DNA of 64,000 nucleotides from Cryomorpha ignava (GCA_040391235.1 JBEBYG010000020.1:1198-65197); one strand, 5' to 3'; numbered from the stretch's first letter, positions 1-64,000 are shown. Translations and numbers: made by a program. The notes: generated by a model not told the origin, from the sequence alone.

Positions 1-2
1 CT

Positions 3-584
3 GTGATCGCGGCCCCAGCTCCGGTGCACGCCCGCACTGAACCTGTGCAAGCTCCCCTTGCAACAGCTCCTGCGCAACCCGAGCGAGCGCCTCGCCGCAT
101 GGCAGGTGCCATCTCCATCAGCCAGCACTTGTCCCCTACCAAGCCAACCACGGCTTCCACCGAACTGCGCGATCAACCGGGTGATCAACCAAAGGGCAAA
201 GGCACCACGTTGAGCGGCCGCGAATTGAACCAAGCATTGTTACTGAAGGCCTGGGATGAATATGCCAAGAGCCTGAAAGCGCAAGGCAAAAGCAGCATGC
301 ACGCAACGCTGATCGCCCACAAGCCCGTGATCACCGGACCGCACTCCATCACCTTCGCCATTGTGAACACGGTGCAGGAGAATTACATGCGAGAGGAAAA
401 GCCTACGTTGCTCGGGCATCTTCGTCGGGAGATGGAAATGCCGGAGCTGGAGCTGGAAGTGGTGAAGCAAGAAGTCGCGAACCTCCGCCCACGCTACACC
501 GCGAAGGACCGCTTTATGATCATGGCGGAGAAGAACCCGGCCTTGTTGAAGCTGCGCGAAGACCTTGATCTCGATCTAGGATAG
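3..584 (+). CDS. Hypothetical protein, C-terminal part (5' end lies outside the window). Pro/Ala-rich linker followed by a helical domain.
   Basis: Open frame runs in from the window edge and shows no recognisable catalytic motif. It might be the C-terminal region of a DnaX-like protein, but that is unsupported. Confidence 0.3.
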   Translation: MIAAPAPVHARTEPVQAPLATAPAQPERAPRRMAGAISISQHLSPTKPTTASTELRDQPGDQPKGKGTTLSGRELNQALLLKAWDEYAKSLKAQGKSSMHATLIAHKPVITGPHSITFAIVNTVQENYMREEKPTLLGHLRREMEMPELELEVVKQEVANLRPRYTAKDRFMIMAEKNPALLKLREDLDLDLG

Positions 585-758
585 TTCCTAACGAGTCGTA
601 AGTCCTGAGTCGTAAGTCTTGGGTCGCGATCCTGAAGGCTGATGGCGGAATGCCTTATATCCGAACGTCCGATCATCAGTCACTGATCACCGTCACGTAT
701 CGGGATCAACGCCGCGAGGTACCTTCGCGGCCCGTTAAAACAAGACAATAGCAAAAGC

Positions 759-1982
759 ATGCAGAAGATCAAAGTGGCGAACCCCGTGGTGGAGATCGAT
801 GGAGATGAGATGACCCGCATCATCTGGAAGTGGATCAAGGAACAACTGATCCTGCCATACGTGGACGTGCCTTTGGACTATTACGACCTGGGTATTGAGC
901 ACCGCGATGCCACCCACGACCAAGTGACCGTGGATGCCGCGCATGCGATCCAGAAGCATAACGTGGGCATCAAGTGCGCCACCATTACGCCTGACGAAGC
1001 GCGTGTGGAGGAATTCGGCTTGAAGCAAATGTGGAAGAGCCCCAACGGCACCATCCGCAACATCCTCGGTGGCACCGTCTTCCGCGAGCCCATCGTGATC
1101 AATAACATCCCACGCTTGGTACCCGGCTGGACCCAGCCCATCGTCATCGGTCGTCATGCCTTCGGCGATCAATACAAAGCCACCGACGTTGTGATCAAGG
1201 GCAAAGGCAAGCTCACCATGACCTTCACCCCGGAGGATGGCGAGGCTACCACCTGGAACGTGTATGACTTCAAGGGCGATGGCGTCGCCTTGAGCATGTA
1301 CAATACCGACGAGAGCATCGACGGCTTTGCGCACAGTTGCTTCAACCTCGCATTGGAAAAGAAGTGGCCATTGTACCTGAGCACCAAGAACACCATCCTG
1401 AAGAAGTACGACGGACGCTTCAAGGACATCTTCGAGGAGATCTATCAGAAGCACTACAAGGCTGACTTCCTCAAGGCAGGCATCACATACGAGCACCGCT
1501 TGATCGATGATATGGTGGCTGCTGCCATGAAGTGGAGCGGCGGCTTTATCTGGGCCTGCAAGAACTACGACGGTGACGTGCAGAGCGACATCGTGGCGCA
1601 GGGTTTCGGCTCACTCGGCCTGATGACCAGCGTGCTGATCACCCCCGACGGCAAGACCATGGAGGCCGAGGCCGCCCACGGCACTGTCACGCGCCACTTC
1701 CGCCAGCATGAGCAAGGCAAGCCTACGAGCACCAACCCCATCGCCAGCATTTTCGCATGGACGCGCGGCCTCGCTTTCCGTGGCAAGTTGGACGGCAACC
1801 AAGCCCTGGTGGACTTCGCCCACAAGCTGGAAGCCGTTTGCATCCAGACCGTGGAAGCCGGTAAGATGACCAAGGACCTCGCGGTCTGCATCCACGGCAA
1901 CAAGGTGACGCCCGACCAGTACCTCACCAGTGAAGGCTTTATGGCCGCACTACGCGAAGGGCTGGAGCGCGGGATGAAGTGA
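759..1982 (+). CDS. icd: NADP-dependent isocitrate dehydrogenase (eukaryotic-type homodimeric IDH)
   Basis: 407 aa. N-terminus [21 protein letters not shown] and motifs such as TRHFRQH and GTVTRH are typical of IDH1/2-like NADP-IDH. Confidence 0.9.
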
Positions 1983-2000
1983 ACCAATAACGAATGAATT

Positions 2001-2035
2001 AAGCCGATCGGAGGAATGCCTTCGGTCGGCTTTTT
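2001..2035 (+). terminator. Rho-independent terminator after icd
   Basis: Hairpin aagccgatcggaggaatgccttcggtcggc followed by TTTTT, directly after the icd stop codon. Confidence 0.6.
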
Positions 2036-2112
2036 CGATTCTATCAGTGACAATTCAGCCACCGCCTGCGTGTGGAGCATCTTCCTTTGATCTTTAAATT
2101 CATGTAGTACAT

Positions 2113-3213
2113 TTGGTTGGACCAAACTCAATAACAATGAGAAAAGCTCATTTGATATGCCTAATCGCTACCGTAGCAGGATTAGATGCGTCTGCAAAGG
2201 AGGATTGCATTGGAATTGCTGAGCTGGTCATCACACGATCCAATGGAGGCATTGAGCATCCGCAGATTATTGGCATCCCGACCGTATTTCTAGGTCAGGG
2301 GGATTCAGCCGTGATCCAGTTCTACTACTACATGCCCGGTTGGGATTGCCATTTTCAAGGGTTTTTCGTCACAAGGAATGGTGAACTGATCGAGCCCATC
2401 CCCAATTCTTACTATACCTATGACGTAACCACGCCGGGCTTTTATGAGGATAACGCGGTGGGGATAGACTTGTACGGCACTGGTCAGTTTTACATCTCTT
2501 ATATAGAAACACCGCCTTTGATCCTTGACGTAAAGGCATGGTTGCAAGGGCCATTCGATGCGAACACCGGGCTGATGCGCCACGATCTTCTATCAGCAGG
2601 ATTGGTCCCCTATTGGTCCAGCGCTGGACCAGCGGATTCCTCGGTTTTGAATACGAACGAGCACGGAACCGTTGTTGACTGGGTATCTGTTGAGATCCGT
2701 ATGCCCGATCAATCAACGGTTTTTGGTGGAATTCGGCAGGGGCTGATCTTGACGGATGGCACCATTATCGATCCGAATTTTTTTGGACCTCTGACCTTTG
2801 TAGCACCGCAAGGTGATTATTATGTGGTCGTAGGCCACCGAAATCACCTGCGCGCAATGACCGCGACGGTTGTGAGCTTTGGTGACGATCCCGTCACTTT
2901 GGATTTCCGGGATCCCGCATTCCCTACCTACGGCATCGAAGCCCGCAAGATCGAAGGGGATGCGGCGCTACTTTGGGCGGGAAAAACACGCAACCAATAT
3001 AGGATCAGCTATACGGGCAACTACAATGACCGCGATGCCATCCTCCAAAGCGTTGGTTCCAAGCCAATGAATACTATCACCGGCTACTGGAGAACAGATG
3101 TGAACATGGACGGCGTGGTGAAATACACCGGAGCAAACAACGACCGCGACGTGATCCTAATGAACCTCGGAAGCACCTTAGCAACTACGGTTCGAGAGGA
3201 ACAGGTGCCCTGA
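2113..3213 (+). CDS. Secreted hypothetical protein with two C-terminal dockerin-like/EF-hand-like repeats
   Basis: N-terminal signal peptide (MRKAHLICLIATVAG). Repeats YTGNYNDRDAILQSVGS and DVNMDGVVKYTGANNDRDVILMNLGS. Local GC is clearly lower than the flanking DNA. Confidence 0.5.
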   Translation: MVGPNSITMRKAHLICLIATVAGLDASAKEDCIGIAELVITRSNGGIEHPQIIGIPTVFLGQGDSAVIQFYYYMPGWDCHFQGFFVTRNGELIEPIPNSYYTYDVTTPGFYEDNAVGIDLYGTGQFYISYIETPPLILDVKAWLQGPFDANTGLMRHDLLSAGLVPYWSSAGPADSSVLNTNEHGTVVDWVSVEIRMPDQSTVFGGIRQGLILTDGTIIDPNFFGPLTFVAPQGDYYVVVGHRNHLRAMTATVVSFGDDPVTLDFRDPAFPTYGIEARKIEGDAALLWAGKTRNQYRISYTGNYNDRDAILQSVGSKPMNTITGYWRTDVNMDGVVKYTGANNDRDVILMNLGSTLATTVREEQVP

Positions 3214-3244
3214 AGAGCCAATTCCTCTGCTGTCTGTTGCATGG

Positions 3245-5710
3245 GTGACCTTCATCACCTCCCACCCAAAAAAGAACGCCGATCTTCGCAGCCTAGTTGT
3301 CGTACGGTCTATGCGGATCTCCTCAGCTGCCCCTGCTGTCTGTTTCCATTGTGGTGATGCGTGCTTGGAAGAGCATGTGATCGCCGATGCCCATGACTTC
3401 TGTTGCCATGGCTGCAAGGCCGTGCACGACCTGCTTCGCGATAGCGGACTGCACACCTACTATGAGCTTGAAAAGCGCCCCGGCACCAAGTCGGTGGCCA
3501 ATGCCGATGAGGCGCGTGCGGAGCTGTTCGACCTGCCCGAGGTGCGCGAAAAGCTGGTGGAGTTCAGCGAGGACGGCATTACCCGGGTGACATTGCATGT
3601 GCCGCAGATGCACTGCAGTAGTTGCATTTGGTTGCTGGAGAACTTGGAAAAGCTGGAGCCTGCCGTAGTGCGTTCCCGCGTGCGATTCGGCCAGAAGGAA
3701 CTCACGGTGAACTTTCGGGAAGGCGACCTCAAGCTTCAGGACCTGATTCTTCTTTTACGGCGCATCGGCTATGGGCCACAACTCACCGGAGCCAAGGGGG
3801 ACAGCAAAGTGGGCGGCGTGCCGCGCATGCTCTACGTGCGCTTGGGCGTGGCTGGCTTCTGCTTCGGCAACAGCATGCTCTTCAGCTTTCCGGAATACCT
3901 GGGAGCGGACATCAGCGATGAATTCCTGCTCAAAGGCTTCAGCTACCTGAACATCCTGTTCTCCCTGCCCGTGCTGCTCTTCTCCGCCAATGGCTTCTTC
4001 ATTTCCGCCTTCGCCGGGATCCGGGCGCGGCGTATCAACATCGATCAACCCATTGCCTTGGGTATCGTGGTGCTCTTTGTGCGCAGCGTGCTCGATGTGC
4101 TTACCAACGTGGGCCCGGGCTACTTCGACTCACTGGCCGGGCTTGTCTTCTTCCTGTTGATCGGTCGCTGGTACCAAGCCTACACGTACCAAGCACTCAG
4201 CTTCGATCGCACGCTGGAGGATTTCCTGCCGATCGCAGTGGTGCGCATGCGCAACGGAGCCGAGGAGCACGTGAGCGTGGGCGACCTGATGCAAGGCGAC
4301 CGCATCCTTGTGCGGGACCAGGAACTCATTCCCGTGGACGGCATTCTGCGCAGCGGACAGGGGCATATCGACAACAGCTTTATCACCGGAGAGCCACTGC
4401 CCATACGGAAGAGCGAGGGAGAGACCATCCGTGCGGGTGGAAGGCAGCGTGGTGCTGCCATCGAAGTGGAAGTACTACGGGCCTTCTCGGACAGCCACCT
4501 GAAACGGCTCTGGGAGGAACATCGTAACGTGAGTTCCGAACGCCCTTTGATGCCACGAACCATCGATGCGGTGGCACGTCGTTTCACAGTGGCCGTGCTG
4601 CTGATCGCCTTGTTCGCTGGACTGTTCTGGTGGTGGTACGACCCGAGCCAGATCTGGCAAGTGGTGACTGCTGTACTTATCGTGGCCTGTCCTTGTGCGT
4701 TGGCGCTCAGCATGCCTTTCGGCTATGGCCATACCATTCGGCTGCTGGGCAAGCGCGGCCTCTTCCTGCGCGATGCTGAAGTGGTGGAACGCATGTCCTT
4801 CATTGATGCCGTGGTCTTCGATAAGACCGGCACACTCACCGCCCGCGAGGCGTGGGACATGCGCTTCACCGGAGCACCCTTGAGTGAACATGAGCGTTCC
4901 TTGGTCCGTTCGCTTGCACGCAACAGCACACATCCCCTCAGCGCCGTATTGTATTCCGGGTTGAAGGCACCCCTGCTGGAAGTGATGAACGTGAACGAGA
5001 TCGCCGGAAAAGGGATCATCGGCACGGCGGAAGGAGTTGAAGTGACCTTAGGAAGTGCGGCCCTGATGGAAGCACCCGCCTTCACCCCCGAAAAAGGGGA
5101 AGCCGTGGTACACATCGCCTTGGACGGCCGCCACCGGGGGCACTTCATCGTGCGCAAGCAAGCGCGCGCCGGCATGGGCGATAGCGTGCGGGACGTTCGC
5201 ACGGGCGCGATCACCTACCTCGTAACAGGTGACCTGACGGTGGACCCGGAGGTGGCCGCGATGTTCAGTCCTGAGCATACCGTTACGGGATGTACGCCAG
5301 CGGAGAAGGCCAAATTCGTGAAGCAACTTCAGAAGGAAGGCCACCGCGTGATGATGGTGGGCGATGGCCTGAACGATGCCGGCGCTCTGCTCCAGAGTGA
5401 TGTGGGCGTTACCGTGAGCGAGAGTAGCGCCGCCCTCACCCCTGCCAGCGATGCCATTGTGGATGCCTCGGCGTTGCACGCCCTTCCGCGCATGTTGCGG
5501 CTTACCCGCAGTGCCCACCGGATCGTGATCGCCAGCCTCATTCTCTCGTTGCTTTACAATCTTACCGGGGTATCCTTCGCCGTTTCAGGGCACCTCACAC
5601 CGCTGGTTGCCGCCATTTTGATGCCGTTGAGCTCGGTAACTGTGGTTGGTTTTGTATCATTGGCGGTGTGGTGGGCAGCCAGGCGCGAAGGCTTGATCCG
5701 CCGATCCTGA
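3245..5710 (+). CDS. ccoI: Copper-translocating P1B-type ATPase CcoI/FixI
   Basis: N-terminal CFHCGDAC motif, HMA domain (MHCSSC), CPC transmembrane motif (CPCAL), DKTGTLT phosphorylation site and GDGLNDAGAL hinge. The biological start may be the internal Met at 3311 (MRISSAAPAVCFHCGD). Confidence 0.85.
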   Translation: MTFITSHPKKNADLRSLVVVRSMRISSAAPAVCFHCGDACLEEHVIADAHDFCCHGCKAVHDLLRDSGLHTYYELEKRPGTKSVANADEARAELFDLPEVREKLVEFSEDGITRVTLHVPQMHCSSCIWLLENLEKLEPAVVRSRVRFGQKELTVNFREGDLKLQDLILLLRRIGYGPQLTGAKGDSKVGGVPRMLYVRLGVAGFCFGNSMLFSFPEYLGADISDEFLLKGFSYLNILFSLPVLLFSANGFFISAFAGIRARRINIDQPIALGIVVLFVRSVLDVLTNVGPGYFDSLAGLVFFLLIGRWYQAYTYQALSFDRTLEDFLPIAVVRMRNGAEEHVSVGDLMQGDRILVRDQELIPVDGILRSGQGHIDNSFITGEPLPIRKSEGETIRAGGRQRGAAIEVEVLRAFSDSHLKRLWEEHRNVSSERPLMPRTIDAVARRFTVAVLLIALFAGLFWWWYDPSQIWQVVTAVLIVACPCALALSMPFGYGHTIRLLGKRGLFLRDAEVVERMSFIDAVVFDKTGTLTAREAWDMRFTGAPLSEHERSLVRSLARNSTHPLSAVLYSGLKAPLLEVMNVNEIAGKGIIGTAEGVEVTLGSAALMEAPAFTPEKGEAVVHIALDGRHRGHFIVRKQARAGMGDSVRDVRTGAITYLVTGDLTVDPEVAAMFSPEHTVTGCTPAEKAKFVKQLQKEGHRVMMVGDGLNDAGALLQSDVGVTVSESSAALTPASDAIVDASALHALPRMLRLTRSAHRIVIASLILSLLYNLTGVSFAVSGHLTPLVAAILMPLSSVTVVGFVSLAVWWAARREGLIRRS

Positions 5711-5746
5711 AACATTCAATAGATCTTCAACTGATTTTCATCAGTA

Positions 5747-5762
5747 GGCAGATTGATCTGCC
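5747..5762 (+). promoter_or_regulatory. 16-bp palindrome GGCAGATTGATCTGCC in the cco promoter region
   Basis: Near-perfect inverted repeat about 52 bp upstream of the ccoS start codon. It contains a TTGAT half-site of the FNR/CRP type. Confidence 0.35.
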
Positions 5763-5813
5763 TCAGCACAGAACTGTCACAGCAAGGTCAGCTTTGCACA
5801 CCCTCCGTGAAAC

Positions 5814-5983
5814 ATGAGTGTCATCTTCCTTCTCATCAGCGCCAGCACGCTTGTAGCCGGGATCTTCCTGGTCGCATTCCTCTGGGCCGTGCGCTCGGGG
5901 CAGTACGATGATGACCGCTCTCCTGCCGTTCGCATTCTTTCCGACGACCCCCCCACAGAAGCAACCGAAAACCACGTGAAAAC

Positions 5984-5987
<4 letters not shown>
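5814..5987 (+). CDS. ccoS: cbb3-type cytochrome oxidase assembly protein CcoS (small membrane protein)
   Basis: 57-aa ORF MSVIFLLISASTLVAGIFLVAFLWAVRSGQYDDD..., below the 60-aa cutoff of the ORF track. Its TGA overlaps the ccoNO ATG (ATGA). Confidence 0.6.
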
Positions 5988-8122
<2,135 letters not shown>

Positions 8123-8129
8123 TCGAGCC

Positions 8130-8336
8130 ATGTTGAAGTTCGTCACCAACCACCTCAATTCGATCCATGGGATCGCCTTGTGGCCCACTATCGCGTTCGT
8201 GTTCTTCTTCGCCTTTTTCCTGGTGATGCTCTGGTGGGTTTTCACCACGCCACAGAAGGACCTTGAGCACATCGCCAATGTTCCATTGAACGACGAGGAA
8301 GGACAGCCTATCACCACCCACAAGGATCGGACATGA
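8130..8336 (+). CDS. ccoQ: CcoQ/FixQ-family small subunit of cbb3 oxidase
   Basis: 68 aa with a single TM segment (IALWPTIAFVFFFAFFLVMLWWVF), positioned between ccoNO and ccoP. Confidence 0.7.
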   Translation: MLKFVTNHLNSIHGIALWPTIAFVFFFAFFLVMLWWVFTTPQKDLEHIANVPLNDEEGQPITTHKDRT

Positions 8337-9514
8337 ACCATACCGGAACAGCTCTCCCAAGGATCAGTGTACTGGCTGCAGGTCTTTTGATGCTCACGGG
8401 CGTCATGGCACAGGATCCCGTCGCGGCCTCCGCGGCAACGCATGCGTCCTCCACATCCAGCGTGAACCAGTGGTTGCTGGGCATCGCCATACTGCAGGCG
8501 GTACTGATACTTGTCTTCAGCAACATCCTGCGGACGCTCAGCGGACCGGGGCCGCACTGGTCCAAGTTCTTCAATAGCACCGGCGCGCGCACGTTGGTGT
8601 TGCTACCACTACTGGTGGCGGTGGGCAGCACCGCACAGGCACAGGCTTATCACGGACCGGATAACGCGATCAGCGAACAGAGCCTCTTCTGGTTGCTGGT
8701 AATGGTGAATGCATTGCTTCTGTTCGTACTGCTCTTCCAGATGAAACTGGTACACGGCCTCATGCGCTTGTTGGTGGCCCCTTCGGAGACACAGGAAGAG
8801 CCAGTGAAAGCAAAGATCAAACGGTCCTCGTGGTGGGCGCGCTTGGGTCAAAGCCTCACCCGCCAGGTTCCGGTGGAAAAGGAGCAGGATATCGTACTGG
8901 ACCACGAATACGATGGGATCCGTGAGCTGGACAACAGCTTACCGCCCTGGTGGGTCTGGCTGTTCTACGGCACCATCGTATGGGGCGTGGTGTACATGGT
9001 GAACGTGCACGTGATCAAGGTGTGGCCAAACCAAGACACCGAATACCGCTTGGAAATGGCACAGGCCAAAGCCGATGTGGATGCCTACCTCGCTACCCGC
9101 ACCGACCTGGTGGATGAGAACACGGTGGAGCAACACAGCGACCCAGGCGTGATCGCCAATGGCAAGACCATCTACATGGATAATTGCACCCCCTGCCACG
9201 GCAAAGCATTGGAAGGTGTGGAAGGCCTCGGCCCCAACCTCACCGATGCCTATTGGAAGCATGGTGGCGGGATCAAGAACATTTTCAAAGTGATCAAATA
9301 TGGAGTGCCGGACAAAGGGATGATCAGCTGGAAAGCCCAGTTGAAACCCTCGGAGATCGCGGCCTTGGCCGAGTACATCCTCAGCAAGGCGGGAAGCAAC
9401 CCGCCCAATGCGAAGGCCCCTGAAGGGGAACTTTGGAAAGAACGTGAAGCCACCACTGACCCGTCGAACCCAACAAGCGAAACAGATACTGCGCGGACAG
9501 CCGCGATGAAATGA
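8333..9514 (+). CDS. ccoP: cbb3-type cytochrome c oxidase subunit CcoP (monoheme form)
   Basis: N-terminal TM segments, the conserved DGI(R/K)E-region motif HEYDGIRELDN, and a single CTPCHG heme c site. ATGA overlap with ccoQ. Confidence 0.85.
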   Translation: MNHTGTALPRISVLAAGLLMLTGVMAQDPVAASAATHASSTSSVNQWLLGIAILQAVLILVFSNILRTLSGPGPHWSKFFNSTGARTLVLLPLLVAVGSTAQAQAYHGPDNAISEQSLFWLLVMVNALLLFVLLFQMKLVHGLMRLLVAPSETQEEPVKAKIKRSSWWARLGQSLTRQVPVEKEQDIVLDHEYDGIRELDNSLPPWWVWLFYGTIVWGVVYMVNVHVIKVWPNQDTEYRLEMAQAKADVDAYLATRTDLVDENTVEQHSDPGVIANGKTIYMDNCTPCHGKALEGVEGLGPNLTDAYWKHGGGIKNIFKVIKYGVPDKGMISWKAQLKPSEIAALAEYILSKAGSNPPNAKAPEGELWKEREATTDPSNPTSETDTARTAAMK

Positions 9515-10971
9515 CCCCCAAGGAATCCATACCGCACCATACACGCAGGTTCGCACCGGACGTTGCGGAGACCGATACTGAAAGCTACCGTGACCACATC
9601 GCCACGGTGGACAAAGAGGGGAAGCGCATTTGGCTTCACCCCAAGAAGCCTTCCGGACGGTATTTCCGGATGCGCAAATGGTTCGGCTACAGCCTGCTGG
9701 TAGCGCTGGTAGCGATGCCCTGGATCCGCATCAACGGGGAACCGTTCCTGATGCTGAACGTGATCGAGCGGCGGTTCGTGGTCTTGGGCCAGACCTTCTG
9801 GCCGCAGGACATCCACCTCTTCGTGATGGCCTTTCTGGTCGGCGTCATCTTCATCGCCCTATTTACAGTGGCGTTTGGCCGCTTGTTCTGTGGCTGGGCA
9901 TGCCCACAAACGATCTTCATGGAACTCGTTTTCCGTAGGATCGAATACTGGATCGAGGGTGATTGGAAGCAACAGATGGCCCTCAACCGCGGGCCGCTCA
10001 GCACGGAGAAGATCCTTAAAAAGACCGCCAAGCATCTGCTCTTCTTCGGGGTGGCCTTCGCTATCGGCAACGTCTTCCTCTCCTACTTGGTCGGCAGCGA
10101 CCACTTGGTGAAGATCATGCGCGAAGGGCCGATCGAGCACATGGGAAGCTTTGCTGCTTTACTGGGTTTCTCCGCTGTGTTCTATGGTGTTTTCGCATTC
10201 ATGCGGGAACAAGTTTGCACCACCATTTGCCCATACGGCCGCTTGCAAAGTGTACTGCTGGACAGAGAGAGCATCGTGGTGGCGTATGACCATGTGCGGG
10301 GTGAGAAACGCGCCAAGTTCCGCAAGGGCGAGGTGCGGAGTGAGGTGGATAAGGGGGATTGCATCGACTGCAACGCCTGCGTACACGTGTGCCCTACCGG
10401 CATCGACATCCGGAACGGCACCCAGCTGGAATGTGTGAACTGCACCGCCTGCATCGATGCCTGCGATGATATCATGGAGGCGGTACACCTGCCGAAAGGC
10501 CTGATCCGTTTCGCCAGTGAGGCGGAGATATCCGACAAGCGTCCTTTCCGCTGGACCGTCCGAATGAAGGCCTATTCAGCGGTACTCGCTGTACTCGTGG
10601 TCGCGCTGTTCGCGCTGGTACTCACGCGCAGTGATGTGGAAAGCACCGTCCTCCGTACACCGGGCCTGCTCTTTCAAAAACGGGAGGATGGCCGCATCAG
10701 CAACCTCTACTCCTATAAGCTGGTGAACAAGACGAACAAGGACATGCCCGTGCATTTCAAGCTGTTGAACGCAGCCGGCGAAGTGCAACCGGTAGGGGCA
10801 TTCCCCAGGGTGGAACGGGCTTCCATGCGCGCGGGTGAACTGTTCATCATCTTGGATGCGAGCGAACTGGAAGGCTACAATACCCTCCTCACCGTTGGCG
10901 TCTATTCCGGGGACAAATTGCTGGAGAAGGTAAAGACCTCCTTCGTTGGCCCCATGAAACGATCCAAATGA
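9511..10971 (+). CDS. ccoG: Cytochrome c oxidase accessory protein CcoG (4Fe-4S ferredoxin)
   Basis: CIDCNACVHVCPTGIDIRNGTQLECVNCTACIDAC, i.e. two 4Fe-4S cluster motifs, plus TM segments. ATGA overlap with ccoP. Confidence 0.9.
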   Translation: MTPKESIPHHTRRFAPDVAETDTESYRDHIATVDKEGKRIWLHPKKPSGRYFRMRKWFGYSLLVALVAMPWIRINGEPFLMLNVIERRFVVLGQTFWPQDIHLFVMAFLVGVIFIALFTVAFGRLFCGWACPQTIFMELVFRRIEYWIEGDWKQQMALNRGPLSTEKILKKTAKHLLFFGVAFAIGNVFLSYLVGSDHLVKIMREGPIEHMGSFAALLGFSAVFYGVFAFMREQVCTTICPYGRLQSVLLDRESIVVAYDHVRGEKRAKFRKGEVRSEVDKGDCIDCNACVHVCPTGIDIRNGTQLECVNCTACIDACDDIMEAVHLPKGLIRFASEAEISDKRPFRWTVRMKAYSAVLAVLVVALFALVLTRSDVESTVLRTPGLLFQKREDGRISNLYSYKLVNKTNKDMPVHFKLLNAAGEVQPVGAFPRVERASMRAGELFIILDASELEGYNTLLTVGVYSGDKLLEKVKTSFVGPMKRSK

Positions 10972-11411
10972 AATTTCACTTCGGTCACGGTGTTGCCGTG
11001 GTACTCTCCCTCTTCGCACTGATGCTTGCATACTTCATGGTGCGCGCCATCGCCAATACACAGGAGATGGTGACGGAGAACTACTATGAGAAGGAGCTGC
11101 TTTTCCAACAGGACATCGATAAACTGGAGCGCGCTGTGGCTCATGGAGAAGTGGTGCTGATGGAGGTGAAAGACCAGGAGCTACGCATCACCTTCCCCGA
11201 ATTGCTACGCGGAAAGGAGATCACAGGGACACTGCAAATGATGCGTCCCAGCGACGCTCGTGCCGATCAGCTTGTGGCGATCAAGGCCGATAGCAAAGGT
11301 TCATTTGCCATTCCCATTTCTGACTGGATGCGCGGTCTGTATCGTGCACGCCTGGATTGGCGCGTGGACGGCGAGGATCATTTGAGCGAACAGCAAGTGA
11401 TCGTGCCGTGA
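10968..11411 (+). CDS. ccoH: FixH/CcoH-family protein
   Basis: 147 aa with one N-terminal TM segment. Position after ccoG is conserved in cbb3 clusters. Confidence 0.7.
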   Translation: MKFHFGHGVAVVLSLFALMLAYFMVRAIANTQEMVTENYYEKELLFQQDIDKLERAVAHGEVVLMEVKDQELRITFPELLRGKEITGTLQMMRPSDARADQLVAIKADSKGSFAIPISDWMRGLYRARLDWRVDGEDHLSEQQVIVP

Positions 11412-12139
11412 ACGCCGTGATCGCATCCGCCTTTGCATTGGGCCTGTTCAGCAGCTTCCATTGCATTGGTATGTGCGGTCCTATTGCCTTGGCGGTCCCT
11501 TCGGCCCGTACCACATGGGCTGGCCGCACAGGAGATGCCTTGTTGCTCAATTTCGGCAGGATCGCCACCTATGCCCTACTGGGCTTGTTGTTCGGCACCT
11601 TCGGGCGCGGCTTACGACTCGCCGGACTACAGCAAGGCATCAGCATCGCGTTGGGCGCGGTGATCTTGATCGGTCTGCTGTGGCCCGCCCTGATGAAAGG
11701 CCACGTGATCACGGGAAAAATAGCCATGTGGACTTCCGGATTCAGGCAGGTGATGGCGCGACATCTGGGCCGCACTTCGCCAGCAGGACTTTGGTCCACC
11801 GGAATGCTCAACGGCTTGTTGCCTTGTGGGCTGGTCTACTTGGCACTCGCAGGTTCGTTGGTGCAGGAAACACCTTGGCAAGGCTCCTTCTTCATGATCG
11901 CCTTCGGCATGGGTACTATCCCCGCTCTCCTTGCCGTGCGCTTGGGAACAGCGAAGTTGAGCATGGCCAAGCGAGCACTGGTGCGCAAGCTCTCCCCCTT
12001 TCTGGTGGCGGGCATGGGCATCCTTTTCGTGCTTCGCGGGTTGGGACTGGGGATCCCTTACATAAGCCCCGTCCTTTACGAGGTCACCACCGGCGTGCAA
12101 CCCTGTCACGATACGGCGGCTCCCGAAATTCCTCGGTGA
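11408..12139 (+). CDS. Sulfite exporter TauE/SafE-family (DsbD_2-like) membrane protein, associated with the cco cluster
   Basis: FHCIGMCGPIA motif and multiple TM segments. A likely GTG start at 11408 overlaps the ccoH stop (GTGA). The ORF-track start at 11357 is probably an N-terminal over-extension. Confidence 0.65.
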   Translation: MNAVIASAFALGLFSSFHCIGMCGPIALAVPSARTTWAGRTGDALLLNFGRIATYALLGLLFGTFGRGLRLAGLQQGISIALGAVILIGLLWPALMKGHVITGKIAMWTSGFRQVMARHLGRTSPAGLWSTGMLNGLLPCGLVYLALAGSLVQETPWQGSFFMIAFGMGTIPALLAVRLGTAKLSMAKRALVRKLSPFLVAGMGILFVLRGLGLGIPYISPVLYEVTTGVQPCHDTAAPEIPR

Positions 12140-12177
12140 CGCCTCATCTTCGCCGTGCCTTTCAGTAGGCATGGCCG

Positions 12178-13677
12178 ATGTCCACATCCTCCTTCACCAC
12201 CTTCGATCGCCGGGTATTCGCCTTGGCCGTGGTGGTGTACTTGTGCGCCGCTTGGTTCAGCACGGGCTTCCACGCTGCGGACGAGCACTACCAACTGATC
12301 GCCTTTGCCGAGGCGAAGCTGGGCAACCAGCCGATCGATCAAATGTCGTGGGAGTATGATGCGCGGATCCGTTCCGCCTTCATGCCCTCACTGTGCTTGG
12401 CCGTATTCAAAGGGGCTTCTGCCGTTGGTTTGAATGATCCCTTTGCATTGAGCTTTCTCCTGCGCTTGCTCACGGCCTTGTTCGCGCTTTGGGCGATCCG
12501 TTGCTTTGTGGGTGCCGTGCGCGGCAACGTGCCTCCCGGGCTTTGGCGCCCCTTCCTCCTGCTCTCCTTCTTCCTCTGGTTCCTGCCGTTCCTGGGCGTG
12601 CGCTTCGCGAGCGAGACCTGGTCCGGCCTCTTCGTGGTTCTTGCATTGGCCGCGTTGCTATCACCGAAAGCATCCGCAACACGACACCTCCAAACCGGCC
12701 TGCTTCTGGGCTTGGCCTTCCTCTGCCGTCCACCCACCTTGGCCTTGGCCGCGGGCATCGTGTTGTGGTTGGTAGTGGTGAAGCGGGAACACTTCAAAGG
12801 CGTTCTTCAATTGCTGGCCGGGATCGTACTGATGATCGTCGCAGGTGTTGCCTTGGATAGTTGGTTCTATGGGGAAGCCACCTTCACCGCATGGAACTAT
12901 CTGCAGGTGGGGGTCGGCGGCCACGAGGACCATCCATTCACTCCTTTCGCCTGGTGGTACTATCCGGCGTGGATCGTGAAATATGGGATCCCTCCCATCG
13001 GCTTTGTCATACTTGCATCCTTCGCCACGCTGATCCTGTTCAGACCGAAGAGTATTCTTGTTTGGCTGATCGTTCCCTTCCTTGTTCTTCACCTGTCCTT
13101 GGCACACAAGGACCTCCGTTTCCTATATCCGATCGCCTTCCTGCTTCCACTGCTCTTGGTGCAAACGTGGAGCGTTTGGGTGGAACGGAATGTTCTGAAG
13201 ACGGTACCTTCCAAGGCAACGAAGTTCATACTTGGCGTGGTGGCGACGGTCAATCTGGTTGCACTATTAGTGGTGATCACTTCTCCTGCCGGAAGAGGCC
13301 GCACCCGCTTGGCGAGCGTGATCCAGCATCGCTACTCCGGCAAAGAAATACACCTGAACTACGTCGCTGATAAAACAACCGTTTGGGATATCCGGATTCC
13401 ACGCTTCTACCTGCCTCCTTCCTATTCGGACGCATTGATAACCGACCCTTGCCTCCCGCTGCATCATACCGATGATGCCGTTGAATTACTGATCACGGAC
13501 CAGCCCCTGCCCCGCTGCAGCCAGAATACCGATCTCCAGTGGAACCAAGTGGAATACGCACTTCCGCGGTGGAAGGAATGGGCGCTGAAGGCCTACGATC
13601 TGGAAGACGTTCGCCCGGTATGGGTCCTCTATGAAAGGCGACCGGGGCGCCCTGCCGGATTACCTTCGTCCCCATGA
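12178..13677 (+). CDS. GT-C family membrane glycosyltransferase of the Glyco_transf_22 type (ALG9/PIG-B-like mannosyltransferase homolog)
   Basis: 499 aa polytopic membrane protein. N-terminal HAADEHYQLIAFAE matches the HxDE(H/Y)xQ signature of GPI/ALG mannosyltransferases. Confidence 0.5.
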   Translation: MSTSSFTTFDRRVFALAVVVYLCAAWFSTGFHAADEHYQLIAFAEAKLGNQPIDQMSWEYDARIRSAFMPSLCLAVFKGASAVGLNDPFALSFLLRLLTALFALWAIRCFVGAVRGNVPPGLWRPFLLLSFFLWFLPFLGVRFASETWSGLFVVLALAALLSPKASATRHLQTGLLLGLAFLCRPPTLALAAGIVLWLVVVKREHFKGVLQLLAGIVLMIVAGVALDSWFYGEATFTAWNYLQVGVGGHEDHPFTPFAWWYYPAWIVKYGIPPIGFVILASFATLILFRPKSILVWLIVPFLVLHLSLAHKDLRFLYPIAFLLPLLLVQTWSVWVERNVLKTVPSKATKFILGVVATVNLVALLVVITSPAGRGRTRLASVIQHRYSGKEIHLNYVADKTTVWDIRIPRFYLPPSYSDALITDPCLPLHHTDDAVELLITDQPLPRCSQNTDLQWNQVEYALPRWKEWALKAYDLEDVRPVWVLYERRPGRPAGLPSSP

Positions 13678-14243
13678 TCCGATACCTGATCGTTGCGGCA
13701 TTTCTCCTTTGCCTGTCACCTCTGCTTCATGCGCAGGACAGCACGGCCTATGTGCAGGAGAAGCCAACCCAAAAACCCATCCCATTCAAGGACCGGCTGT
13801 GGTTCGGTGGTGGCATTGGCTTGAGCTTCGGGACGGTGACCGCCGTGCAAGTGGATCCCGTGCTGGGTATTTATTTGGATCGGCCGCGGAAGGTGTCGGT
13901 AGGCCTCGGTCCGAGCTATTCATATTATCAGGACAACCGCTATGCGCCTGCGTATGAGCTCAGCTCATACGGCTATCGGGTCTTCACACGGTATCGGGTG
14001 ATCGAGCAAGCCTTCCTGCATGCGGAATTCCTGCACCTGAATACCGAGCCCTTTTACAACTTCGATAACAACCTTGGGCGGATCTGGGTACCACACCTGC
14101 TGCTGGGTGCAGGATACGTGCAACCGATCAGTCCGCGTAGTTCCTTTTACATCCAGGTGTTGTTCGAAGTATTGCAGGACCCGAACAGCATATACTGGAG
14201 CACGGGCCCGATCTTCAGCGGCGGTGTGGGGATCGGCTTTTAG
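13674..14243 (+). CDS. Putative small outer-membrane beta-barrel protein
   Basis: Signal peptide (MIRYLIVAAFLLCLSPLLHAQ), alternating beta-strand pattern and a C-terminal aromatic residue (...GVGIGF). ATGA overlap with the upstream gene. Confidence 0.5.
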   Translation: MIRYLIVAAFLLCLSPLLHAQDSTAYVQEKPTQKPIPFKDRLWFGGGIGLSFGTVTAVQVDPVLGIYLDRPRKVSVGLGPSYSYYQDNRYAPAYELSSYGYRVFTRYRVIEQAFLHAEFLHLNTEPFYNFDNNLGRIWVPHLLLGAGYVQPISPRSSFYIQVLFEVLQDPNSIYWSTGPIFSGGVGIGF

Positions 14244-14287
14244 CCGATGTTCGTGAAACCTGCTACAAGAAGGAATACTCCTAAATG

Positions 14288-14316
14288 CAAAAACCCGCCA
14301 ATTGGCGGGTTTTGCA
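14288..14316. terminator. Bidirectional terminator hairpin
   Basis: Perfect palindrome GCAAAAACCCGCCAATTGGCGGGTTTTGC located between the + strand gene and the 3' end of the - strand tmRNA. Confidence 0.7.
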
Positions 14317-14318
14317 AT

Positions 14319-14716
14319 GGTGGAGCCGGAGGGATTCGAACCCTCGTCCAAACGACCGTACCACGAGCTTTCCACATGCTTCTTCCTTCGTTGGTTTTCG
14401 AAAGCCAGCCGGGAAAGGACACCCTACTGACAACTTAGGTCCTGTTTTCTCATCAGCGCTTCGGACCACCGCGCTGACCAGCTTCCCATGATGATACCCC
14501 TGGGCCGGGAAGGAGGGTTGCGGGCCTCCCCGAGGGGTACTTGCCCCCGCTACTGTTGTTCACGGGGTGAAGCTTCATAGCCTTGGGCTATTAAGCAGCA
14601 AGTGCGTACTCTGTTTCGCCGGTTAAGGCTTGAAGATCGAGATTAAAGAGCGTCATCCTCAATGCTCTGCATGCTTACACGCACTACGAAGCCGCTGTCG
14701 AAACCATGTCGGCCCC
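14319..14716 (-). ncRNA. ssrA: tmRNA (SsrA), transfer-messenger RNA
   Basis: On the minus strand the 5' end reads GGGGCCGACATGGTTTCGACAGCGG and the 3' end reads GAGGGTTCGAATCCCTCCGGCTCCACCA (T-arm plus acceptor stem with a G3:U pair, then CCA). An internal tag ORF GGC GAA ACA GAG TAC GCA CTT GCT GCT TAA TAG encodes GETEYALAA followed by a double stop. Confidence 0.9.
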
Positions 14717-14950
14717 AATTCTTGGCTGTGCTTTCAAAGAACAGCACAAAGATACGCATTCCACCTTGAAATGCAGCACTGGCAAGGATTTGGGGAGATC
14801 CCGAAAGTGGCCATCCACCCCATCACAGGCTCATTGCTCCCACATCCACGATACTCTTTGTCGGATCAGGCTCCTTCCCTGGAAGGACAGATGCCAATTA
14901 GGAGGCCCCCCTCCTCCACAAGTTCTACTTTTGCGGCCGCATTACATCCC

Positions 14951-16180
14951 ATGTTCAAGAAGATCGGTCTCATTCGCGAGGGCAAGACACCTCCGGATCG
15001 TCGGGTTCCACTCACCCCGAAACAATGCAACGAAGCCATGCTGAAAGGCATCGATATTGCGGTACAGCGAAGTCCGGTGCGCGCATATACGGATGCCGAA
15101 TACACGGCCCAGGGTGTACGGGTGACAGAGGATCTTACCGACCGCGACCTGTTGATCGGCGTGAAGGAAGTGCCTTTGGATATGCTCATGGCCGATAAGG
15201 CCTACCTCTTCTTTTCGCACACCATCAAACAGCAACCCTACAACGCCGAGCTATTACGCACCGTACTGGAACGGCGCATCACATTGCTGGATCATGAGCT
15301 GCTCACGGATCCCAATGGCACACGGGTGCTGGCCTTCGGTAAATGGGCAGGCGTGGTGGGTGCCTACAATGCGCTCCGAGCGTGGGAAGTAGCTCATGGT
15401 GATAAGATCACGCTTCGGCCCGCGCATGAATGCCACGACCGCGTTGAGATGGACCAGCACCTGGACGAATTCCCTCTGCCGAAGAACCTACGGGTCGTAT
15501 TGACCGGAACGGGGCGTGTGGGGCACGGTGCCATGGAAACGCTCGAGCGCGCTGGCTTGACCAAGGTCTCACCGAGTGATTTCCTCAACAAGGATCCTGA
15601 TGGACCTGTGTACACGGTGTTGGGCAGTTCAGATCTCTACGTTCGTGCAGATGGCCAGCCCTTCGACCGGGCTGCATTCCATGCTGATCCCCGCGGGCAC
15701 CGTGCCGACTTCCTGCCCTTCGCGAAGCGTGCACAGATCTATGTTGCCTGCCATTTCTGGGATGCACGCGGCCCCAAGATCCTTACCTCCGAAGAACTTC
15801 GCAACCCAGCTCTTGGCTTGAAGGTGGTAGCCGATATCAGCTGTGATATCGACGGCCCCATCGATAGCACCCTTCGCGCCAGCACCATCGCCGATCCATT
15901 CTTCGGCTATGACATTGCCACGGGAAAAGAATGCGCTGTCGGAGCACCCGGCAGCGTTACCGTGATGTCCGTTGACAACCTACCCTGCGAGCTGCCCCGC
16001 GATTCCTCCAAGTCATTCGGACAGGACCTGATGTCCAACGTAATGCCTCATCTCACCAGCGATGATCGCGAAGGGATGATCGCCCGCGCAACGATCGCGA
16101 AGGATGGTCATCTGACGGAGCGATATGCCTATCTCACGGATTACGCGAAAGGCCCGACCAACCGATCGGAACAGCAATAG
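14951..16180 (+). CDS. Alanine dehydrogenase / saccharopine dehydrogenase (LKR-type) family protein
   Basis: KIGLIREGKTPPDRRVPLTPKQ N-terminus resembles the AlaDH/PNT/LKR N-terminal domain. The track ORF beginning at 14630 is an artefactual 5' extension that overlaps ssrA, and the ATG at 14951 is the likely start. Confidence 0.65.
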   Translation: MFKKIGLIREGKTPPDRRVPLTPKQCNEAMLKGIDIAVQRSPVRAYTDAEYTAQGVRVTEDLTDRDLLIGVKEVPLDMLMADKAYLFFSHTIKQQPYNAELLRTVLERRITLLDHELLTDPNGTRVLAFGKWAGVVGAYNALRAWEVAHGDKITLRPAHECHDRVEMDQHLDEFPLPKNLRVVLTGTGRVGHGAMETLERAGLTKVSPSDFLNKDPDGPVYTVLGSSDLYVRADGQPFDRAAFHADPRGHRADFLPFAKRAQIYVACHFWDARGPKILTSEELRNPALGLKVVADISCDIDGPIDSTLRASTIADPFFGYDIATGKECAVGAPGSVTVMSVDNLPCELPRDSSKSFGQDLMSNVMPHLTSDDREGMIARATIAKDGHLTERYAYLTDYAKGPTNRSEQQ

Positions 16181-16199
16181 ACAGCAACTGGGCTGCGGG

Positions 16200-16805
16200 T
16201 CAACGGGCTTGTACAGCACCGCTCAGGTAGGTATCCTCCTCTCTACCTACGCGCATTTCCAGCGTGAAATAGGAAGTGAATGGACCCAGCGTATCGCTGC
16301 TTGCCACCAAGGGGCCGGCAGTTTTTCGCGCCAACGTCAGCAAGCCGAGTCCGGCGCCTCCGTTGGATGAACGGGCATCGCCCGCCAAGAGCTTCATATA
16401 ATGCTCCTTCAGGTCTTCCCGGGCCATCAAGTTCAGGATCTCCACCCGATGGGCAAGTAGCATTCCTGTGGCAAAGGGCACTGCATTTCCCGTGGCCATG
16501 CGGTAGCCGGAACGGTCGCGCACCAAGAGCGCAAAAGAGGCTTCGTTCAGAACGCCCAAGGCATGGCGGCTGAGATTATCCACCGCCTCCACCAGCACAT
16601 GCATCAATCGCTTCCGGAGCAACAAGGGGTCACCGTTGGCATGGCAATGGGCCTCTGCCAACTCCAGCATGCCGGGAACCTCCAGAGGATCTATCGCCCC
16701 CGAATGCTCCAGCACCAACTTGGCTGAAGGGTCAGCCAGAAAACTTGACTTCGTCTTGTCCAGCCAGCGTTGGCCCATGTTCGGGAGCGGAACGGCATAC
16801 TTCAT
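16200..16805 (-). CDS. Hypothetical protein with a GHKL-ATPase-like G-box (possible RsbW-like anti-sigma/kinase-type ATP-binding protein)
   Basis: SNGGAGLGLLTLARK looks like a GxGxGL ATP-lid motif and there is an N-box-like region upstream. No other domain recognised. Confidence 0.3.
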   Translation of the reverse strand: MKYAVPLPNMGQRWLDKTKSSFLADPSAKLVLEHSGAIDPLEVPGMLELAEAHCHANGDPLLLRKRLMHVLVEAVDNLSRHALGVLNEASFALLVRDRSGYRMATGNAVPFATGMLLAHRVEILNLMAREDLKEHYMKLLAGDARSSNGGAGLGLLTLARKTAGPLVASSDTLGPFTSYFTLEMRVGREEDTYLSGAVQAR

Positions 16806-16981
16806 AGATCAGTTCGGAGCGATGGTGTCACGGGTGAGCCGCATGTTCAAGCATGACCACTTGGTACGTAAAAACACGCTCCAGGGTTTGTTGCCACCAT
16901 TCCTAAGCCATCACTGCGCTTGAATTCCCCGATCATTCATTCCTTTACACGATAGAACTTCCAGAACCATTCCTCGAACAC

Positions 16982-17689
16982 ATGAAGACCCTCGCCTATT
17001 TCACCCTCGTAGCGTTGCTGGCCACCGGTTGCGATATGAACTGCATTCAAGGGGAAGGCACCGTGGAAGAACGGGTCTTGGAAATGCCTTCATTCACGGG
17101 TATCGAGGTAGGTGGATCCATGCAGGTGACCATTGAAAAAGGGACCCCACAACAGATCACAGTAAGTGCACAACCGAACTTGCTCGATCTGCTGAACACG
17201 GAAGTGAAAGGCGATGTCTGGCGCATCCGGACCTCCCAGTGCTGGACCTCTGGTGCTGACTTCAAGGTGCATATCATCACCCCTTCCCTGATCAACTCCG
17301 TGGAAGCCCAAGGCAGTGCGGATGTACACACGCAGGATGTATTCGGCACGGGAAGCGTGAAGCTTTCCACGGAGGGAAGTAGCACGATCACCGTTGCCGG
17401 CATCAATGAAAAGAAGGTCGACCTTGATATCTCAGGAAGTGGAGCCATCACCATCCACGGCACCTGCGGCGAGCTGAATGCATCCCTCTCCGGCAGCGGG
17501 GATCTCTATGGCCAGAACCTCACCGCCAATGAGGCCTCTGTAAAGGTGTCCGGCAGCGGAAGCGCCACCTTCACTGCGATCTCCAAGCTGGATGCGCAGG
17601 TTTCCGGAAGCGGAACGGTCCGCTATGGTGGCAAGCCCAATGTGAACTCCAAGATCTCCGGCAGCGGTTCCGTTGCCCCGCTTGAATGA
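16982..17689 (+). CDS. DUF2807/GIN-domain lipoprotein (putative adhesin-head-like)
   Basis: Lipobox LLATGC and repeated G-rich beta-strand units (ISGSGAITIHG, VSGSGSATFTA, VSGSGTVRYGG) typical of GIN-domain proteins. Confidence 0.65.
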   Translation: MKTLAYFTLVALLATGCDMNCIQGEGTVEERVLEMPSFTGIEVGGSMQVTIEKGTPQQITVSAQPNLLDLLNTEVKGDVWRIRTSQCWTSGADFKVHIITPSLINSVEAQGSADVHTQDVFGTGSVKLSTEGSSTITVAGINEKKVDLDISGSGAITIHGTCGELNASLSGSGDLYGQNLTANEASVKVSGSGSATFTAISKLDAQVSGSGTVRYGGKPNVNSKISGSGSVAPLE

Positions 17690-18435
17690 AGAACATCTTG
17701 ATCCTGATCGCCACACTGGCCCTGGCCTCCTGTTCCTCCTCGGAGCAAGATGCTGTGGACGATGCCATTGCAGGTACAACCGGGCATCCCAGCCTGAACG
17801 CGCCATTGGCCCATGCCAAGCCGTTCCACCTATTGGAACTGACCAATCTGGAGGACAACGTGCATAATGACACCCTCCTGATCTACACCACCCATGAGCT
17901 GGGTGATGGCACCTTCGTGCTTGCAGGAAAGAACATGGAGGACACCCGCGAAGGATTGCGGCTCATCCAATATCGCCCCCGGGCGGACAGCAGTGCCGAG
18001 GTGCTGGCCGTTTCAAAACCAGCATACGATAGTGATGTGATGTTGCCCACCTACTTCGCCTCGGACGACACCGCTGATGGCATCATCATCTTGGCGAATT
18101 ATGGTGGCTTGCAGAGTTGGGGCCAAAACGCATTCTTGCTGAAGGACCATCATTTCACCGACCTGGGCTGGCTGGATGTAGCGGAGCGCGGCTGGAAAAC
18201 GCGCATGGACAGCCTGCAGCAATTCAGGAGCAACATCGCGCCGAAAACACTGGTGAGCGGGGCGGACGGTCAATTCGAATTCACCTTCACCACCGACAGT
18301 GTGCAGCTCTTCGATGACCTGCAAGGTGGAACCGAAGTGATGCTGCCGTCCAACCGGATCAAATACCGGTACGATGGAAAGCAGATGGTGCTGATCGTGG
18401 ACGGCGAACCTCGCTACCGCAAGGAGCCGCTCTGA
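17686..18435 (+). CDS. Hypothetical lipoprotein
   Basis: Lipobox LALASCSS and no recognisable domain. ATGA overlap with the upstream gene. Confidence 0.5.
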   Translation: MKNILILIATLALASCSSSEQDAVDDAIAGTTGHPSLNAPLAHAKPFHLLELTNLEDNVHNDTLLIYTTHELGDGTFVLAGKNMEDTREGLRLIQYRPRADSSAEVLAVSKPAYDSDVMLPTYFASDDTADGIIILANYGGLQSWGQNAFLLKDHHFTDLGWLDVAERGWKTRMDSLQQFRSNIAPKTLVSGADGQFEFTFTTDSVQLFDDLQGGTEVMLPSNRIKYRYDGKQMVLIVDGEPRYRKEPL

Positions 18436-18436
18436 G

Positions 18437-19354
18437 TCACTCTACGATCGGGATCAACCCGCGGATACCCATATCCACCACGGTATCACCGGCCAGTGGC
18501 TCAAAGATCCCGTCGCCCGCTGTGTCGATCCACTCGAAGCTCTTGTTGGTGCTCAGGGAAACGGTGATGATCACATCCTCCGTTTCGTTGCCGGTGATCA
18601 CCAAGGGCGATGCGAAGGCACCCGTGGCTACGCAGGAACCCGCGGGGATCGGTGATGTTGCGAACAATGGATTCACCACCGTGGTGGCTCCCGGGGGCGC
18701 TTGGCCGGTTATCGGAGCCATCGGGATCGGTGGGTTATTCACCTCAAAGGCCCAGTAGCCTTGCGGACGGTTGCCGTTCACAACGACTTGTTGCTGGCCT
18801 ACTGTGTATGCGCCGATGTAGGTATTGTAGCCGATGAAGGAAGCGATCGTGCCCGTCAAGTCCATCGCACCAAAGCCGAAGACCGTATCGGTGTAACGGA
18901 ATTTCACGTTGTAGTTCTGGTAGGATAACGAGACGCGCAGCCATGAATAGGTCCCGGTGGCCAAAGCCGAAAGCGGGATGTTCAGGAAGGTCCCTCCGTC
19001 CGCTGCGTGTACCTCCTGTGCGAAGTCGATCGCGGTAGCGCCGCCCATAGCGGTCTCCGGCGCGTGGTATACAACGGCACCCGCCCCTAATGCGGTAAGG
19101 CCGGAAGGTGCGAACTCAACATAATGACCGCTGATCTTGTTGAACCGAGGGCTTTGGGCCGCATGGCCGGCAGGTATCGAAACCGGCTCGCCGAAATTGC
19201 CCAAACGCACTTGGGTACTGTCCAGCTTGAACTTCATTATCAACCGGGGACCGCTCTGCACGGCAGGTGAGGGGATCGGGTCCGGTTGCTCCTTCTTGCA
19301 GGCAACAGCGGTGACCAGAAAAAGGATCGGGAGCAGGTAGCGCATATTGAACAT
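18437..19354 (-). CDS. Hypothetical lipoprotein
   Basis: Lipobox VTAVACKK and no recognisable domain. Confidence 0.5.
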   Translation of the reverse strand: MFNMRYLLPILFLVTAVACKKEQPDPIPSPAVQSGPRLIMKFKLDSTQVRLGNFGEPVSIPAGHAAQSPRFNKISGHYVEFAPSGLTALGAGAVVYHAPETAMGGATAIDFAQEVHAADGGTFLNIPLSALATGTYSWLRVSLSYQNYNVKFRYTDTVFGFGAMDLTGTIASFIGYNTYIGAYTVGQQQVVVNGNRPQGYWAFEVNNPPIPMAPITGQAPPGATTVVNPLFATSPIPAGSCVATGAFASPLVITGNETEDVIITVSLSTNKSFEWIDTAGDGIFEPLAGDTVVDMGIRGLIPIVE

Positions 19355-19551
19355 GGATCAACTTTTCTAAGCGGCAAATATCGACCTATCGGGGGAATCC
19401 GATCAACCTCATTTTCAGCCTATCCAAAGCGGCGATCAATGGCCCCTCCCTGCACGCTGCCCACCGCAACGGGACCGCCATGGTGATGATCGTCGGCATC
19501 TTCGAGAGCGCCATAACCACCCATTGGAGGCAGCCAACCAGCCAATTTATC

Positions 19552-19570
19552 TTGTATGCACGCATAACAA
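19552..19570 (+). promoter_or_regulatory. Inverted repeat TTGTATGCacGCATAACAA, candidate MarR operator
   Basis: Palindrome ending 2 bp before the ATG at 19572 of the MarR gene, consistent with the typical autoregulatory arrangement. Confidence 0.4.
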
Positions 19571-19571
19571 T

Positions 19572-20030
19572 ATGATTACCTTCGGGCTTTCCACCATGAG
19601 GCCCGAAGAAACCATTGACCACCCGATCCGATGGGCATGGCACCGCATCATGCGGCGCTACAATGAACAAGCATCGGCGCACGGCGGCTCGATGAGCATC
19701 GGCTATGTATTGCTGAACATCGATCCCGAAGGAACGCCCAGCACCAAGCTCGGACCCAAAATGGGCATGGAGGCGCGCAGCCTCTCGCGCACGCTGAAGA
19801 ACATGGAGGAGGAAGGCCTGATCAAGCGTGTGCCTGATAGCTCCGATGGTCGCAAGAGCTTGGTGAAGTTGACCGCCAAGGGCAAACAGATGCGCGACCT
19901 GAGCAAGGACACCGTGATCCGTTTTAACGAGGCGGTGCGCGCCCACATTCCAGCGGGTCAACTGCAGACCTTCCACAACGTGATGAACAAGATAAATTCG
20001 TTGCTCGACAACGACGAACTCTTCAAATAA
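19572..20030 (+). CDS. MarR-family transcriptional regulator, first gene of the beta-oxidation operon
   Basis: Winged-HTH MarR core (...LGPKMGMEARSLSRTLKNMEEEGLIKRVPDSSDGRKSLVKLTAKG...). The alternative upstream start at 19524 would include the palindrome inside the coding sequence. Confidence 0.75.
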   Translation: MITFGLSTMRPEETIDHPIRWAWHRIMRRYNEQASAHGGSMSIGYVLLNIDPEGTPSTKLGPKMGMEARSLSRTLKNMEEEGLIKRVPDSSDGRKSLVKLTAKGKQMRDLSKDTVIRFNEAVRAHIPAGQLQTFHNVMNKINSLLDNDELFK

Positions 20031-22390
20031 TGGCAAACAGACAGATCAAGAAAGTAGCCGTCCTCGGATCCGGCGTCATGGGCAGCCGCATCGCCTGCCA
20101 CTTCGCCAATGTGGGCTGCGAGGTATTGCTCCTCGACATTGCTCCGAAGGAAGGCCCGAGGAACAAGATCGTCGATGACGCACTGGCCTTCGCGCTCAAG
20201 AGCAACCCCTCTCCCATCTATGACAAGCGCTTCGCGAAGCGCATCACCACAGGCAACTTCGATGACGACCTTCCGAAGATCAAGGACTGTGATTGGGTGA
20301 TCGAAGTGGTGGTGGAGCGCCTCGACATCAAGCAGCAGGTGTATGCCAACGTGGAGAAGTACCGCACGCCGGGCACACTGATCACCAGCAACACCAGCGG
20401 CATACCGATCCATGCCTTGCTCGAAGGGCGCAGCGATGATTTCGCAATGCACTTCCTCGGCACGCACTTCTTCAACCCGCCGCGCTACCTGCCTTTGCTG
20501 GAGCTGATCCCCAGCCCTAAGACCGACCCATCCGTGATCGCCTTCCTGGAGGAATACGGCCGCCGCGGGCTCGGCAAGGTCACCGTGCGCGCCAAGGACA
20601 CGCCCGCCTTCGTGGCCAACCGCATCGGTGTGTTCGGCATCATGGACATCTTCCACCTCATCAACGACATGGGCCTTTCCGTGGAAGAGGTGGACCGCCT
20701 CACCGGACCCGTGATCGGCCACCCCAAGAGCGCCACCTTCCGCACCGCCGACGTGGTGGGATTGGATACGCTGATGAACGTCGCGAAAGGGGTACATGAG
20801 AACTGCCCGAAGGACGAACGGAACGACCTCTTCGCCATTCCGGACTACCTCCAGCAAATGGTGGAGAAGCAGATGCTCGGCAGCAAGACCGGTAAAGGCT
20901 TCTATTACAAGGACCGCAGCAGCAAGAAGGGCGACATCCTTTCCGTTGATCTGAAAACGCTCGAGTACAAACCGCAGGTGAAACCCAAATTCGCCACGCT
21001 GGACGCGGCCAAGAAGGTGGACGACCTGCGCGAGCGCACCAAGCTTGTCTACCACGGCACGGACAAAGCGGGCGAGTTCTACCGCCGCTCCTTCCAAGCG
21101 ATGTTCGCCTACGTGAGCAACCGCATCCCCGAGATCAGCGACGAGCTCTACCGCATCGACGATGGCATGCGCGCAGGCTTCGGCTGGGAACTCGGACCCT
21201 TTGAGGCTTGGGAAGCGATCGGGGTAAAGGAAGTGCTCGCCGACATGGACGCGAAGGGCACCAAGGCGGCACAATGGGTGAACGACTTCGTGGCCGCGGG
21301 CAACACGCACTTCTACAAACGCGAAGGCGGCGTGCGGCTGTTCTACGACATCCCGAGCAAGAGCTACAAACCGGTGCCGGGCCAGGAAGGGCTGATCGTG
21401 CTGGCCGACATGCCCGAAAGCAGTATCGTCTGGAAGAACAAGGACGCCATCGTGCGCGACCTCGGCGACGGCATCCTCGCCGTGAGCTGGAGCAGCAAGA
21501 TGAACACCTTCGGCGCGGAGGTGATCCAAGGCCTCAACAAAGCGATCGACCTCGCCGAGGAAGGCTACAAGGGCCTCGTGGTCTACAACGACGGCGCGCT
21601 CTTCAGCGCCGGTGCCAACGTGGGCATGATCTTCATGATGGCCGTGGAGCAGGAATACGAGGACCTCGACATGGCCATCCGCACCTTCCAGAACACCATG
21701 ATGCGCATGCGCCACAGCAGCATCCCCGTGGTGGCCGCACCGCACCAGCTCTGCCTCGGCGGCGGCACGGAGCTCTGCCTGCACGCGGACAAGGTGGTGG
21801 CGCACGCCGAGACCTATATGGGCCTCGTGGAATTCGGCGTCGGCGTGATCCCCGGCGGCGGCGGCACCAAGGAATTCGCCCTGCGCCTCAGCGACGAACT
21901 GAAGGAAGGCGACATCCGCATCAACCGCATGCGCGAGCGCTTCCTCACCATCGGCCAGGCCAAAGTGAGCACCAGCGGCGAAGAAGCCTTCGACCTCGGC
22001 TACCTCCGCCCCGGCCAGGACGAAGTGATCGTGAGCCGCGCCCACCAGCTCGCCTACGCCAAGGCCTGCGCGCTCGACCTCTGGAGCAAGGGCTACACCA
22101 AGCCGCCCATGCGCCGCGACATCAAGGTGCTCGGCAAGGAAGGCCTCGGCATCGTCTACGTCGGCGCCAACAGCATGCAAAGCGGCAACTACATCAGCGA
22201 GCACGACGCGCTCATCAGCGAAAAGCTCGGCTACGTGCTATGCGGCGGCGACCTCTCGGAGATCACGGAGGTTTCCGAGCAATACCTCCTGGACCTGGAG
22301 CGGAAGACGTTCTTGGAGCTGTGCATGCAGCGGAAGACGCTGGAGCGGTTGCAGAGCATTATTACTACTGGGAAGGTTTTGAGGAACTAA
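20030..22390 (+). CDS. fadN: Bifunctional 3-hydroxyacyl-CoA dehydrogenase / enoyl-CoA hydratase (FadN/FadB-like)
   Basis: N-terminal Rossmann fold (VAVLGSGVMGSRIA), HAD domain and C-terminal enoyl-CoA hydratase/isomerase domain. 786 aa. Start overlaps the MarR stop codon. Confidence 0.9.
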   Translation: MANRQIKKVAVLGSGVMGSRIACHFANVGCEVLLLDIAPKEGPRNKIVDDALAFALKSNPSPIYDKRFAKRITTGNFDDDLPKIKDCDWVIEVVVERLDIKQQVYANVEKYRTPGTLITSNTSGIPIHALLEGRSDDFAMHFLGTHFFNPPRYLPLLELIPSPKTDPSVIAFLEEYGRRGLGKVTVRAKDTPAFVANRIGVFGIMDIFHLINDMGLSVEEVDRLTGPVIGHPKSATFRTADVVGLDTLMNVAKGVHENCPKDERNDLFAIPDYLQQMVEKQMLGSKTGKGFYYKDRSSKKGDILSVDLKTLEYKPQVKPKFATLDAAKKVDDLRERTKLVYHGTDKAGEFYRRSFQAMFAYVSNRIPEISDELYRIDDGMRAGFGWELGPFEAWEAIGVKEVLADMDAKGTKAAQWVNDFVAAGNTHFYKREGGVRLFYDIPSKSYKPVPGQEGLIVLADMPESSIVWKNKDAIVRDLGDGILAVSWSSKMNTFGAEVIQGLNKAIDLAEEGYKGLVVYNDGALFSAGANVGMIFMMAVEQEYEDLDMAIRTFQNTMMRMRHSSIPVVAAPHQLCLGGGTELCLHADKVVAHAETYMGLVEFGVGVIPGGGGTKEFALRLSDELKEGDIRINRMRERFLTIGQAKVSTSGEEAFDLGYLRPGQDEVIVSRAHQLAYAKACALDLWSKGYTKPPMRRDIKVLGKEGLGIVYVGANSMQSGNYISEHDALISEKLGYVLCGGDLSEITEVSEQYLLDLERKTFLELCMQRKTLERLQSIITTGKVLRN

Positions 22391-22396
22391 CTCGAG

Positions 22397-22819
22397 ATGT
22401 CTGCGACTATACATATCAGCCGAACCGTGGTCGCCACACTAACCATGTTGTTGGGTCATGGGGTCTACTCGCAAGAGCCCAGTTTCTACCGTGTCTTTGG
22501 ACCTGGGCCTGACTACAATAACACGACACTCGTGATGGAGGATGGCTCGACGATGAAGCACGACTCCACCACATGCACGGTTGAACGCATTGACGACAAT
22601 GGCAAGGCGATCTGGACCACGGATCTAAGTGCGTATGGATGCATGCTGATGTACTTCGGAAAAGTGTCGGAAGGCAAGGTGAAAGGCTGTGACATACTCG
22701 TGCAGTTCGAGGACAAACGGATCTGTGGCATCCGCATGAAGACGGGCAAGCTCAAATTGTTACCGCAAGAAGACGTTGACCTTATGGATAAGCGCTCAAA
22801 ATCAAAACCCGTGAAATGA
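22397..22819 (+). CDS. Hypothetical small secreted protein; first gene of the low-GC island
   Basis: Signal-peptide-like N-terminus. GC is about 50% against more than 60% in the flanks. Confidence 0.45.
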   Translation: MSATIHISRTVVATLTMLLGHGVYSQEPSFYRVFGPGPDYNNTTLVMEDGSTMKHDSTTCTVERIDDNGKAIWTTDLSAYGCMLMYFGKVSEGKVKGCDILVQFEDKRICGIRMKTGKLKLLPQEDVDLMDKRSKSKPVK

Positions 22820-22984
22820 TATGTGGCCCAGGACAGAGCGATTCTTTGAGCTTGCCCCTCGCAAAGCCTCGGCTCGCTCTTGGAGTTCAGCCTGAGCGAA
22901 GTCGAAGGGCTGCAAGTCCTCGCTCGTTCGTTAATGCAGGCTCACCGCTTGAATCGTTCAGGCAACATAGTGACTCACGAAAGC

Positions 22985-24694
22985 ATGACTATTGAAGAAC
23001 TCAAACAATTGAAGGAATCGGAAGACCGCGTGGAATTCAAGGAAGCACGGAACAACTTCTCCTCTGCCGGCAGCAAGCATGTTGACCCGAATGAGCGACG
23101 CCGGTGCTTGCTTGGCTATGTGGTTGCTCTTGCAAACGAAGGTGGTGGACACTTGGTATTGGGTATGACCAATGCACATCCGCACGAAGTGGTAGGTTCA
23201 GTTTTTGCAGCAGGCAAGATTGGAGGATTGGAGGACGACGTATACCAAAAGCTTCGCATTCGCGTGCACGTCCAGGAGTTGTTCGAGGAAGATAAGCGCG
23301 TAATGATCATCCACATACCTTCTCGGGCGCCGGGTCGGCCATTAAAGTTTGAAGGTGTCGCCTTGATGCGCACTGGGGACAGCTTGCGTCCAATGTCCGA
23401 CGATGAATTATTGAGCGTGCTATCTGAGCAAGAACCAGATTTTTCCGCCAAGATCTGTAAAGGATTAACGATTGATGACCTTGACCTAGAAGCTGTGGCA
23501 CGAATGAAGAATGCCTATGCGAAAAAACAGAAGAACCCGGCCTTCGCACAGCTCAGTTTGCAACAGACGTTGAGCGATCTAGAACTATCCAAAGCGGAAG
23601 GGCTGACTTATGCAGCGCTCATTCTACTGGCCAAAGTTGATTCTATCAAGCAATATCTACCGCAGAGCCGAATCATTCGGGAGTACCGCAATGATAATGC
23701 GCAGATCCACCACGATTCTCGAGAAGTGTTCGAGGGTCCGCTTTATAAGGTGATCGATGCTGTTTGGAATGCTATCAACGACCCACGCCTCAATAGAAAG
23801 ACCCCGGTGCAGTTTGGCTCCTACATCTTCGATATTTTCAGCTTGAACGAATCGGTGATTCGTGAAGCTCTGTTGAACGCTGTAGCGCACCGCGACTACA
23901 CCATGCAGAGCGAAGTTGTTGTGAAGCAATATCCTGACCGAATTGTAATTAACAACCCAGGCGGTTTCCCTAAAGGTGTAACGCTAGAGAATTTGCTTAC
24001 TGTAAACAGCACGCCACGTAGCCGCCTGATGACCGAGGTCATGGAGAAGACCGGTTTAGTGGAGCGCAGTGGGCAGGGCGTAGACAAGATCTTCTCGATA
24101 ACTTTATCTGAGGGAAAAGCCGAACCGGATTACTCAGCATCTGATGCATTTCAAGTGACGCTAGCTATTTCATGCACCATCATAGATAAAGCCTTCCATG
24201 TTTTTATCAATCGTTATCAGCAGAGTGACAAGGAGCCCAAGCTGGGCGTAGAGCAAATCATCACCTTATGCAAGGTGCTGAATGGAATGTTCCAGAATCT
24301 GAAGCAGCCAATCGTGGACCAATTGATACAAATGGGTATGGTTGTTCGTCCACACCATTCGGCTAGGCGCTACCAATTGCCTGACGAGTATTATCAGATG
24401 GTGAGTGATGGCCTGCGAATCGGTAAGAGGTATCTCACTTACGAGATTGAGCCAATCATCCTTTCCTTGCAGGAAGGAGGTAAGAAGATAGGTGAGTTAG
24501 CCCCGATTATGGAGGTCGATTTATCCCGAAGCCAATTGCGCAGCTTGCTGCAAAGGCTTATCGAGGATGGTGTCGTGGTTTCCAGTGGTAAGTTAAAGGG
24601 AACCCGCTACTCACTCTCTCCTCAATTCGCTAGTCTGCGAGGCAGCACTCTTGTTCATGAGGCGTTTTCACAACTACGCTCAGTTCATGAGTGA
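22985..24694 (+). CDS. AlbA_2 (Schlafen-like 'divergent AAA') - HATPase_c_4 - winged-helix protein; putative nucleic-acid-binding ATP-binding regulator or defence protein
   Basis: MTIEELKQLKESEDRVEFKEARNNFS is the AlbA_2 N-terminal signature. EALLNAVAHRDY is the HATPase_c_4 (RecG-C-like) signature. The C-terminus GKLKGTRYSLSP looks like a winged HTH. The ORF could alternatively start at 22880. Confidence 0.7.
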   Translation: MTIEELKQLKESEDRVEFKEARNNFSSAGSKHVDPNERRRCLLGYVVALANEGGGHLVLGMTNAHPHEVVGSVFAAGKIGGLEDDVYQKLRIRVHVQELFEEDKRVMIIHIPSRAPGRPLKFEGVALMRTGDSLRPMSDDELLSVLSEQEPDFSAKICKGLTIDDLDLEAVARMKNAYAKKQKNPAFAQLSLQQTLSDLELSKAEGLTYAALILLAKVDSIKQYLPQSRIIREYRNDNAQIHHDSREVFEGPLYKVIDAVWNAINDPRLNRKTPVQFGSYIFDIFSLNESVIREALLNAVAHRDYTMQSEVVVKQYPDRIVINNPGGFPKGVTLENLLTVNSTPRSRLMTEVMEKTGLVERSGQGVDKIFSITLSEGKAEPDYSASDAFQVTLAISCTIIDKAFHVFINRYQQSDKEPKLGVEQIITLCKVLNGMFQNLKQPIVDQLIQMGMVVRPHHSARRYQLPDEYYQMVSDGLRIGKRYLTYEIEPIILSLQEGGKKIGELAPIMEVDLSRSQLRSLLQRLIEDGVVVSSGKLKGTRYSLSPQFASLRGSTLVHEAFSQLRSVHE

Positions 24695-25190
24695 GCACTT
24701 CTGGTATACGACTTACAAGAAGGACCAGTACTCTCAAGTGATGGTTAGCATCCCCAAATCACGTCCCCTGATTCCGCAGATGGTTAAACCTATCTGTTCT
24801 TCATATCTACTGTCTAAAGTTGACATATCTGAAATGGCCGCATCCGAAGAGACTGGTATACAGGCAGTTGCAGATTCACCCATCGAACCTAGTCACATCT
24901 GTATCAGCCCTCATATCTATTATAACATGTTTGGTGATGATTACGAGCTACCATGCTTCCGCCTTGTACCCTCTTCTCCAAATCGGAGGGAAGATTCTGA
25001 CATAAATGGTAGAGTGACCCGCTTCTCAACTGAATCCCAGCTCGTTACGACGTCACCGCTATTCATCAAATCTACCTACCACCTTACATATCTGGATTCA
25101 ACCCTCGCACGCCACTTGAGTGATAGCAGCGGAACGCTCAGAATCGAAACGCACAATTGTATCACACAGGGAATTACGCGTACAACTTGA
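24687..25190 (+). CDS. Hypothetical protein, translationally coupled to the AlbA_2 gene
   Basis: Its ATG lies inside ATGAGTGA, overlapping the upstream stop codon. AT-rich with no recognisable domain. It may not be a real gene. Confidence 0.35.
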   Translation: MSEHFWYTTYKKDQYSQVMVSIPKSRPLIPQMVKPICSSYLLSKVDISEMAASEETGIQAVADSPIEPSHICISPHIYYNMFGDDYELPCFRLVPSSPNRREDSDINGRVTRFSTESQLVTTSPLFIKSTYHLTYLDSTLARHLSDSSGTLRIETHNCITQGITRTT

Positions 25191-25235
25191 ATTTCAAAGG
25201 CTACAATACAGGAAATTGATTAACGCCGAGACAAG

Positions 25236-25535
25236 ATGAACTACAACCTCAACATGCTCATTGCCGCCGCTAACAAACAGTGGAGAGGAGACAACCCGAA
25301 TTTCATTCAACTTGAGTATGCTCCGGAGAATGTGATCAGAGCGTCAAAGGGCGATGTCTCGTACTACTTCGATTATGAGAAGGTAAAACTCATACTTCAG
25401 CTGAACGAGGTGGACCTTCACGACGAAAGGGCGACCTATGATGTACTTGGCAAGCATCTCGCAAACCAGCTTTCCGCATCAATGGGCACTAAAATCTTCC
25501 CGGAGATAAAAAGCCACACAAGCGATTACATTTAA
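25236..25535 (+). CDS. Hypothetical small protein (99 aa) in the low-GC island
   Basis: Clean ORF in the AT-rich region with no recognisable motif. Confidence 0.4.
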   Translation: MNYNLNMLIAAANKQWRGDNPNFIQLEYAPENVIRASKGDVSYYFDYEKVKLILQLNEVDLHDERATYDVLGKHLANQLSASMGTKIFPEIKSHTSDYI

Positions 25536-25695
25536 AGCTCATGGCGGTTTGGAGATACAATATAAAGATAGCAGCAGATAGTATGACCCAGCTGCATTTG
25601 AACGTCAGCACGCCCACTCTTCGAAGCAGCTCAGAGCAGTCAATTTTAACAAGCTCAGAACGAGCAATAGAACCGAACTAAAAAGCAACAACAAT

Positions 25696-26871
25696 ATGGA
25701 TGCTTACATCATAGCCGGATTCCGTTCCGCAGTAGGAAAAGCCCCCCGTGGCAAGTTCCGTTTCACACGTCCCGATGACCTCGCGGCACATGTGGTCAAA
25801 CACCTGATGGCCTCCGTGCCGAACCTCACCACCGACCAGGTGGACGATGTGATCGTGGGCAACGCCACGCCCGAGGCCGAGCAGGGCTTGAACATCGGCC
25901 GCTTGATCAGCCTGATGGGCCTGAACAACGAGAAGGTGCCAGGCATGACGGTGAACCGCTATTGCAGCAGCGGCAGCGAGACGATCGCGATTGCCAGCGC
26001 CAAGATCCACAGCGGCATGGCGGATTGCATCATCGCCGGGGGCGTGGAGTTCATGAGCCCCATCCCTTTCGGTGGCTGGCGCATCGTGCCGAACGCGAAG
26101 GTGGCGCAGGAACATCCCACGTGGTATTGGGGCATGGGCCTCACCGCCGAGGCCGTGGCGCGCGAGTACAACGTGACGCGCGAAGACCAGGATGCATTCG
26201 CGCTACAGAGCCAGGAAAGGGCACTGGCCGCCATCGCTGCCGGGCGTTTCAAGGACGAGATCGTGCCTTTCGAGGTGGAGCACGTGTACCTGGACAAGAA
26301 CGAAAAGCGGCAGGTGGAGAATTACGTGGTGGATACGGATGAGGGCCCGCGCGCAAGCACCTTGGAAGGGCTGGCGAAACTGCGCCCCGTCTTCGATCCA
26401 AAAGGCACCGTGACCGCCGGAAATTCCTCACAGACCAGCGATGGCGCGGCTTTCGTGCTGGTGGTGAGCGAGCGCATGCTGAAGCAATTGAATGTGAAGC
26501 CGATCGCACGCCTCCTCTCCTACCACGTGGCCGGGGTGCCACCGCGCATCATGGGCGTCGGTCCGATCGCGGCCGTGCCGCCAGCCTTGGAGAAGGCCGG
26601 ATTGAAGCTGAAGGACATCGGTGTCATCGAGCTCAACGAGGCCTTCGCCAGCCAGAGCGTGGCGGTGATCCGCACCTTGGGACTGGACCCGGAGATCGTG
26701 AACGTGAACGGCGGCGCCATCGCCATTGGTCATCCGCTGGGCTGCACCGGCACGAAGCTCAGCGTGCAGCTCTTCAACGAGATGCGGCGCAGGAAGCAGA
26801 AGTACGGCGTGGTGACCATGTGCGTGGGGACCGGGCAAGGAGCGGCGAGTGTGTTTGAGTTGTTGAATTGA
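25696..26871 (+). CDS. fadA: Acetyl-CoA C-acyltransferase (3-ketoacyl-CoA thiolase)
   Basis: Thiolase N- and C-terminal domains: active-site NRYCSSG (Cys), GHPLGCTG, CVGTGQG. Confidence 0.9.
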   Translation: MDAYIIAGFRSAVGKAPRGKFRFTRPDDLAAHVVKHLMASVPNLTTDQVDDVIVGNATPEAEQGLNIGRLISLMGLNNEKVPGMTVNRYCSSGSETIAIASAKIHSGMADCIIAGGVEFMSPIPFGGWRIVPNAKVAQEHPTWYWGMGLTAEAVAREYNVTREDQDAFALQSQERALAAIAAGRFKDEIVPFEVEHVYLDKNEKRQVENYVVDTDEGPRASTLEGLAKLRPVFDPKGTVTAGNSSQTSDGAAFVLVVSERMLKQLNVKPIARLLSYHVAGVPPRIMGVGPIAAVPPALEKAGLKLKDIGVIELNEAFASQSVAVIRTLGLDPEIVNVNGGAIAIGHPLGCTGTKLSVQLFNEMRRRKQKYGVVTMCVGTGQGAASVFELLN

Positions 26872-27521
26872 TCTATTCCTTCCACATGGGCACCACCACC
26901 TTCGACCCCAAAACCCATTGGGAGCACATCTACGCCAACAAAGGCCCGCAGGACGTGAGCTGGTTCCAAGCGATGCCGAAGGTCTCATTGGACCTCTTCG
27001 CGGAATACGGGGTGCGCAGCGATGCACGCCTCATTGATATCGGTGGTGGCGATAGCCTATTGGTGGACCACTTGCTGGACCGGGGCTTTACCGACCTGAC
27101 CGTGCTGGACATCAGTGGCAAGGCCTTGGAGAAAGCGCAACATCGCTTGGGTGACCGAGCCAAGGCGGTGGAATGGATCGAGGCCAGTGCCACGGAATTC
27201 GAGGCGAAAGGTCTCTTCGATGTCTGGCACGACCGGGCGGTATTCCACTTTCTCACTACGGACAAGGAGGTGGAGCTCTACTTGGAAAAACTGTCGAAAT
27301 ACTTGGCTCCCGGCGGGCTGTTGATCCTGGCCACCTTCAGCGAGAACGGGCCGGAGAAGTGCAGCGGTATCCCTGTACACCGCTATAGCGAATCGGAAAT
27401 GACCGCCCGACTGGAACGCGTCTGCAACAAGATCAAGTGCATCACGGTGGATCACGAAACACCTTCACAAAAGATCCAGAACTTCCTCTTCTGTGCATTC
27501 CGGAAACCTGAAGCCGCATAG
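26868..27521 (+). CDS. Class I SAM-dependent methyltransferase
   Basis: Motif I LIDIGGGDS. ATGA overlap with the fadA stop codon. Confidence 0.7.
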   Translation: MIYSFHMGTTTFDPKTHWEHIYANKGPQDVSWFQAMPKVSLDLFAEYGVRSDARLIDIGGGDSLLVDHLLDRGFTDLTVLDISGKALEKAQHRLGDRAKAVEWIEASATEFEAKGLFDVWHDRAVFHFLTTDKEVELYLEKLSKYLAPGGLLILATFSENGPEKCSGIPVHRYSESEMTARLERVCNKIKCITVDHETPSQKIQNFLFCAFRKPEAA

Positions 27522-27639
27522 GCTGGCACCTCCATTTGCAGGATATAGTATGCGTGCATACCTTTATCCGAACAAGCACATACCACACTTCGTTGTAATA
27601 GGTCATGGGCCACAACGGCCTGAACATCCGTACTGAACA

Positions 27640-29440
<1,801 letters not shown>

Positions 29441-29463
<23 letters not shown>

Positions 29464-29590
29464 GTTCTACCGCCACGACGCCAAGAGCGCCAAAGCTTTT
29501 TGGATCGAGGCGGGGAAGAATCCATTTGGAGATATACCGCCAAGACGCTAAGAGCGCCAAGGGCTGGATGCTGGGGCGGGGAAAAACCTG
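29441..29590 (+). repeat. Imperfect tandem duplication (~60 bp, about 2.5 copies) of the fadE 3' end spanning its stop codon
   Basis: atcgaggcggggaagaacccattctgag...ccaagagcgccaaagc, then atcgaggcggggaagaatccatttggag...ctaagagcgccaaggg, then a partial ggggcggggaaaaacctgatctgag. Confidence 0.6.
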
Positions 29591-29617
29591 ATCTGAGGTA
29601 GAAGGAACTGTCGCATC

Positions 29618-29656
29618 GATGAGGCCCGCCATGATGTGCGGGCCTCCTCATTTTCA
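29618..29656 (+). terminator. Rho-independent terminator of the fad operon
   Basis: ATGAGGCCCGCcatgatgtGCGGGCCTCCTCATTTT. It overlaps the first ATG (29636) of the next ORF in the track, which argues for the internal start at 29702. Confidence 0.7.
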
Positions 29657-29701
29657 TGGGGCCATGCAAATGGAGCATTCACCTCGATAGTACCTTCGAA
29701 C

Positions 29702-30898
29702 ATGCGCAGCCTCCTCCCCTTTCTGCTTCTGCTTGCCTCATCGGCACAAGCCCAGTACTGGCAGCAGGTGGATGATTTTCCCGGCACCGCAAGAGATGAC
29801 GCAGCTGCGTTCGCGATCGATACCCATGCCTATTTCGGTACGGGTATGGAAACGGGCTGGGGACTCACTTCCAATTGGTGGATGCTGGATATCGTGGGTT
29901 CGCCCCAGTGGCAGGCTGTTCCCGATCTTCCTGCCGAACCACGGCAGTATTGCGCAGGATTCAGCACGGGCAATAGCGGCTTTGTGTTTGGTGGATCATC
30001 CGCCAGCGGACCATTGAATGAATTGTGGTCTTACTCTGAGGATGGCACCGGATGGATGCAGCGCGCCCCCCTTCCCGCTCCCGGTCGGTATGCCGCAACG
30101 GCATTCACCAGCGGTGACAAGGCCTACATCGTCGGTGGCGTCTTAGAAGGCGGTGCGCCCACCAACGAGTGTTGGTGCTACGACCCGGCAACAGACCTGT
30201 GGGTCCAAGTGGCCAGTATACCCGGAGCCGCCCTTCATCGCGCTGCAAGTTTCGAGTACGCATCTTTCGGATATGTGATCGGAGGGGCGGACAGCGCGAA
30301 CGTTGCTTTGGCTGAGACTTGGAAATACACACCAGCGATCGATCAGTGGGATGCAGCAGCACCGCTTCCCGAAGCACGCTATGATGCAGCGCCTCTCCAC
30401 TATATTGATCTGGGGATCATTGGCGGTGCATCGAGTGACACCACCTTCCATGCGAACGGATACATCTACGATCCCATATTAGACTCTTGGAGTGAAATGT
30501 TAGACTCCCTGCCTTACGGTACAAAAGGCGCATCAAGCGCTTTTGCCGGAGGCGGTGGAGGATGGTACTTCAATGTGATCGGTACGGGGATCGACAATGA
30601 CCTGGTGAGGCACAAGGAGATGTTCACCTACGGCTTCGTCTTCGGCATTGAAGATCTGGCGCAAGTTTCCCTCAAAGTTTTCCCGAATCCTGCCTCCCAC
30701 TCAGTCACCGTGATCTGGCCGGAAACATGGCCGAATGCGCGGGTCTCCATCCACGACGCATTGGGACGTATGGTGCGTGACCAGCAGGTGAACAGCGGCA
30801 TGCCCATGGATGTTAGTGGTCTATCACCCGGCCGCTATGTGGTACAGGCCCAGCATGGACCGATCCAACTTCGCAGCGTACTGACCAAACTCCCCTGA
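29702..30898 (+). CDS. Kelch-repeat beta-propeller protein with a T9SS C-terminal sorting domain
   Basis: Signal peptide MRSLLPFLLLLASSAQAQ, repeated Kelch-like blades, and C-terminal ...LKVFPNPASHSVTV...GRYVVQAQ, a type-A por secretion CTD. Confidence 0.7.
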   Translation: MRSLLPFLLLLASSAQAQYWQQVDDFPGTARDDAAAFAIDTHAYFGTGMETGWGLTSNWWMLDIVGSPQWQAVPDLPAEPRQYCAGFSTGNSGFVFGGSSASGPLNELWSYSEDGTGWMQRAPLPAPGRYAATAFTSGDKAYIVGGVLEGGAPTNECWCYDPATDLWVQVASIPGAALHRAASFEYASFGYVIGGADSANVALAETWKYTPAIDQWDAAAPLPEARYDAAPLHYIDLGIIGGASSDTTFHANGYIYDPILDSWSEMLDSLPYGTKGASSAFAGGGGGWYFNVIGTGIDNDLVRHKEMFTYGFVFGIEDLAQVSLKVFPNPASHSVTVIWPETWPNARVSIHDALGRMVRDQQVNSGMPMDVSGLSPGRYVVQAQHGPIQLRSVLTKLP

Positions 30899-31539
30899 TG
30901 CAATTCATCGACCCCGCACTGGACGCCTATTGCGAAACGCACAGTGGCACGGAACCCAGCTACTTGAAGGAGCTTACAGCAGAGACGCAGGAGAAGGTCC
31001 ACATGCCGCAAATGCTCAGCGGGCATCTGCAAGGACGCTTCCTCTCCATGCTCAGCCATCTGGCGAAACCGAAGACCATTGTGGAGATCGGCACCTTCAC
31101 CGGCTACAGCGCGCTATGCCTCGCGGAAGGCTTGGCCGAAGGTGGTATGCTGCACACCATCGACATCGACCCGTATCTGCCGGAGATGGTGAACCGCTAT
31201 ATCGAGAAGGCCGGCATGCAGGACCGGATCACGATGCATCATAAGCCTGCGTTGGAGATCATCCCCACGCTTCCCGCGCCCTTCGACCTCGTATTCATCG
31301 ATGCGGACAAACAGAACTATCCCAACTACTTCGATGCGGTGATCGACAAGGTGCGGCCCGGCGGCCTCATCATCGCGGACAATGTGCTTTGGAGCGGTGA
31401 AGTGCTACAGCCCGCGAATGAACAGGATGAACAGTGCAAAGCGCTGGTGGAGTATGCCGAGCGTGTGCACAATGATCGCCGTGTGGAGGCAGTGATGGTA
31501 CCCTTGCGTGATGGCCTGTTGGTAGCCCGGAAGAAATAG
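30898..31539 (+). CDS. Class I SAM-dependent O-methyltransferase (caffeoyl-CoA OMT-like)
   Basis: VEIGTFTGYSALCLA and DLVFIDADKQNY motifs. Overlaps the upstream stop codon. Confidence 0.8.
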   Translation: MQFIDPALDAYCETHSGTEPSYLKELTAETQEKVHMPQMLSGHLQGRFLSMLSHLAKPKTIVEIGTFTGYSALCLAEGLAEGGMLHTIDIDPYLPEMVNRYIEKAGMQDRITMHHKPALEIIPTLPAPFDLVFIDADKQNYPNYFDAVIDKVRPGGLIIADNVLWSGEVLQPANEQDEQCKALVEYAERVHNDRRVEAVMVPLRDGLLVARKK

Positions 31540-31544
31540 ACCCG

Positions 31545-31970
31545 ATGTACGAATACGATCTGGTGCCGATACGATTCTATGACGACCCGCTCGAGGCGCA
31601 CATGGCCCGATGCCTCTTGGAAAATGAAGGGATCGAGGCGTTCGTGCATGATGAGCACATCATCGGGCTCAACCGGATGTTCAGCTATGCACTCGGAGGT
31701 ATTAAGCTGAAAGTTCCGGAAGGCTCCAAAGAGGATGCCCTGCGCATCTTGGAAGTAACGGAACACCGTCCGTTTCTCGATGAAGAGGAGCGGCCTATCC
31801 ACTGCCCCCAGTGCGGATCTGAAGCGTTGACGAACGGTGTTTCGAGGCCACGGACCACAAGCGGCGTGTTCCATTGGGCACTGGCATTGCTCTTCTCGGT
31901 ATACCCGCTCTCGCTGGACCGTTCCATGCGCTGCGATAGTTGCGGCCATCTGTTCCGCCGCTTGGATTGA
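31545..31970 (+). CDS. DUF2007-domain protein (putative signal-transducing protein) with a C-terminal zinc ribbon and TM segment
   Basis: N-terminal DUF2007-like fold (YDDPLEAHMARCLLENEGIEAFVHDEH) and a CPQCGS...CDSCGH zinc ribbon. Confidence 0.55.
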   Translation: MYEYDLVPIRFYDDPLEAHMARCLLENEGIEAFVHDEHIIGLNRMFSYALGGIKLKVPEGSKEDALRILEVTEHRPFLDEEERPIHCPQCGSEALTNGVSRPRTTSGVFHWALALLFSVYPLSLDRSMRCDSCGHLFRRLD

Positions 31971-31986
31971 GTTACCACCAAAGCAC

Positions 31987-32020
31987 AACGGGCCGACCGC
32001 ATCGCTGCGATCGGCCCGTT
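31987..32020. terminator. Bidirectional terminator between convergent genes
   Basis: Perfect 10-bp stem AACGGGCCGA...TCGGCCCGTT. Confidence 0.65.
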
Positions 32021-32039
32021 GCCGTTCAGAATGGTTGGA

Positions 32040-33281
32040 TCACTCCACCACCACGTGGGTGGTAGCGATGCCCTTGTTGGTCACCGCACGGAGGATATAG
32101 ATCCCGGGGGACAGATGCCCCACGTACAACATTTCGGCAGGCTTGTCCACGTTCGGCTTGAACATCACCTCGCGGGATGAAGCATCGAACACACGCAGTT
32201 CAGTGATCATGGCGCCACCAGCGTTCACGATGACGTTGTCGGAGGTAGGCACCGGGTATGCGTGCACCGCCACTTTAGGCTTTACCTCGCTCACGGCTGT
32301 GGCTACGGAGATATGCAAACGGTACACGCCGTTATCGGTGGCTGCGAATACGTTTCCTTCGTTGTCACGGGCCATGTTATAGATCAGGTGCTGTGAGATC
32401 TCCTCATCCACACGCTCCCAGTTGTCGCCGTTGTTGAAGCTCTGATACAGATTGCCCTGTAAGGTCGCCCCTTCCTCATGGCACATGAAGAACACATGTC
32501 CGCCACCCATGTTGAAGACCCGTGAACCCGTCGTGTTTGCATACGGGAAGGTCACGGACAGGGTGGACCATTTCTCTCCATCGTCGAAGCTGCGCATTAC
32601 TCGCAGGCCGTTGGATGCGTAGATGGAATGATCAGCATTGGAGCTGGCATAGGTGAGGTCACGCTTGATCCCATTGATCCGCTGCCAAGAGTCACCATTG
32701 TCGGAGGAGCGGAAAAGTCCGACCTCCAGATCGTTCTGCACGTTCTCCTCATAGGCCTGGACCAAGAGACGTCCCTGTCCATCCCGACCTATCAAGCGGA
32801 CCTCGGCACCCATATTCGCCTCAAAAGTGGGGATCCAGGATGAACCCATCTGATCACTGATGATGATGGAGCTTGCACCGGAAGTGGTGGTGGAAGCCAC
32901 AAGGCGACCACTATCCAGCACCTCCAGATTCGTAACGACCGTATTCAGGCTCGTCCACGCATTTTCCGTTGACAGCATGCGGTACAGACCGTGCGCTCCT
33001 TCCTGTTTGGTTCCAAAGTTCACGTATTGTGTCCGCTTATGACCTTGGTACTGCCACGAGCGACCATCGTTGGCATAGCGCACGGGCTCCCAGCTTGCGC
33101 CTTTATCTTCCGAGCGGTAGATCGTTCCGTTGTCCTCTGCGGAGTGGAAGTAGACCGAACCATCGACCACTTGAACTCCACCCATGGTGGAAGAGATCCC
33201 ATCCAAGCCCACATGTTGCCATTGTGCCATGCTGGCGGTGACAAGTAGTGAACCAAGGATCATCGCATAGTTACGCTTCAT
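32040..33281 (-). CDS. BNR/sortilin-like beta-propeller protein with a T9SS C-terminal sorting domain
   Basis: Four SxDxGxxW BNR motifs (SEDKGASW, SSDNGDSW, SFDDGEKW, SFNNGDNW). The C-terminal beta-sandwich fits a T9SS CTD. Signal peptide begins at the internal Met MKRNYAMILGSLLVTASMAQ. Confidence 0.7.
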   Translation of the reverse strand: MKRNYAMILGSLLVTASMAQWQHVGLDGISSTMGGVQVVDGSVYFHSAEDNGTIYRSEDKGASWEPVRYANDGRSWQYQGHKRTQYVNFGTKQEGAHGLYRMLSTENAWTSLNTVVTNLEVLDSGRLVASTTTSGASSIIISDQMGSSWIPTFEANMGAEVRLIGRDGQGRLLVQAYEENVQNDLEVGLFRSSDNGDSWQRINGIKRDLTYASSNADHSIYASNGLRVMRSFDDGEKWSTLSVTFPYANTTGSRVFNMGGGHVFFMCHEEGATLQGNLYQSFNNGDNWERVDEEISQHLIYNMARDNEGNVFAATDNGVYRLHISVATAVSEVKPKVAVHAYPVPTSDNVIVNAGGAMITELRVFDASSREVMFKPNVDKPAEMLYVGHLSPGIYILRAVTNKGIATTHVVVE

Positions 33282-33492
33282 CTTTTTTGAATTGGTTGGC
33301 GCTGTTACGCAATGAAGATTCAAAGGTTCACTTCACCAACGCGATCCGGGGTTGGATAGGCCCTGAAAAATTGCGTCTCAACAGCCTTGCTCCTACCAAC
33401 TCTGGGCTGGATATTCCTGCATCCGCAAAGGCCCCCTTTGTAATTCATCCGCTTCGCCCCATTCCCCCTTCCACTATCAATTACCTTTATGC

Positions 33493-33879
33493 GTGGACCA
33501 GAGGAAATTCTATGCTGAGCTTGGGCGATTGCTATATGCCATCGCCGCTGTGGACGGACGCATCCATGCCAAGGAAGCGGCTATGATGAGGCGTGTGGTC
33601 ACGGAGCAACTTGTACCACAGGAAGCGACCATGGACCACTATGGCACGGACCGGGCATATATCACCGAATTCGAGTTCGACATCCAAGTTGAACGCGGGG
33701 AAGTGCCGGAGATCGCATTCGATTCTTTCGTCCTGTACCTCACCCAGCACAAAGACCGGCTCAGCCAAGCACAAAAGGAGTTGATCATGCGGGCCGCCCA
33801 AGTAGTGGCCCATGCCTTTCACGGAGCAAATGCCAAGGAACTCCGAATGCTCGATGAGTTGGAAAGGAAGATCCGTTGA
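33493..33879 (+). CDS. TerB-like / DjlA-N-like small protein
   Basis: [27 protein letters not shown] resembles a TerB-family helical domain. Confidence 0.4.
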
Positions 33880-33915
33880 AAGCCGCTAACCAACGTCCTA
33901 CCCCACCTTCCTATC

Positions 33916-34953
33916 TTGGGCGCCATGTCATTCATAGACCTCCGTTCAGACACGGTGACCCGGCCCACGCCCGCCATGCGGGAGGCCATGGCCGCGGCCG
34001 TGGTAGGTGATGATGTTTTCGGGGAAGACCCCACTGTGAATGCGTTGGAAGAGCGTATGGCACGGCTGTTCGGCCATGAGGCAGGCCTCTTCTGCCCCAG
34101 CGGCACCATGACCAACCAGATCGCGATCAATGCACATACACGACCTGGCGATGAAGTGATCTGCGAGGAAGGGGCACACATCTATCGGTATGAAGGCGGC
34201 GGCACCATGGCCAATAGCGGATGCAGCGTGAAATTGATACGAGGCGACCGCGGACGCTTCACCGCGGCCCAAGTGCAGGAAGCGATCGGTGATCCGGAGG
34301 ATGTCCACCAAGCACGCACCCGCTTGGTGAACATCGAGGATAGCAGCAACCGTGGCGGTGGATCCATCTGGGATGCGCAGATGATCGCCGATATCCACGC
34401 GACGGCGCGAAAAAATGGCTTGGCAATGCACCTCGATGGTGCCCGCATATTCAATGCCTTGGCGGTTACCGGTGAGAAGCCGGCCGATCGCGGTGCCTTG
34501 TTCGATTCCATCTCCATCTGCCTCAGCAAAGGACTGGGCGCTCCGGTAGGCTCCGTGCTGATAGGCAGCCGGGACTTTGTCAAGCAAGCACGCCGGGTGC
34601 GCAAGCGCTTTGGCGGGGGCATGCGGCAAGCGGGCATATTGGCTGCAGCAGGTATCTACGCATTGGATCACCATATTGATCGCCTTGCGGATGATCATCG
34701 GCGCGCGAAGCACCTGGCCGCGATCTTGGAACGCTGCCCGTTCGTGGAAGCAATGATGCCCGTGGAAACGAACATTGTGATCATCACGCTTGATCAGCGG
34801 ATGCCCGTAAAGGACTTTTTGCCAAAGCTGAAGGAGCGCAACATCCTGGCCGTGCAGTTCGGCCCCCAAATGGTGCGCTTCGTTACACACCTCGATGTGG
34901 ACGATCAGGCGATCGCCCACATCGAGGCTGCATTGAAACATGGATACGAATGA
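33916..34953 (+). CDS. ltaE: Low-specificity L-threonine aldolase
   Basis: [27 protein letters not shown] and a PLP-lysine region match the Beta_elim_lyase/LtaE family. Confidence 0.85.
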
Positions 34954-35339
34954 AAGCAATACCGACCCTGCTCCTCGTCCTTCTTGGTGTTACCTCTTGC
35001 AAGGCTCCTCAATTCATCCAAGGCGGCGCGCAGGATGGCGTTACGGTGAGCTACCGCTGGAATCATCGCCCGGACAAGCCCAGCGAGTTGCTGGTGAAGA
35101 TCGTGAACGATAGTCCTTCCGCACAACAGTTACATCTTGGCTTGGACCTCTACTACCAATCATTCACCGTGGAGCAATTCTCAACCGACACCTGCATACC
35201 GGCTGGGCGCACCTTCAATGGAAAGCTCAACGGCATCTATTTTATTCCCCAGCAGATAACTGCGGAACAGGCTGCCAGCCCCGATACCAAAGTGCAGCTC
35301 ACGGAATTCACCGTGGATCGGATAACCGTTTGCCCGTGA
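34950..35339 (+). CDS. Hypothetical lipoprotein
   Basis: Lipobox [13 protein letters not shown] overlap with ltaE. Confidence 0.45.
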
Positions 35340-35358
35340 CATTCCTCTCGGGTACTCC

Positions 35359-37053
35359 ATGATGAAATCCGGGCATATCTCAGAGCGTTGGCTCATTATC
35401 GGAATATCCATTCTGATGATGCTTGCATTGGCCATGGTTGCACGCGTGCTTGCCAATACCAAGGAGCGCGGCGAGCGATTGGGCATGTTGATGTTGGACC
35501 GAACGCTTGAAAGTCAAGAACAGCGGGTGCGGTTGATAACCCGCACCTATGCGTGGGACCTGACGGAGGAGGCGGATCATATCAGTGAACTGGACACCAT
35601 TGAGGACGGGCCCTTATTGAAGAGGTGGCTGCCAATCATGCGGAGCAGGTTTGCGATCCGCGATATCGCGCTGGCCAACGAACATGGCGATGAACGCGTG
35701 CTCCACCATGTGGATAGCGTTTGGCGCTTCGTTAAGACCGCGCGCAACCAACATGGTGTTACGTCCATGGCCGCTCAATGGCCTATCAACCGCAACGTAC
35801 CACCTCCGATGGACACTTGCGCACCTCAGAGCGACCCCCGCAGGTCCAACTGGTTCAGCCGAGCGTTGGAGAACCGCCAGGATGAGCCGGTATGGTCTGA
35901 AAGTGAAACTCCGGAGGACACGAAGATCCTCCATCTTTCAGTGTTGATCCGAGGGAGGATGGAGAACGAGAAATTCCGAGTCCTGCGATTCAACATCGAT
36001 GCGGATGCCATGCTGTCCAACCTAACGCAATGGACACCCGATGTCTCCACTATCCTGCTGGATTCCAAGTGGCGTCCATTGACCTATATCGACACTTCAG
36101 AGGTAGGGCAGGCATGGCGAACAGCCCTGCGGGACCAGCAAGCAGACCACTCTACGGAGACCTTCCGGAGTTCGGCAGGCGATCTCCAGTGGGTGGGGCG
36201 CATTGTTCCCATGGAGTTCAATGGGACCAGTTTCTACACCGGTGTTCTTATCGGTTCGGAAGGAATAGAGCGCTGGAACAGCGAGGGTCGCCTTGGGCTA
36301 TGGGCGGTGCTGGGGCTATTGCTTCTGTTGTGCTTGATGCTCACATTGATCTTTGTTCAGAGCCGGAGTGCCGAGCGTCGAGTGCAAAGGCAACAGCGTC
36401 GCTCGAGCCTGCAAGCGCGCCACTTGGCCCAGGCCATCGGGGAGCGGGAAGTGCTGGACCGCGAGGTACACCACCGGGTAAAGAACAATCTCCAAGTGGT
36501 AAGCAGCCTGTTGAACCTGCAGGCCCAGCGGGTACCCGGAGAAGAGGCCCGGGGAGAGTTCATGCGGGGAAAACGACGCATCGATTCCATGGCATTGGTC
36601 CACCACAAGCTGTACCGCCAACAGGACCTCTCGGCCGTTGACCTCGGAGTTTTCCTGGATGACCTGGCCAAGGCGGTGGCTGCCATGTTCGACCCTGACA
36701 GTCGCTCGGTGAGCCATAGCGTGGACGCCGCCGGGATCTATTGCGATGCCGATACCAGCATTCAACTGGGAATGATCCTGTGTGAACTGCTGGCGAACTG
36801 TCATCAACATGCTTTCCCATATGCCACCGGAGGCCATATTTCCATTACCGTTCGTGAGGTTGGCGATGGATCCTACGTGCTGCAAGTGAAGGACAACGGG
36901 AAGGGCTTCGACCCGGATGCGGTGCTGGATACGCATCTCGGACTGGAGGTAGTAGAGGCCTTGGCCGACCAGTTGGATGGTTCACTCCGGATCACTTCCG
37001 ATGGGGGAACCGTGGTAGAAGTGACGTTCCGAAGCAATCGGCACCACCAGTAA
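35359..37053 (+). CDS. Sensor histidine kinase, HisKA_2 subfamily, with a membrane-anchored N-terminal sensor
   Basis: H-box HHRVKNNLQVVSSLLNLQ and an HATPase_c domain (DNGKGFDP...GLGLEVVEALA), with TM segments. No response regulator gene nearby. Confidence 0.8.
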   Translation: MMKSGHISERWLIIGISILMMLALAMVARVLANTKERGERLGMLMLDRTLESQEQRVRLITRTYAWDLTEEADHISELDTIEDGPLLKRWLPIMRSRFAIRDIALANEHGDERVLHHVDSVWRFVKTARNQHGVTSMAAQWPINRNVPPPMDTCAPQSDPRRSNWFSRALENRQDEPVWSESETPEDTKILHLSVLIRGRMENEKFRVLRFNIDADAMLSNLTQWTPDVSTILLDSKWRPLTYIDTSEVGQAWRTALRDQQADHSTETFRSSAGDLQWVGRIVPMEFNGTSFYTGVLIGSEGIERWNSEGRLGLWAVLGLLLLLCLMLTLIFVQSRSAERRVQRQQRRSSLQARHLAQAIGEREVLDREVHHRVKNNLQVVSSLLNLQAQRVPGEEARGEFMRGKRRIDSMALVHHKLYRQQDLSAVDLGVFLDDLAKAVAAMFDPDSRSVSHSVDAAGIYCDADTSIQLGMILCELLANCHQHAFPYATGGHISITVREVGDGSYVLQVKDNGKGFDPDAVLDTHLGLEVVEALADQLDGSLRITSDGGTVVEVTFRSNRHHQ

Positions 37054-37067
37054 TGGACGGATCCTGC

Positions 37068-38474
37068 TCAGCGGATCCACTCCAGTTCCACGCGCCGTTC
37101 TCCTGCACCTGCCCCTGTACTTTGGCTGGCCCCGTGGTAGTTCACCAATATCCGGTCACCGGCTACCCCGTGCTGAAGCAGGTAACTGCGTACAGCCTTC
37201 GCCCGCTTCTCACTCAGTGCAAGATTCAGTGCTGGACTTCCGCTTGGATCGGCATACCCGGTAACCAACACCCGCCCTTGCGGTGCCTTTCGCATGGAAG
37301 CCGCCACTTCGTCCAACAAGCCCTCTGCGTTCACATCCAACGCCGATGTGCCTTTGGCGAAATGGATCCGTACGTTCTTTCCTGTTAGTGCGCTGAGGTT
37401 GGCCACCGGGTTATCCGTAATACTGGAGGAATCGCGCTCCTTGTTAAGCTCATCCACCTGCATTCCGATGTCATCCAACCGTCCTTCAATGTCATCCATA
37501 CGGTCCCGGAGTGCCCACAGCTCCTTGCGCTGATCACCCTGGTCGATCCGACGGTTGATGGCATCCAGTTCGGCCTTCAGCCAGCGATCCCGCTTTCGCA
37601 GTTTTGGCTCAGGCAGTCTGAACTGGAGTGTTTCCGCTTTCGCCGCAATATCCGAGAGCATTGCATCGGTGAGGCGCACATCAGGCAGGGCTTCGCCACT
37701 GTCCACGCGAAGATCCAGCGCACAAAGGAAATTCTCCTCATCAAAAACAGAGCTGCAAACAGTGGGCACTTGCTCGCTAATGGCTGATCCGCCGGAGGCC
37801 CCTTCTCCCGTGGGAGGAAGGTGAATACCGGATAACGGGATCAGGTCATTGCGCAATTGACGCTCAAGCTCCTGGCGTTGTGCGCGTACATAGAAGGAGA
37901 TGGCCAGGTATTTCTCTTGGTCATCCCCACCCTCCACACCGAAGCTCGCTCGGCTCCAATCGATGGAACACACCCGTTCCATCTGCTTTCGCGTGGGCTC
38001 GGAAAGTACCACAACAGGGCTTCCAAAGTAGGAGGTAGCCAAGGCGATCATTCGGTCCACATCATTACTGAGCCGGCTAACGGGAACATCGGTCTGTACC
38101 CCGCTCCGTGTAAAATGGACCCGCTGGTCCAGATACTGCTCCACCCCTGATACGATCAACTCGTCGAGGGCGATCTTCTGGCCACCGTCATTTCTCGCCA
38201 ACTTGTGCAACTTAAAGCGGGGGGCGCTTCCGTCCAACCGGGTCCAATCGGCGCGGATCACTGCGGGGCCCTCCTCGGGCTCGCCTGCATAGCCGGTAAC
38301 AGCAATGGAGTCGGCCGTTCCAAGCGCAACCAGCGATAGATCCGTTTGGGCTGCGAGTATGGTATACGACCCAAGTAAAATGAAGAAGGTGATCCCACGT
38401 AGGAGAATAAGCGGTGGCATTGACGGAGCTAAACTATGGAACCACACAACGCGGCGCCAGTCCCCCCGAAGCAA
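37068..38474 (-). CDS. OmpA-family protein (C-terminal peptidoglycan-binding OmpA domain)
   Basis: C-terminus ...VTGYADPSGSPALNLALSEKRAKAVRSYL...RRVELEWIR, plus a signal peptide. Confidence 0.8.
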   Translation of the reverse strand: MLRGDWRRVVWFHSLAPSMPPLILLRGITFFILLGSYTILAAQTDLSLVALGTADSIAVTGYAGEPEEGPAVIRADWTRLDGSAPRFKLHKLARNDGGQKIALDELIVSGVEQYLDQRVHFTRSGVQTDVPVSRLSNDVDRMIALATSYFGSPVVVLSEPTRKQMERVCSIDWSRASFGVEGGDDQEKYLAISFYVRAQRQELERQLRNDLIPLSGIHLPPTGEGASGGSAISEQVPTVCSSVFDEENFLCALDLRVDSGEALPDVRLTDAMLSDIAAKAETLQFRLPEPKLRKRDRWLKAELDAINRRIDQGDQRKELWALRDRMDDIEGRLDDIGMQVDELNKERDSSSITDNPVANLSALTGKNVRIHFAKGTSALDVNAEGLLDEVAASMRKAPQGRVLVTGYADPSGSPALNLALSEKRAKAVRSYLLQHGVAGDRILVNYHGASQSTGAGAGERRVELEWIR

Positions 38475-38684
38475 GCAATTGTTATTGCGAGCCGTATCTC
38501 TTGAATTTATACCAGTTCAGGATACAGGAACTCCAAAAGGGGACTCTGTGCATGGAAGTTCGCGGCCAGCTTAATGAGGTGGCAAGTGCTTGGCACAGTA
38601 GAACTTGAGCTCGTACCGCACGGTGCCTGCGAATGCCGGAAGCGTTTTACCCATGGAGTTGCACGCTGCGTTGTGAAAACCGGA

Positions 38685-40301
38685 TCAATGCAGCACCGTT
38701 TCCGGAACCACCTGCCCATCGGCGGCATTCGGCAAGGCCATACCGACGATCGCGCTGATGGTGGGGGCAATATCGGTAATGGAGGTGCGCCGGAGCACTT
38801 CTCCCCGCTGAACACCTTTCCCGAAAAAGATCACCGGGACCTGGGTATCGTAGTTCCACGGCGAGCCGTGCGTGGTACCCATACCTTGGTTTCCATACTC
38901 CTCCTCGAAATAGCCGGGCTGCATGGCGAAAAGCACATCGCCACAGCGATCGGGCATATATCCCCGGGCAATGTGACGCGCGATGCCACGCAATTCATCC
39001 ATCTGTTGCAGCCGCTCCCCGGTTAAGGCACAAGCAATTTCCGGATTCTCATTCAGTGCGCTTGTGATCGCAGCTGCGGTTCCGGCCGGAGCATCGGGTT
39101 GCAAGTAGATCTGCCCTTGGCGGATGATCTGGATATGGTCACCGATGCCGCGCTCACTTAACCAAGCACCCAGCCCTTTCATGGAGGTGTAGCCGGCATT
39201 CCCCTTCAGGTCACGCAAATACGCCGGTACATCAGCACCGCCATGGTCAGCAGTTAGGAAAACGGTGTATTCACCCGCGCCCACTTGTTTGTCCAAGAAG
39301 GCCAGCAAGCGGGCGAATTCAATGTCAAGCCGGATGTATATATCCTCCCCTTCCAGCGACCGTTGCCCCATCATATGCCCCAATACGTCCGGACTGCTGT
39401 AGCTCAGGGCCAGCAGGTCGGTCACGGCGTCCGCTCCCAAGGAATCTCCAAGGATGGCAGCAATGGCCATGTCCGTGGTGATCGTATTCCCCCATGGGGT
39501 ATAGACCAGTAAGCCAAGGTCCTCTCCGCCTGCTCGCAAAGCGGCGAGGTCAACCGGCAGGGTGGGTCTTATCCCTTTGCTTAAGGCCTCCTCGTATTTG
39601 TTATCGTCCGGAAGCGGCGTGTGGTAGCGCTCGCGCGGGAGGGCGAGCTCCCACGTACGGTCCAAGTATTTATGGGCCAGCTTCTTCGCATTGAAAGCGT
39701 CCAGCCAAGCCGGAAGTTCCTTTCGATACCAGGAGCTGGTCACGAATTTCCCTTCCGTACCACCCACATACCAATAGGAGGCATCGCCCGTGCGCCCAAT
39801 GGGCATGATGGCCGAGCGGTCCTTCAGCGCGATGCCCACCGTGCGGGAGCGCCGATCGGTCCGCAGTTCCAGCTCATCGGCCAAGGTGCTGGCCAACAAT
39901 TGATAAGGCGAACATTGCGCACTCTGATCACTGGTTCCCACCGGTGTTACCGTGGTGTCCTGCGCGCAATACCAACTGCGTTTGATCTCGCGCCGGTACG
40001 GATAGTTGGACACGATGCCGTGCCGTGCCGGTGTGGTGCCGGTATAAATGCTGGCATGGCCTGGTGCAGTGAAGGTGGGCACATAGTCGTAATGCGCATC
40101 CCGTTGAAAGGATCCTTCCCGCACGAGGCGCTTGAATCCTCCCTCCCCGAAATTGTCCCAATACCGATAGATATTATCCACGCGCATTTGGTCCACCACA
40201 ATGCCTACCACCAATTTGGGTGGCGAGGCCCATTGCGGGTCTTGGGCATGCAGGCTGCTGCTGCAGAGCGCGACAGCGAAAAGGGCAAAAGGTGTTCTCA
40301 T
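38685..40301 (-). CDS. pafA: Alkaline phosphatase / nucleotide pyrophosphatase family (PafA-like)
   Basis: GIVVDQMRVD...FTAPGHASIYTGT metal-binding motifs of the AP superfamily. Signal peptide begins at the internal Met (MRTPFALFAVAL), whose ATG overlaps the crcB stop codon (ATGA). Confidence 0.75.
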   Translation of the reverse strand: MRTPFALFAVALCSSSLHAQDPQWASPPKLVVGIVVDQMRVDNIYRYWDNFGEGGFKRLVREGSFQRDAHYDYVPTFTAPGHASIYTGTTPARHGIVSNYPYRREIKRSWYCAQDTTVTPVGTSDQSAQCSPYQLLASTLADELELRTDRRSRTVGIALKDRSAIMPIGRTGDASYWYVGGTEGKFVTSSWYRKELPAWLDAFNAKKLAHKYLDRTWELALPRERYHTPLPDDNKYEEALSKGIRPTLPVDLAALRAGGEDLGLLVYTPWGNTITTDMAIAAILGDSLGADAVTDLLALSYSSPDVLGHMMGQRSLEGEDIYIRLDIEFARLLAFLDKQVGAGEYTVFLTADHGGADVPAYLRDLKGNAGYTSMKGLGAWLSERGIGDHIQIIRQGQIYLQPDAPAGTAAAITSALNENPEIACALTGERLQQMDELRGIARHIARGYMPDRCGDVLFAMQPGYFEEEYGNQGMGTTHGSPWNYDTQVPVIFFGKGVQRGEVLRRTSITDIAPTISAIVGMALPNAADGQVVPETVLH

Positions 40302-40666
40302 GCGTGGCGAGCAAGAAGGAAGAAGATGGCCACACAAGCAACCACGTTCACTAAAATATTGGCGATGACCATGCCAGGCATCCCTTCTCGGAAGAGGAGG
40401 AAATTCTCATAGCTGAAGGTACTGAACGTGCTGAATCCACCGCAGATGCCGATGGTAATAAAGGCACTGAGCGCCGGGCGATGTTGGAAGTGGCCGGACA
40501 TGCGCAGGAGGACCCATGAAAGGATCAGTACACTGAGCACGTTGGCAAGCAAGGTGGCCCACGGAAATGCTCCGCGCAGATCCAGCGCGAGCAGAAGCCG
40601 GGTGATCCCGTAGCGCATCAAGCTTCCGATGCCACCACCCACGAAGACGGCCGCCCAGACATTCAT
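40298..40666 (-). CDS. crcB: Fluoride efflux channel CrcB/Fluc
   Basis: 122 aa with 4 TM segments and a GGIGSLMRY motif. Confidence 0.85.
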   Translation of the reverse strand: MNVWAAVFVGGGIGSLMRYGITRLLLALDLRGAFPWATLLANVLSVLILSWVLLRMSGHFQHRPALSAFITIGICGGFSTFSTFSYENFLLFREGMPGMVIANILVNVVACVAIFFLLARHA

Positions 40667-41244
40667 CGTTCACCGGTGATTTGGTGGACCGTTCGAAAAA
40701 GCACGTATGCCATGCCGCCTATGAGGGAGCCGTAAAGAGCACCCACGATCACGTCGCCTGGGTAATGTGCGCCCAAATAGATCCTACTGTAGGCCACCGT
40801 GCCGGCCCAAACCAGCAGTACGGGGAGTGCCCACCACGGCTCACGGCGAAGCATACCGGCCATGAATACGGCCAATGCGAAGTGGTTGGACGCATGCGAG
40901 GAAATGAAACCATACTTGCCACCGCAGTGGTCGTTCACCAAATGCACCAAGCCCTGCAGGTCGGCTGCGTGGCAGGGGCGCAAGCGTTGCACGGTGTTCT
41001 TGAAGAGTACCACCGAGCCGGTATCGCTGCAGAAGATCATCAAGGCCGCGATCGGCAAGGACCACCAGAGGCCGCGCCATCCCCAGCGCAGCTTGATCAG
41101 GACGATAAAAAGGACGTACAATGGGATCCAGAGCGTCGGCTCGCTCAAATAGCTCATCCACGTATCCGCGGCAGCGGAGTGCGCACCGTTCACCGCGAGG
41201 AATGCCGTGCGATCAGCTGAGAGTATCGCGTCGGTCCAGCTCAT
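40663..41244 (-). CDS. PAP2-superfamily phosphatase
   Basis: Membrane protein with PAP2 motifs (KxxxxxxRP...SGH...SxHA region: RLRPC...SSHASNHFA). Start placed at the internal Met, whose ATG overlaps the obg stop codon (ATGA). Confidence 0.7.
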
Positions 41245-42269
41245 GCGAACGGACTGGGAGGAGGTTCCGGTTCCACGGTGGAATGGATCTTCGACCACAG
41301 CAAGTCCTTCAGCTTTTCCAAGCCCTGGTTGGCAACTGAACTGATGAAGACATGTTCCACGCCCTTGGGAAGTTCCTTCTTGATGGCCTTTTTCAACTCA
41401 TCATCCAAGAGATCACTCTTGGTCACTGCCAAAATGCGGTCCTTGTCCAAAAGCTCCGGTGAATACTGGGTCAGTTCATTCAGCAGCACGTTGAACTCCG
41501 CTTTGATGTCCGGGCTGTCGGCGGCTACCATGAAGAGCAGCACACTGTTGCGCTCGATGTGGCGAAGGAAGCGAAGGCCGATGCCCTTGCCCTCGTGCGC
41601 ACCTTCGATGATGCCGGGGATATCCGCCATAACGAAACTCTGGCTGTCCCGGTAGGGAACGATACCCAGATTCGGCACCAAAGTGGTGAAGGGATAGTCC
41701 GCGATCTTCGGTTTCGCCGCACTCACCACGGAAAGGAGGGTGCTCTTCCCCGCATTGGGAAAGCCCACCAAGCCTACGTCAGCCAGTACTTTCAACTCCA
41801 GTATGACCCATTTCTCAAGTCCATCCTCGCCGGGTTGAGCGAAGCGTGGTGTCTGAAAGGTGGAACTGTGGAAGTTCTGGTTCCCCAGACCACCCCGTCC
41901 TCCTTCAAGCAGGATCACCTCCTGCCCCGGCTCGGTGAGTTCACAGAGGACCTCGCCGGTCTCTGGATCCTTGGCCAAGGTCCCTAATGGCACCTCGATG
42001 ATGCGGTCCTCCCCCATCTTTCCGCTCCGCTGGTTGGAACCACCACTCTCGCCGTCCTTGGCGATCACGTGCTTGGTGTAGCGCAAGTGAAGCAGCGTCC
42101 ACAGCTGCGGGTTCGTGCGTAGGATGATGTGACCGCCGCGTCCACCATCGCCGCCATCGGGGCCGCCCTTGGGTATATACTTCTCTCGCCGCAGGTGGCG
42201 GCTACCAGCCCCACCCTTGCCGGAGCGGCATTCAATGCGGATCTGGTCGATAAAGTTCGCGGAAGACAT
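41241..42269 (-). CDS. obg: GTPase Obg/CgtA
   Basis: N-terminal Obg fold ([41 protein letters not shown]) and G-domain ([13 protein letters not shown]). Start at the internal Met; the 381-aa track ORF is over-extended. Confidence 0.9.
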
Positions 42270-42406
42270 GGGCGCAAAGGTGGTGATTGGCCGCGAGGAA
42301 TGGTTTTCACACGCGTGAAGGAAACTAGGCCTACCGAACGGAGCGTCGAGTGCGACCGGAGCAGATGAACGAATTGGGTTGCACAACGGCAGCCCTCAAC
42401 TAAAAC

Positions 42407-42982
42407 CTACCCGTCAATAGCCGCGGTCAGCCGCGCGGTGATCTCGGCGATGGAACCCATGCCATGGATGCGCCGGAGCTTGCCCTGCTCTTCGTAATAT
42501 TCTTTCAGGGGAGCAGTCTTTTTCTCGTACTCACGGATCCGCTTGCGCACCACCTCCTCGCTCTTGTCGTCCGGACGGCCGCTGGTTTCACCGCGGCCGA
42601 GCAGGCGCTTCACCAACTCCTCCTCTTCCACTTCCAACGCGAGCATTACAGTGATGCTGCTGCCAAGCTTCACCAAGGTGGAGTCCAACGCCTCCGCCTG
42701 TGCCCGGGTGCGAGGGAAGCCGTCAAAGACGAATCCCTTGCTCTTGGGATCATCCTTCAAGCGGTTGCGGATCATGCCCACCACCAGATCATCCGGCACC
42801 AGTTCACCTGCGCTCATCAGCTCCTGGGCTTGCAGGCCCAACGGTGTTTCGGCTTGGATCTCCGCACGCAGCAGATCACCCGTGCTCAGGTGTTCCAATC
42901 CGTATTGTTCGGTCAGAAACTTGCTTTGTGTCCCTTTACCTGCCCCCGGAGGGCCGAAAAGCACGATGTTCATTCTCTTCAT
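42407..42982 (-). CDS. adk: Adenylate kinase
   Basis: P-loop GPPGAGKGTQ and LID/NMP-binding motifs. Confidence 0.9.
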   Translation of the reverse strand: MKRMNIVLFGPPGAGKGTQSKFLTEQYGLEHLSTGDLLRAEIQAETPLGLQAQELMSAGELVPDDLVVGMIRNRLKDDPKSKGFVFDGFPRTRAQAEALDSTLVKLGSSITVMLALEVEEEELVKRLLGRGETSGRPDDKSEEVVRKRIREYEKKTAPLKEYYEEQGKLRRIHGMGSIAEITARLTAAIDG

Positions 42983-43016
42983 CAGTGTAAAACGCCGAAG
43001 TGGCGCTGGCTTTTAT

Positions 43017-43556
43017 TCAATTGTTCACGATCCGGTAAATGCCGGGCAGGTTCCTTCCAAGTCCATCGTGATCCAAGCCGGATCCGACGACGAAAATATT
43101 GGGGATCTCCATGGCCACGAAATCCACTGGAATGTCCTTTTTATACACATCTGGCTTCAACAGCAGGCTGGCGATGGCGATGCTCGCGGGGTTCTTCTCC
43201 CGCAGCGCCTCCACGATATGTTCAATGGTGTTGCCGGTGTCCACGATATCCTCCACTATCACCACGTGACGGCCAGCGATGCGCTCTTGGAGCCCGATCA
43301 ATTGGCTTACCGTACCGCTGCTCACGGTGCCGTGGTAGCTCGCCACTTTCACGAAGGAGATCTCGCAAATGATGGGCAGGCGTTTCATCAGCTCTGCGGC
43401 GAAGTAGTAGCTCCCGTTGAGCACACCCAAAAAGAGCGGGACACTGTCCGCATACTTGGCCGCCACCTTCGCAGCTACGGCATCAATGGCAGCCTCCAGT
43501 TCGGCCACGCCGATAAAGGGTTCGAACTGCTTATCGTGAAGGGTGACCTTTTTCAT
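43017..43556 (-). CDS. hpt: Hypoxanthine phosphoribosyltransferase
   Basis: PRPP-binding motif VVIVEDIVDTGNT. Start at internal Met MKKVTLHD. Confidence 0.85.
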   Translation of the reverse strand: MKKVTLHDKQFEPFIGVAELEAAIDAVAAKVAAKYADSVPLFLGVLNGSYYFAAELMKRLPIICEISFVKVASYHGTVSSGTVSQLIGLQERIAGRHVVIVEDIVDTGNTIEHIVEALREKNPASIAIASLLLKPDVYKKDIPVDFVAMEIPNIFVVGSGLDHDGLGRNLPGIYRIVNN

Positions 43557-43686
43557 GGACAGGGGGCCGAAGGTAGGGATCGGAGGCAGGCGGGAGGAAA
43601 GCCCTTGGTGCATGCGTCGTACAAGGTGCTTTGAAGGGTCGCTCCATCCCTTTGATCGCTCAGTTGAGCCACAAATTCAGTGACCT

Positions 43687-44529
43687 ATGGATCGGTTCCC
43701 TACTTTCGGACCGATGCGTACAACGATCATCCTTTTGGCAGTGGCCTTCGCTCCTGTCACATTACGTGCCGGTGGGGAGCAGATCCCTACCAGTGCCCGC
43801 TTCGCCGGAATGGGCAATGCAGGGCTCACCTTGGTGGACCTCTGGAACGTGACCGGTAACCAAGCGGGGTTGGCCGGGCTTGAAGGACCAGTGGCCGGCG
43901 CCTACTACCAGCAGCACTGGCTTTCGCCCGATATGGCCATGCAAGGCCTTGCCTTTGCACTTCCCGTGGGCAAGGGCACGTTCGCGCTTAGTGCCAATTC
44001 CTTTGGCAACAACCTATATGCACAGCGCACCTTCGGCTTGGCCTATGCCATGAAGCTGAGCGAGGGCTTGCGCGTGGGCATCCAGATGGACTACCTGAAC
44101 ATCCGGCTCGGTGAGAACTACGGCAGCACAGGCGCCATAACGGCGGAGCTCGGGGTGCAGGCCCAACTCACCGAACACCTGTGGATAGCAGCGCACCTTT
44201 ACAATCCGAATCGGGCCAAGCTGGGAGGACCGTATGAAGAGCGGGTACCCACCATCTTGGGTGCTGGCTTGGGATACACATTCAGCGATCGGGTCCTCAT
44301 GACCGGTGAAGTCACCAAGGATATCGATCGGCCGGAGGCATACCATATGGGCATCGAATACCGGCCTATTACCGCGCTCTTCCTGCGCACCGGCGTAAGC
44401 ACCGGCCCAACGCGGGCACATTTCGGTGTGGGCCTGCGCATGGGGCAACTGGACCTGGACCTGGCAGCGGTGATGCGGTCACAGCTGGGCCTTACCCCGA
44501 TGGTGAACCTGAACTACCGCTTCAAATGA
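43687..44529 (+). CDS. PorQ/PorV-like (FadL-fold) outer-membrane beta-barrel protein, T9SS-associated family
   Basis: Signal peptide, ARFAGMGNAGLTLVDLWNVTGNQAGLA pattern (cf. R.AGMGGA...WNPAGLA in the PorQ/PorV families) and a C-terminal ...NLNYRFK. Confidence 0.45.
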   Translation: MDRFPTFGPMRTTIILLAVAFAPVTLRAGGEQIPTSARFAGMGNAGLTLVDLWNVTGNQAGLAGLEGPVAGAYYQQHWLSPDMAMQGLAFALPVGKGTFALSANSFGNNLYAQRTFGLAYAMKLSEGLRVGIQMDYLNIRLGENYGSTGAITAELGVQAQLTEHLWIAAHLYNPNRAKLGGPYEERVPTILGAGLGYTFSDRVLMTGEVTKDIDRPEAYHMGIEYRPITALFLRTGVSTGPTRAHFGVGLRMGQLDLDLAAVMRSQLGLTPMVNLNYRFK

Positions 44530-46703
44530 GGCGTGGTCTGGTGCTCGGCCTCGCCTTGTTGGCCTTCATGTTCTCTCTGCGCGCGCAAAACATTTCGCCC
44601 GAGCTGCGCAACATGGTGGAGCAGCGATTGGCCGCCATTGCCGAACTGCTGGGAGATGACAGCGATGTGGACCTCGCCGAGTTGGCAGACCAACTGCTGA
44701 ACCGCCTCAACGACCCGATCAACTTGAACCGCACCAATGCCGATGAACTGGGGGCGCTCCACTTGCTTTCCGACATTGAGGTGAATGCCATCCTGCAGCA
44801 CAGACAGCGCTTTGGCAAGTTCATCAGCATCTATGAACTCCAAACGGTGAACGGCCTTGACCTGGCCACCCTGGAGCTGATCCGTCCATTTGTGACCATT
44901 AGCGGCGAGGGCAGTTCGCACACGCCTTTGAAAACGATGATCGCCAATGGCAAGCACGAGTACCTCCTGCGCACGCAGATCAATATCGAACAACGACGGG
45001 GCTTCATCGGAGGTGGTGATCCGTTCAACAAGCCTTTCCACTATTCCAATGGCGCTCCGCTTCCTGATACGGATGACCCGGCCGTGATGGACTCCTTGAG
45101 GAGGAACAACAAAGTCTATCTCGGGAGCCCTTGGAAGATCTATACGCGCTACCGCTTCCAGTATCGCCGCAACATTTCGTTCGGCATCACAGCCGAGAAG
45201 GATGAAGGTGAGCAGTTCTTCAAGGGAACCCAGAAGCAAGGCTTCGACTTTTACTCCGCGCATTTGTTCCTTCGGGATATCGGCCCGGTGAAGGCGCTGG
45301 CCTTAGGTGATTTCCAAGCGCAGTTCGGTCAAGGGTTGGTGTTCTCCAGCGGCCTCTCCTTCTCCCGGAAATCGGCCTATACGATGAACATCAAGCGGAA
45401 TGCGGCAGGACTGGCCCCCTATGCCAGCGTGAATGAGAACCAGTTCCTGCGCGGTGCAGGCGTTACCATGGACCTCGGCAAGCGCTTCGAAGGCACTGCA
45501 TTCATCAGCCACAAGAAATACGACGCCAACGTGGTGAACGCAGCTGACACGGTGTCCTCCGGCACCGACGTGGACCTGGCCAGCTTCAGCTCTTTCCAGG
45601 AGGATGGTTTCCACCGCACCTATAGTGAACTGGCCAAAAAGAACGCCTTGGATGAACTGATCTACGGCGGCCATCTCCGATACCGCGGCAATGGATGGGA
45701 CATCGGCGCTACCGCCGCACAAGTGAATTTTGACAATACTCTGCTCAAGTCCAATACGCAGCCTTATAACCAGTTCGAATTCCAAGGCAATGCGAACACC
45801 ACTTACGGGTTCGATTGGAACGTGCCCTACCGGAACGTCACGTGGTTCGGCGAAGGGGCGCGAAGTTCCAACGGCGGCATGGCAGGTCTTACCGGACTCT
45901 TGGTGGCCTTGGACAAACGGCTCTCACTGGCCATGCTCTACCGGAACCTCGAACGGAATTTCCAAGGCTTGTACAGCAGCGCGCTCGCGGAAAGCTCCAG
46001 CCCTTGGAACGAACGCGGACTCTATACCGGTATCGAAATAAAGCCCAGTCGCCAGTGGGTATTCAACGCCTACTTCGATCAGTTCACCTTCCCGTGGCTG
46101 CGCTACCAGACCAATGGCCTGAGCGATGGGCATGAGATACTGGGGCAGCTTACTTGGACACCGAGCCGCAGGATCCAACTGTATGTGAAGGCCCGGACCC
46201 AATCCAAGCCACGGAATACATCGGAAAGCGTGGCAGGCGTATTACCGTTGGTAAATACCCGGCAGGACAACTTCCGCTTCAACGCCAGCTACCGTGTAAG
46301 CCCTGATGTGACACTGCGCACCCGCATCGAACAGGTGAGCTATCAGCGCGGGGAGGGTACGCCACAGCATGGCTTCATGGTGTATCAGGATGTGATCCAC
46401 CGGCCGATGCGGGGGAAACTGGAGTTCACGGGACGCATCGCGCTCTTCTCCACGGATAGTTACGATGCTCGCATGTATGCCTTCGAATCGGATGTGCCGG
46501 GTGTTTACAGCCTGCCCCCGATCTATGGGCGAGGCATGCGCTGGTATACCATGTTGCGCTGGTCCGTAGCCCGACATGTCGATCTATGGGCACGCTATGG
46601 CATCACCGTTTTCACCGATCGGGATGTGATCAGTTCGGGACTGCAGGAGATATCGGGAGATACCCGCAGCGACCTGAAGATGGAGCTACGCTTGAAATTC
46701 TAA
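44526..46703 (+). CDS. Outer-membrane protein with an N-terminal ComEA-like helix-hairpin-helix domain and a large predicted beta-barrel
   Basis: Signal peptide, HhH region (NRTNADELGALHLLSDIEVNAILQHRQRFGKFISIYEL) and a C-terminal Phe (…MELRLKF). ATGA overlap with the PorQ-like gene. Confidence 0.5.
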   Translation: MRRGLVLGLALLAFMFSLRAQNISPELRNMVEQRLAAIAELLGDDSDVDLAELADQLLNRLNDPINLNRTNADELGALHLLSDIEVNAILQHRQRFGKFISIYELQTVNGLDLATLELIRPFVTISGEGSSHTPLKTMIANGKHEYLLRTQINIEQRRGFIGGGDPFNKPFHYSNGAPLPDTDDPAVMDSLRRNNKVYLGSPWKIYTRYRFQYRRNISFGITAEKDEGEQFFKGTQKQGFDFYSAHLFLRDIGPVKALALGDFQAQFGQGLVFSSGLSFSRKSAYTMNIKRNAAGLAPYASVNENQFLRGAGVTMDLGKRFEGTAFISHKKYDANVVNAADTVSSGTDVDLASFSSFQEDGFHRTYSELAKKNALDELIYGGHLRYRGNGWDIGATAAQVNFDNTLLKSNTQPYNQFEFQGNANTTYGFDWNVPYRNVTWFGEGARSSNGGMAGLTGLLVALDKRLSLAMLYRNLERNFQGLYSSALAESSSPWNERGLYTGIEIKPSRQWVFNAYFDQFTFPWLRYQTNGLSDGHEILGQLTWTPSRRIQLYVKARTQSKPRNTSESVAGVLPLVNTRQDNFRFNASYRVSPDVTLRTRIEQVSYQRGEGTPQHGFMVYQDVIHRPMRGKLEFTGRIALFSTDSYDARMYAFESDVPGVYSLPPIYGRGMRWYTMLRWSVARHVDLWARYGITVFTDRDVISSGLQEISGDTRSDLKMELRLKF

Positions 46704-46713
46704 GGCCGTTCGT

Positions 46714-46932
46714 TCATGGAACCCGAGGGGGCATGGCCTCTTCGGTAGGTGCGGGGGGCACCACTGTGTTGTTGTATCGCTGGTAGACGACTACCGCGAT
46801 GATCGTTCCTACTACCAGAAGGAACAGGATGATCAGGAACATGGATCGCGTGGCAGGAGCATCCGTTTTTGCGGGTGGATGGAAGCCAACATTGGTGTCA
46901 TTCCTTGTGGTACCGGAAGTTGGGGTGCTCAT
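46714..46932 (-). CDS. Small hypothetical membrane protein with a C-terminal TM segment
   Basis: 72 aa with one TM segment. Its ATG overlaps the stop codon of the upstream Pro-rich ORF. Confidence 0.35.
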   Translation of the reverse strand: MSTPTSGTTRNDTNVGFHPPAKTDAPATRSMFLIILFLLVVGTIIAVVVYQRYNNTVVPPAPTEEAMPPRVP

Positions 46933-47303
46933 GAGGTTGGTTGTTGATGTACCGATGAAGATGTAAGTTGCCCAACTCGGCCCGTAGGCTTTGCTGGCTT
47001 GGGATCGGATGGATGCTCACGCGTTGGTTCCGGTGCTTTCCCCGGCTGGCTCGGCACCTCTTGGGGTGTCCTCGTCGGCGGTTGGTGCGCTGGGCTCGGG
47101 TCAGGCTTTATGCCCGGCTGTGGAACGTGTTGTGGCTTCCCTGGATCGGGGCCCGGTGTGGTGCCAGGTTGTGGAACCTGTGCAGGCTTCCCTGGGAGGG
47201 TTCCCGATCCGGTCGTCGTTATGAGGTCTGGATGGTTCATGGCCCTGTTCAATTCGTTGTGTACGCATGCGGATCGAATGCCACATTTCCCAATTACCGG
47301 CAT
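46929..47303 (-). CDS. Proline-rich repeat protein (hypothetical)
   Basis: PGKPAQVPQPGTTPGPDPGKPQHVPQPGIKPDPSP repeats, encoded by a tandem repeat of about 45 bp. Could be a fragment or frameshifted part of a larger gene. Confidence 0.3.
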   Translation of the reverse strand: MPVIGKCGIRSACVHNELNRAMNHPDLITTTGSGTLPGKPAQVPQPGTTPGPDPGKPQHVPQPGIKPDPSPAHQPPTRTPQEVPSQPGKAPEPTREHPSDPKPAKPTGRVGQLTSSSVHQQPTS

Positions 47304-47399
47304 GGGAGTTCAAGCAGGAGGAAATGCAATGAACATGAGGTTTCTTTCGGCGGGGTGATGTGAGGAGCCTCCTCCACGGATCGGGCCACCATCTCCCCT

Positions 47400-47846
47400 T
47401 CAACTATCGGAAATAGCCATATCCAACGAACGGATACGGTCCAAGTTCTCCATGAGCTTCTCTCGCTGCACCTTCAGGATCGCTTTCACGTCCTGCTCCA
47501 CCTCTTGGTCTTTCATGGCCTCATCGATCCTGCCGATGAGATATGACTCACCGCGAAGGCATTCACTCACCATGTTCACATCGTTCGTGTTCGAGACCAC
47601 ATCGCGCAGGGCGATCCAAACGCGGTGTAACGTACCCTTGAACGTACCTGAATGAGGCGGTTTCACTCCCCGGTCCTGTAACGTGTTGGAAAGCGTTGAT
47701 ACTTTCCCGATGCGGTCGTGGCTGATGCTTTCAAGCAGGTCCATTAGGCGAGGATCATCCGTGCGACGGGCTGTATCACCATAGCCCAGCTTACTATCGA
47801 TCAACAGTTCACATATCTCCTTCAGATATCGGTCTGTAGTTGTCAT
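47400..47846 (-). CDS. PA2169-family (DUF2383) four-helix-bundle, ferritin-like protein
   Basis: MTTTDRYLKEICELLIDSKLGYGDTARRTDDPRLMDLLESISHDR... This family is widespread in stress regulons. Confidence 0.6.
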   Translation of the reverse strand: MTTTDRYLKEICELLIDSKLGYGDTARRTDDPRLMDLLESISHDRIGKVSTLSNTLQDRGVKPPHSGTFKGTLHRVWIALRDVVSNTNDVNMVSECLRGESYLIGRIDEAMKDQEVEQDVKAILKVQREKLMENLDRIRSLDMAISDS

Positions 47847-48224
47847 GCCGCAAAATGCCCAAGCATTGTACCGCACTCCCGCGTGGATCAAATACTACCC
47901 TGAAAACTTCCGCCCACGCACAGAACTGGATTGATAGGAGGAAAACTGGCTTGTTTCCCGGCATTGGTTGATCGGGGAAGGATCTGCACGAGACATTACC
48001 CGATCGGGGTGCGCAGAGGCCCTGCGATGATCCGCGGAGCAAGCGTTCGATGCTACGGGACCGTGGTTACGGAACCAGCGCAACCACCACGAATGAAGCG
48101 ACCAAGTGCATTGGTCCGATGAATACACGCTTGCTGCAGGAGTGTCTTTCGGATCAAAGGAAATGCTGGCACCCACCTTGGATACGATAAGGTGCAATGA
48201 ACGGGCAATAGCACCCTGCATTCA

Positions 48225-48527
48225 ATGATGGATCGGAATAGCGAAGAACGCCTCACCCCTACTCAACGGGAAACGGACTTGAAACAGGAATTGCTTCGGC
48301 TCTTTCTGCAAAAGCGCAGGCCGATACCAAAACGTCCAGCACTTTCACGGACCTCCACGCTCATTGTTCGCAAGGAGTTCAGCCCGTTCTACTACGCCAT
48401 TTACGACCATGACCTGGCTCGTTTTGTGGAGCTACAATTCCGAAGCGTAAAGGATGGACCACTGCAATCGGTTCCTGTTCCACTGGGCATGCAACCACCG
48501 CAAGCTGCTCCTGCGGCGAGTGAATGA
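48225..48527 (+). CDS. Hypothetical small protein
   Basis: 100-aa ORF with no motif. Confidence 0.25.
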   Translation: MMDRNSEERLTPTQRETDLKQELLRLFLQKRRPIPKRPALSRTSTLIVRKEFSPFYYAIYDHDLARFVELQFRSVKDGPLQSVPVPLGMQPPQAAPAASE

Positions 48528-48560
48528 GCTGGACGATGAGCAAGGGCTCTGCCCCTGTTC

Positions 48561-51500
48561 CTAACCTATCCCCTTACCGTAGAAAGCCCGCATCTTCGGA
48601 GGCACGACACGGCGCATGCGTTCGATCATCCGTCCCTTATCCGATGGGGAAGATCCAGCTTCAGCTGTGCGTTGAAGCCAGCGCAGCTCCCCCCCATCAT
48701 AGACAGCCACCGGCGTGCCGTTGCGGTATAGGATGCGTTCACTGTTCCGTGATGCTACGCGCTCTCCGGGTGTGATCACACCGGTGAGGTTCAACGGATC
48801 AGCCGCGCTGATGGTGACCATATCGGCATCTCCTTCCGCGTGCTCTGCAGCTTGCATTTGGAGCGACTGCTTTTGTTGGGCACGCAGCAGTGGGATGGCA
48901 TTGGGCAGCGCGAACTGTTCTCCCCACACCCCACTGACGAACCGTCCTCCGCGCAGTTCGCCGCGGTCTTCCATGCGACGGAGCACACGCAGCATCTCCC
49001 GCCAAGGTGGTGCCGTGCGTTCGCGATGCACCAGCTTTCGGAAGATCACTCCATAGCGTAACAGCAAGTTGCGCGTGAGTTCTTCCACCTGTTCGCGCCG
49101 CGCTTCCTTATCGGTGAGGATCGGCGGTTCGAAGAGCCACCAACGGCCCGCCTGTTCCAAGCTGAACGGCATGGCCGAAGTACGGCGCGCACGACGCTCC
49201 TTCAAGGCCGAACGCTTGCCCGCAGGAACGAGCAAGGCGCGCAGCCCTGTGTATCCGTCCGCGCTGATGCGACCCTTGGCCACCAATTCAGATAAGCCCT
49301 CCTCCACCTGTATCGGCAGCAGGTTGCAATGCCGCAGCAGGTCCGTATGGAAGAGCGCTCCCCGATCGCGCAGCGCCGCCAGCACTTGTTGTGCAGATGC
49401 ACCGAGCTCCTCTTCTTCCGCAACAGCTCCTACGAAGAGGGGTAGTTGCACCCGATGACAAATGCTCAAGGGTGCATTCCGCAAGGAGGAGGGTGCGCCT
49501 GCATCGCCGGTGTAGGGCGTGAAGCGGCCCCAAGCCACCTGTCCGCTGAAGCAAAGCTGATCCATCCATTCAGGGGCATAGCCGGGCAGGCGCGTGGGGA
49601 AGATGTCGCTCTCCCACGCCACTGCCGGGGCCTCGGCACCTTGTAGCTTTTCGATCACTGCCAACAGCGCGTGTGGCCCTTCAGCCAATTCGGCCTGCCC
49701 GATACCGTGCCATCCGAAGAGGAAACGCATGAAGGCCGCGGGTGATACCGGCTCCACTTCGCGCCGCAACTTCTGCAACGTGTAACGGTGGATGCGCGCC
49801 AACAGCCGGCGTTCGCACCATTGCTGGTCGTCCACATCGGGATCGAAGTAGCCGCGGAACACCATGCCATCGCCTTCCAAGCGCAGCATGGCACCTTGGA
49901 TCAGCGAATCGTCAATGCCAAAGCGATCACCCAGATCGGCGCTGGTGGCGGGGCCTTCCACTTCCATACGCCCGCGCATCAGGTCCACCAAGGGATGCTC
50001 CAGGTCATGTGCCTGCAACACCGCTTCCGGAATGGCCACAGCAGGCGTGTATTCCGCAGGACCCGTTACGGCCAATACTTGCGGCAATCGTTCGAGCGCA
50101 CACCAGAGCAACGGCCTTCCCTCACGGCGGATGGCTACCGCCCTACCCTGCCGTTGCAGGTCTGCGAAGAGCATTCCCCAGCCGTGTGCCACACCTTCTT
50201 CCTCGGCCAGCATGCCGCATTGCACCAGCGTGTCATACAGTTCGTCATCGTCGGAAGCACCCGGCCATGCTTCCTCACGCACCATGCGCACCGCTTGGCC
50301 ATCCAGCTTGCCAAGGTCCTTAGCGGTAGCAGGATCCAACACTTGGCGCGTGCGGATGGCGCGGGTACGCCGCTCCTCCAAAGGCGCATCGTCCAGGAAA
50401 GCATAGGGGCGCGCGTGGATGATGCCATGTGCGAAAGGCGACGGTTCCCGCAGGTCCATGGCCAGCAATTCCACTTCGCCGTTCCGGATCTTACTCAGCA
50501 ATTCCATCAGGCCCTCGATGTCCATGGCTTCCGTGAGGCAGTCGTGGATGGTCTGTTTCACCAGCGGATGATCCGGCACTACGCGCTCCCCTTGGATATT
50601 CTCGAAGCAGGCGAGCTGATCAGGAAAGACCAACGCCACCAGGTCTTCGCTCTGCATGCGCTGCAATTGCGGTGGTACGCGCTTTTCGAACCAGCGGCGT
50701 TGCACGGCCAATGCGCGGGTCGCATTCCAGCGGAAGCGGGTGCCGAACATTGGCGCATCCAGCAGAGCTTGCACGAGCACATCGGTCACACTCTTCGGAT
50801 TGAGGTATTTCCACACGTCCTCCAAGGCGAAGCTGTGTGTGCTACCCAAGGAAAGGATGATGGCATCGTCGGTAGCCGCCGCCTGTAGCTCGAAGTTGAA
50901 GTTGCGGCAGAAGCGCTTCCGTAGTGCCAGTCCCCAGCCGCGATTGAGCCGCGCACCAAAGGGCGCATGGATCACCAGGTGCATGTCGCCCGCCTCATCG
51001 AAGAAGCGCTCCATCACCAATCGCTCGCGCGTAGGCATGGCGCCCAAAGCGACCCCGGAAAGGATCAGATGCTCGGCTACTTGATCAGCGGCGCGGGCAT
51101 CCACCCCTACATCGCTCATCAACCAATCCACCGCCGGGCGCTTCCATTCCTCATTGGCATCATCCTCGGAAGGCGAGCTGCCACGCTGGTAAATTTCTTC
51201 GCGCAGCCGGGCCACGGCAATGCTCATCTCCTTCGTTCGTCCGGGCGATTCCCCCAGCCAGAATGGAATGGACGGTGCTGCACCTTCTGCATCCACCACG
51301 CGCACCTTGCTCTCGTTCACGCCGAGTATGCGCCACGTGCTATTGCCCAATTGGAACACGTCGCCCGGCAGGCTTTCAATGGCGAAATCCTCGTTCAGGC
51401 TGCCGATGAAAACGTTCTCGGGCTCCGCGATCACATCGTAATCGAAGAGATCAGGAATGGCTCCCCCACTGATGATGGCGTTCTGCCGCGCGCCCTTTCG

Positions 51501-52952
51501 CGCCCGCAATCGGCCGGTGATGATGTCGCGGTGGATGTTCGCCCCGCGCTTGCCACGGCGGGTGGTAAAGCCATCGGAAAGCATCTTCACAGTGGCATCG
51601 AAGTCCTCGCGCTTCAGCTCCCGGAAAGGATAGGCACCCAGCATCACGCTGTACAATTCCGATTCGGGGATCTCGCCGGTGGATACCTCCGCCACCACCT
51701 GTTGCGCGAGGATGTCCAGCGGGCATTCAGGCATGATGATGGCGTCCAACTCATTGCGCCTGACAGCATCGAAGAGGGCCACGCTCTCCACCAGTTCATC
51801 GCTGGACAGCGGGAACAATCGGCCTTTCGGCAGGCCGCCCACATGGTGACCGCTACGGCCCACTCGCTGCAGGAAAGCCGCAATGCTGAAGGGATTGGCG
51901 ATCTGGCACACCAGGTCCACATCGCCGATGTCGATGCCGAGCTCCAGGCTGGACGTGGCTACGAGCGCCTTGTAGTGCCCGTTCTTCAGGTTCTCTTCCG
52001 CGTGGAAGCGTTGCTCCTTGCTCAGGCTCCCATGGTGCGCGCCCACGGCTTCCTCCCCTAATCGTTCCCGCAGGTGGAAGGCCAAGCGTTCGCACATGCG
52101 GCGCTGGTTCACGAAGATCAACGTGGTCTTGTGCTCCTCGATCAGTTGCACCAAGCGTTCATACACTTCACCCCATACTTCATGCGGCATCACAGCGCCC
52201 AAGGGCGAACCCGGCAATTCGATGGCGAGGTCCATGCGGCGTTTGTGCCCTGCGTCGATGATGGTGCACTGCGGTGTACCATCGCTCTTGAGATGCTTGT
52301 TGCCCACGAGGAAGCGCGCCACCAGCTCGATGGGCCGCTGTGTGGCACTGAGTCCGATCCGCACGGCGGGCTTGCGCAGCAAATGATCCAGCCGTTCCAG
52401 CGAGAGGCTGAGATGCGAACCCCGCTTATCGCCGATCATAGCATGCACTTCATCGATGATCACCGTTCGCACGGTGCCGAGCATGCGTCGCCCGCCTGCG
52501 CTGGTGAGCAGCACGTAGAGCGACTCCGGCGTGGTAACGAGGATGTGCGGCGGCCGGTCCTTCATCGCCGTGCGTTCACTGGCGGTGGTATCGCCCGTGC
52601 GCACTTGGGCACGGATCTCCACCTCCGGCTGGCCCTGTTCCTTCAGGATGCTCCGAATGCCCTGCAACGGGGCGCGCAGATTCTTCTCAATGTCGTTGCT
52701 CAGCGCTTTCAGCGGCGAGATGTAGAGCACGCGGAGGCTATCGTCCAAGCAGCCGCTGGTGCCTTCACGTACCAGCTCATCAATGGCCCAGAGAAATGCC
52801 GTGAGCGTTTTACCGCTCCCAGTGGGTGCGGCCACCAGCACGTTCCTGCCACTGGCGATGGCCGGCCATGCCTTGGCCTGCACGTCCGTGGGTGCAGGAA
52901 AATGTTGTTCGAACCAAGAGCGGACGGCGGGATGGAATTGGCGCAGGGGCAT
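48561..52952 (-). CDS. lhr: Large ATP-dependent helicase Lhr (DEAD/DEAH superfamily 2)
   Basis: About 1464 aa. Motif I AAPTGSGKT and motif II DEVH, with a long Lhr-type C-terminal extension. Start set at the internal Met MPLRQFHP. Confidence 0.85.
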   Translation of the reverse strand: MPLRQFHPAVRSWFEQHFPAPTDVQAKAWPAIASGRNVLVAAPTGSGKTLTAFLWAIDELVREGTSGCLDDSLRVLYISPLKALSNDIEKNLRAPLQGIRSILKEQGQPEVEIRAQVRTGDTTASERTAMKDRPPHILVTTPESLYVLLTSAGGRRMLGTVRTVIIDEVHAMIGDKRGSHLSLSLERLDHLLRKPAVRIGLSATQRPIELVARFLVGNKHLKSDGTPQCTIIDAGHKRRMDLAIELPGSPLGAVMPHEVWGEVYERLVQLIEEHKTTLIFVNQRRMCERLAFHLRERLGEEAVGAHHGSLSKEQRFHAEENLKNGHYKALVATSSLELGIDIGDVDLVCQIANPFSIAAFLQRVGRSGHHVGGLPKGRLFPLSSDELVESVALFDAVRRNELDAIIMPECPLDILAQQVVAEVSTGEIPESELYSVMLGAYPFRELKREDFDATVKMLSDGFTTRRGKRGANIHRDIITGRLRARKGARQNAIISGGAIPDLFDYDVIAEPENVFIGSLNEDFAIESLPGDVFQLGNSTWRILGVNESKVRVVDAEGAAPSIPFWLGESPGRTKEMSIAVARLREEIYQRGSSPSEDDANEEWKRPAVDWLMSDVGVDARAADQVAEHLILSGVALGAMPTRERLVMERFFDEAGDMHLVIHAPFGARLNRGWGLALRKRFCRNFNFELQAAATDDAIILSLGSTHSFALEDVWKYLNPKSVTDVLVQALLDAPMFGTRFRWNATRALAVQRRWFEKRVPPQLQRMQSEDLVALVFPDQLACFENIQGERVVPDHPLVKQTIHDCLTEAMDIEGLMELLSKIRNGEVELLAMDLREPSPFAHGIIHARPYAFLDDAPLEERRTRAIRTRQVLDPATAKDLGKLDGQAVRMVREEAWPGASDDDELYDTLVQCGMLAEEEGVAHGWGMLFADLQRQGRAVAIRREGRPLLWCALERLPQVLAVTGPAEYTPAVAIPEAVLQAHDLEHPLVDLMRGRMEVEGPATSADLGDRFGIDDSLIQGAMLRLEGDGMVFRGYFDPDVDDQQWCERRLLARIHRYTLQKLRREVEPVSPAAFMRFLFGWHGIGQAELAEGPHALLAVIEKLQGAEAPAVAWESDIFPTRLPGYAPEWMDQLCFSGQVAWGRFTPYTGDAGAPSSLRNAPLSICHRVQLPLFVGAVAEEEELGASAQQVLAALRDRGALFHTDLLRHCNLLPIQVEEGLSELVAKGRISADGYTGLRALLVPAGKRSALKERRARRTSAMPFSLEQAGRWWLFEPPILTDKEARREQVEELTRNLLLRYGVIFRKLVHRERTAPPWREMLRVLRRMEDRGELRGGRFVSGVWGEQFALPNAIPLLRAQQKQSLQMQAAEHAEGDADMVTISAADPLNLTGVITPGERVASRNSERILYRNGTPVAVYDGGELRWLQRTAEAGSSPSDKGRMIERMRRVVPPKMRAFYGKGIG

Positions 52953-53174
52953 GCGGATCAGATGATCAGAAGGTCGGACCCCGATGCATATCGGGGCAGC
53001 AGAAGAAGATGACGGGAAATTTGGCGATCGGGCGAGGCTTAAGGTACGCACTGCGCACCTTGAAGTGTTGATTCATTGACAAGGATCGGGAAGTCGCTCA
53101 TAAGTACCATGGCGGCATATATGTATGCACTTAACTTCAGCCCAACAGATCCCTATTTACTCAGCATCCAAACC

Positions 53175-53570
53175 ATGTCACACACCATTGATGCCCACAT
53201 CGGCCGCGACCATTACCGCACGGAGATCCGGACGGACACGCATACACTTATTGCCGATGAACCACCCAGCAACGGCGGAAAGGACCTCGGTTTCACACCA
53301 CATCAACTCTTGGCGGCGGCCTTGGGAGGCTGCACCAATGCTACCGTGCGCATGTATGCCGACCGAAAGGAATGGCCCTTGGAGGCAATCGATACGCAGG
53401 TGAATATTGAGCATGGCGACAGCTTCGACACCACCCGCATCCACCGCACCATCCGGTTCACCGGTGCACTTTCCCAAGAGCAACGTGATCGCTTGTTGCA
53501 GATCGCAGAACGTTGCCCGATCCACCGCACGTTGAGCGGGGACCTCAGCATCCGGACGGAATTGGTGTAG
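53175..53570 (+). CDS. OsmC/Ohr-family peroxiredoxin-like protein
   Basis: ...AAALGGCTNATVRMYA...RCPIHRTL, the two conserved Cys regions of OsmC. The upstream alternative start at 53076 is possible. Confidence 0.7.
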   Translation: MSHTIDAHIGRDHYRTEIRTDTHTLIADEPPSNGGKDLGFTPHQLLAAALGGCTNATVRMYADRKEWPLEAIDTQVNIEHGDSFDTTRIHRTIRFTGALSQEQRDRLLQIAERCPIHRTLSGDLSIRTELV

Positions 53571-53625
53571 AGATAGCCGATACCGCGGATCACCTCCGCA
53601 GTTTGCCATCACCCATCGGCCCCCC

Positions 53626-53895
53626 TTATGCCTCGCGGGCCCCGCGTCGCACCATCAGACTACCTGGTGGCGACACATGCACATCTTGCATCAGGAGAAT
53701 GCCGATCACGAAGAAGGTGAATCCGCCGCCCACAAAGAGCGCCGTATTCACATCAAGTGCATCGGACACTTGCGCGAGGTGGAGTAGGCCGCAAAGGCCA
53801 AATAAAATGCCGGAGATAAGTACGGCTATACCCATTGTTCTGTTCATCGCTCGATCCGTTTTAAAGGTTGTACCATTTGCACGGTGTGCACCCAT
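53626..53895 (-). CDS. Hypothetical small membrane protein (2 TM)
   Basis: Hydrophobic 89-aa ORF. Confidence 0.35.
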   Translation of the reverse strand: MGAHRANGTTFKTDRAMNRTMGIAVLISGILFGLCGLLHLAQVSDALDVNTALFVGGGFTFFVIGILLMQDVHVSPPGSLMVRRGAREA

Positions 53896-53917
53896 AAGAT
53901 GAATGCTACGCGTTCAT

Positions 53918-55102
53918 TCAGTCCTTGGACTTCTTGCTGGTCTCCTTTCCCTCGTCACCCTTCTTGTCATCCTTACTGAACAGCTTCTGCAGGAAGCCAC
54001 GATCATCCTTCTTCTCGATCTCGCCCACTGAGTTGATGGACACCTCCTCGTCCAGCGCAGGTACCAGTGCTTGGATGAATGCATTGCGTAGTAGCTGGAG
54101 CACCGCGTAGATGGAACTTGTCTTCACATCGTCCAATTTCCCCTTCAACTCCACCTTGGTGGCAACCTGATCCTTTTTGGGGTTGGTCAGGATCGCGCCG
54201 GCAGTTCCCACAATGCCTTCGTAGATCTTGTGGAAGAACGAGTCGTTCTTGTCCTCCGGGCCTAATACGTCAAGGCCTTTGATCACGGGTTTCACATAGC
54301 CGGTGAACTCTCCATTGCGCGTTGCCATCTCGGCATACAAGCTCATGGTTCCCTTGTTCACATCCACTTTGGCGTAGGCCTGCAGCAGCTCGTTCAACTC
54401 CACCAATTTGGTCTCCGTCAACTTCAAGTTCATATCGAAAGTGGGAGCTGCAGCCAAAAGATCGATGCCCATGTTGAAGGTGAGTTCACCCCCATACAAT
54501 CCTGCGGTAGCCTTCACTTCCGAAGGCAACACCACGTTCCTATCCACGGCATTGGTGAGGTTGGTGGCCAGCACATCCACATTGCTCAACTGCACATCCA
54601 CCTTCGGACTGGAGCTGGGGTCGATGTAACGGATGGCGCTGTTATGGATCTCCAGCCGGTTGATCTTCAGCGGCATGAAATCGTGCAACAGATCGGCGAA
54701 GCTCGCGGTGTCCTTCTGCAGATCGGCTGGTTCGGCCGCCTCCTTGGTAAAGCGTACCTCCGCCGTATCGATCACTAGCTCCCCCACAATGCTACCATGG
54801 AAAAGAGCCTGCCATTCCACTGAAAGATCGATGACGCCAGCGCGGAGAAAGGGTGTTCGCTTCTCACTTACCGAATCCTTCTTATCGAGGTAAAAGCCCT
54901 CTATCGTATACGCGCCTCGGATGATCGCAAGGTCCAGGTCAGCGATGTGGCCGTAGTATCCCTTGGTCTTCTTCAAGCGATCATTGGCGACGTGTAGCAG
55001 GACATAAGGAAGAATAATGCGGATCAGCAGCAACGCCCCGATGACGAAGAGGGCGATGCGCCATCGCTTGGCGCGTTTGGTACGTGGTGGGCGTTCGGTC
55101 AT
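53918..55102 (-). CDS. DUF748 (AsmA-like) domain protein
   Basis: N-terminal TM anchor followed by repeats of the DUF748 architecture. Confidence 0.55.
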   Translation of the reverse strand: MTERPPRTKRAKRWRIALFVIGALLLIRIILPYVLLHVANDRLKKTKGYYGHIADLDLAIIRGAYTIEGFYLDKKDSVSEKRTPFLRAGVIDLSVEWQALFHGSIVGELVIDTAEVRFTKEAAEPADLQKDTASFADLLHDFMPLKINRLEIHNSAIRYIDPSSSPKVDVQLSNVDVLATNLTNAVDRNVVLPSEVKATAGLYGGELTFNMGIDLLAAAPTFDMNLKLTETKLVELNELLQAYAKVDVNKGTMSLYAEMATRNGEFTGYVKPVIKGLDVLGPEDKNDSFFHKIYEGIVGTAGAILTNPKKDQVATKVELKGKLDDVKTSSIYAVLQLLRNAFIQALVPALDEEVSINSVGEIEKKDDRGFLQKLFSKDDKKGDEGKETSKKSKD

Positions 55103-55138
55103 TCAAGCTTCGTTCAGATTCGGGATGAGAACAGGAGA

Positions 55139-55600
55139 TCAATGCTCCACGTCCTCCATGGCTTCGCGCGTGGTAATGACCTGGTGGAGGTCCTGTTCCA
55201 GTTCCGCATATTGACGGGCCAATGTTGCACGACTGGCCTCGTTCAGATCCATCGAGTTGAGCACTTGCGTATACCGACCCAGCAGCTCGCTATCCTGTCG
55301 CTCACATTCAACCAGCACGTTCACTTCATTGGTATCGTTCAGGATGTCGCGGAATGTGAGCAAGACCCGTTGCACCGTTCCAGCCACGGTTCCATTTCCC
55401 AGCTTTTCGGTCGGATCATGCTGCACTAGATCTTGCGCCACCTCACTTTCCATGTTCGCTCGCTTCGAACTGATCCGCAGTAAAAGCTCCTTCACGTGGG
55501 CATCGTCCACTCTATGCGAGATCGCGTTGTACGTTTTCCGGCTATCGGCCAAGAGATCATGGATCTCTTGCAACCACTTGTATTGTTCCTCGGTGTGCAT
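55139..55600 (-). CDS. PA2169-family (DUF2383) four-helix-bundle protein, second paralog
   Basis: MHTEEQYKWLQEIHDLLADSRKTYNAISHRVDD... is similar to the 47400..47846 protein. Start set at the internal Met. Confidence 0.6.
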   Translation of the reverse strand: MHTEEQYKWLQEIHDLLADSRKTYNAISHRVDDAHVKELLLRISSKRANMESEVAQDLVQHDPTEKLGNGTVAGTVQRVLLTFRDILNDTNEVNVLVECERQDSELLGRYTQVLNSMDLNEASRATLARQYAELEQDLHQVITTREAMEDVEH

Positions 55601-55808
55601 TTTCCAATATGATTTTCTATCGCCTTGACCACAGCCATCATCGGGCCGCAAGCTCCGTCCCATGAATAACACTGTTCCATCGGGCAGTGGTTCCGCCTGC
55701 GTTGCCCATGTTGAGGAAGTTCCACCACGGAAACATCCTGTTCCCCACATGGAATGGGGCGCGGTACGATAAATGTCAATATCCTTTCAAACCAAAAACA
55801 CCACAACC

Positions 55809-55976
55809 ATGCTTAGATGGGTAGTTACTTTCCTCGTTATTGCGCTCATTGCCGGAATCCTCGGATTCGGCGGGCTTGCAGCAGGTGCAGCCGAGATCGC
55901 CAAGATCATCTTCTATATCTTCCTCGTGCTCCTCGTGCTGTCGTTACTATTCGGCTCACGCATTTGGAAGTCCTGA
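55809..55976 (+). CDS. DUF1328 (UPF0391) small membrane protein
   Basis: [42 protein letters not shown]. The 55-aa form is typical and the track start at 55773 is over-extended. Confidence 0.7.
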
Positions 55977-56100
55977 ATACAACCTTAACTACAGGAGCTC
56001 GGCCCCGCAGTGGAATACTCCACTACGGGGCCTTCTCATTCCCGATCCGAAATTCTTCCGCACAGAGCACCGATCAGCCTTCACAAAATGCTAAGCCGTG

Positions 56101-56466
56101 TTAGACCTTCACGTTCGTGCCAGGCGCTGCGGCCTGCACGGGTCGTGTTTTTCCTTGTGCGTGGTGCGCATCCAACGGCTGCACCATGCGCTGTATATGC
56201 TCCTCCCCCTCGGCTCCGTAGCTGCTTACCAGAAGCCCTTTGACCCCTAGATCTTGGCAGCTGATGGCATATACGATGCTCATATCGCCGGGGTCACTGG
56301 GGCCCTCGAAGCGATGGAATGAATCGATGACGAAGTGGGTCGGGTCCATTCGCTCATCTCCTTTGAACAGACCGGAAGCTCCCAATTCGAGTTCATCGGT
56401 ATAGCCTTGTGAGCGGAGGTCGTCCACGGCCTCTGAGAGTGTAGCATATTGATTATCCTTTTCCAT
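56101..56466 (-). CDS. Hypothetical acidic protein
   Basis: 121-aa ORF with no motif. Confidence 0.35.
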   Translation of the reverse strand: MEKDNQYATLSEAVDDLRSQGYTDELELGASGLFKGDERMDPTHFVIDSFHRFEGPSDPGDMSIVYAISCQDLGVKGLLVSSYGAEGEEHIQRMVQPLDAHHAQGKTRPVQAAAPGTNVKV

Positions 56467-56708
56467 TGCCGTGTTCTTTTATGGTAAGTATGGTAAAAGC
56501 GTGCCGTGCAACTGCGGTGAGCATTGGCGGGCACTTCATTGAATGGTCGCGTGGAGATACTTCCCCTGCATTGGACAGGATCAACGCATCACGAAGGCGA
56601 TCCACGCGATGAGTACGATGAACAGGAAGATGGCGACGAGGCGATAGCCCCATGGCATCGGTGGTGGATTCTTGGCCATGTTTATTCAGATGTTACGCAA
56701 AGGGAGTA

Positions 56709-56942
56709 TCAGGGCTTGCCGTCCATACTGGGATCGGTGGCTGTATCCATACGGTCCTTGGGCACCGTATCGGGCGTGACCTTGTCAGGGTACATGCCTT
56801 TGTCATGCACCGCCTGCTCTTGACCGTTCTTGAATGGATCCGTCGGCACCTCACACGAGGCTAGTAATGTGATAGTCAGAATGGCGAATGCCAGCACTCC
56901 GTGGAGCGCCATTCGGCTTGCGTGAACTGATCGGGCGTTCAT
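56709..56942 (-). CDS. Small hypothetical lipoprotein
   Basis: Lipobox LLASCEV. Confidence 0.35.
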   Translation of the reverse strand: MNARSVHASRMALHGVLAFAILTITLLASCEVPTDPFKNGQEQAVHDKGMYPDKVTPDTVPKDRMDTATDPSMDGKP

Positions 56943-57147
56943 TATTTCCTCTGTTTGCTGCTGAAGCCACCGCCATTTTCATACCACATCCGGTTCAATC
57001 GAAGGTCCTGGTTCGATGACCACCCTTTCGGGGGAATTCCTTTCCCAGCCCCTTGGGGGCGGTCAAGAAATTGAAGACTGTTCCGATGAACATAAGCGGC
57101 CTTGAACTGTTTACCCACGAATCAAACCTTGATAACCGCCTGACCGC

Positions 57148-58251
57148 ATGAACGAAGTTCCAACGCCCGTTTCCCCACCGCTCTATCAACGTTTGAGCTT
57201 GATCCTGTTGGGCCTGTCCGTGTTCATTGCCGCACTATGGATCACACAAGAGCTCGTGGTGCCATTGATCTTTGCATTGTTGTTGGCGATCCTCTTGGAC
57301 CCAGTAGTAAAGCGCCTTTGCCGCTGGGGTGTCAACCGGGAGCTTTCCATTACCATAGCCGTTTTCCTGGCGATGCTTGCGTTGGCAGGGGTTGGCTATT
57401 TCGTTGTGACCCAAGCCGCCAAATTCAGCCAGTCCATTCCGGAATTGAAGGAGAAGGTGGAGGAAACGGGCAAGCAGATCACCGGCTGGGCACGCAATGC
57501 GGCCAATGTGCAACCACAGGAGCTGAACGAAGCCGTGGATAAGGTGAAGAAGGAAGGTTTGCAGAGCGGTGGCAAGATCGTTGGCAAAACGATCACCACC
57601 GTTGGTGCGCTCTTCGGCTTCTTCTTCCTCCTTCCCGTGTTCACGTTCCTGATCATCTACTACAAGGAACTCTTCCATAATTTCCTCTCCAAGCTCTTCT
57701 CACGCAATGAGCAGGATGCTCTTGAGGATGTGCTCGGCGAAACCAAGAGCGTGGTGCAGAGCTTCTTGGTAGGTCGGATGGTGGAAACGTTGATCCTCAC
57801 CGCGATGAACTGGGCGGCCCTGATGCTGATCGGAGTGAAATATGCCTTGTTGCTCGCGGTGGTCGGGGCATTGATGAACCTCGTTCCCTATATCGGGATG
57901 ATCGTAGCAACATTCATCACCGTGTTGGTTGCCTTCGCATTCCAGGATGTGACCGCCGCCCTTTGGGTGTTCGGCGCTTACTCCGTGATCCAGTTCATCG
58001 ACAATCACTTCCTCACGCCCTTGGTGGTGGGTGCACGCGTACAGATCAATGCATTGTGGTCCATTGTGACCGTGATCGCGGGCGGCCTGCTCTGGGGCAT
58101 TGCCGGGATGTTCCTGGCCATACCCATATTCGGTATCCTGAAAGTGGTGTTTGACCGTGTGCCGGAGCTCGAACCGTGGGGATACGTGTTGGGTACCGGG
58201 GAGAAGTCGGAGAAAACGCCGACGAAATCCTTCACGAAGAAAGAGAAGTGA
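57148..58251 (+). CDS. AI-2E family transporter (PerM/YhhT-like)
   Basis: 8-TM architecture with conserved ...LLDPVVKRL... and C-terminal region motifs. Confidence 0.75.
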   Translation: MNEVPTPVSPPLYQRLSLILLGLSVFIAALWITQELVVPLIFALLLAILLDPVVKRLCRWGVNRELSITIAVFLAMLALAGVGYFVVTQAAKFSQSIPELKEKVEETGKQITGWARNAANVQPQELNEAVDKVKKEGLQSGGKIVGKTITTVGALFGFFFLLPVFTFLIIYYKELFHNFLSKLFSRNEQDALEDVLGETKSVVQSFLVGRMVETLILTAMNWAALMLIGVKYALLLAVVGALMNLVPYIGMIVATFITVLVAFAFQDVTAALWVFGAYSVIQFIDNHFLTPLVVGARVQINALWSIVTVIAGGLLWGIAGMFLAIPIFGILKVVFDRVPELEPWGYVLGTGEKSEKTPTKSFTKKEK

Positions 58252-58449
58252 GCCGCTGCTTCCTGCCGGTGAAGCACATCAAGTTGCAGTGCTGACCCGT
58301 GAGCAGTCCAACCCGGGCAGCAGGCCAAGGCTTTATTCCGTAACCCGCAAGCGGCCCTGTTGACCGGATGCAGCATTGCTCGTACGCCCAGCATTCCGGT
58401 TGTGCATTGCGCATCGCATTGGATAGGTTGACCAGAAGTCAACGCACAC

Positions 58450-58481
58450 AAAAAAGCCCCGCATGATGCGGGGCTTTTTTG
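58450..58481. terminator. Bidirectional rho-independent terminator
   Basis: AAAAAAGCCCCGCATGATGCGGGGCTTTTTTG lies between convergent genes. Confidence 0.8.
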
Positions 58482-58498
58482 TGTGCGTTCCTTGTCGG

Positions 58499-58888
58499 TT
58501 ATTCAGACATGTCCTCCTCGGTGGAGGTGGCGCTTTCCGCCTTCTGTTTCATTGGCTTGCTTGCATGTGTGCTGCACCACTTCACCCAGTTCTGATATTG
58601 CTCGGGAGAAAGCACACTTTGCACCTTGGCCTCATAACTGTCCATTATCGGCGATTCCTTGGTGCCAGCCTTTGCCTCTGCTGCCTTGGAACTTTCCTCC
58701 TTGCGCCAGTCGGCCTGCAATTGCTTCACTTGTGCAGCCTGCTCAGAGTTAAGTCCTAAGCTCCCCCAATCCTTATCGGTGGTGGAGGCCAAGCAATCCT
58801 TCACTACGCCGGTCGGCGCCTTTCCTGTTTGCGCTTGTGCGCTCATCATCCCGAGGCACAGGGCCGCGGCTGTCAATACGATCTTCAT
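58499..58888 (-). CDS. Periplasmic protein with LTXXQ-like motifs (Spy/CpxP-like)
   Basis: Signal peptide (MKIVLTAAALCLGMMSAQA), then LNSEQAAQV and LSPEQYQNW motifs. Start set at the internal Met. Confidence 0.45.
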   Translation of the reverse strand: MKIVLTAAALCLGMMSAQAQTGKAPTGVVKDCLASTTDKDWGSLGLNSEQAAQVKQLQADWRKEESSKAAEAKAGTKESPIMDSYEAKVQSVLSPEQYQNWVKWCSTHASKPMKQKAESATSTEEDMSE

Positions 58889-59215
58889 GTTACAGGTTTT
58901 TATGGGTTCGCTTTCCAGGGTACGAGAATCATACCAACTCTGGAGGCGGGTGGCCATTTGCAGCTGATCAAAGCGCATTGCTCGTCGAGGAGGTTATGGA
59001 GGCCGATAGAAGGTGAAAATTGCCCGTCCACTACCGATATCATCCGTTCCGGATCTTGCTCCGGCTTGAGAGGTAAGTGTTGATGTTCTGCCCCAACTTC
59101 CCGGAAGATCGCGTCCTTATGGCACCACATCCCCGCTGTTTTCGCGTGGATGGTACCCGGACCCTTCATTGGCGGGGATCTTGACGGAAGAACATTTTAA
59201 ACTGATCACAACCTC

Positions 59216-59677
59216 ATGCAAAGCTTCCAACCTACACGTATGGTCCTGCAGATACGCAGAAACGCTGCACTCCTACTTACTCGATCGGCAATTACGGTTG
59301 CCTTCCTTGGCTTGCTAATGAGTGCCCTACACGCCCAGAACAACGTTGCCACCGCGACCTTGGTGGAGGATACCCTTCCTCTCCCGGGAGCCATGGGGTG
59401 GTCAGCATTCACACAAGCGGACCAACACAACCTCGAACTCAGCGACGAACAGTTGATGAAGCTAAAAGCAATGGATGCGGGCCTTGAAAAGAAGTATAAA
59501 GCCATGGGCATAGAGCCTTGGATGAACGAACGCTTCCCGGAGCTCAACCGCCAGCGGAACATGGCCGTACAGGATATTTTGAGTCCTGAACAATACCAGC
59601 GTTGGGCGAAACCGACCACGCCCGTACCAACAACACCGCCCACGATCATTCCGGAAGTTTCGCCGGTAACCGATTAA
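59216..59677 (+). CDS. Periplasmic protein with LTXXQ-like motifs (Spy/CpxP-like), paralog of 58499..58888
   Basis: LSDEQLMKLK and ILSPEQYQRW motifs with a signal peptide. Divergently oriented from its paralog. Confidence 0.45.
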   Translation: MQSFQPTRMVLQIRRNAALLLTRSAITVAFLGLLMSALHAQNNVATATLVEDTLPLPGAMGWSAFTQADQHNLELSDEQLMKLKAMDAGLEKKYKAMGIEPWMNERFPELNRQRNMAVQDILSPEQYQRWAKPTTPVPTTPPTIIPEVSPVTD

Positions 59678-59690
59678 CCAATTCATCCTT

Positions 59691-59702
59691 GATCCGCGGA
59701 TC
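59691..59702 (+). promoter_or_regulatory. Perfect palindrome GATCCGCGGATC upstream of the GSP26 gene
   Basis: 12-bp inverted repeat about 20 bp upstream of the start at 59722. Confidence 0.25.
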
Positions 59703-59721
59703 GGAACAACGCATACACACC

Positions 59722-60228
59722 ATGCCCGATAAGAAGCCCATACACGACACCCAAGCGATCGAGAAATTCAAAAAGCTCGTGGAGCATTCCCCGATCTGCC
59801 ACTTCCTCACCTGCTTGGACGATCGACCTGTACCTACACGCCCCATGGCCACCCAGCAGGTGGATGACGAGGGAAACTTCTGGTTCCTTAGCTCACGCAG
59901 CAGTGAAAAGGATAGCGATATCGTGAAAGACTCGTATGTCCAACTGCTCTTTTCTAACCCGGGTGATTCGGAATTCCTCTCCGTGTTCGGAACCGCCACG
60001 GTGGTAGAGGACTTTGCGAAGAAGCGGGAACTGTTCGGCCCCTTGGCCAAGGCGTGGTTCCCCAAGGGGCCCGAAGATCCGGATCTGAGCGTGGTAAAGG
60101 TGAAGCCCTTGCAGGGATACTATTGGGATACCAAGCACGGGAAGATGCTCACCCTTTTGCAGATGGCGGCTTCCGCACTGATCGGCAAAAAGAACGACAG
60201 CGGTGTGGAAGGAAAAATATCGATCTAG
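59722..60228 (+). CDS. Pyridoxamine 5'-phosphate oxidase-family protein (general stress protein 26-like)
   Basis: PNPOx-like FMN-binding split-barrel motifs (…PVPTRPMATQQVDDEGNFWFLS…). Start at internal Met MPDKKP. Confidence 0.65.
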   Translation: MPDKKPIHDTQAIEKFKKLVEHSPICHFLTCLDDRPVPTRPMATQQVDDEGNFWFLSSRSSEKDSDIVKDSYVQLLFSNPGDSEFLSVFGTATVVEDFAKKRELFGPLAKAWFPKGPEDPDLSVVKVKPLQGYYWDTKHGKMLTLLQMAASALIGKKNDSGVEGKISI

Positions 60229-60279
60229 GGAACGCACGCGAGACGCGGTTCCCGCACCCCTCAAACACCGCAAGAAGGT

Positions 60280-62232
60280 TCAAGCCGTAAGTGGCAAGGT
60301 GAAGGAGAACAGGGATCCCTTCCCCTCCTCACTTTCCACGCTCAACCGCCCATTATGGCGTTTGACAATATCGGCCACGAGATAGAGCCCGATCCCAAAT
60401 CCTTCGATGTGCGCACCATGCTCGCGTTTCTGCACCCGATAAAAGCGTTGGAAGATCAGATCCTGTTCCGCCTTGGAAATACCCAAGCCCCTGTCCTGGA
60501 TGCTGATGCACACATCACTGCCATGCACCTCGCAGGAAATTTCCACCTCCTTTCCATTGGGAGAGTACTTCACAGCATTGCCCAATAGATTCCCCAGCAC
60601 TTGATTGATCCTGTATTTGTCCGCGTGGACGCGGGCTTGCATAAGAGCCTTCAAGTTGAAGACACGCTGCGGATGGTTCCGGCGCATCTCTTCCACTACG
60701 TGCCGGACCATATCGGCCACGTCAAAGCGTGAAAGGTCCAGCTCCAAGGATCCCTTCTTAAGTGTGGATACATCCACCAGATCAGAGAGCATGCGTGTGA
60801 GCTTATCCACCTGGCGCTCCATCATGAGCACCACATGGCGCAGCTCCGCGTCCATGCCGTCCGCCATTTCAAAATTCAAGAGGTCCACACAGGATCGCAG
60901 GGTGCTCAACGGGTTGCGCATCTCATGGCCCGCCATGCCGATCAGGAAGTTCTTCTCCTGATCCTGTTCCTTCATATCCTGAATGTCCGTGCTGGTGCCC
61001 ACCCACAGATGGATCTTCCCCTCCTTATCGCGCAGCGGTTTGGCCCGGCTCAATTGCCAGCGGTATTCGCCATCCTTTCTGCGGAAGCGATGCTCAAAAA
61101 GAAAATCGGTTCCGGCGGTGATCGCTTCGGTCCATAAGCGCACGTTCGCTTCCCGCTCATCGGGATGCACGATCATCAGCCAACCTTTCGAGTTGAGTTC
61201 CGCAGCCGGAAATCCGCTGTAATCGGTCACGGCCTTATTGAAGTAGTTGAGTTCACCATCCGGCTCCGCGGTCCATACGAATTGGGGCATGGAATCAGCC
61301 AAGAGGCGGAACCGGGCCTCCCCAGCCTCTGCTCGTTGCTTGGCCAACACGGTGTCGGTCACCTCCGTCCCCACCGCCATTACACCCTCATATTTCCCTT
61401 CTTCATCAATGAGGGTTTCGAAGGAGAAGTTCAAGTAATGAGTGACCATTCGATCATTGTGGCGGATCACTACCGGCACCTCGCTGGCATGGTAGGATCT
61501 TCCTATCAGGGCCTCATTAAGGAACTTGCCGAAGCCTTGTTCCTTCAGTTCAGGCAGTACTTCCAAAATGGGCCGCCCCTCCACTTCATCCCGTTCACGC
61601 GCCCATATCTCCAAGGCACGCTGGTTCACGATCTCCACCACGTGTTGCGGCCCTTTCATCAAGGCCATGGCAACAGGTACTTGCTGCACGATGGAGCGCA
61701 CGCGCGCCTCACTCGCCTTCACCCGCGCCATGGCTTTCAACTTATCGGTCGTCTCCGCACAGGTGACAAGTACCCCCACGACCTGGTCGGAGCCGTTGCG
61801 CACCGCGGTGTAGCTGAACGTCCAATGGACCTCCTCCACATGACCATTCCGATAGAGCGGCACTGAGGCATTCTCCCTATAAATGCTCTCCCCTCCACCC
61901 ATCACTTGGTTGAGCAAGGGGCCGATGGTGGACCAGGATTCCGCCCACGCTTCTTGGGCCGGCAGGCCGAGTATCAGCGGATGCTTTCCATCCTCCCCTA
62001 GGCTGCACCGGAAGGCATCGTTGTAAAAGCAGTAGAGCTCCTTTCCCCAGAACAGAAGCATGGGCGACCGGTTCTCCATCGTGGTAGCAAGGAAGCTCCG
62101 CATTACAACCGGCCATTGTTCCGCCCTGCCCAATGGGTGCGTGGACCAGTCCTTCTGCTCGATCAACCTACCTAACTCTCCTCCGCCAGCGCGTGCTGGG
62201 GAGGTCTGTATCTCTGATCCGTGGTGGGACAT
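60280..62232 (-). CDS. Multi-PAS sensor histidine kinase
   Basis: Several PAS/PAC modules, HisKA H-box (MAGHEMRNPL) and HATPase_c (GLGISKAEQ...GFGIGL). No adjacent response regulator gene. Confidence 0.85.
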   Translation of the reverse strand: MSHHGSEIQTSPARAGGGELGRLIEQKDWSTHPLGRAEQWPVVMRSFLATTMENRSPMLLFWGKELYCFYNDAFRCSLGEDGKHPLILGLPAQEAWAESWSTIGPLLNQVMGGGESIYRENASVPLYRNGHVEEVHWTFSYTAVRNGSDQVVGVLVTCAETTDKLKAMARVKASEARVRSIVQQVPVAMALMKGPQHVVEIVNQRALEIWARERDEVEGRPILEVLPELKEQGFGKFLNEALIGRSYHASEVPVVIRHNDRMVTHYLNFSFETLIDEEGKYEGVMAVGTEVTDTVLAKQRAEAGEARFRLLADSMPQFVWTAEPDGELNYFNKAVTDYSGFPAAELNSKGWLMIVHPDEREANVRLWTEAITAGTDFLFEHRFRRKDGEYRWQLSRAKPLRDKEGKIHLWVGTSTDIQDMKEQDQEKNFLIGMAGHEMRNPLSTLRSCVDLLNFEMADGMDAELRHVVLMMERQVDKLTRMLSDLVDVSTLKKGSLELDLSRFDVADMVRHVVEEMRRNHPQRVFNLKALMQARVHADKYRINQVLGNLLGNAVKYSPNGKEVEISCEVHGSDVCISIQDRGLGISKAEQDLIFQRFYRVQKREHGAHIEGFGIGLYLVADIVKRHNGRLSVESEEGKGSLFSFTLPLTA

Positions 62233-62348
62233 TCAGATCTGTGTCACGATTTTCACTTGGTGTGGAAAGTGGCCCGCTCAATGCCTTCCAAATATAGCCA
62301 TGCAGGTTTGGCCTGACTCTGGCTTGGTATCACAAAAAACAAAATAAC

Positions 62349-62600
62349 ATGTCGAACAGGAATATCATTCTCGCTTTGCTGGGTGCTGCTTTAACAGGTG
62401 CCTCCGTAGCCATGCTCTTGGCCCCTGATTCCGGGAAGAAGACCCGGAAGAAGTTGATGAGATCAGCCATCGACATCAAGGACACTGTGGCCTATGTCCT
62501 CCTCCAGGTCGAGGACCAAATGGACCACATGCGGGGAAAGATGGGGAAGGATGCGGACACGGATGAGAACCGTGGGTTGGCGACTTCCGATCCTCGGTAA
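62349..62600 (+). CDS. YtxH-domain protein
   Basis: MSNRNIILALLGAALTGASVAMLLAPDSGKKTRKKL is the canonical YtxH N-terminus. Confidence 0.7.
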   Translation: MSNRNIILALLGAALTGASVAMLLAPDSGKKTRKKLMRSAIDIKDTVAYVLLQVEDQMDHMRGKMGKDADTDENRGLATSDPR

Positions 62601-62626
62601 AAGAACCGACCTTAAAACCTGAAAAG

Positions 62627-62893
62627 ATGAATTCAGAACATCCCATAAAGGATCCGAGGAAAGACAGGACCATCCCCCACGATCCCCGGAACGAGCCGAT
62701 CCCTGCCGAGAAACCGCGCGAAGGAAACCGCTCTGCTGAAACAGCGGAGGAGGAGGCGCGCAGGGAGGAAGGCGTGGACATGAAGCAGAAGGAACGGGAT
62801 ATTCCCATGGAACTCCACGAAGACGATGTGATCGTGAATCCAACTGCGGATGAACTTCCTACAGGTGTCCAGACCGGGCAGACCGCTCGCTGA
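62627..62893 (+). CDS. Hypothetical hydrophilic, disordered small protein
   Basis: 88-aa ORF rich in charged residues. Confidence 0.3.
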   Translation: MNSEHPIKDPRKDRTIPHDPRNEPIPAEKPREGNRSAETAEEEARREEGVDMKQKERDIPMELHEDDVIVNPTADELPTGVQTGQTAR

Positions 62894-63023
62894 TCCTACT
62901 CCGCTACCTCAGCACGGATGGAGGAGGCTATGCAGCCCATCGTCCTGCTAGATCAACCCCTCGGGTGTTGCTCAACCCGGCAATGATCAGACAGTAGCGC
63001 TGGACCCGACCGCACCAACTTGG

Positions 63024-63776
63024 TCAGGAGCGGATCCTCGGTGAGTGCTTGACCAATTCCCGTAGTGCCAAAGCGTTGCTCGCAGCCGCACCGGAAGCCG
63101 TGTTGTCGAACACAACGTAGACGTGCTTTCCGGTGCGGTTGTGCTGCCTTAGCTGCCCTGCCACAAGTTCCAATTCAGCCGCGCTATAGGCGGAGCGATA
63201 CATAACTGGAGAACCGTGCAACCTGAAGTAGGCCAATGGACCGTCGCTCAGAGGTTCAAACCGCTCCCCGCCTAATGGCGGATCTGCCGTTACCCGTGTG
63301 ATGCGGTGCTTGGCCAAGAGCTGCACTACCTCCTGCGCATTCCAGCTGGCATGTCGCGGTTCCAATACCACCTCGCCTTCGTGGTGCTCCCGCAACGCCT
63401 CAAAAAAGTCCGCATGCTCATCCAAGTAGGCAAGCGATGGAGGCAGTTGCACAAGCACAGGCCCCAACCGGTCGCCCAGTGGCGATACACTTTCAAGAAA
63501 TCCCTTGGCTACAGCGAATCGCTGTAAGCGTTGCACATGCGTCACGTCCCGATGCATCTTCACGGCGAACCGAAAGTCCACTGGTACCGATGCCGCCCAA
63601 CGCGCATACGTTCGCGGCATGTGATATCGGTAGAAGGAACTGTTCACTTCCACCGCGTTGAACAGCTCCGCATACTTCGTGAGCGCTGAACGGTCCGATC
63701 CGGTGGGGCGCAGATCTGCGGGTAGCTGCCAACCGGCAGTTCCTATACGGATATGAACTTGAATGGCTGCCTTCAT
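63024..63776 (-). CDS. DUF72 (UPF0759) family protein
   Basis: IRIGTAGW hallmark at the N-terminus. Confidence 0.75.
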   Translation of the reverse strand: MKAAIQVHIRIGTAGWQLPADLRPTGSDRSALTKYAELFNAVEVNSSFYRYHMPRTYARWAASVPVDFRFAVKMHRDVTHVQRLQRFAVAKGFLESVSPLGDRLGPVLVQLPPSLAYLDEHADFFEALREHHEGEVVLEPRHASWNAQEVVQLLAKHRITRVTADPPLGGERFEPLSDGPLAYFRLHGSPVMYRSAYSAAELELVAGQLRQHNRTGKHVYVVFDNTASGAAASNALALRELVKHSPRIRS

Positions 63777-63797
63777 GATCGACCCGTTTTCAAGCGA

Positions 63798-63986
63798 TCA
63801 TCCGTGTTTCGATCTCCCCTCCTGCATCCGACGCCTTGCTCTCCAATTCCTTATGAGGAAACTCAACCATCCGATGCCGAAGAGAACGTGTAGGGCTCCA
63901 TCCAGAAAGTAAACTGCCCGGATGTATCCGAGTGCGGCAGAGATGATGGCTATGGATCCGAGAATGAGTGAAATGCCCATACCCAT
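63798..63986 (-). CDS. Hypothetical small membrane protein
   Basis: 62-aa ORF with 2 TM segments near the window edge. Confidence 0.3.
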   Translation of the reverse strand: MGMGISLILGSIAIISAALGYIRAVYFLDGALHVLFGIGWLSFLIRNWRARRRMQEGRSKHG

Positions 63987-64000
63987 GATAACAGCCGATA

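Follow-up and report, generated by a model that had tools for sequence, protein, structure and literature searches.

SLFN-GHKL(-HTH) proteins, which make up the most frequent class of Schlafen proteins in prokaryotes, were described in 2026, both as the 'HisKinase-HTH' class of prokaryotic Schlafen nucleases (Perez Taboada et al. 2026; PMC13056530) and as 'Schlatpase', an SLFN-GHKL supradomain with a C-terminal HTH (Kuzmenko et al., preprint; 10.64898/2026.05.29.728809). Members of the pSlfn group cut tRNA and protect against phage; two pSlfn-HisKinase fusions, when tried in E. coli, conferred no protection against the phages of the panel. In RzAgo of Runella zeae, ATP binding tetramerises the SLFN-GHKL protein, whose Schlafen domains then cut tRNA; RzAgo is the only case in which ATP-driven oligomerisation is known to activate the nuclease. 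The anticodon nucleases PrrC and RloC sit in type I restriction-modification (RM) loci, the EcoprrI locus having the order hsdM-hsdS-prrC-hsdR. Defence hotspots flanked by core genes are known in bacterial pan-genomes, as are intergenic repeats of the REP/BIME type.

The locus studied here lies in a 64,000-nt stretch of DNA, referred to below as the window. An initial annotation proposed that four ORFs between fadN and fadA make up a new defence or abortive-infection module. The SLFN-GHKL(-HTH) class had already been described in 2026, so the system is not of a new kind, and related islands share only the large gene and the array 3' to it, which does not support a single module of four ORFs.

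The insert occupies a hypervariable site inside the fad operon

By Pfam, the genes around the insert encode MarR, a 3HCDH/ECH protein (fadN), a thiolase (fadA) and an acyl-CoA dehydrogenase (fadE). The left core flank is fadN (3-hydroxyacyl-CoA dehydrogenase/enoyl-CoA hydratase; 20030..22390, + strand; 3HCDH_N, 3HCDH and ECH_1) and the right core flank is fadA (25696..26871, + strand; Thiolase_N and Thiolase_C). Between them lies a composite insert to which no strand was assigned (22391..25695), and its GC content of 0.483 is the minimum among all 3305-nt segments of the 64 kb, about 4 sd below the background (mean 0.568, sd 0.021). Third codon positions follow the same pattern, with GC3 values of 0.54 in the large gene, 0.65 in orf1 and 0.60 in orf4 versus 0.87 in fadN and 0.82 in fadA. 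The low-GC island with AT-richer third positions that had been proposed to split fadN from fadA was therefore confirmed.

An empty site in relatives had been named as the evidence that would establish insertion. When genomes of relatives were scanned with fadA as the query, gap lengths between fadN and fadA in 42 related genomes spanned 8–5108 bp (fadN identity across the clade, 78–98%), and L002 and L010 had empty junctions of 8–9 bp. Unrelated cargo filled the junction in the closest relative, L001, whose fadA is 98% identical. Cargo elsewhere included AbiEi/AbiEii, AlwI and XamI-Eco57I restriction-modification genes, putAbiC (AbiC-like), HNH_2, AAA_14-DUF4143 and KilA-N, and three separate Schlafen-ATPase lineages were found at the site. 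Occupancy between two conserved genes is thus variable and includes empty sites, and part of the cargo consists of known defence systems, as in the defence hotspots of pan-genomes; the defence setting suggested at first stands, since Abi and RM genes occur at the site. Structured intergenic repeats that start at stop codons also recall REP/BIME elements. Unlike both, the fadN-fadA hotspot lies inside an operon, nearly all of its cargo reads in the direction of that operon (of 117 gap ORFs with 100 aa or more, 111 were on the operon strand), and distinguishable left- and right-type repeats of fixed orientation bracket the cargo.

Five further alleles of the large gene lay at this junction (L025, L081, L096, L200 and near-identical Logan contigs). 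The neighbours of the gene differed between alleles, and it was also found at other sites. Alleles of the gene differed at ~25% of nucleotides, versus only 4–8% in core genes of the same genomes. Its GC3, 0.54 in the window, was 0.66–0.69 in other high-GC hosts and 0.31–0.43 in low-GC hosts, where it was in line with host GC. We conclude that the segment is horizontally acquired cargo of a hypervariable fadN-fadA hotspot in one high-GC, uncultured Flavobacteriales clade.

Polar repeats bound a cassette within a composite insert

The insert is a composite of three units, namely orf1, a repeat-bounded cassette, and orf4 with half of a second right-type repeat (RE). The order within the cassette is left-type repeat (LE), 569-aa gene, ~400-nt 3' spacer with ATTCTCCATAT-like direct repeats, and RE. 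LE is a clade-specific structured repeat of ~130 nt (22835..22968, + strand; nhmmer E=7e-12, profile positions 16–128) that ends 16 nt ahead of the start codon of the large gene. The ~130-nt repeat folds into two hairpins, in which compensatory changes are seen among 175 distinct copies. Copies on the + strand were LE-type and 26 of 30 on the – strand were RE-type; read as a string of orientations, '+-' occurred in 19 gaps and '-+' in none. The RE of the window is split into an inner half, which ends the Schlafen cassette (25102..25139, – strand; nhmmer with the RE profile, E=0.0017), and an outer half, which is followed by a conserved junction before fadA (25570..25618, – strand; RE profile, E=1.7e-4) and can be aligned to RE copies from L008, L018, L081 and L096. 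RE began 365–408 nt past the stop codon of the large gene in four of four islands.

These polar LE/RE repeats may delimit the cassettes of a non-autonomous system by which genes of this sort reach operon interiors, and cargo would probably be exchanged by recombination in the conserved repeats and the flanking core genes. An integron cassette array was considered and rejected, since no recombinase was found in any fadN-fadA gap examined and the repeats form inverted LE/RE pairs. As the initial annotation had reported, no integrase and no flanking direct repeats were found. The island does have a structured repeat in inverted orientation on its two sides, a feature beyond the view of that annotation.

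The large gene encodes a Schlafen-GHKL-winged-helix protein

The large gene (22985..24694, + strand) encodes a 569-aa Schlafen(AlbA_2)-GHKL ATPase(HATPase_c_4)-winged-helix protein, as identified by Pfam, PDB 3LMM, Foldseek and motifs. Two start codons, 22985 and 22880, had been offered; we retained ATG 22985 and dropped 22880 because all 120 homologs among the matches listed begin MTI.. there and the repeat copy at 22835–22968 lies upstream. The Schlafen domain spans ~23024–23395, the GHKL Pfam domain ~23909–24163 and the winged-helix region ~24182–24691. Pfam SLFN_AlbA_2 matched at 4.4e-9 (37.3 bits; gathering cut-off 25.3) and HATPase_c_4 at 2.1e-17, in the order PF04326 then PF13749, and the same precomputed pair was found in nearly all of the 120 homologs listed. 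The sequence of PDB 3LMM matched at 2e-16, and an NCBIfam search with the large protein returned no match. Foldseek matched the model to 3LMM, 2KYY, SLFN13/11/12/5/14 and MarR/ArsR proteins, and the Schlafen lobe to 5YD0 (SLFN13; E=3.7e-4, probability 1.00). Model pLDDT was 78–93 in the N-terminal part and 71–92 in residues 400–569, the fold of which resembles the winged helices of MarR, ArsR/SmtB and ScpB. Pfam and Foldseek hence agree with the three-domain architecture first read from the sequence. The only solved full-length homolog is DIP2311 of Corynebacterium diphtheriae (PDB 3LMM), which Foldseek aligned over the Schlafen and GHKL parts at 5e-18; it is ~17% identical and uncharacterised and therefore provides no functional information.

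Three motifs were invariant in the family (112–120 homologs), namely ESEDxVEFK, the xALAN/xAFAN Schlafen box followed by GG..LGM, and REAxLNAxAHRDY, and their invariance argues for catalytic constraint. The Schlafen box of the window reads VVALANEGGGHLVLGM, and N51, G54, G55, G60 and M61 were invariant in 43 sequences. In the GHKL box, R-E294-A-L-L-N298-A-V-A-H-R-D-Y, the invariant E294 and N298 correspond to E314 and N318 of RzAgo. The first motif, E11-S-E13-D-R-V-E17-F-K19, fits Ex5ExK or Ex3ExK versus the canonical Ex4(E/D)xK. Aligning ESEDRVEFK to 3LMM requires a gap of one residue, and the variant is invariant across the family; other lineages at the same hotspot have canonical versions (EGDDWEFK, ENEHCEFK). 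The position after GM(T/S/A), presumed from its place in the motif rather than from superposition to be the third acidic metal ligand, is Asn63 in the window and in 8 other homologs and Asp in 103 of 112. Differences from the L025 allele were concentrated in third codon positions (86/48/307), which indicates purifying selection on the large gene.

The active component is a single 569-aa protein of the 'Schlatpase-HTH' or pSlfn-HisKinase-HTH class. It shares with Schlatpase-HTH proteins the order PF04326, PF13749, HTH, the xALAN/xAFAN box with its glycine-rich core, the E...N box of GHKL ATPases, and a single-gene unit tied to a defence island. It differs from them in a first motif, ESEDxVEFK, that is one residue longer than Ex4(E/D)xK, in Asn at the presumed third acidic position, in a conserved repeat array downstream, and in a location inside a housekeeping operon with LE/RE repeats on both sides. 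The same SLFN-GHKL supradomain is present in the SLFN-pAgo protein RzAgo, which explains why PADLOC 2023 models matched the large protein through pAgo-associated profiles only. Unlike RzAgo, the window protein lacks an Argonaute core, and hence guide-directed sensing, and has winged helices instead.

By analogy with these relatives, the 569-aa protein is most likely a latent ATP-gated RNase for abortive defence. The enzyme would be kept latent under normal conditions, as characterised relatives suggest, and phage infection would lead it to cleave tRNA or other RNA and shut down translation, an abortive-infection type of defence. For the locus as a whole, the best explanation is, on balance, composite hotspot cargo in which the Schlafen-ATPase-HTH cassette serves as abortive defence.

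Close orthologs lie in type I RM operons and share a downstream repeat array

Each of the four 60%-identity orthologs examined (P0059, P0064, P0117 and P0093) belonged to a type I RM operon and immediately preceded hsdR, with TIR, Pycsar-like and kinase genes adjoining. This is the slot that PrrC takes, and, as with PrrC and RloC, an ATPase-linked RNase would by analogy be suited to act as a back-up when restriction is blocked. The folds are unrelated (GHKL plus Schlafen versus ABC-type ATPase plus ACNase), and, unlike PrrC, the window copy has no RM partner beside it, lying instead between fadN and fadA.

Downstream of the large gene, the 3' spacer (24695..25101, + strand), which makes up most of 'orf3' (24687–25190), contains a strand-specific array of TTCTCCATATC-N12-TTGACATATC-like units. 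In 420 nt, CAWATC had 7 forward matches and none in reverse (background 0.13), and the units were conserved in the window, L025, L081 and L096. An ATTCTCYRTAT array was found downstream of 9 of 10 family alleles, those embedded in type I RM operons included. It lay on the forward strand in 9 of 9, apart from a few hits of the loosest motif on the reverse strand in L025, L211, L212 and L216, and had 3–10 copies, most commonly 20–21 nt apart, with irregular spacing in most alleles. The array was kept across hosts of 38–57% GC, in RM operons and fad hotspot alike. A search by terms found no mention of the array or of the LE/RE repeats in PMC13056530 or 10.64898/2026.05.29.728809.

For the 569-aa subfamily we tentatively propose a unit of two parts, the protein and cognate strand-specific ATTCTCYRTAT direct repeats directly downstream of its gene. 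If it is correct, the array would be a binding platform for the winged helices or an RNA partner, and would set nuclease latency or couple the nuclease to the downstream gene. In the proposed mechanism the array would most likely be the cognate site of the protein's own winged helices and less likely an RNA partner, adding either way to latency or to control of the following gene. Tandem-repeat antitoxin RNAs of ToxIN-like systems lie upstream of the endoribonuclease gene, with a terminator between. A type III toxin-antitoxin system of this kind was rejected, as the array is downstream, its spacing is mostly irregular, no terminator was found, and the array RNA was not more stable than shuffled sequence (z=+1.24).

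The array could also act on the downstream gene instead of the nuclease. Under an alternative that recalls the old COG2865 label ('transcriptional regulator with HTH'), the large protein acts chiefly as a DNA-binding regulator whose winged helices bind the array and control the next gene (hsdR in RM operons; orf4 or fadA here), the Schlafen domain being a nucleic-acid-binding module and not an active nuclease. The array always separates the large gene from the one that follows. In L211, L213 and L216 its last unit is 10–20 nt ahead of the start codon of hsdR, and a spacing of 20–21 nt suits binding along a single face of the helix; the off-canonical first motif, Asn63 and the lack of defence by HisKinase fusions point the same way. 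We nevertheless consider this reading rather unlikely, given the invariance of both Schlafen motifs and the ATPase box, the presence or absence of the gene between near-identical genomes, and the Abi and RM cargo that keeps it company. Regulatory and nuclease roles are also not exclusive, and an abortive nuclease remains the preferred function.

The cassette might, alternatively, be selfish or decaying passenger DNA, tolerated as a co-oriented hotspot insert with no current benefit to the host. The L096 allele of the large gene is frameshifted, and cassettes can therefore decay; the window has a split RE, Asn63 and the most degenerate array among all alleles, and turnover between close relatives is fast. 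The window gene is, however, intact, with the third-position-dominated divergence from L025 given above, and all the remaining catalytic and ATP-binding motifs are kept. A near-identical island (99.97%) was present in at least four sequencing runs. We regard passenger DNA as quite unlikely and continue to favour a defence cassette. No terminator was found on the + strand within the island, and the cassette runs in the same direction as the fad operon, so that transcription together with the operon is probable.

orf1, orf3 and orf4 are not parts of one module with the large gene

All four ORFs of the initial annotation are present at the positions given there, and they are co-oriented. The ATGAGTGA overlap between the large gene and orf3 is real (24687–24694), and an open frame overlaps the end of the large gene in all four islands (shuffled-sequence P=5e-4 for the window). 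These observations favour one new defence or abortive-infection operon of four genes, with orf3 coupled to the large gene. However, orf3 was rejected as a protein gene. Its GC content is flat over the codon positions (GC1/2/3 0.45/0.45/0.47) with no codon periodicity, its substitutions fall evenly over the three positions (synonymous-to-nonsynonymous ~1:3.5), and between L096 and L025 all six frames score about equally. Copies of the repeated motif are not in a single reading phase but in two, and the L216 equivalent is a 129-nt tandem repeat. The overlap thus stands and translational coupling does not; the frame is a ATTCTCCATAT-like repeat array.

Nor does orf1 belong with the cassette. This 140-aa ORF with a hydrophobic N-terminus (22397..22819, + strand; GC1/2/3 0.48/0.40/0.65) lies outside the LE-RE unit, and no family match was found for it. 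A variant exists at the 90%-cluster level (P0122), and weak homologs occupy the same position in L016 and L017, the L017 copy being a frameshifted pseudogene. orf1 is an older, separate resident gene.

orf4 (25236..25535, + strand; 99 aa) is a real small gene, whose differences from the L092 copy fall at 8/7/49 by codon position, and its family comprises 19 clusters among 1.8 billion representatives. It gave no fold match, and its structure model was poor. In L092 it follows a Schlafen-ATPase protein only 25% identical to that of the window; its place behind a Schlafen-ATPase gene in two contexts would suit a four-gene operon. Against this, distant homologs adjoin DUF4468 or SocA_Panacea genes and not Schlafen genes, and the large gene recurs with other neighbours. 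The four-gene operon, largely refuted, is very improbable. Together with half of a second RE, orf4 is probably the leftover of a neighbouring cassette.

Foreign origin of the island and variability of the fadN-fadA junction

The ORFs described in the initial annotation were recovered in the window, as was the ATGAGTGA overlap between the large gene (22985..24694, + strand) and the small ORF that follows it, orf3 (24687-25190). Pfam matches in the operon flanks likewise agreed with the arrangement MarR, fadN, fadA, methyltransferase and fadE. The low GC content of the island was real, at 0.45–0.53 across 22400-25600 compared to 0.57–0.66 in the flanks. Indeed, the 3305-nt segment between fadN and fadA (22391-25695), with a GC of 0.483, was the minimum among all windows of the same length in the 64 kb (mean 0.568, sd 0.021), and GC3 was 0.54 in the large gene relative to 0.87 in fadN and 0.82 in fadA. 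As reported initially, neither flanking direct repeats nor an integrase were found at the island. Rfam gave no match in 22300-25800, and neither the 3' end of fadN nor the 5' end of fadA had left fragments inside the window island, such fragments being present at L025 and other related loci. Samples SRR31359984 and SRR23622334 also carry the island. The island is real, as is its foreign origin.

A genome scan with fadA as query returned 80 loci, mostly from uncultured Flavobacteriales. Within the clade in which fadA was 83–98% identical, the fadN-fadA gap ranged from 8 to 5108 bp; it was empty at L002 (9 bp) and L010 (8 bp), which bears out the proposed insertion, and measured 1358 bp in L001, the nearest relative (98%), where the cargo was unrelated to that of the window. 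In a more distant clade (~75% identity), fadN and fadA were often only 4–60 bp apart, and approximately half of the loci carried a small insert of 450–955 bp. Gap cargo in relatives included AbiEi/AbiEii pairs, an AlwI endonuclease with an N6_N4 methylase, a XamI-Eco57I fusion, putAbiC, HNH_2, AAA_14-DUF4143, KilA-N and 23S_rRNA_IVP genes. The GC content of the gap was lower than that of its flanks in every case, and 111 gap ORFs of at least 100 aa lay on the operon strand, with 6 on the opposite strand. This variable occupancy and cargo, together with the shared orientation, indicates a hotspot for defence and mobile genes inside the operon and upholds the insertion hypothesis; a defence hotspot can therefore sit within a housekeeping operon.

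Several other features of these gaps were observed. Single 23S_rRNA_IVP (PF05635) genes of ~126 aa filled the fadN-fadA gap in at least 10 genomes (L003, L024, L026, L027, L028, L033, L034, L039, L042 and L081), most of them bounded by a short inverted repeat of their own (..GCAAGATTGTCCTATGCG..), distinct from the repeats described below. The same gene for a 214-aa HNH_2 endonuclease occurred at L011 (6887-7531) and L044 (5029-5673), following two Schlafen-ATPase genes only 23% identical to each other; it may be a recurring nuclease partner or a mere neighbouring cassette. The fadA-fadE junction was a second variable gap, occupied in the window by the SAM-dependent methyltransferase (26868-27521) and variable in L012, L014, L017, L018, L025-L027, L032, L041, L044 and L081; in relatives it held Bro-N/KilA-N-like and LigT-like genes, with left-type copies of the bracketing repeat directly after the fadA stop codon.

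Polar repeats bracket the cargo

The cargo was bracketed by a GC-rich repeat of ~130 nt, comprising two hairpins with many compensatory changes. In the window, the left-type copy (LE) spanned 22835-22968, 16 nt before the start codon of the large gene, and the right-type copy (RE) was split into 25102-25139 and 25570-25618, with orf4 (25236..25535) between the halves. The start of LE coincides with the stop codon of the core gene upstream. Over 42 gaps, the string of repeat orientations was '+-' in 19 and '-+' in none, with (+) copies being LE-type and (-) copies RE-type in 26 of 30. Restriction of the repeat to the fad operon was considered and rejected, as fad genes were present at only 26 of the 80 metagenome loci retrieved using the core of the repeat.

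No recombinase was seen among the gaps, and on the simplest reading cargo would be exchanged by homologous recombination in LE/RE and the core genes. Co-oriented cargo between distinguishable left and right repeats represents a compact natural system in which to study cargo exchange, and the fadN-fadA arrangement could reveal how defence genes are swapped in an integrase-free manner. Incomplete second copies of the 3' end of fadN or of either end of fadA were also observed in or beside variable gaps at L025 (614-837 and 3628-3719), L029, L030, L036, L120, L128 and L161, but not in the window island; they resemble scars that recombination has left at the hotspot.

The large gene encodes a Schlafen-ATPase

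The large gene starts at ATG 22985 and encodes a protein of 569 aa, since an MTI.. start was found at that position in all homologs listed. Public gene calls of 586 aa (NCBI) and 604 aa (Logan) both begin inside the LE repeat, which reads in frame with the large gene and so creates a spurious N-terminal extension (window 22880-22984). Pfam confirmed the SLFN_AlbA_2 and HATPase_c_4 domains assigned initially. More than 5500 homologs were scored; invariant in the family were ESEDxVEFK, the Schlafen box with its glycine-rich core, and the GHKL box RE294AxLN298AxAHRDY. Two features depart from the canonical Schlafen active site: relative to Ex4(E/D)xK, the first motif has one extra residue, and after GMT the protein carries Asn, as do 8 other homologs, in contrast to Asp in 103 of 112. 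The sole solved relative by sequence was the uncharacterised 3LMM. An AlphaFold model (mean pLDDT 67) matched 3LMM, the Schlafen nuclease lobes of SLFN13/11/12/5/14 and, at the C-terminus, MarR/ArsR winged helices; because its GHKL part was poor (pLDDT ~30), assignment of that domain rests on Pfam and 3LMM sequence matches.

No system-level assignment came from the PADLOC and NCBIfam libraries, and PADLOC matches were to pAgo-associated profiles only. The large protein had no relative at 1e-30 among PLSDB plasmids and, across 2.9 million viral contigs, a single homolog (45% identity), which argues that the family is not typically phage- or plasmid-borne. It was previously shown that HisKinase fusions make up 34%, and HisKinase-HTH fusions 19.2%, of 5,930 prokaryotic Schlafens, and that two HisKinase fusions tried in E. 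coli did not protect against the phage panel used (PMC13056530). The SLFN-GHKL pair, named 'Schlatpase', was found in 58.6% of 103,533 Schlafen proteins, mostly small and with or without a C-terminal HTH, and in one SLFN-pAgo, ATP binding leads to a tetramer in which the Schlafen domains cut tRNA (2026 preprint, 10.64898/2026.05.29.728809). Schlafen-GHKL proteins are thus over half of prokaryotic Schlafens, and the large gene is a member of this known and very common class located within a defence hotspot. Judging from these relatives, its product may well be a latent ATP-gated RNase.

Alleles and orthologs of the large gene

The large gene was present, at 81–85% identity, in the same fadN-fadA gap at L025, L081, L096 and L200, with different neighbours each time, and a 72% homolog was flanked by a methyltransferase gene and a MacB gene. 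The alleles differed by ~25% in nucleotides compared to 4–8% for fadN and fadA of the same genomes, a divergence which indicates that they were exchanged rather than inherited vertically. The 85%-identical allele at L096 (7810-9530; GCA_041691695.1) was frameshifted and split into ORFs of 64 and 509 aa; the fadN 3' end of that genome was 96.7% identical to that of the window. Two further Schlafen-ATPase lineages, 22–33% identical to the window's and with canonical motifs, occupied the same hotspot (L092, L011, L007 and L044).

In all four cases examined, orthologs of 60% identity were embedded in a type I RM operon, with hsdR as the next gene downstream; they adjoined TIR, Pycsar-like or kinase genes, and their GC3 equalled that of the host. 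The Algoriphagus jejuensis locus BAAAFI010000004 is an example of a type I RM operon with an embedded ortholog. In the EcoprrI locus, PrrC holds the slot beside hsdR, the same slot that these orthologs hold. At L213 (4125-7985), the genes ahead of the ortholog were one with a TIR domain and a Pycsar-like pair (PycTM and a weak match to Guanylate_cyc), so that in these Bacteroidota type I RM loci serve as nested defence islands. At L211 (GCA_023151275.1), a single type I RM operon combined two distinct Schlafen-ATPase genes (584 aa, 2630-4384; 569 aa, 8001-9710) alongside DUF4917, a metallophosphatase and a 23S_rRNA_IVP gene.

A conserved repeat array follows the large gene

Alignment of the 3' regions of four islands (the window, L025, L081 and L096) revealed conserved units, TTCTCCATATC-N12-TTGACATATC. 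The units fell in two reading phases, which makes them nucleotide-level rather than protein repeats. In the 420 nt past the stop codon, CAWATC occurred 7 times in the forward and 0 times in the reverse orientation (background 0.13). The array was present in 9 of 10 distinct alleles of the large-gene family, L084 being the one that lacked it, and was not general to sequence beside RE copies. Downstream of the RM-embedded orthologs, exact TTCTCCA copies numbered 7, 6 and 8, and copies of a looser motif 8, 9 and 10, at L213, L212 and L216, respectively. In L216 the copies form a tandem repeat of 129 nt, annotated by gene callers as an ORF of 152 aa, and the array of L211 carried the variant ATTCTCTGTAT. 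The commonest spacing of units was 20–21 nt. All exact TTCTCCA copies were on the forward strand, with none upstream of the gene and none on the coding strand within it; the looser motif had 1–4 reverse-strand matches in L025, L211, L212 and L216. A term search of the two Schlafen studies (PMC13056530; 10.64898/2026.05.29.728809) returned no mention of the array. The conserved downstream array, the orthologs beside hsdR and the polar LE/RE bracketing of in-operon cargo are the main additions made here, and the array together with the PrrC-like slot provides a testable handle on the regulation of Schlatpase-HTH proteins.

A reading frame that overlaps the 3' end of the large gene was open through the array into RE in all four islands (window 24687-25190, P=5e-4; L025 3098-3631; L081 2465-2992; L096 9493-10050). 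In the window this frame is orf3, initially described as a translationally coupled gene, a reading that found no support. Weak similarity (28–31%) to the L025 and L096 ORFs suggested a conserved protein partner, but GC1/2/3 was flat (0.45/0.45/0.47), substitutions between islands were even over codon positions (synonymous:nonsynonymous ~1:3.5), all six frames scored about equally in L096 vs L025, and the array motif ran in two phases. Profile searches, including the Pfam, PADLOC and NCBIfam libraries, gave no family match for the orf3 protein. A structured RNA was also considered and rejected, as the window region was no more stable than shuffled sequence (fold z=+1.24) and the covariation term of a four-sequence consensus fold was slightly unfavourable (+0.75 kcal/mol). 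The frame may have stayed open without protein-level constraint because the sequence is rich in C, or because translation within the operon is selected to continue.

A module of the large gene and the small ORFs is not supported

The initial proposal that the four genes form one module was not supported, in that the large gene has changing neighbours, the orf4 family occurs elsewhere and sequence tests do not support orf3 as a coding gene. The first ORF, orf1 (22397..22819), lies between fadN and the LE repeat, and had weak relatives in the same position in L016 and L017, the L017 copy being frameshifted. A structure model of orf4 (pLDDT 60) gave no fold match. Its family comprised 2 clusters by word-based search and 19 by full HMMER; at L092 it follows a Schlafen-ATPase just 25% identical to that of the window, and the family otherwise adjoins DUF4468 or SocA_Panacea genes, contexts which indicate that orf4 is not a dedicated Schlafen partner. 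It is nonetheless a real gene, with differences from the L092 copy distributed 8/7/49 over the three codon positions.
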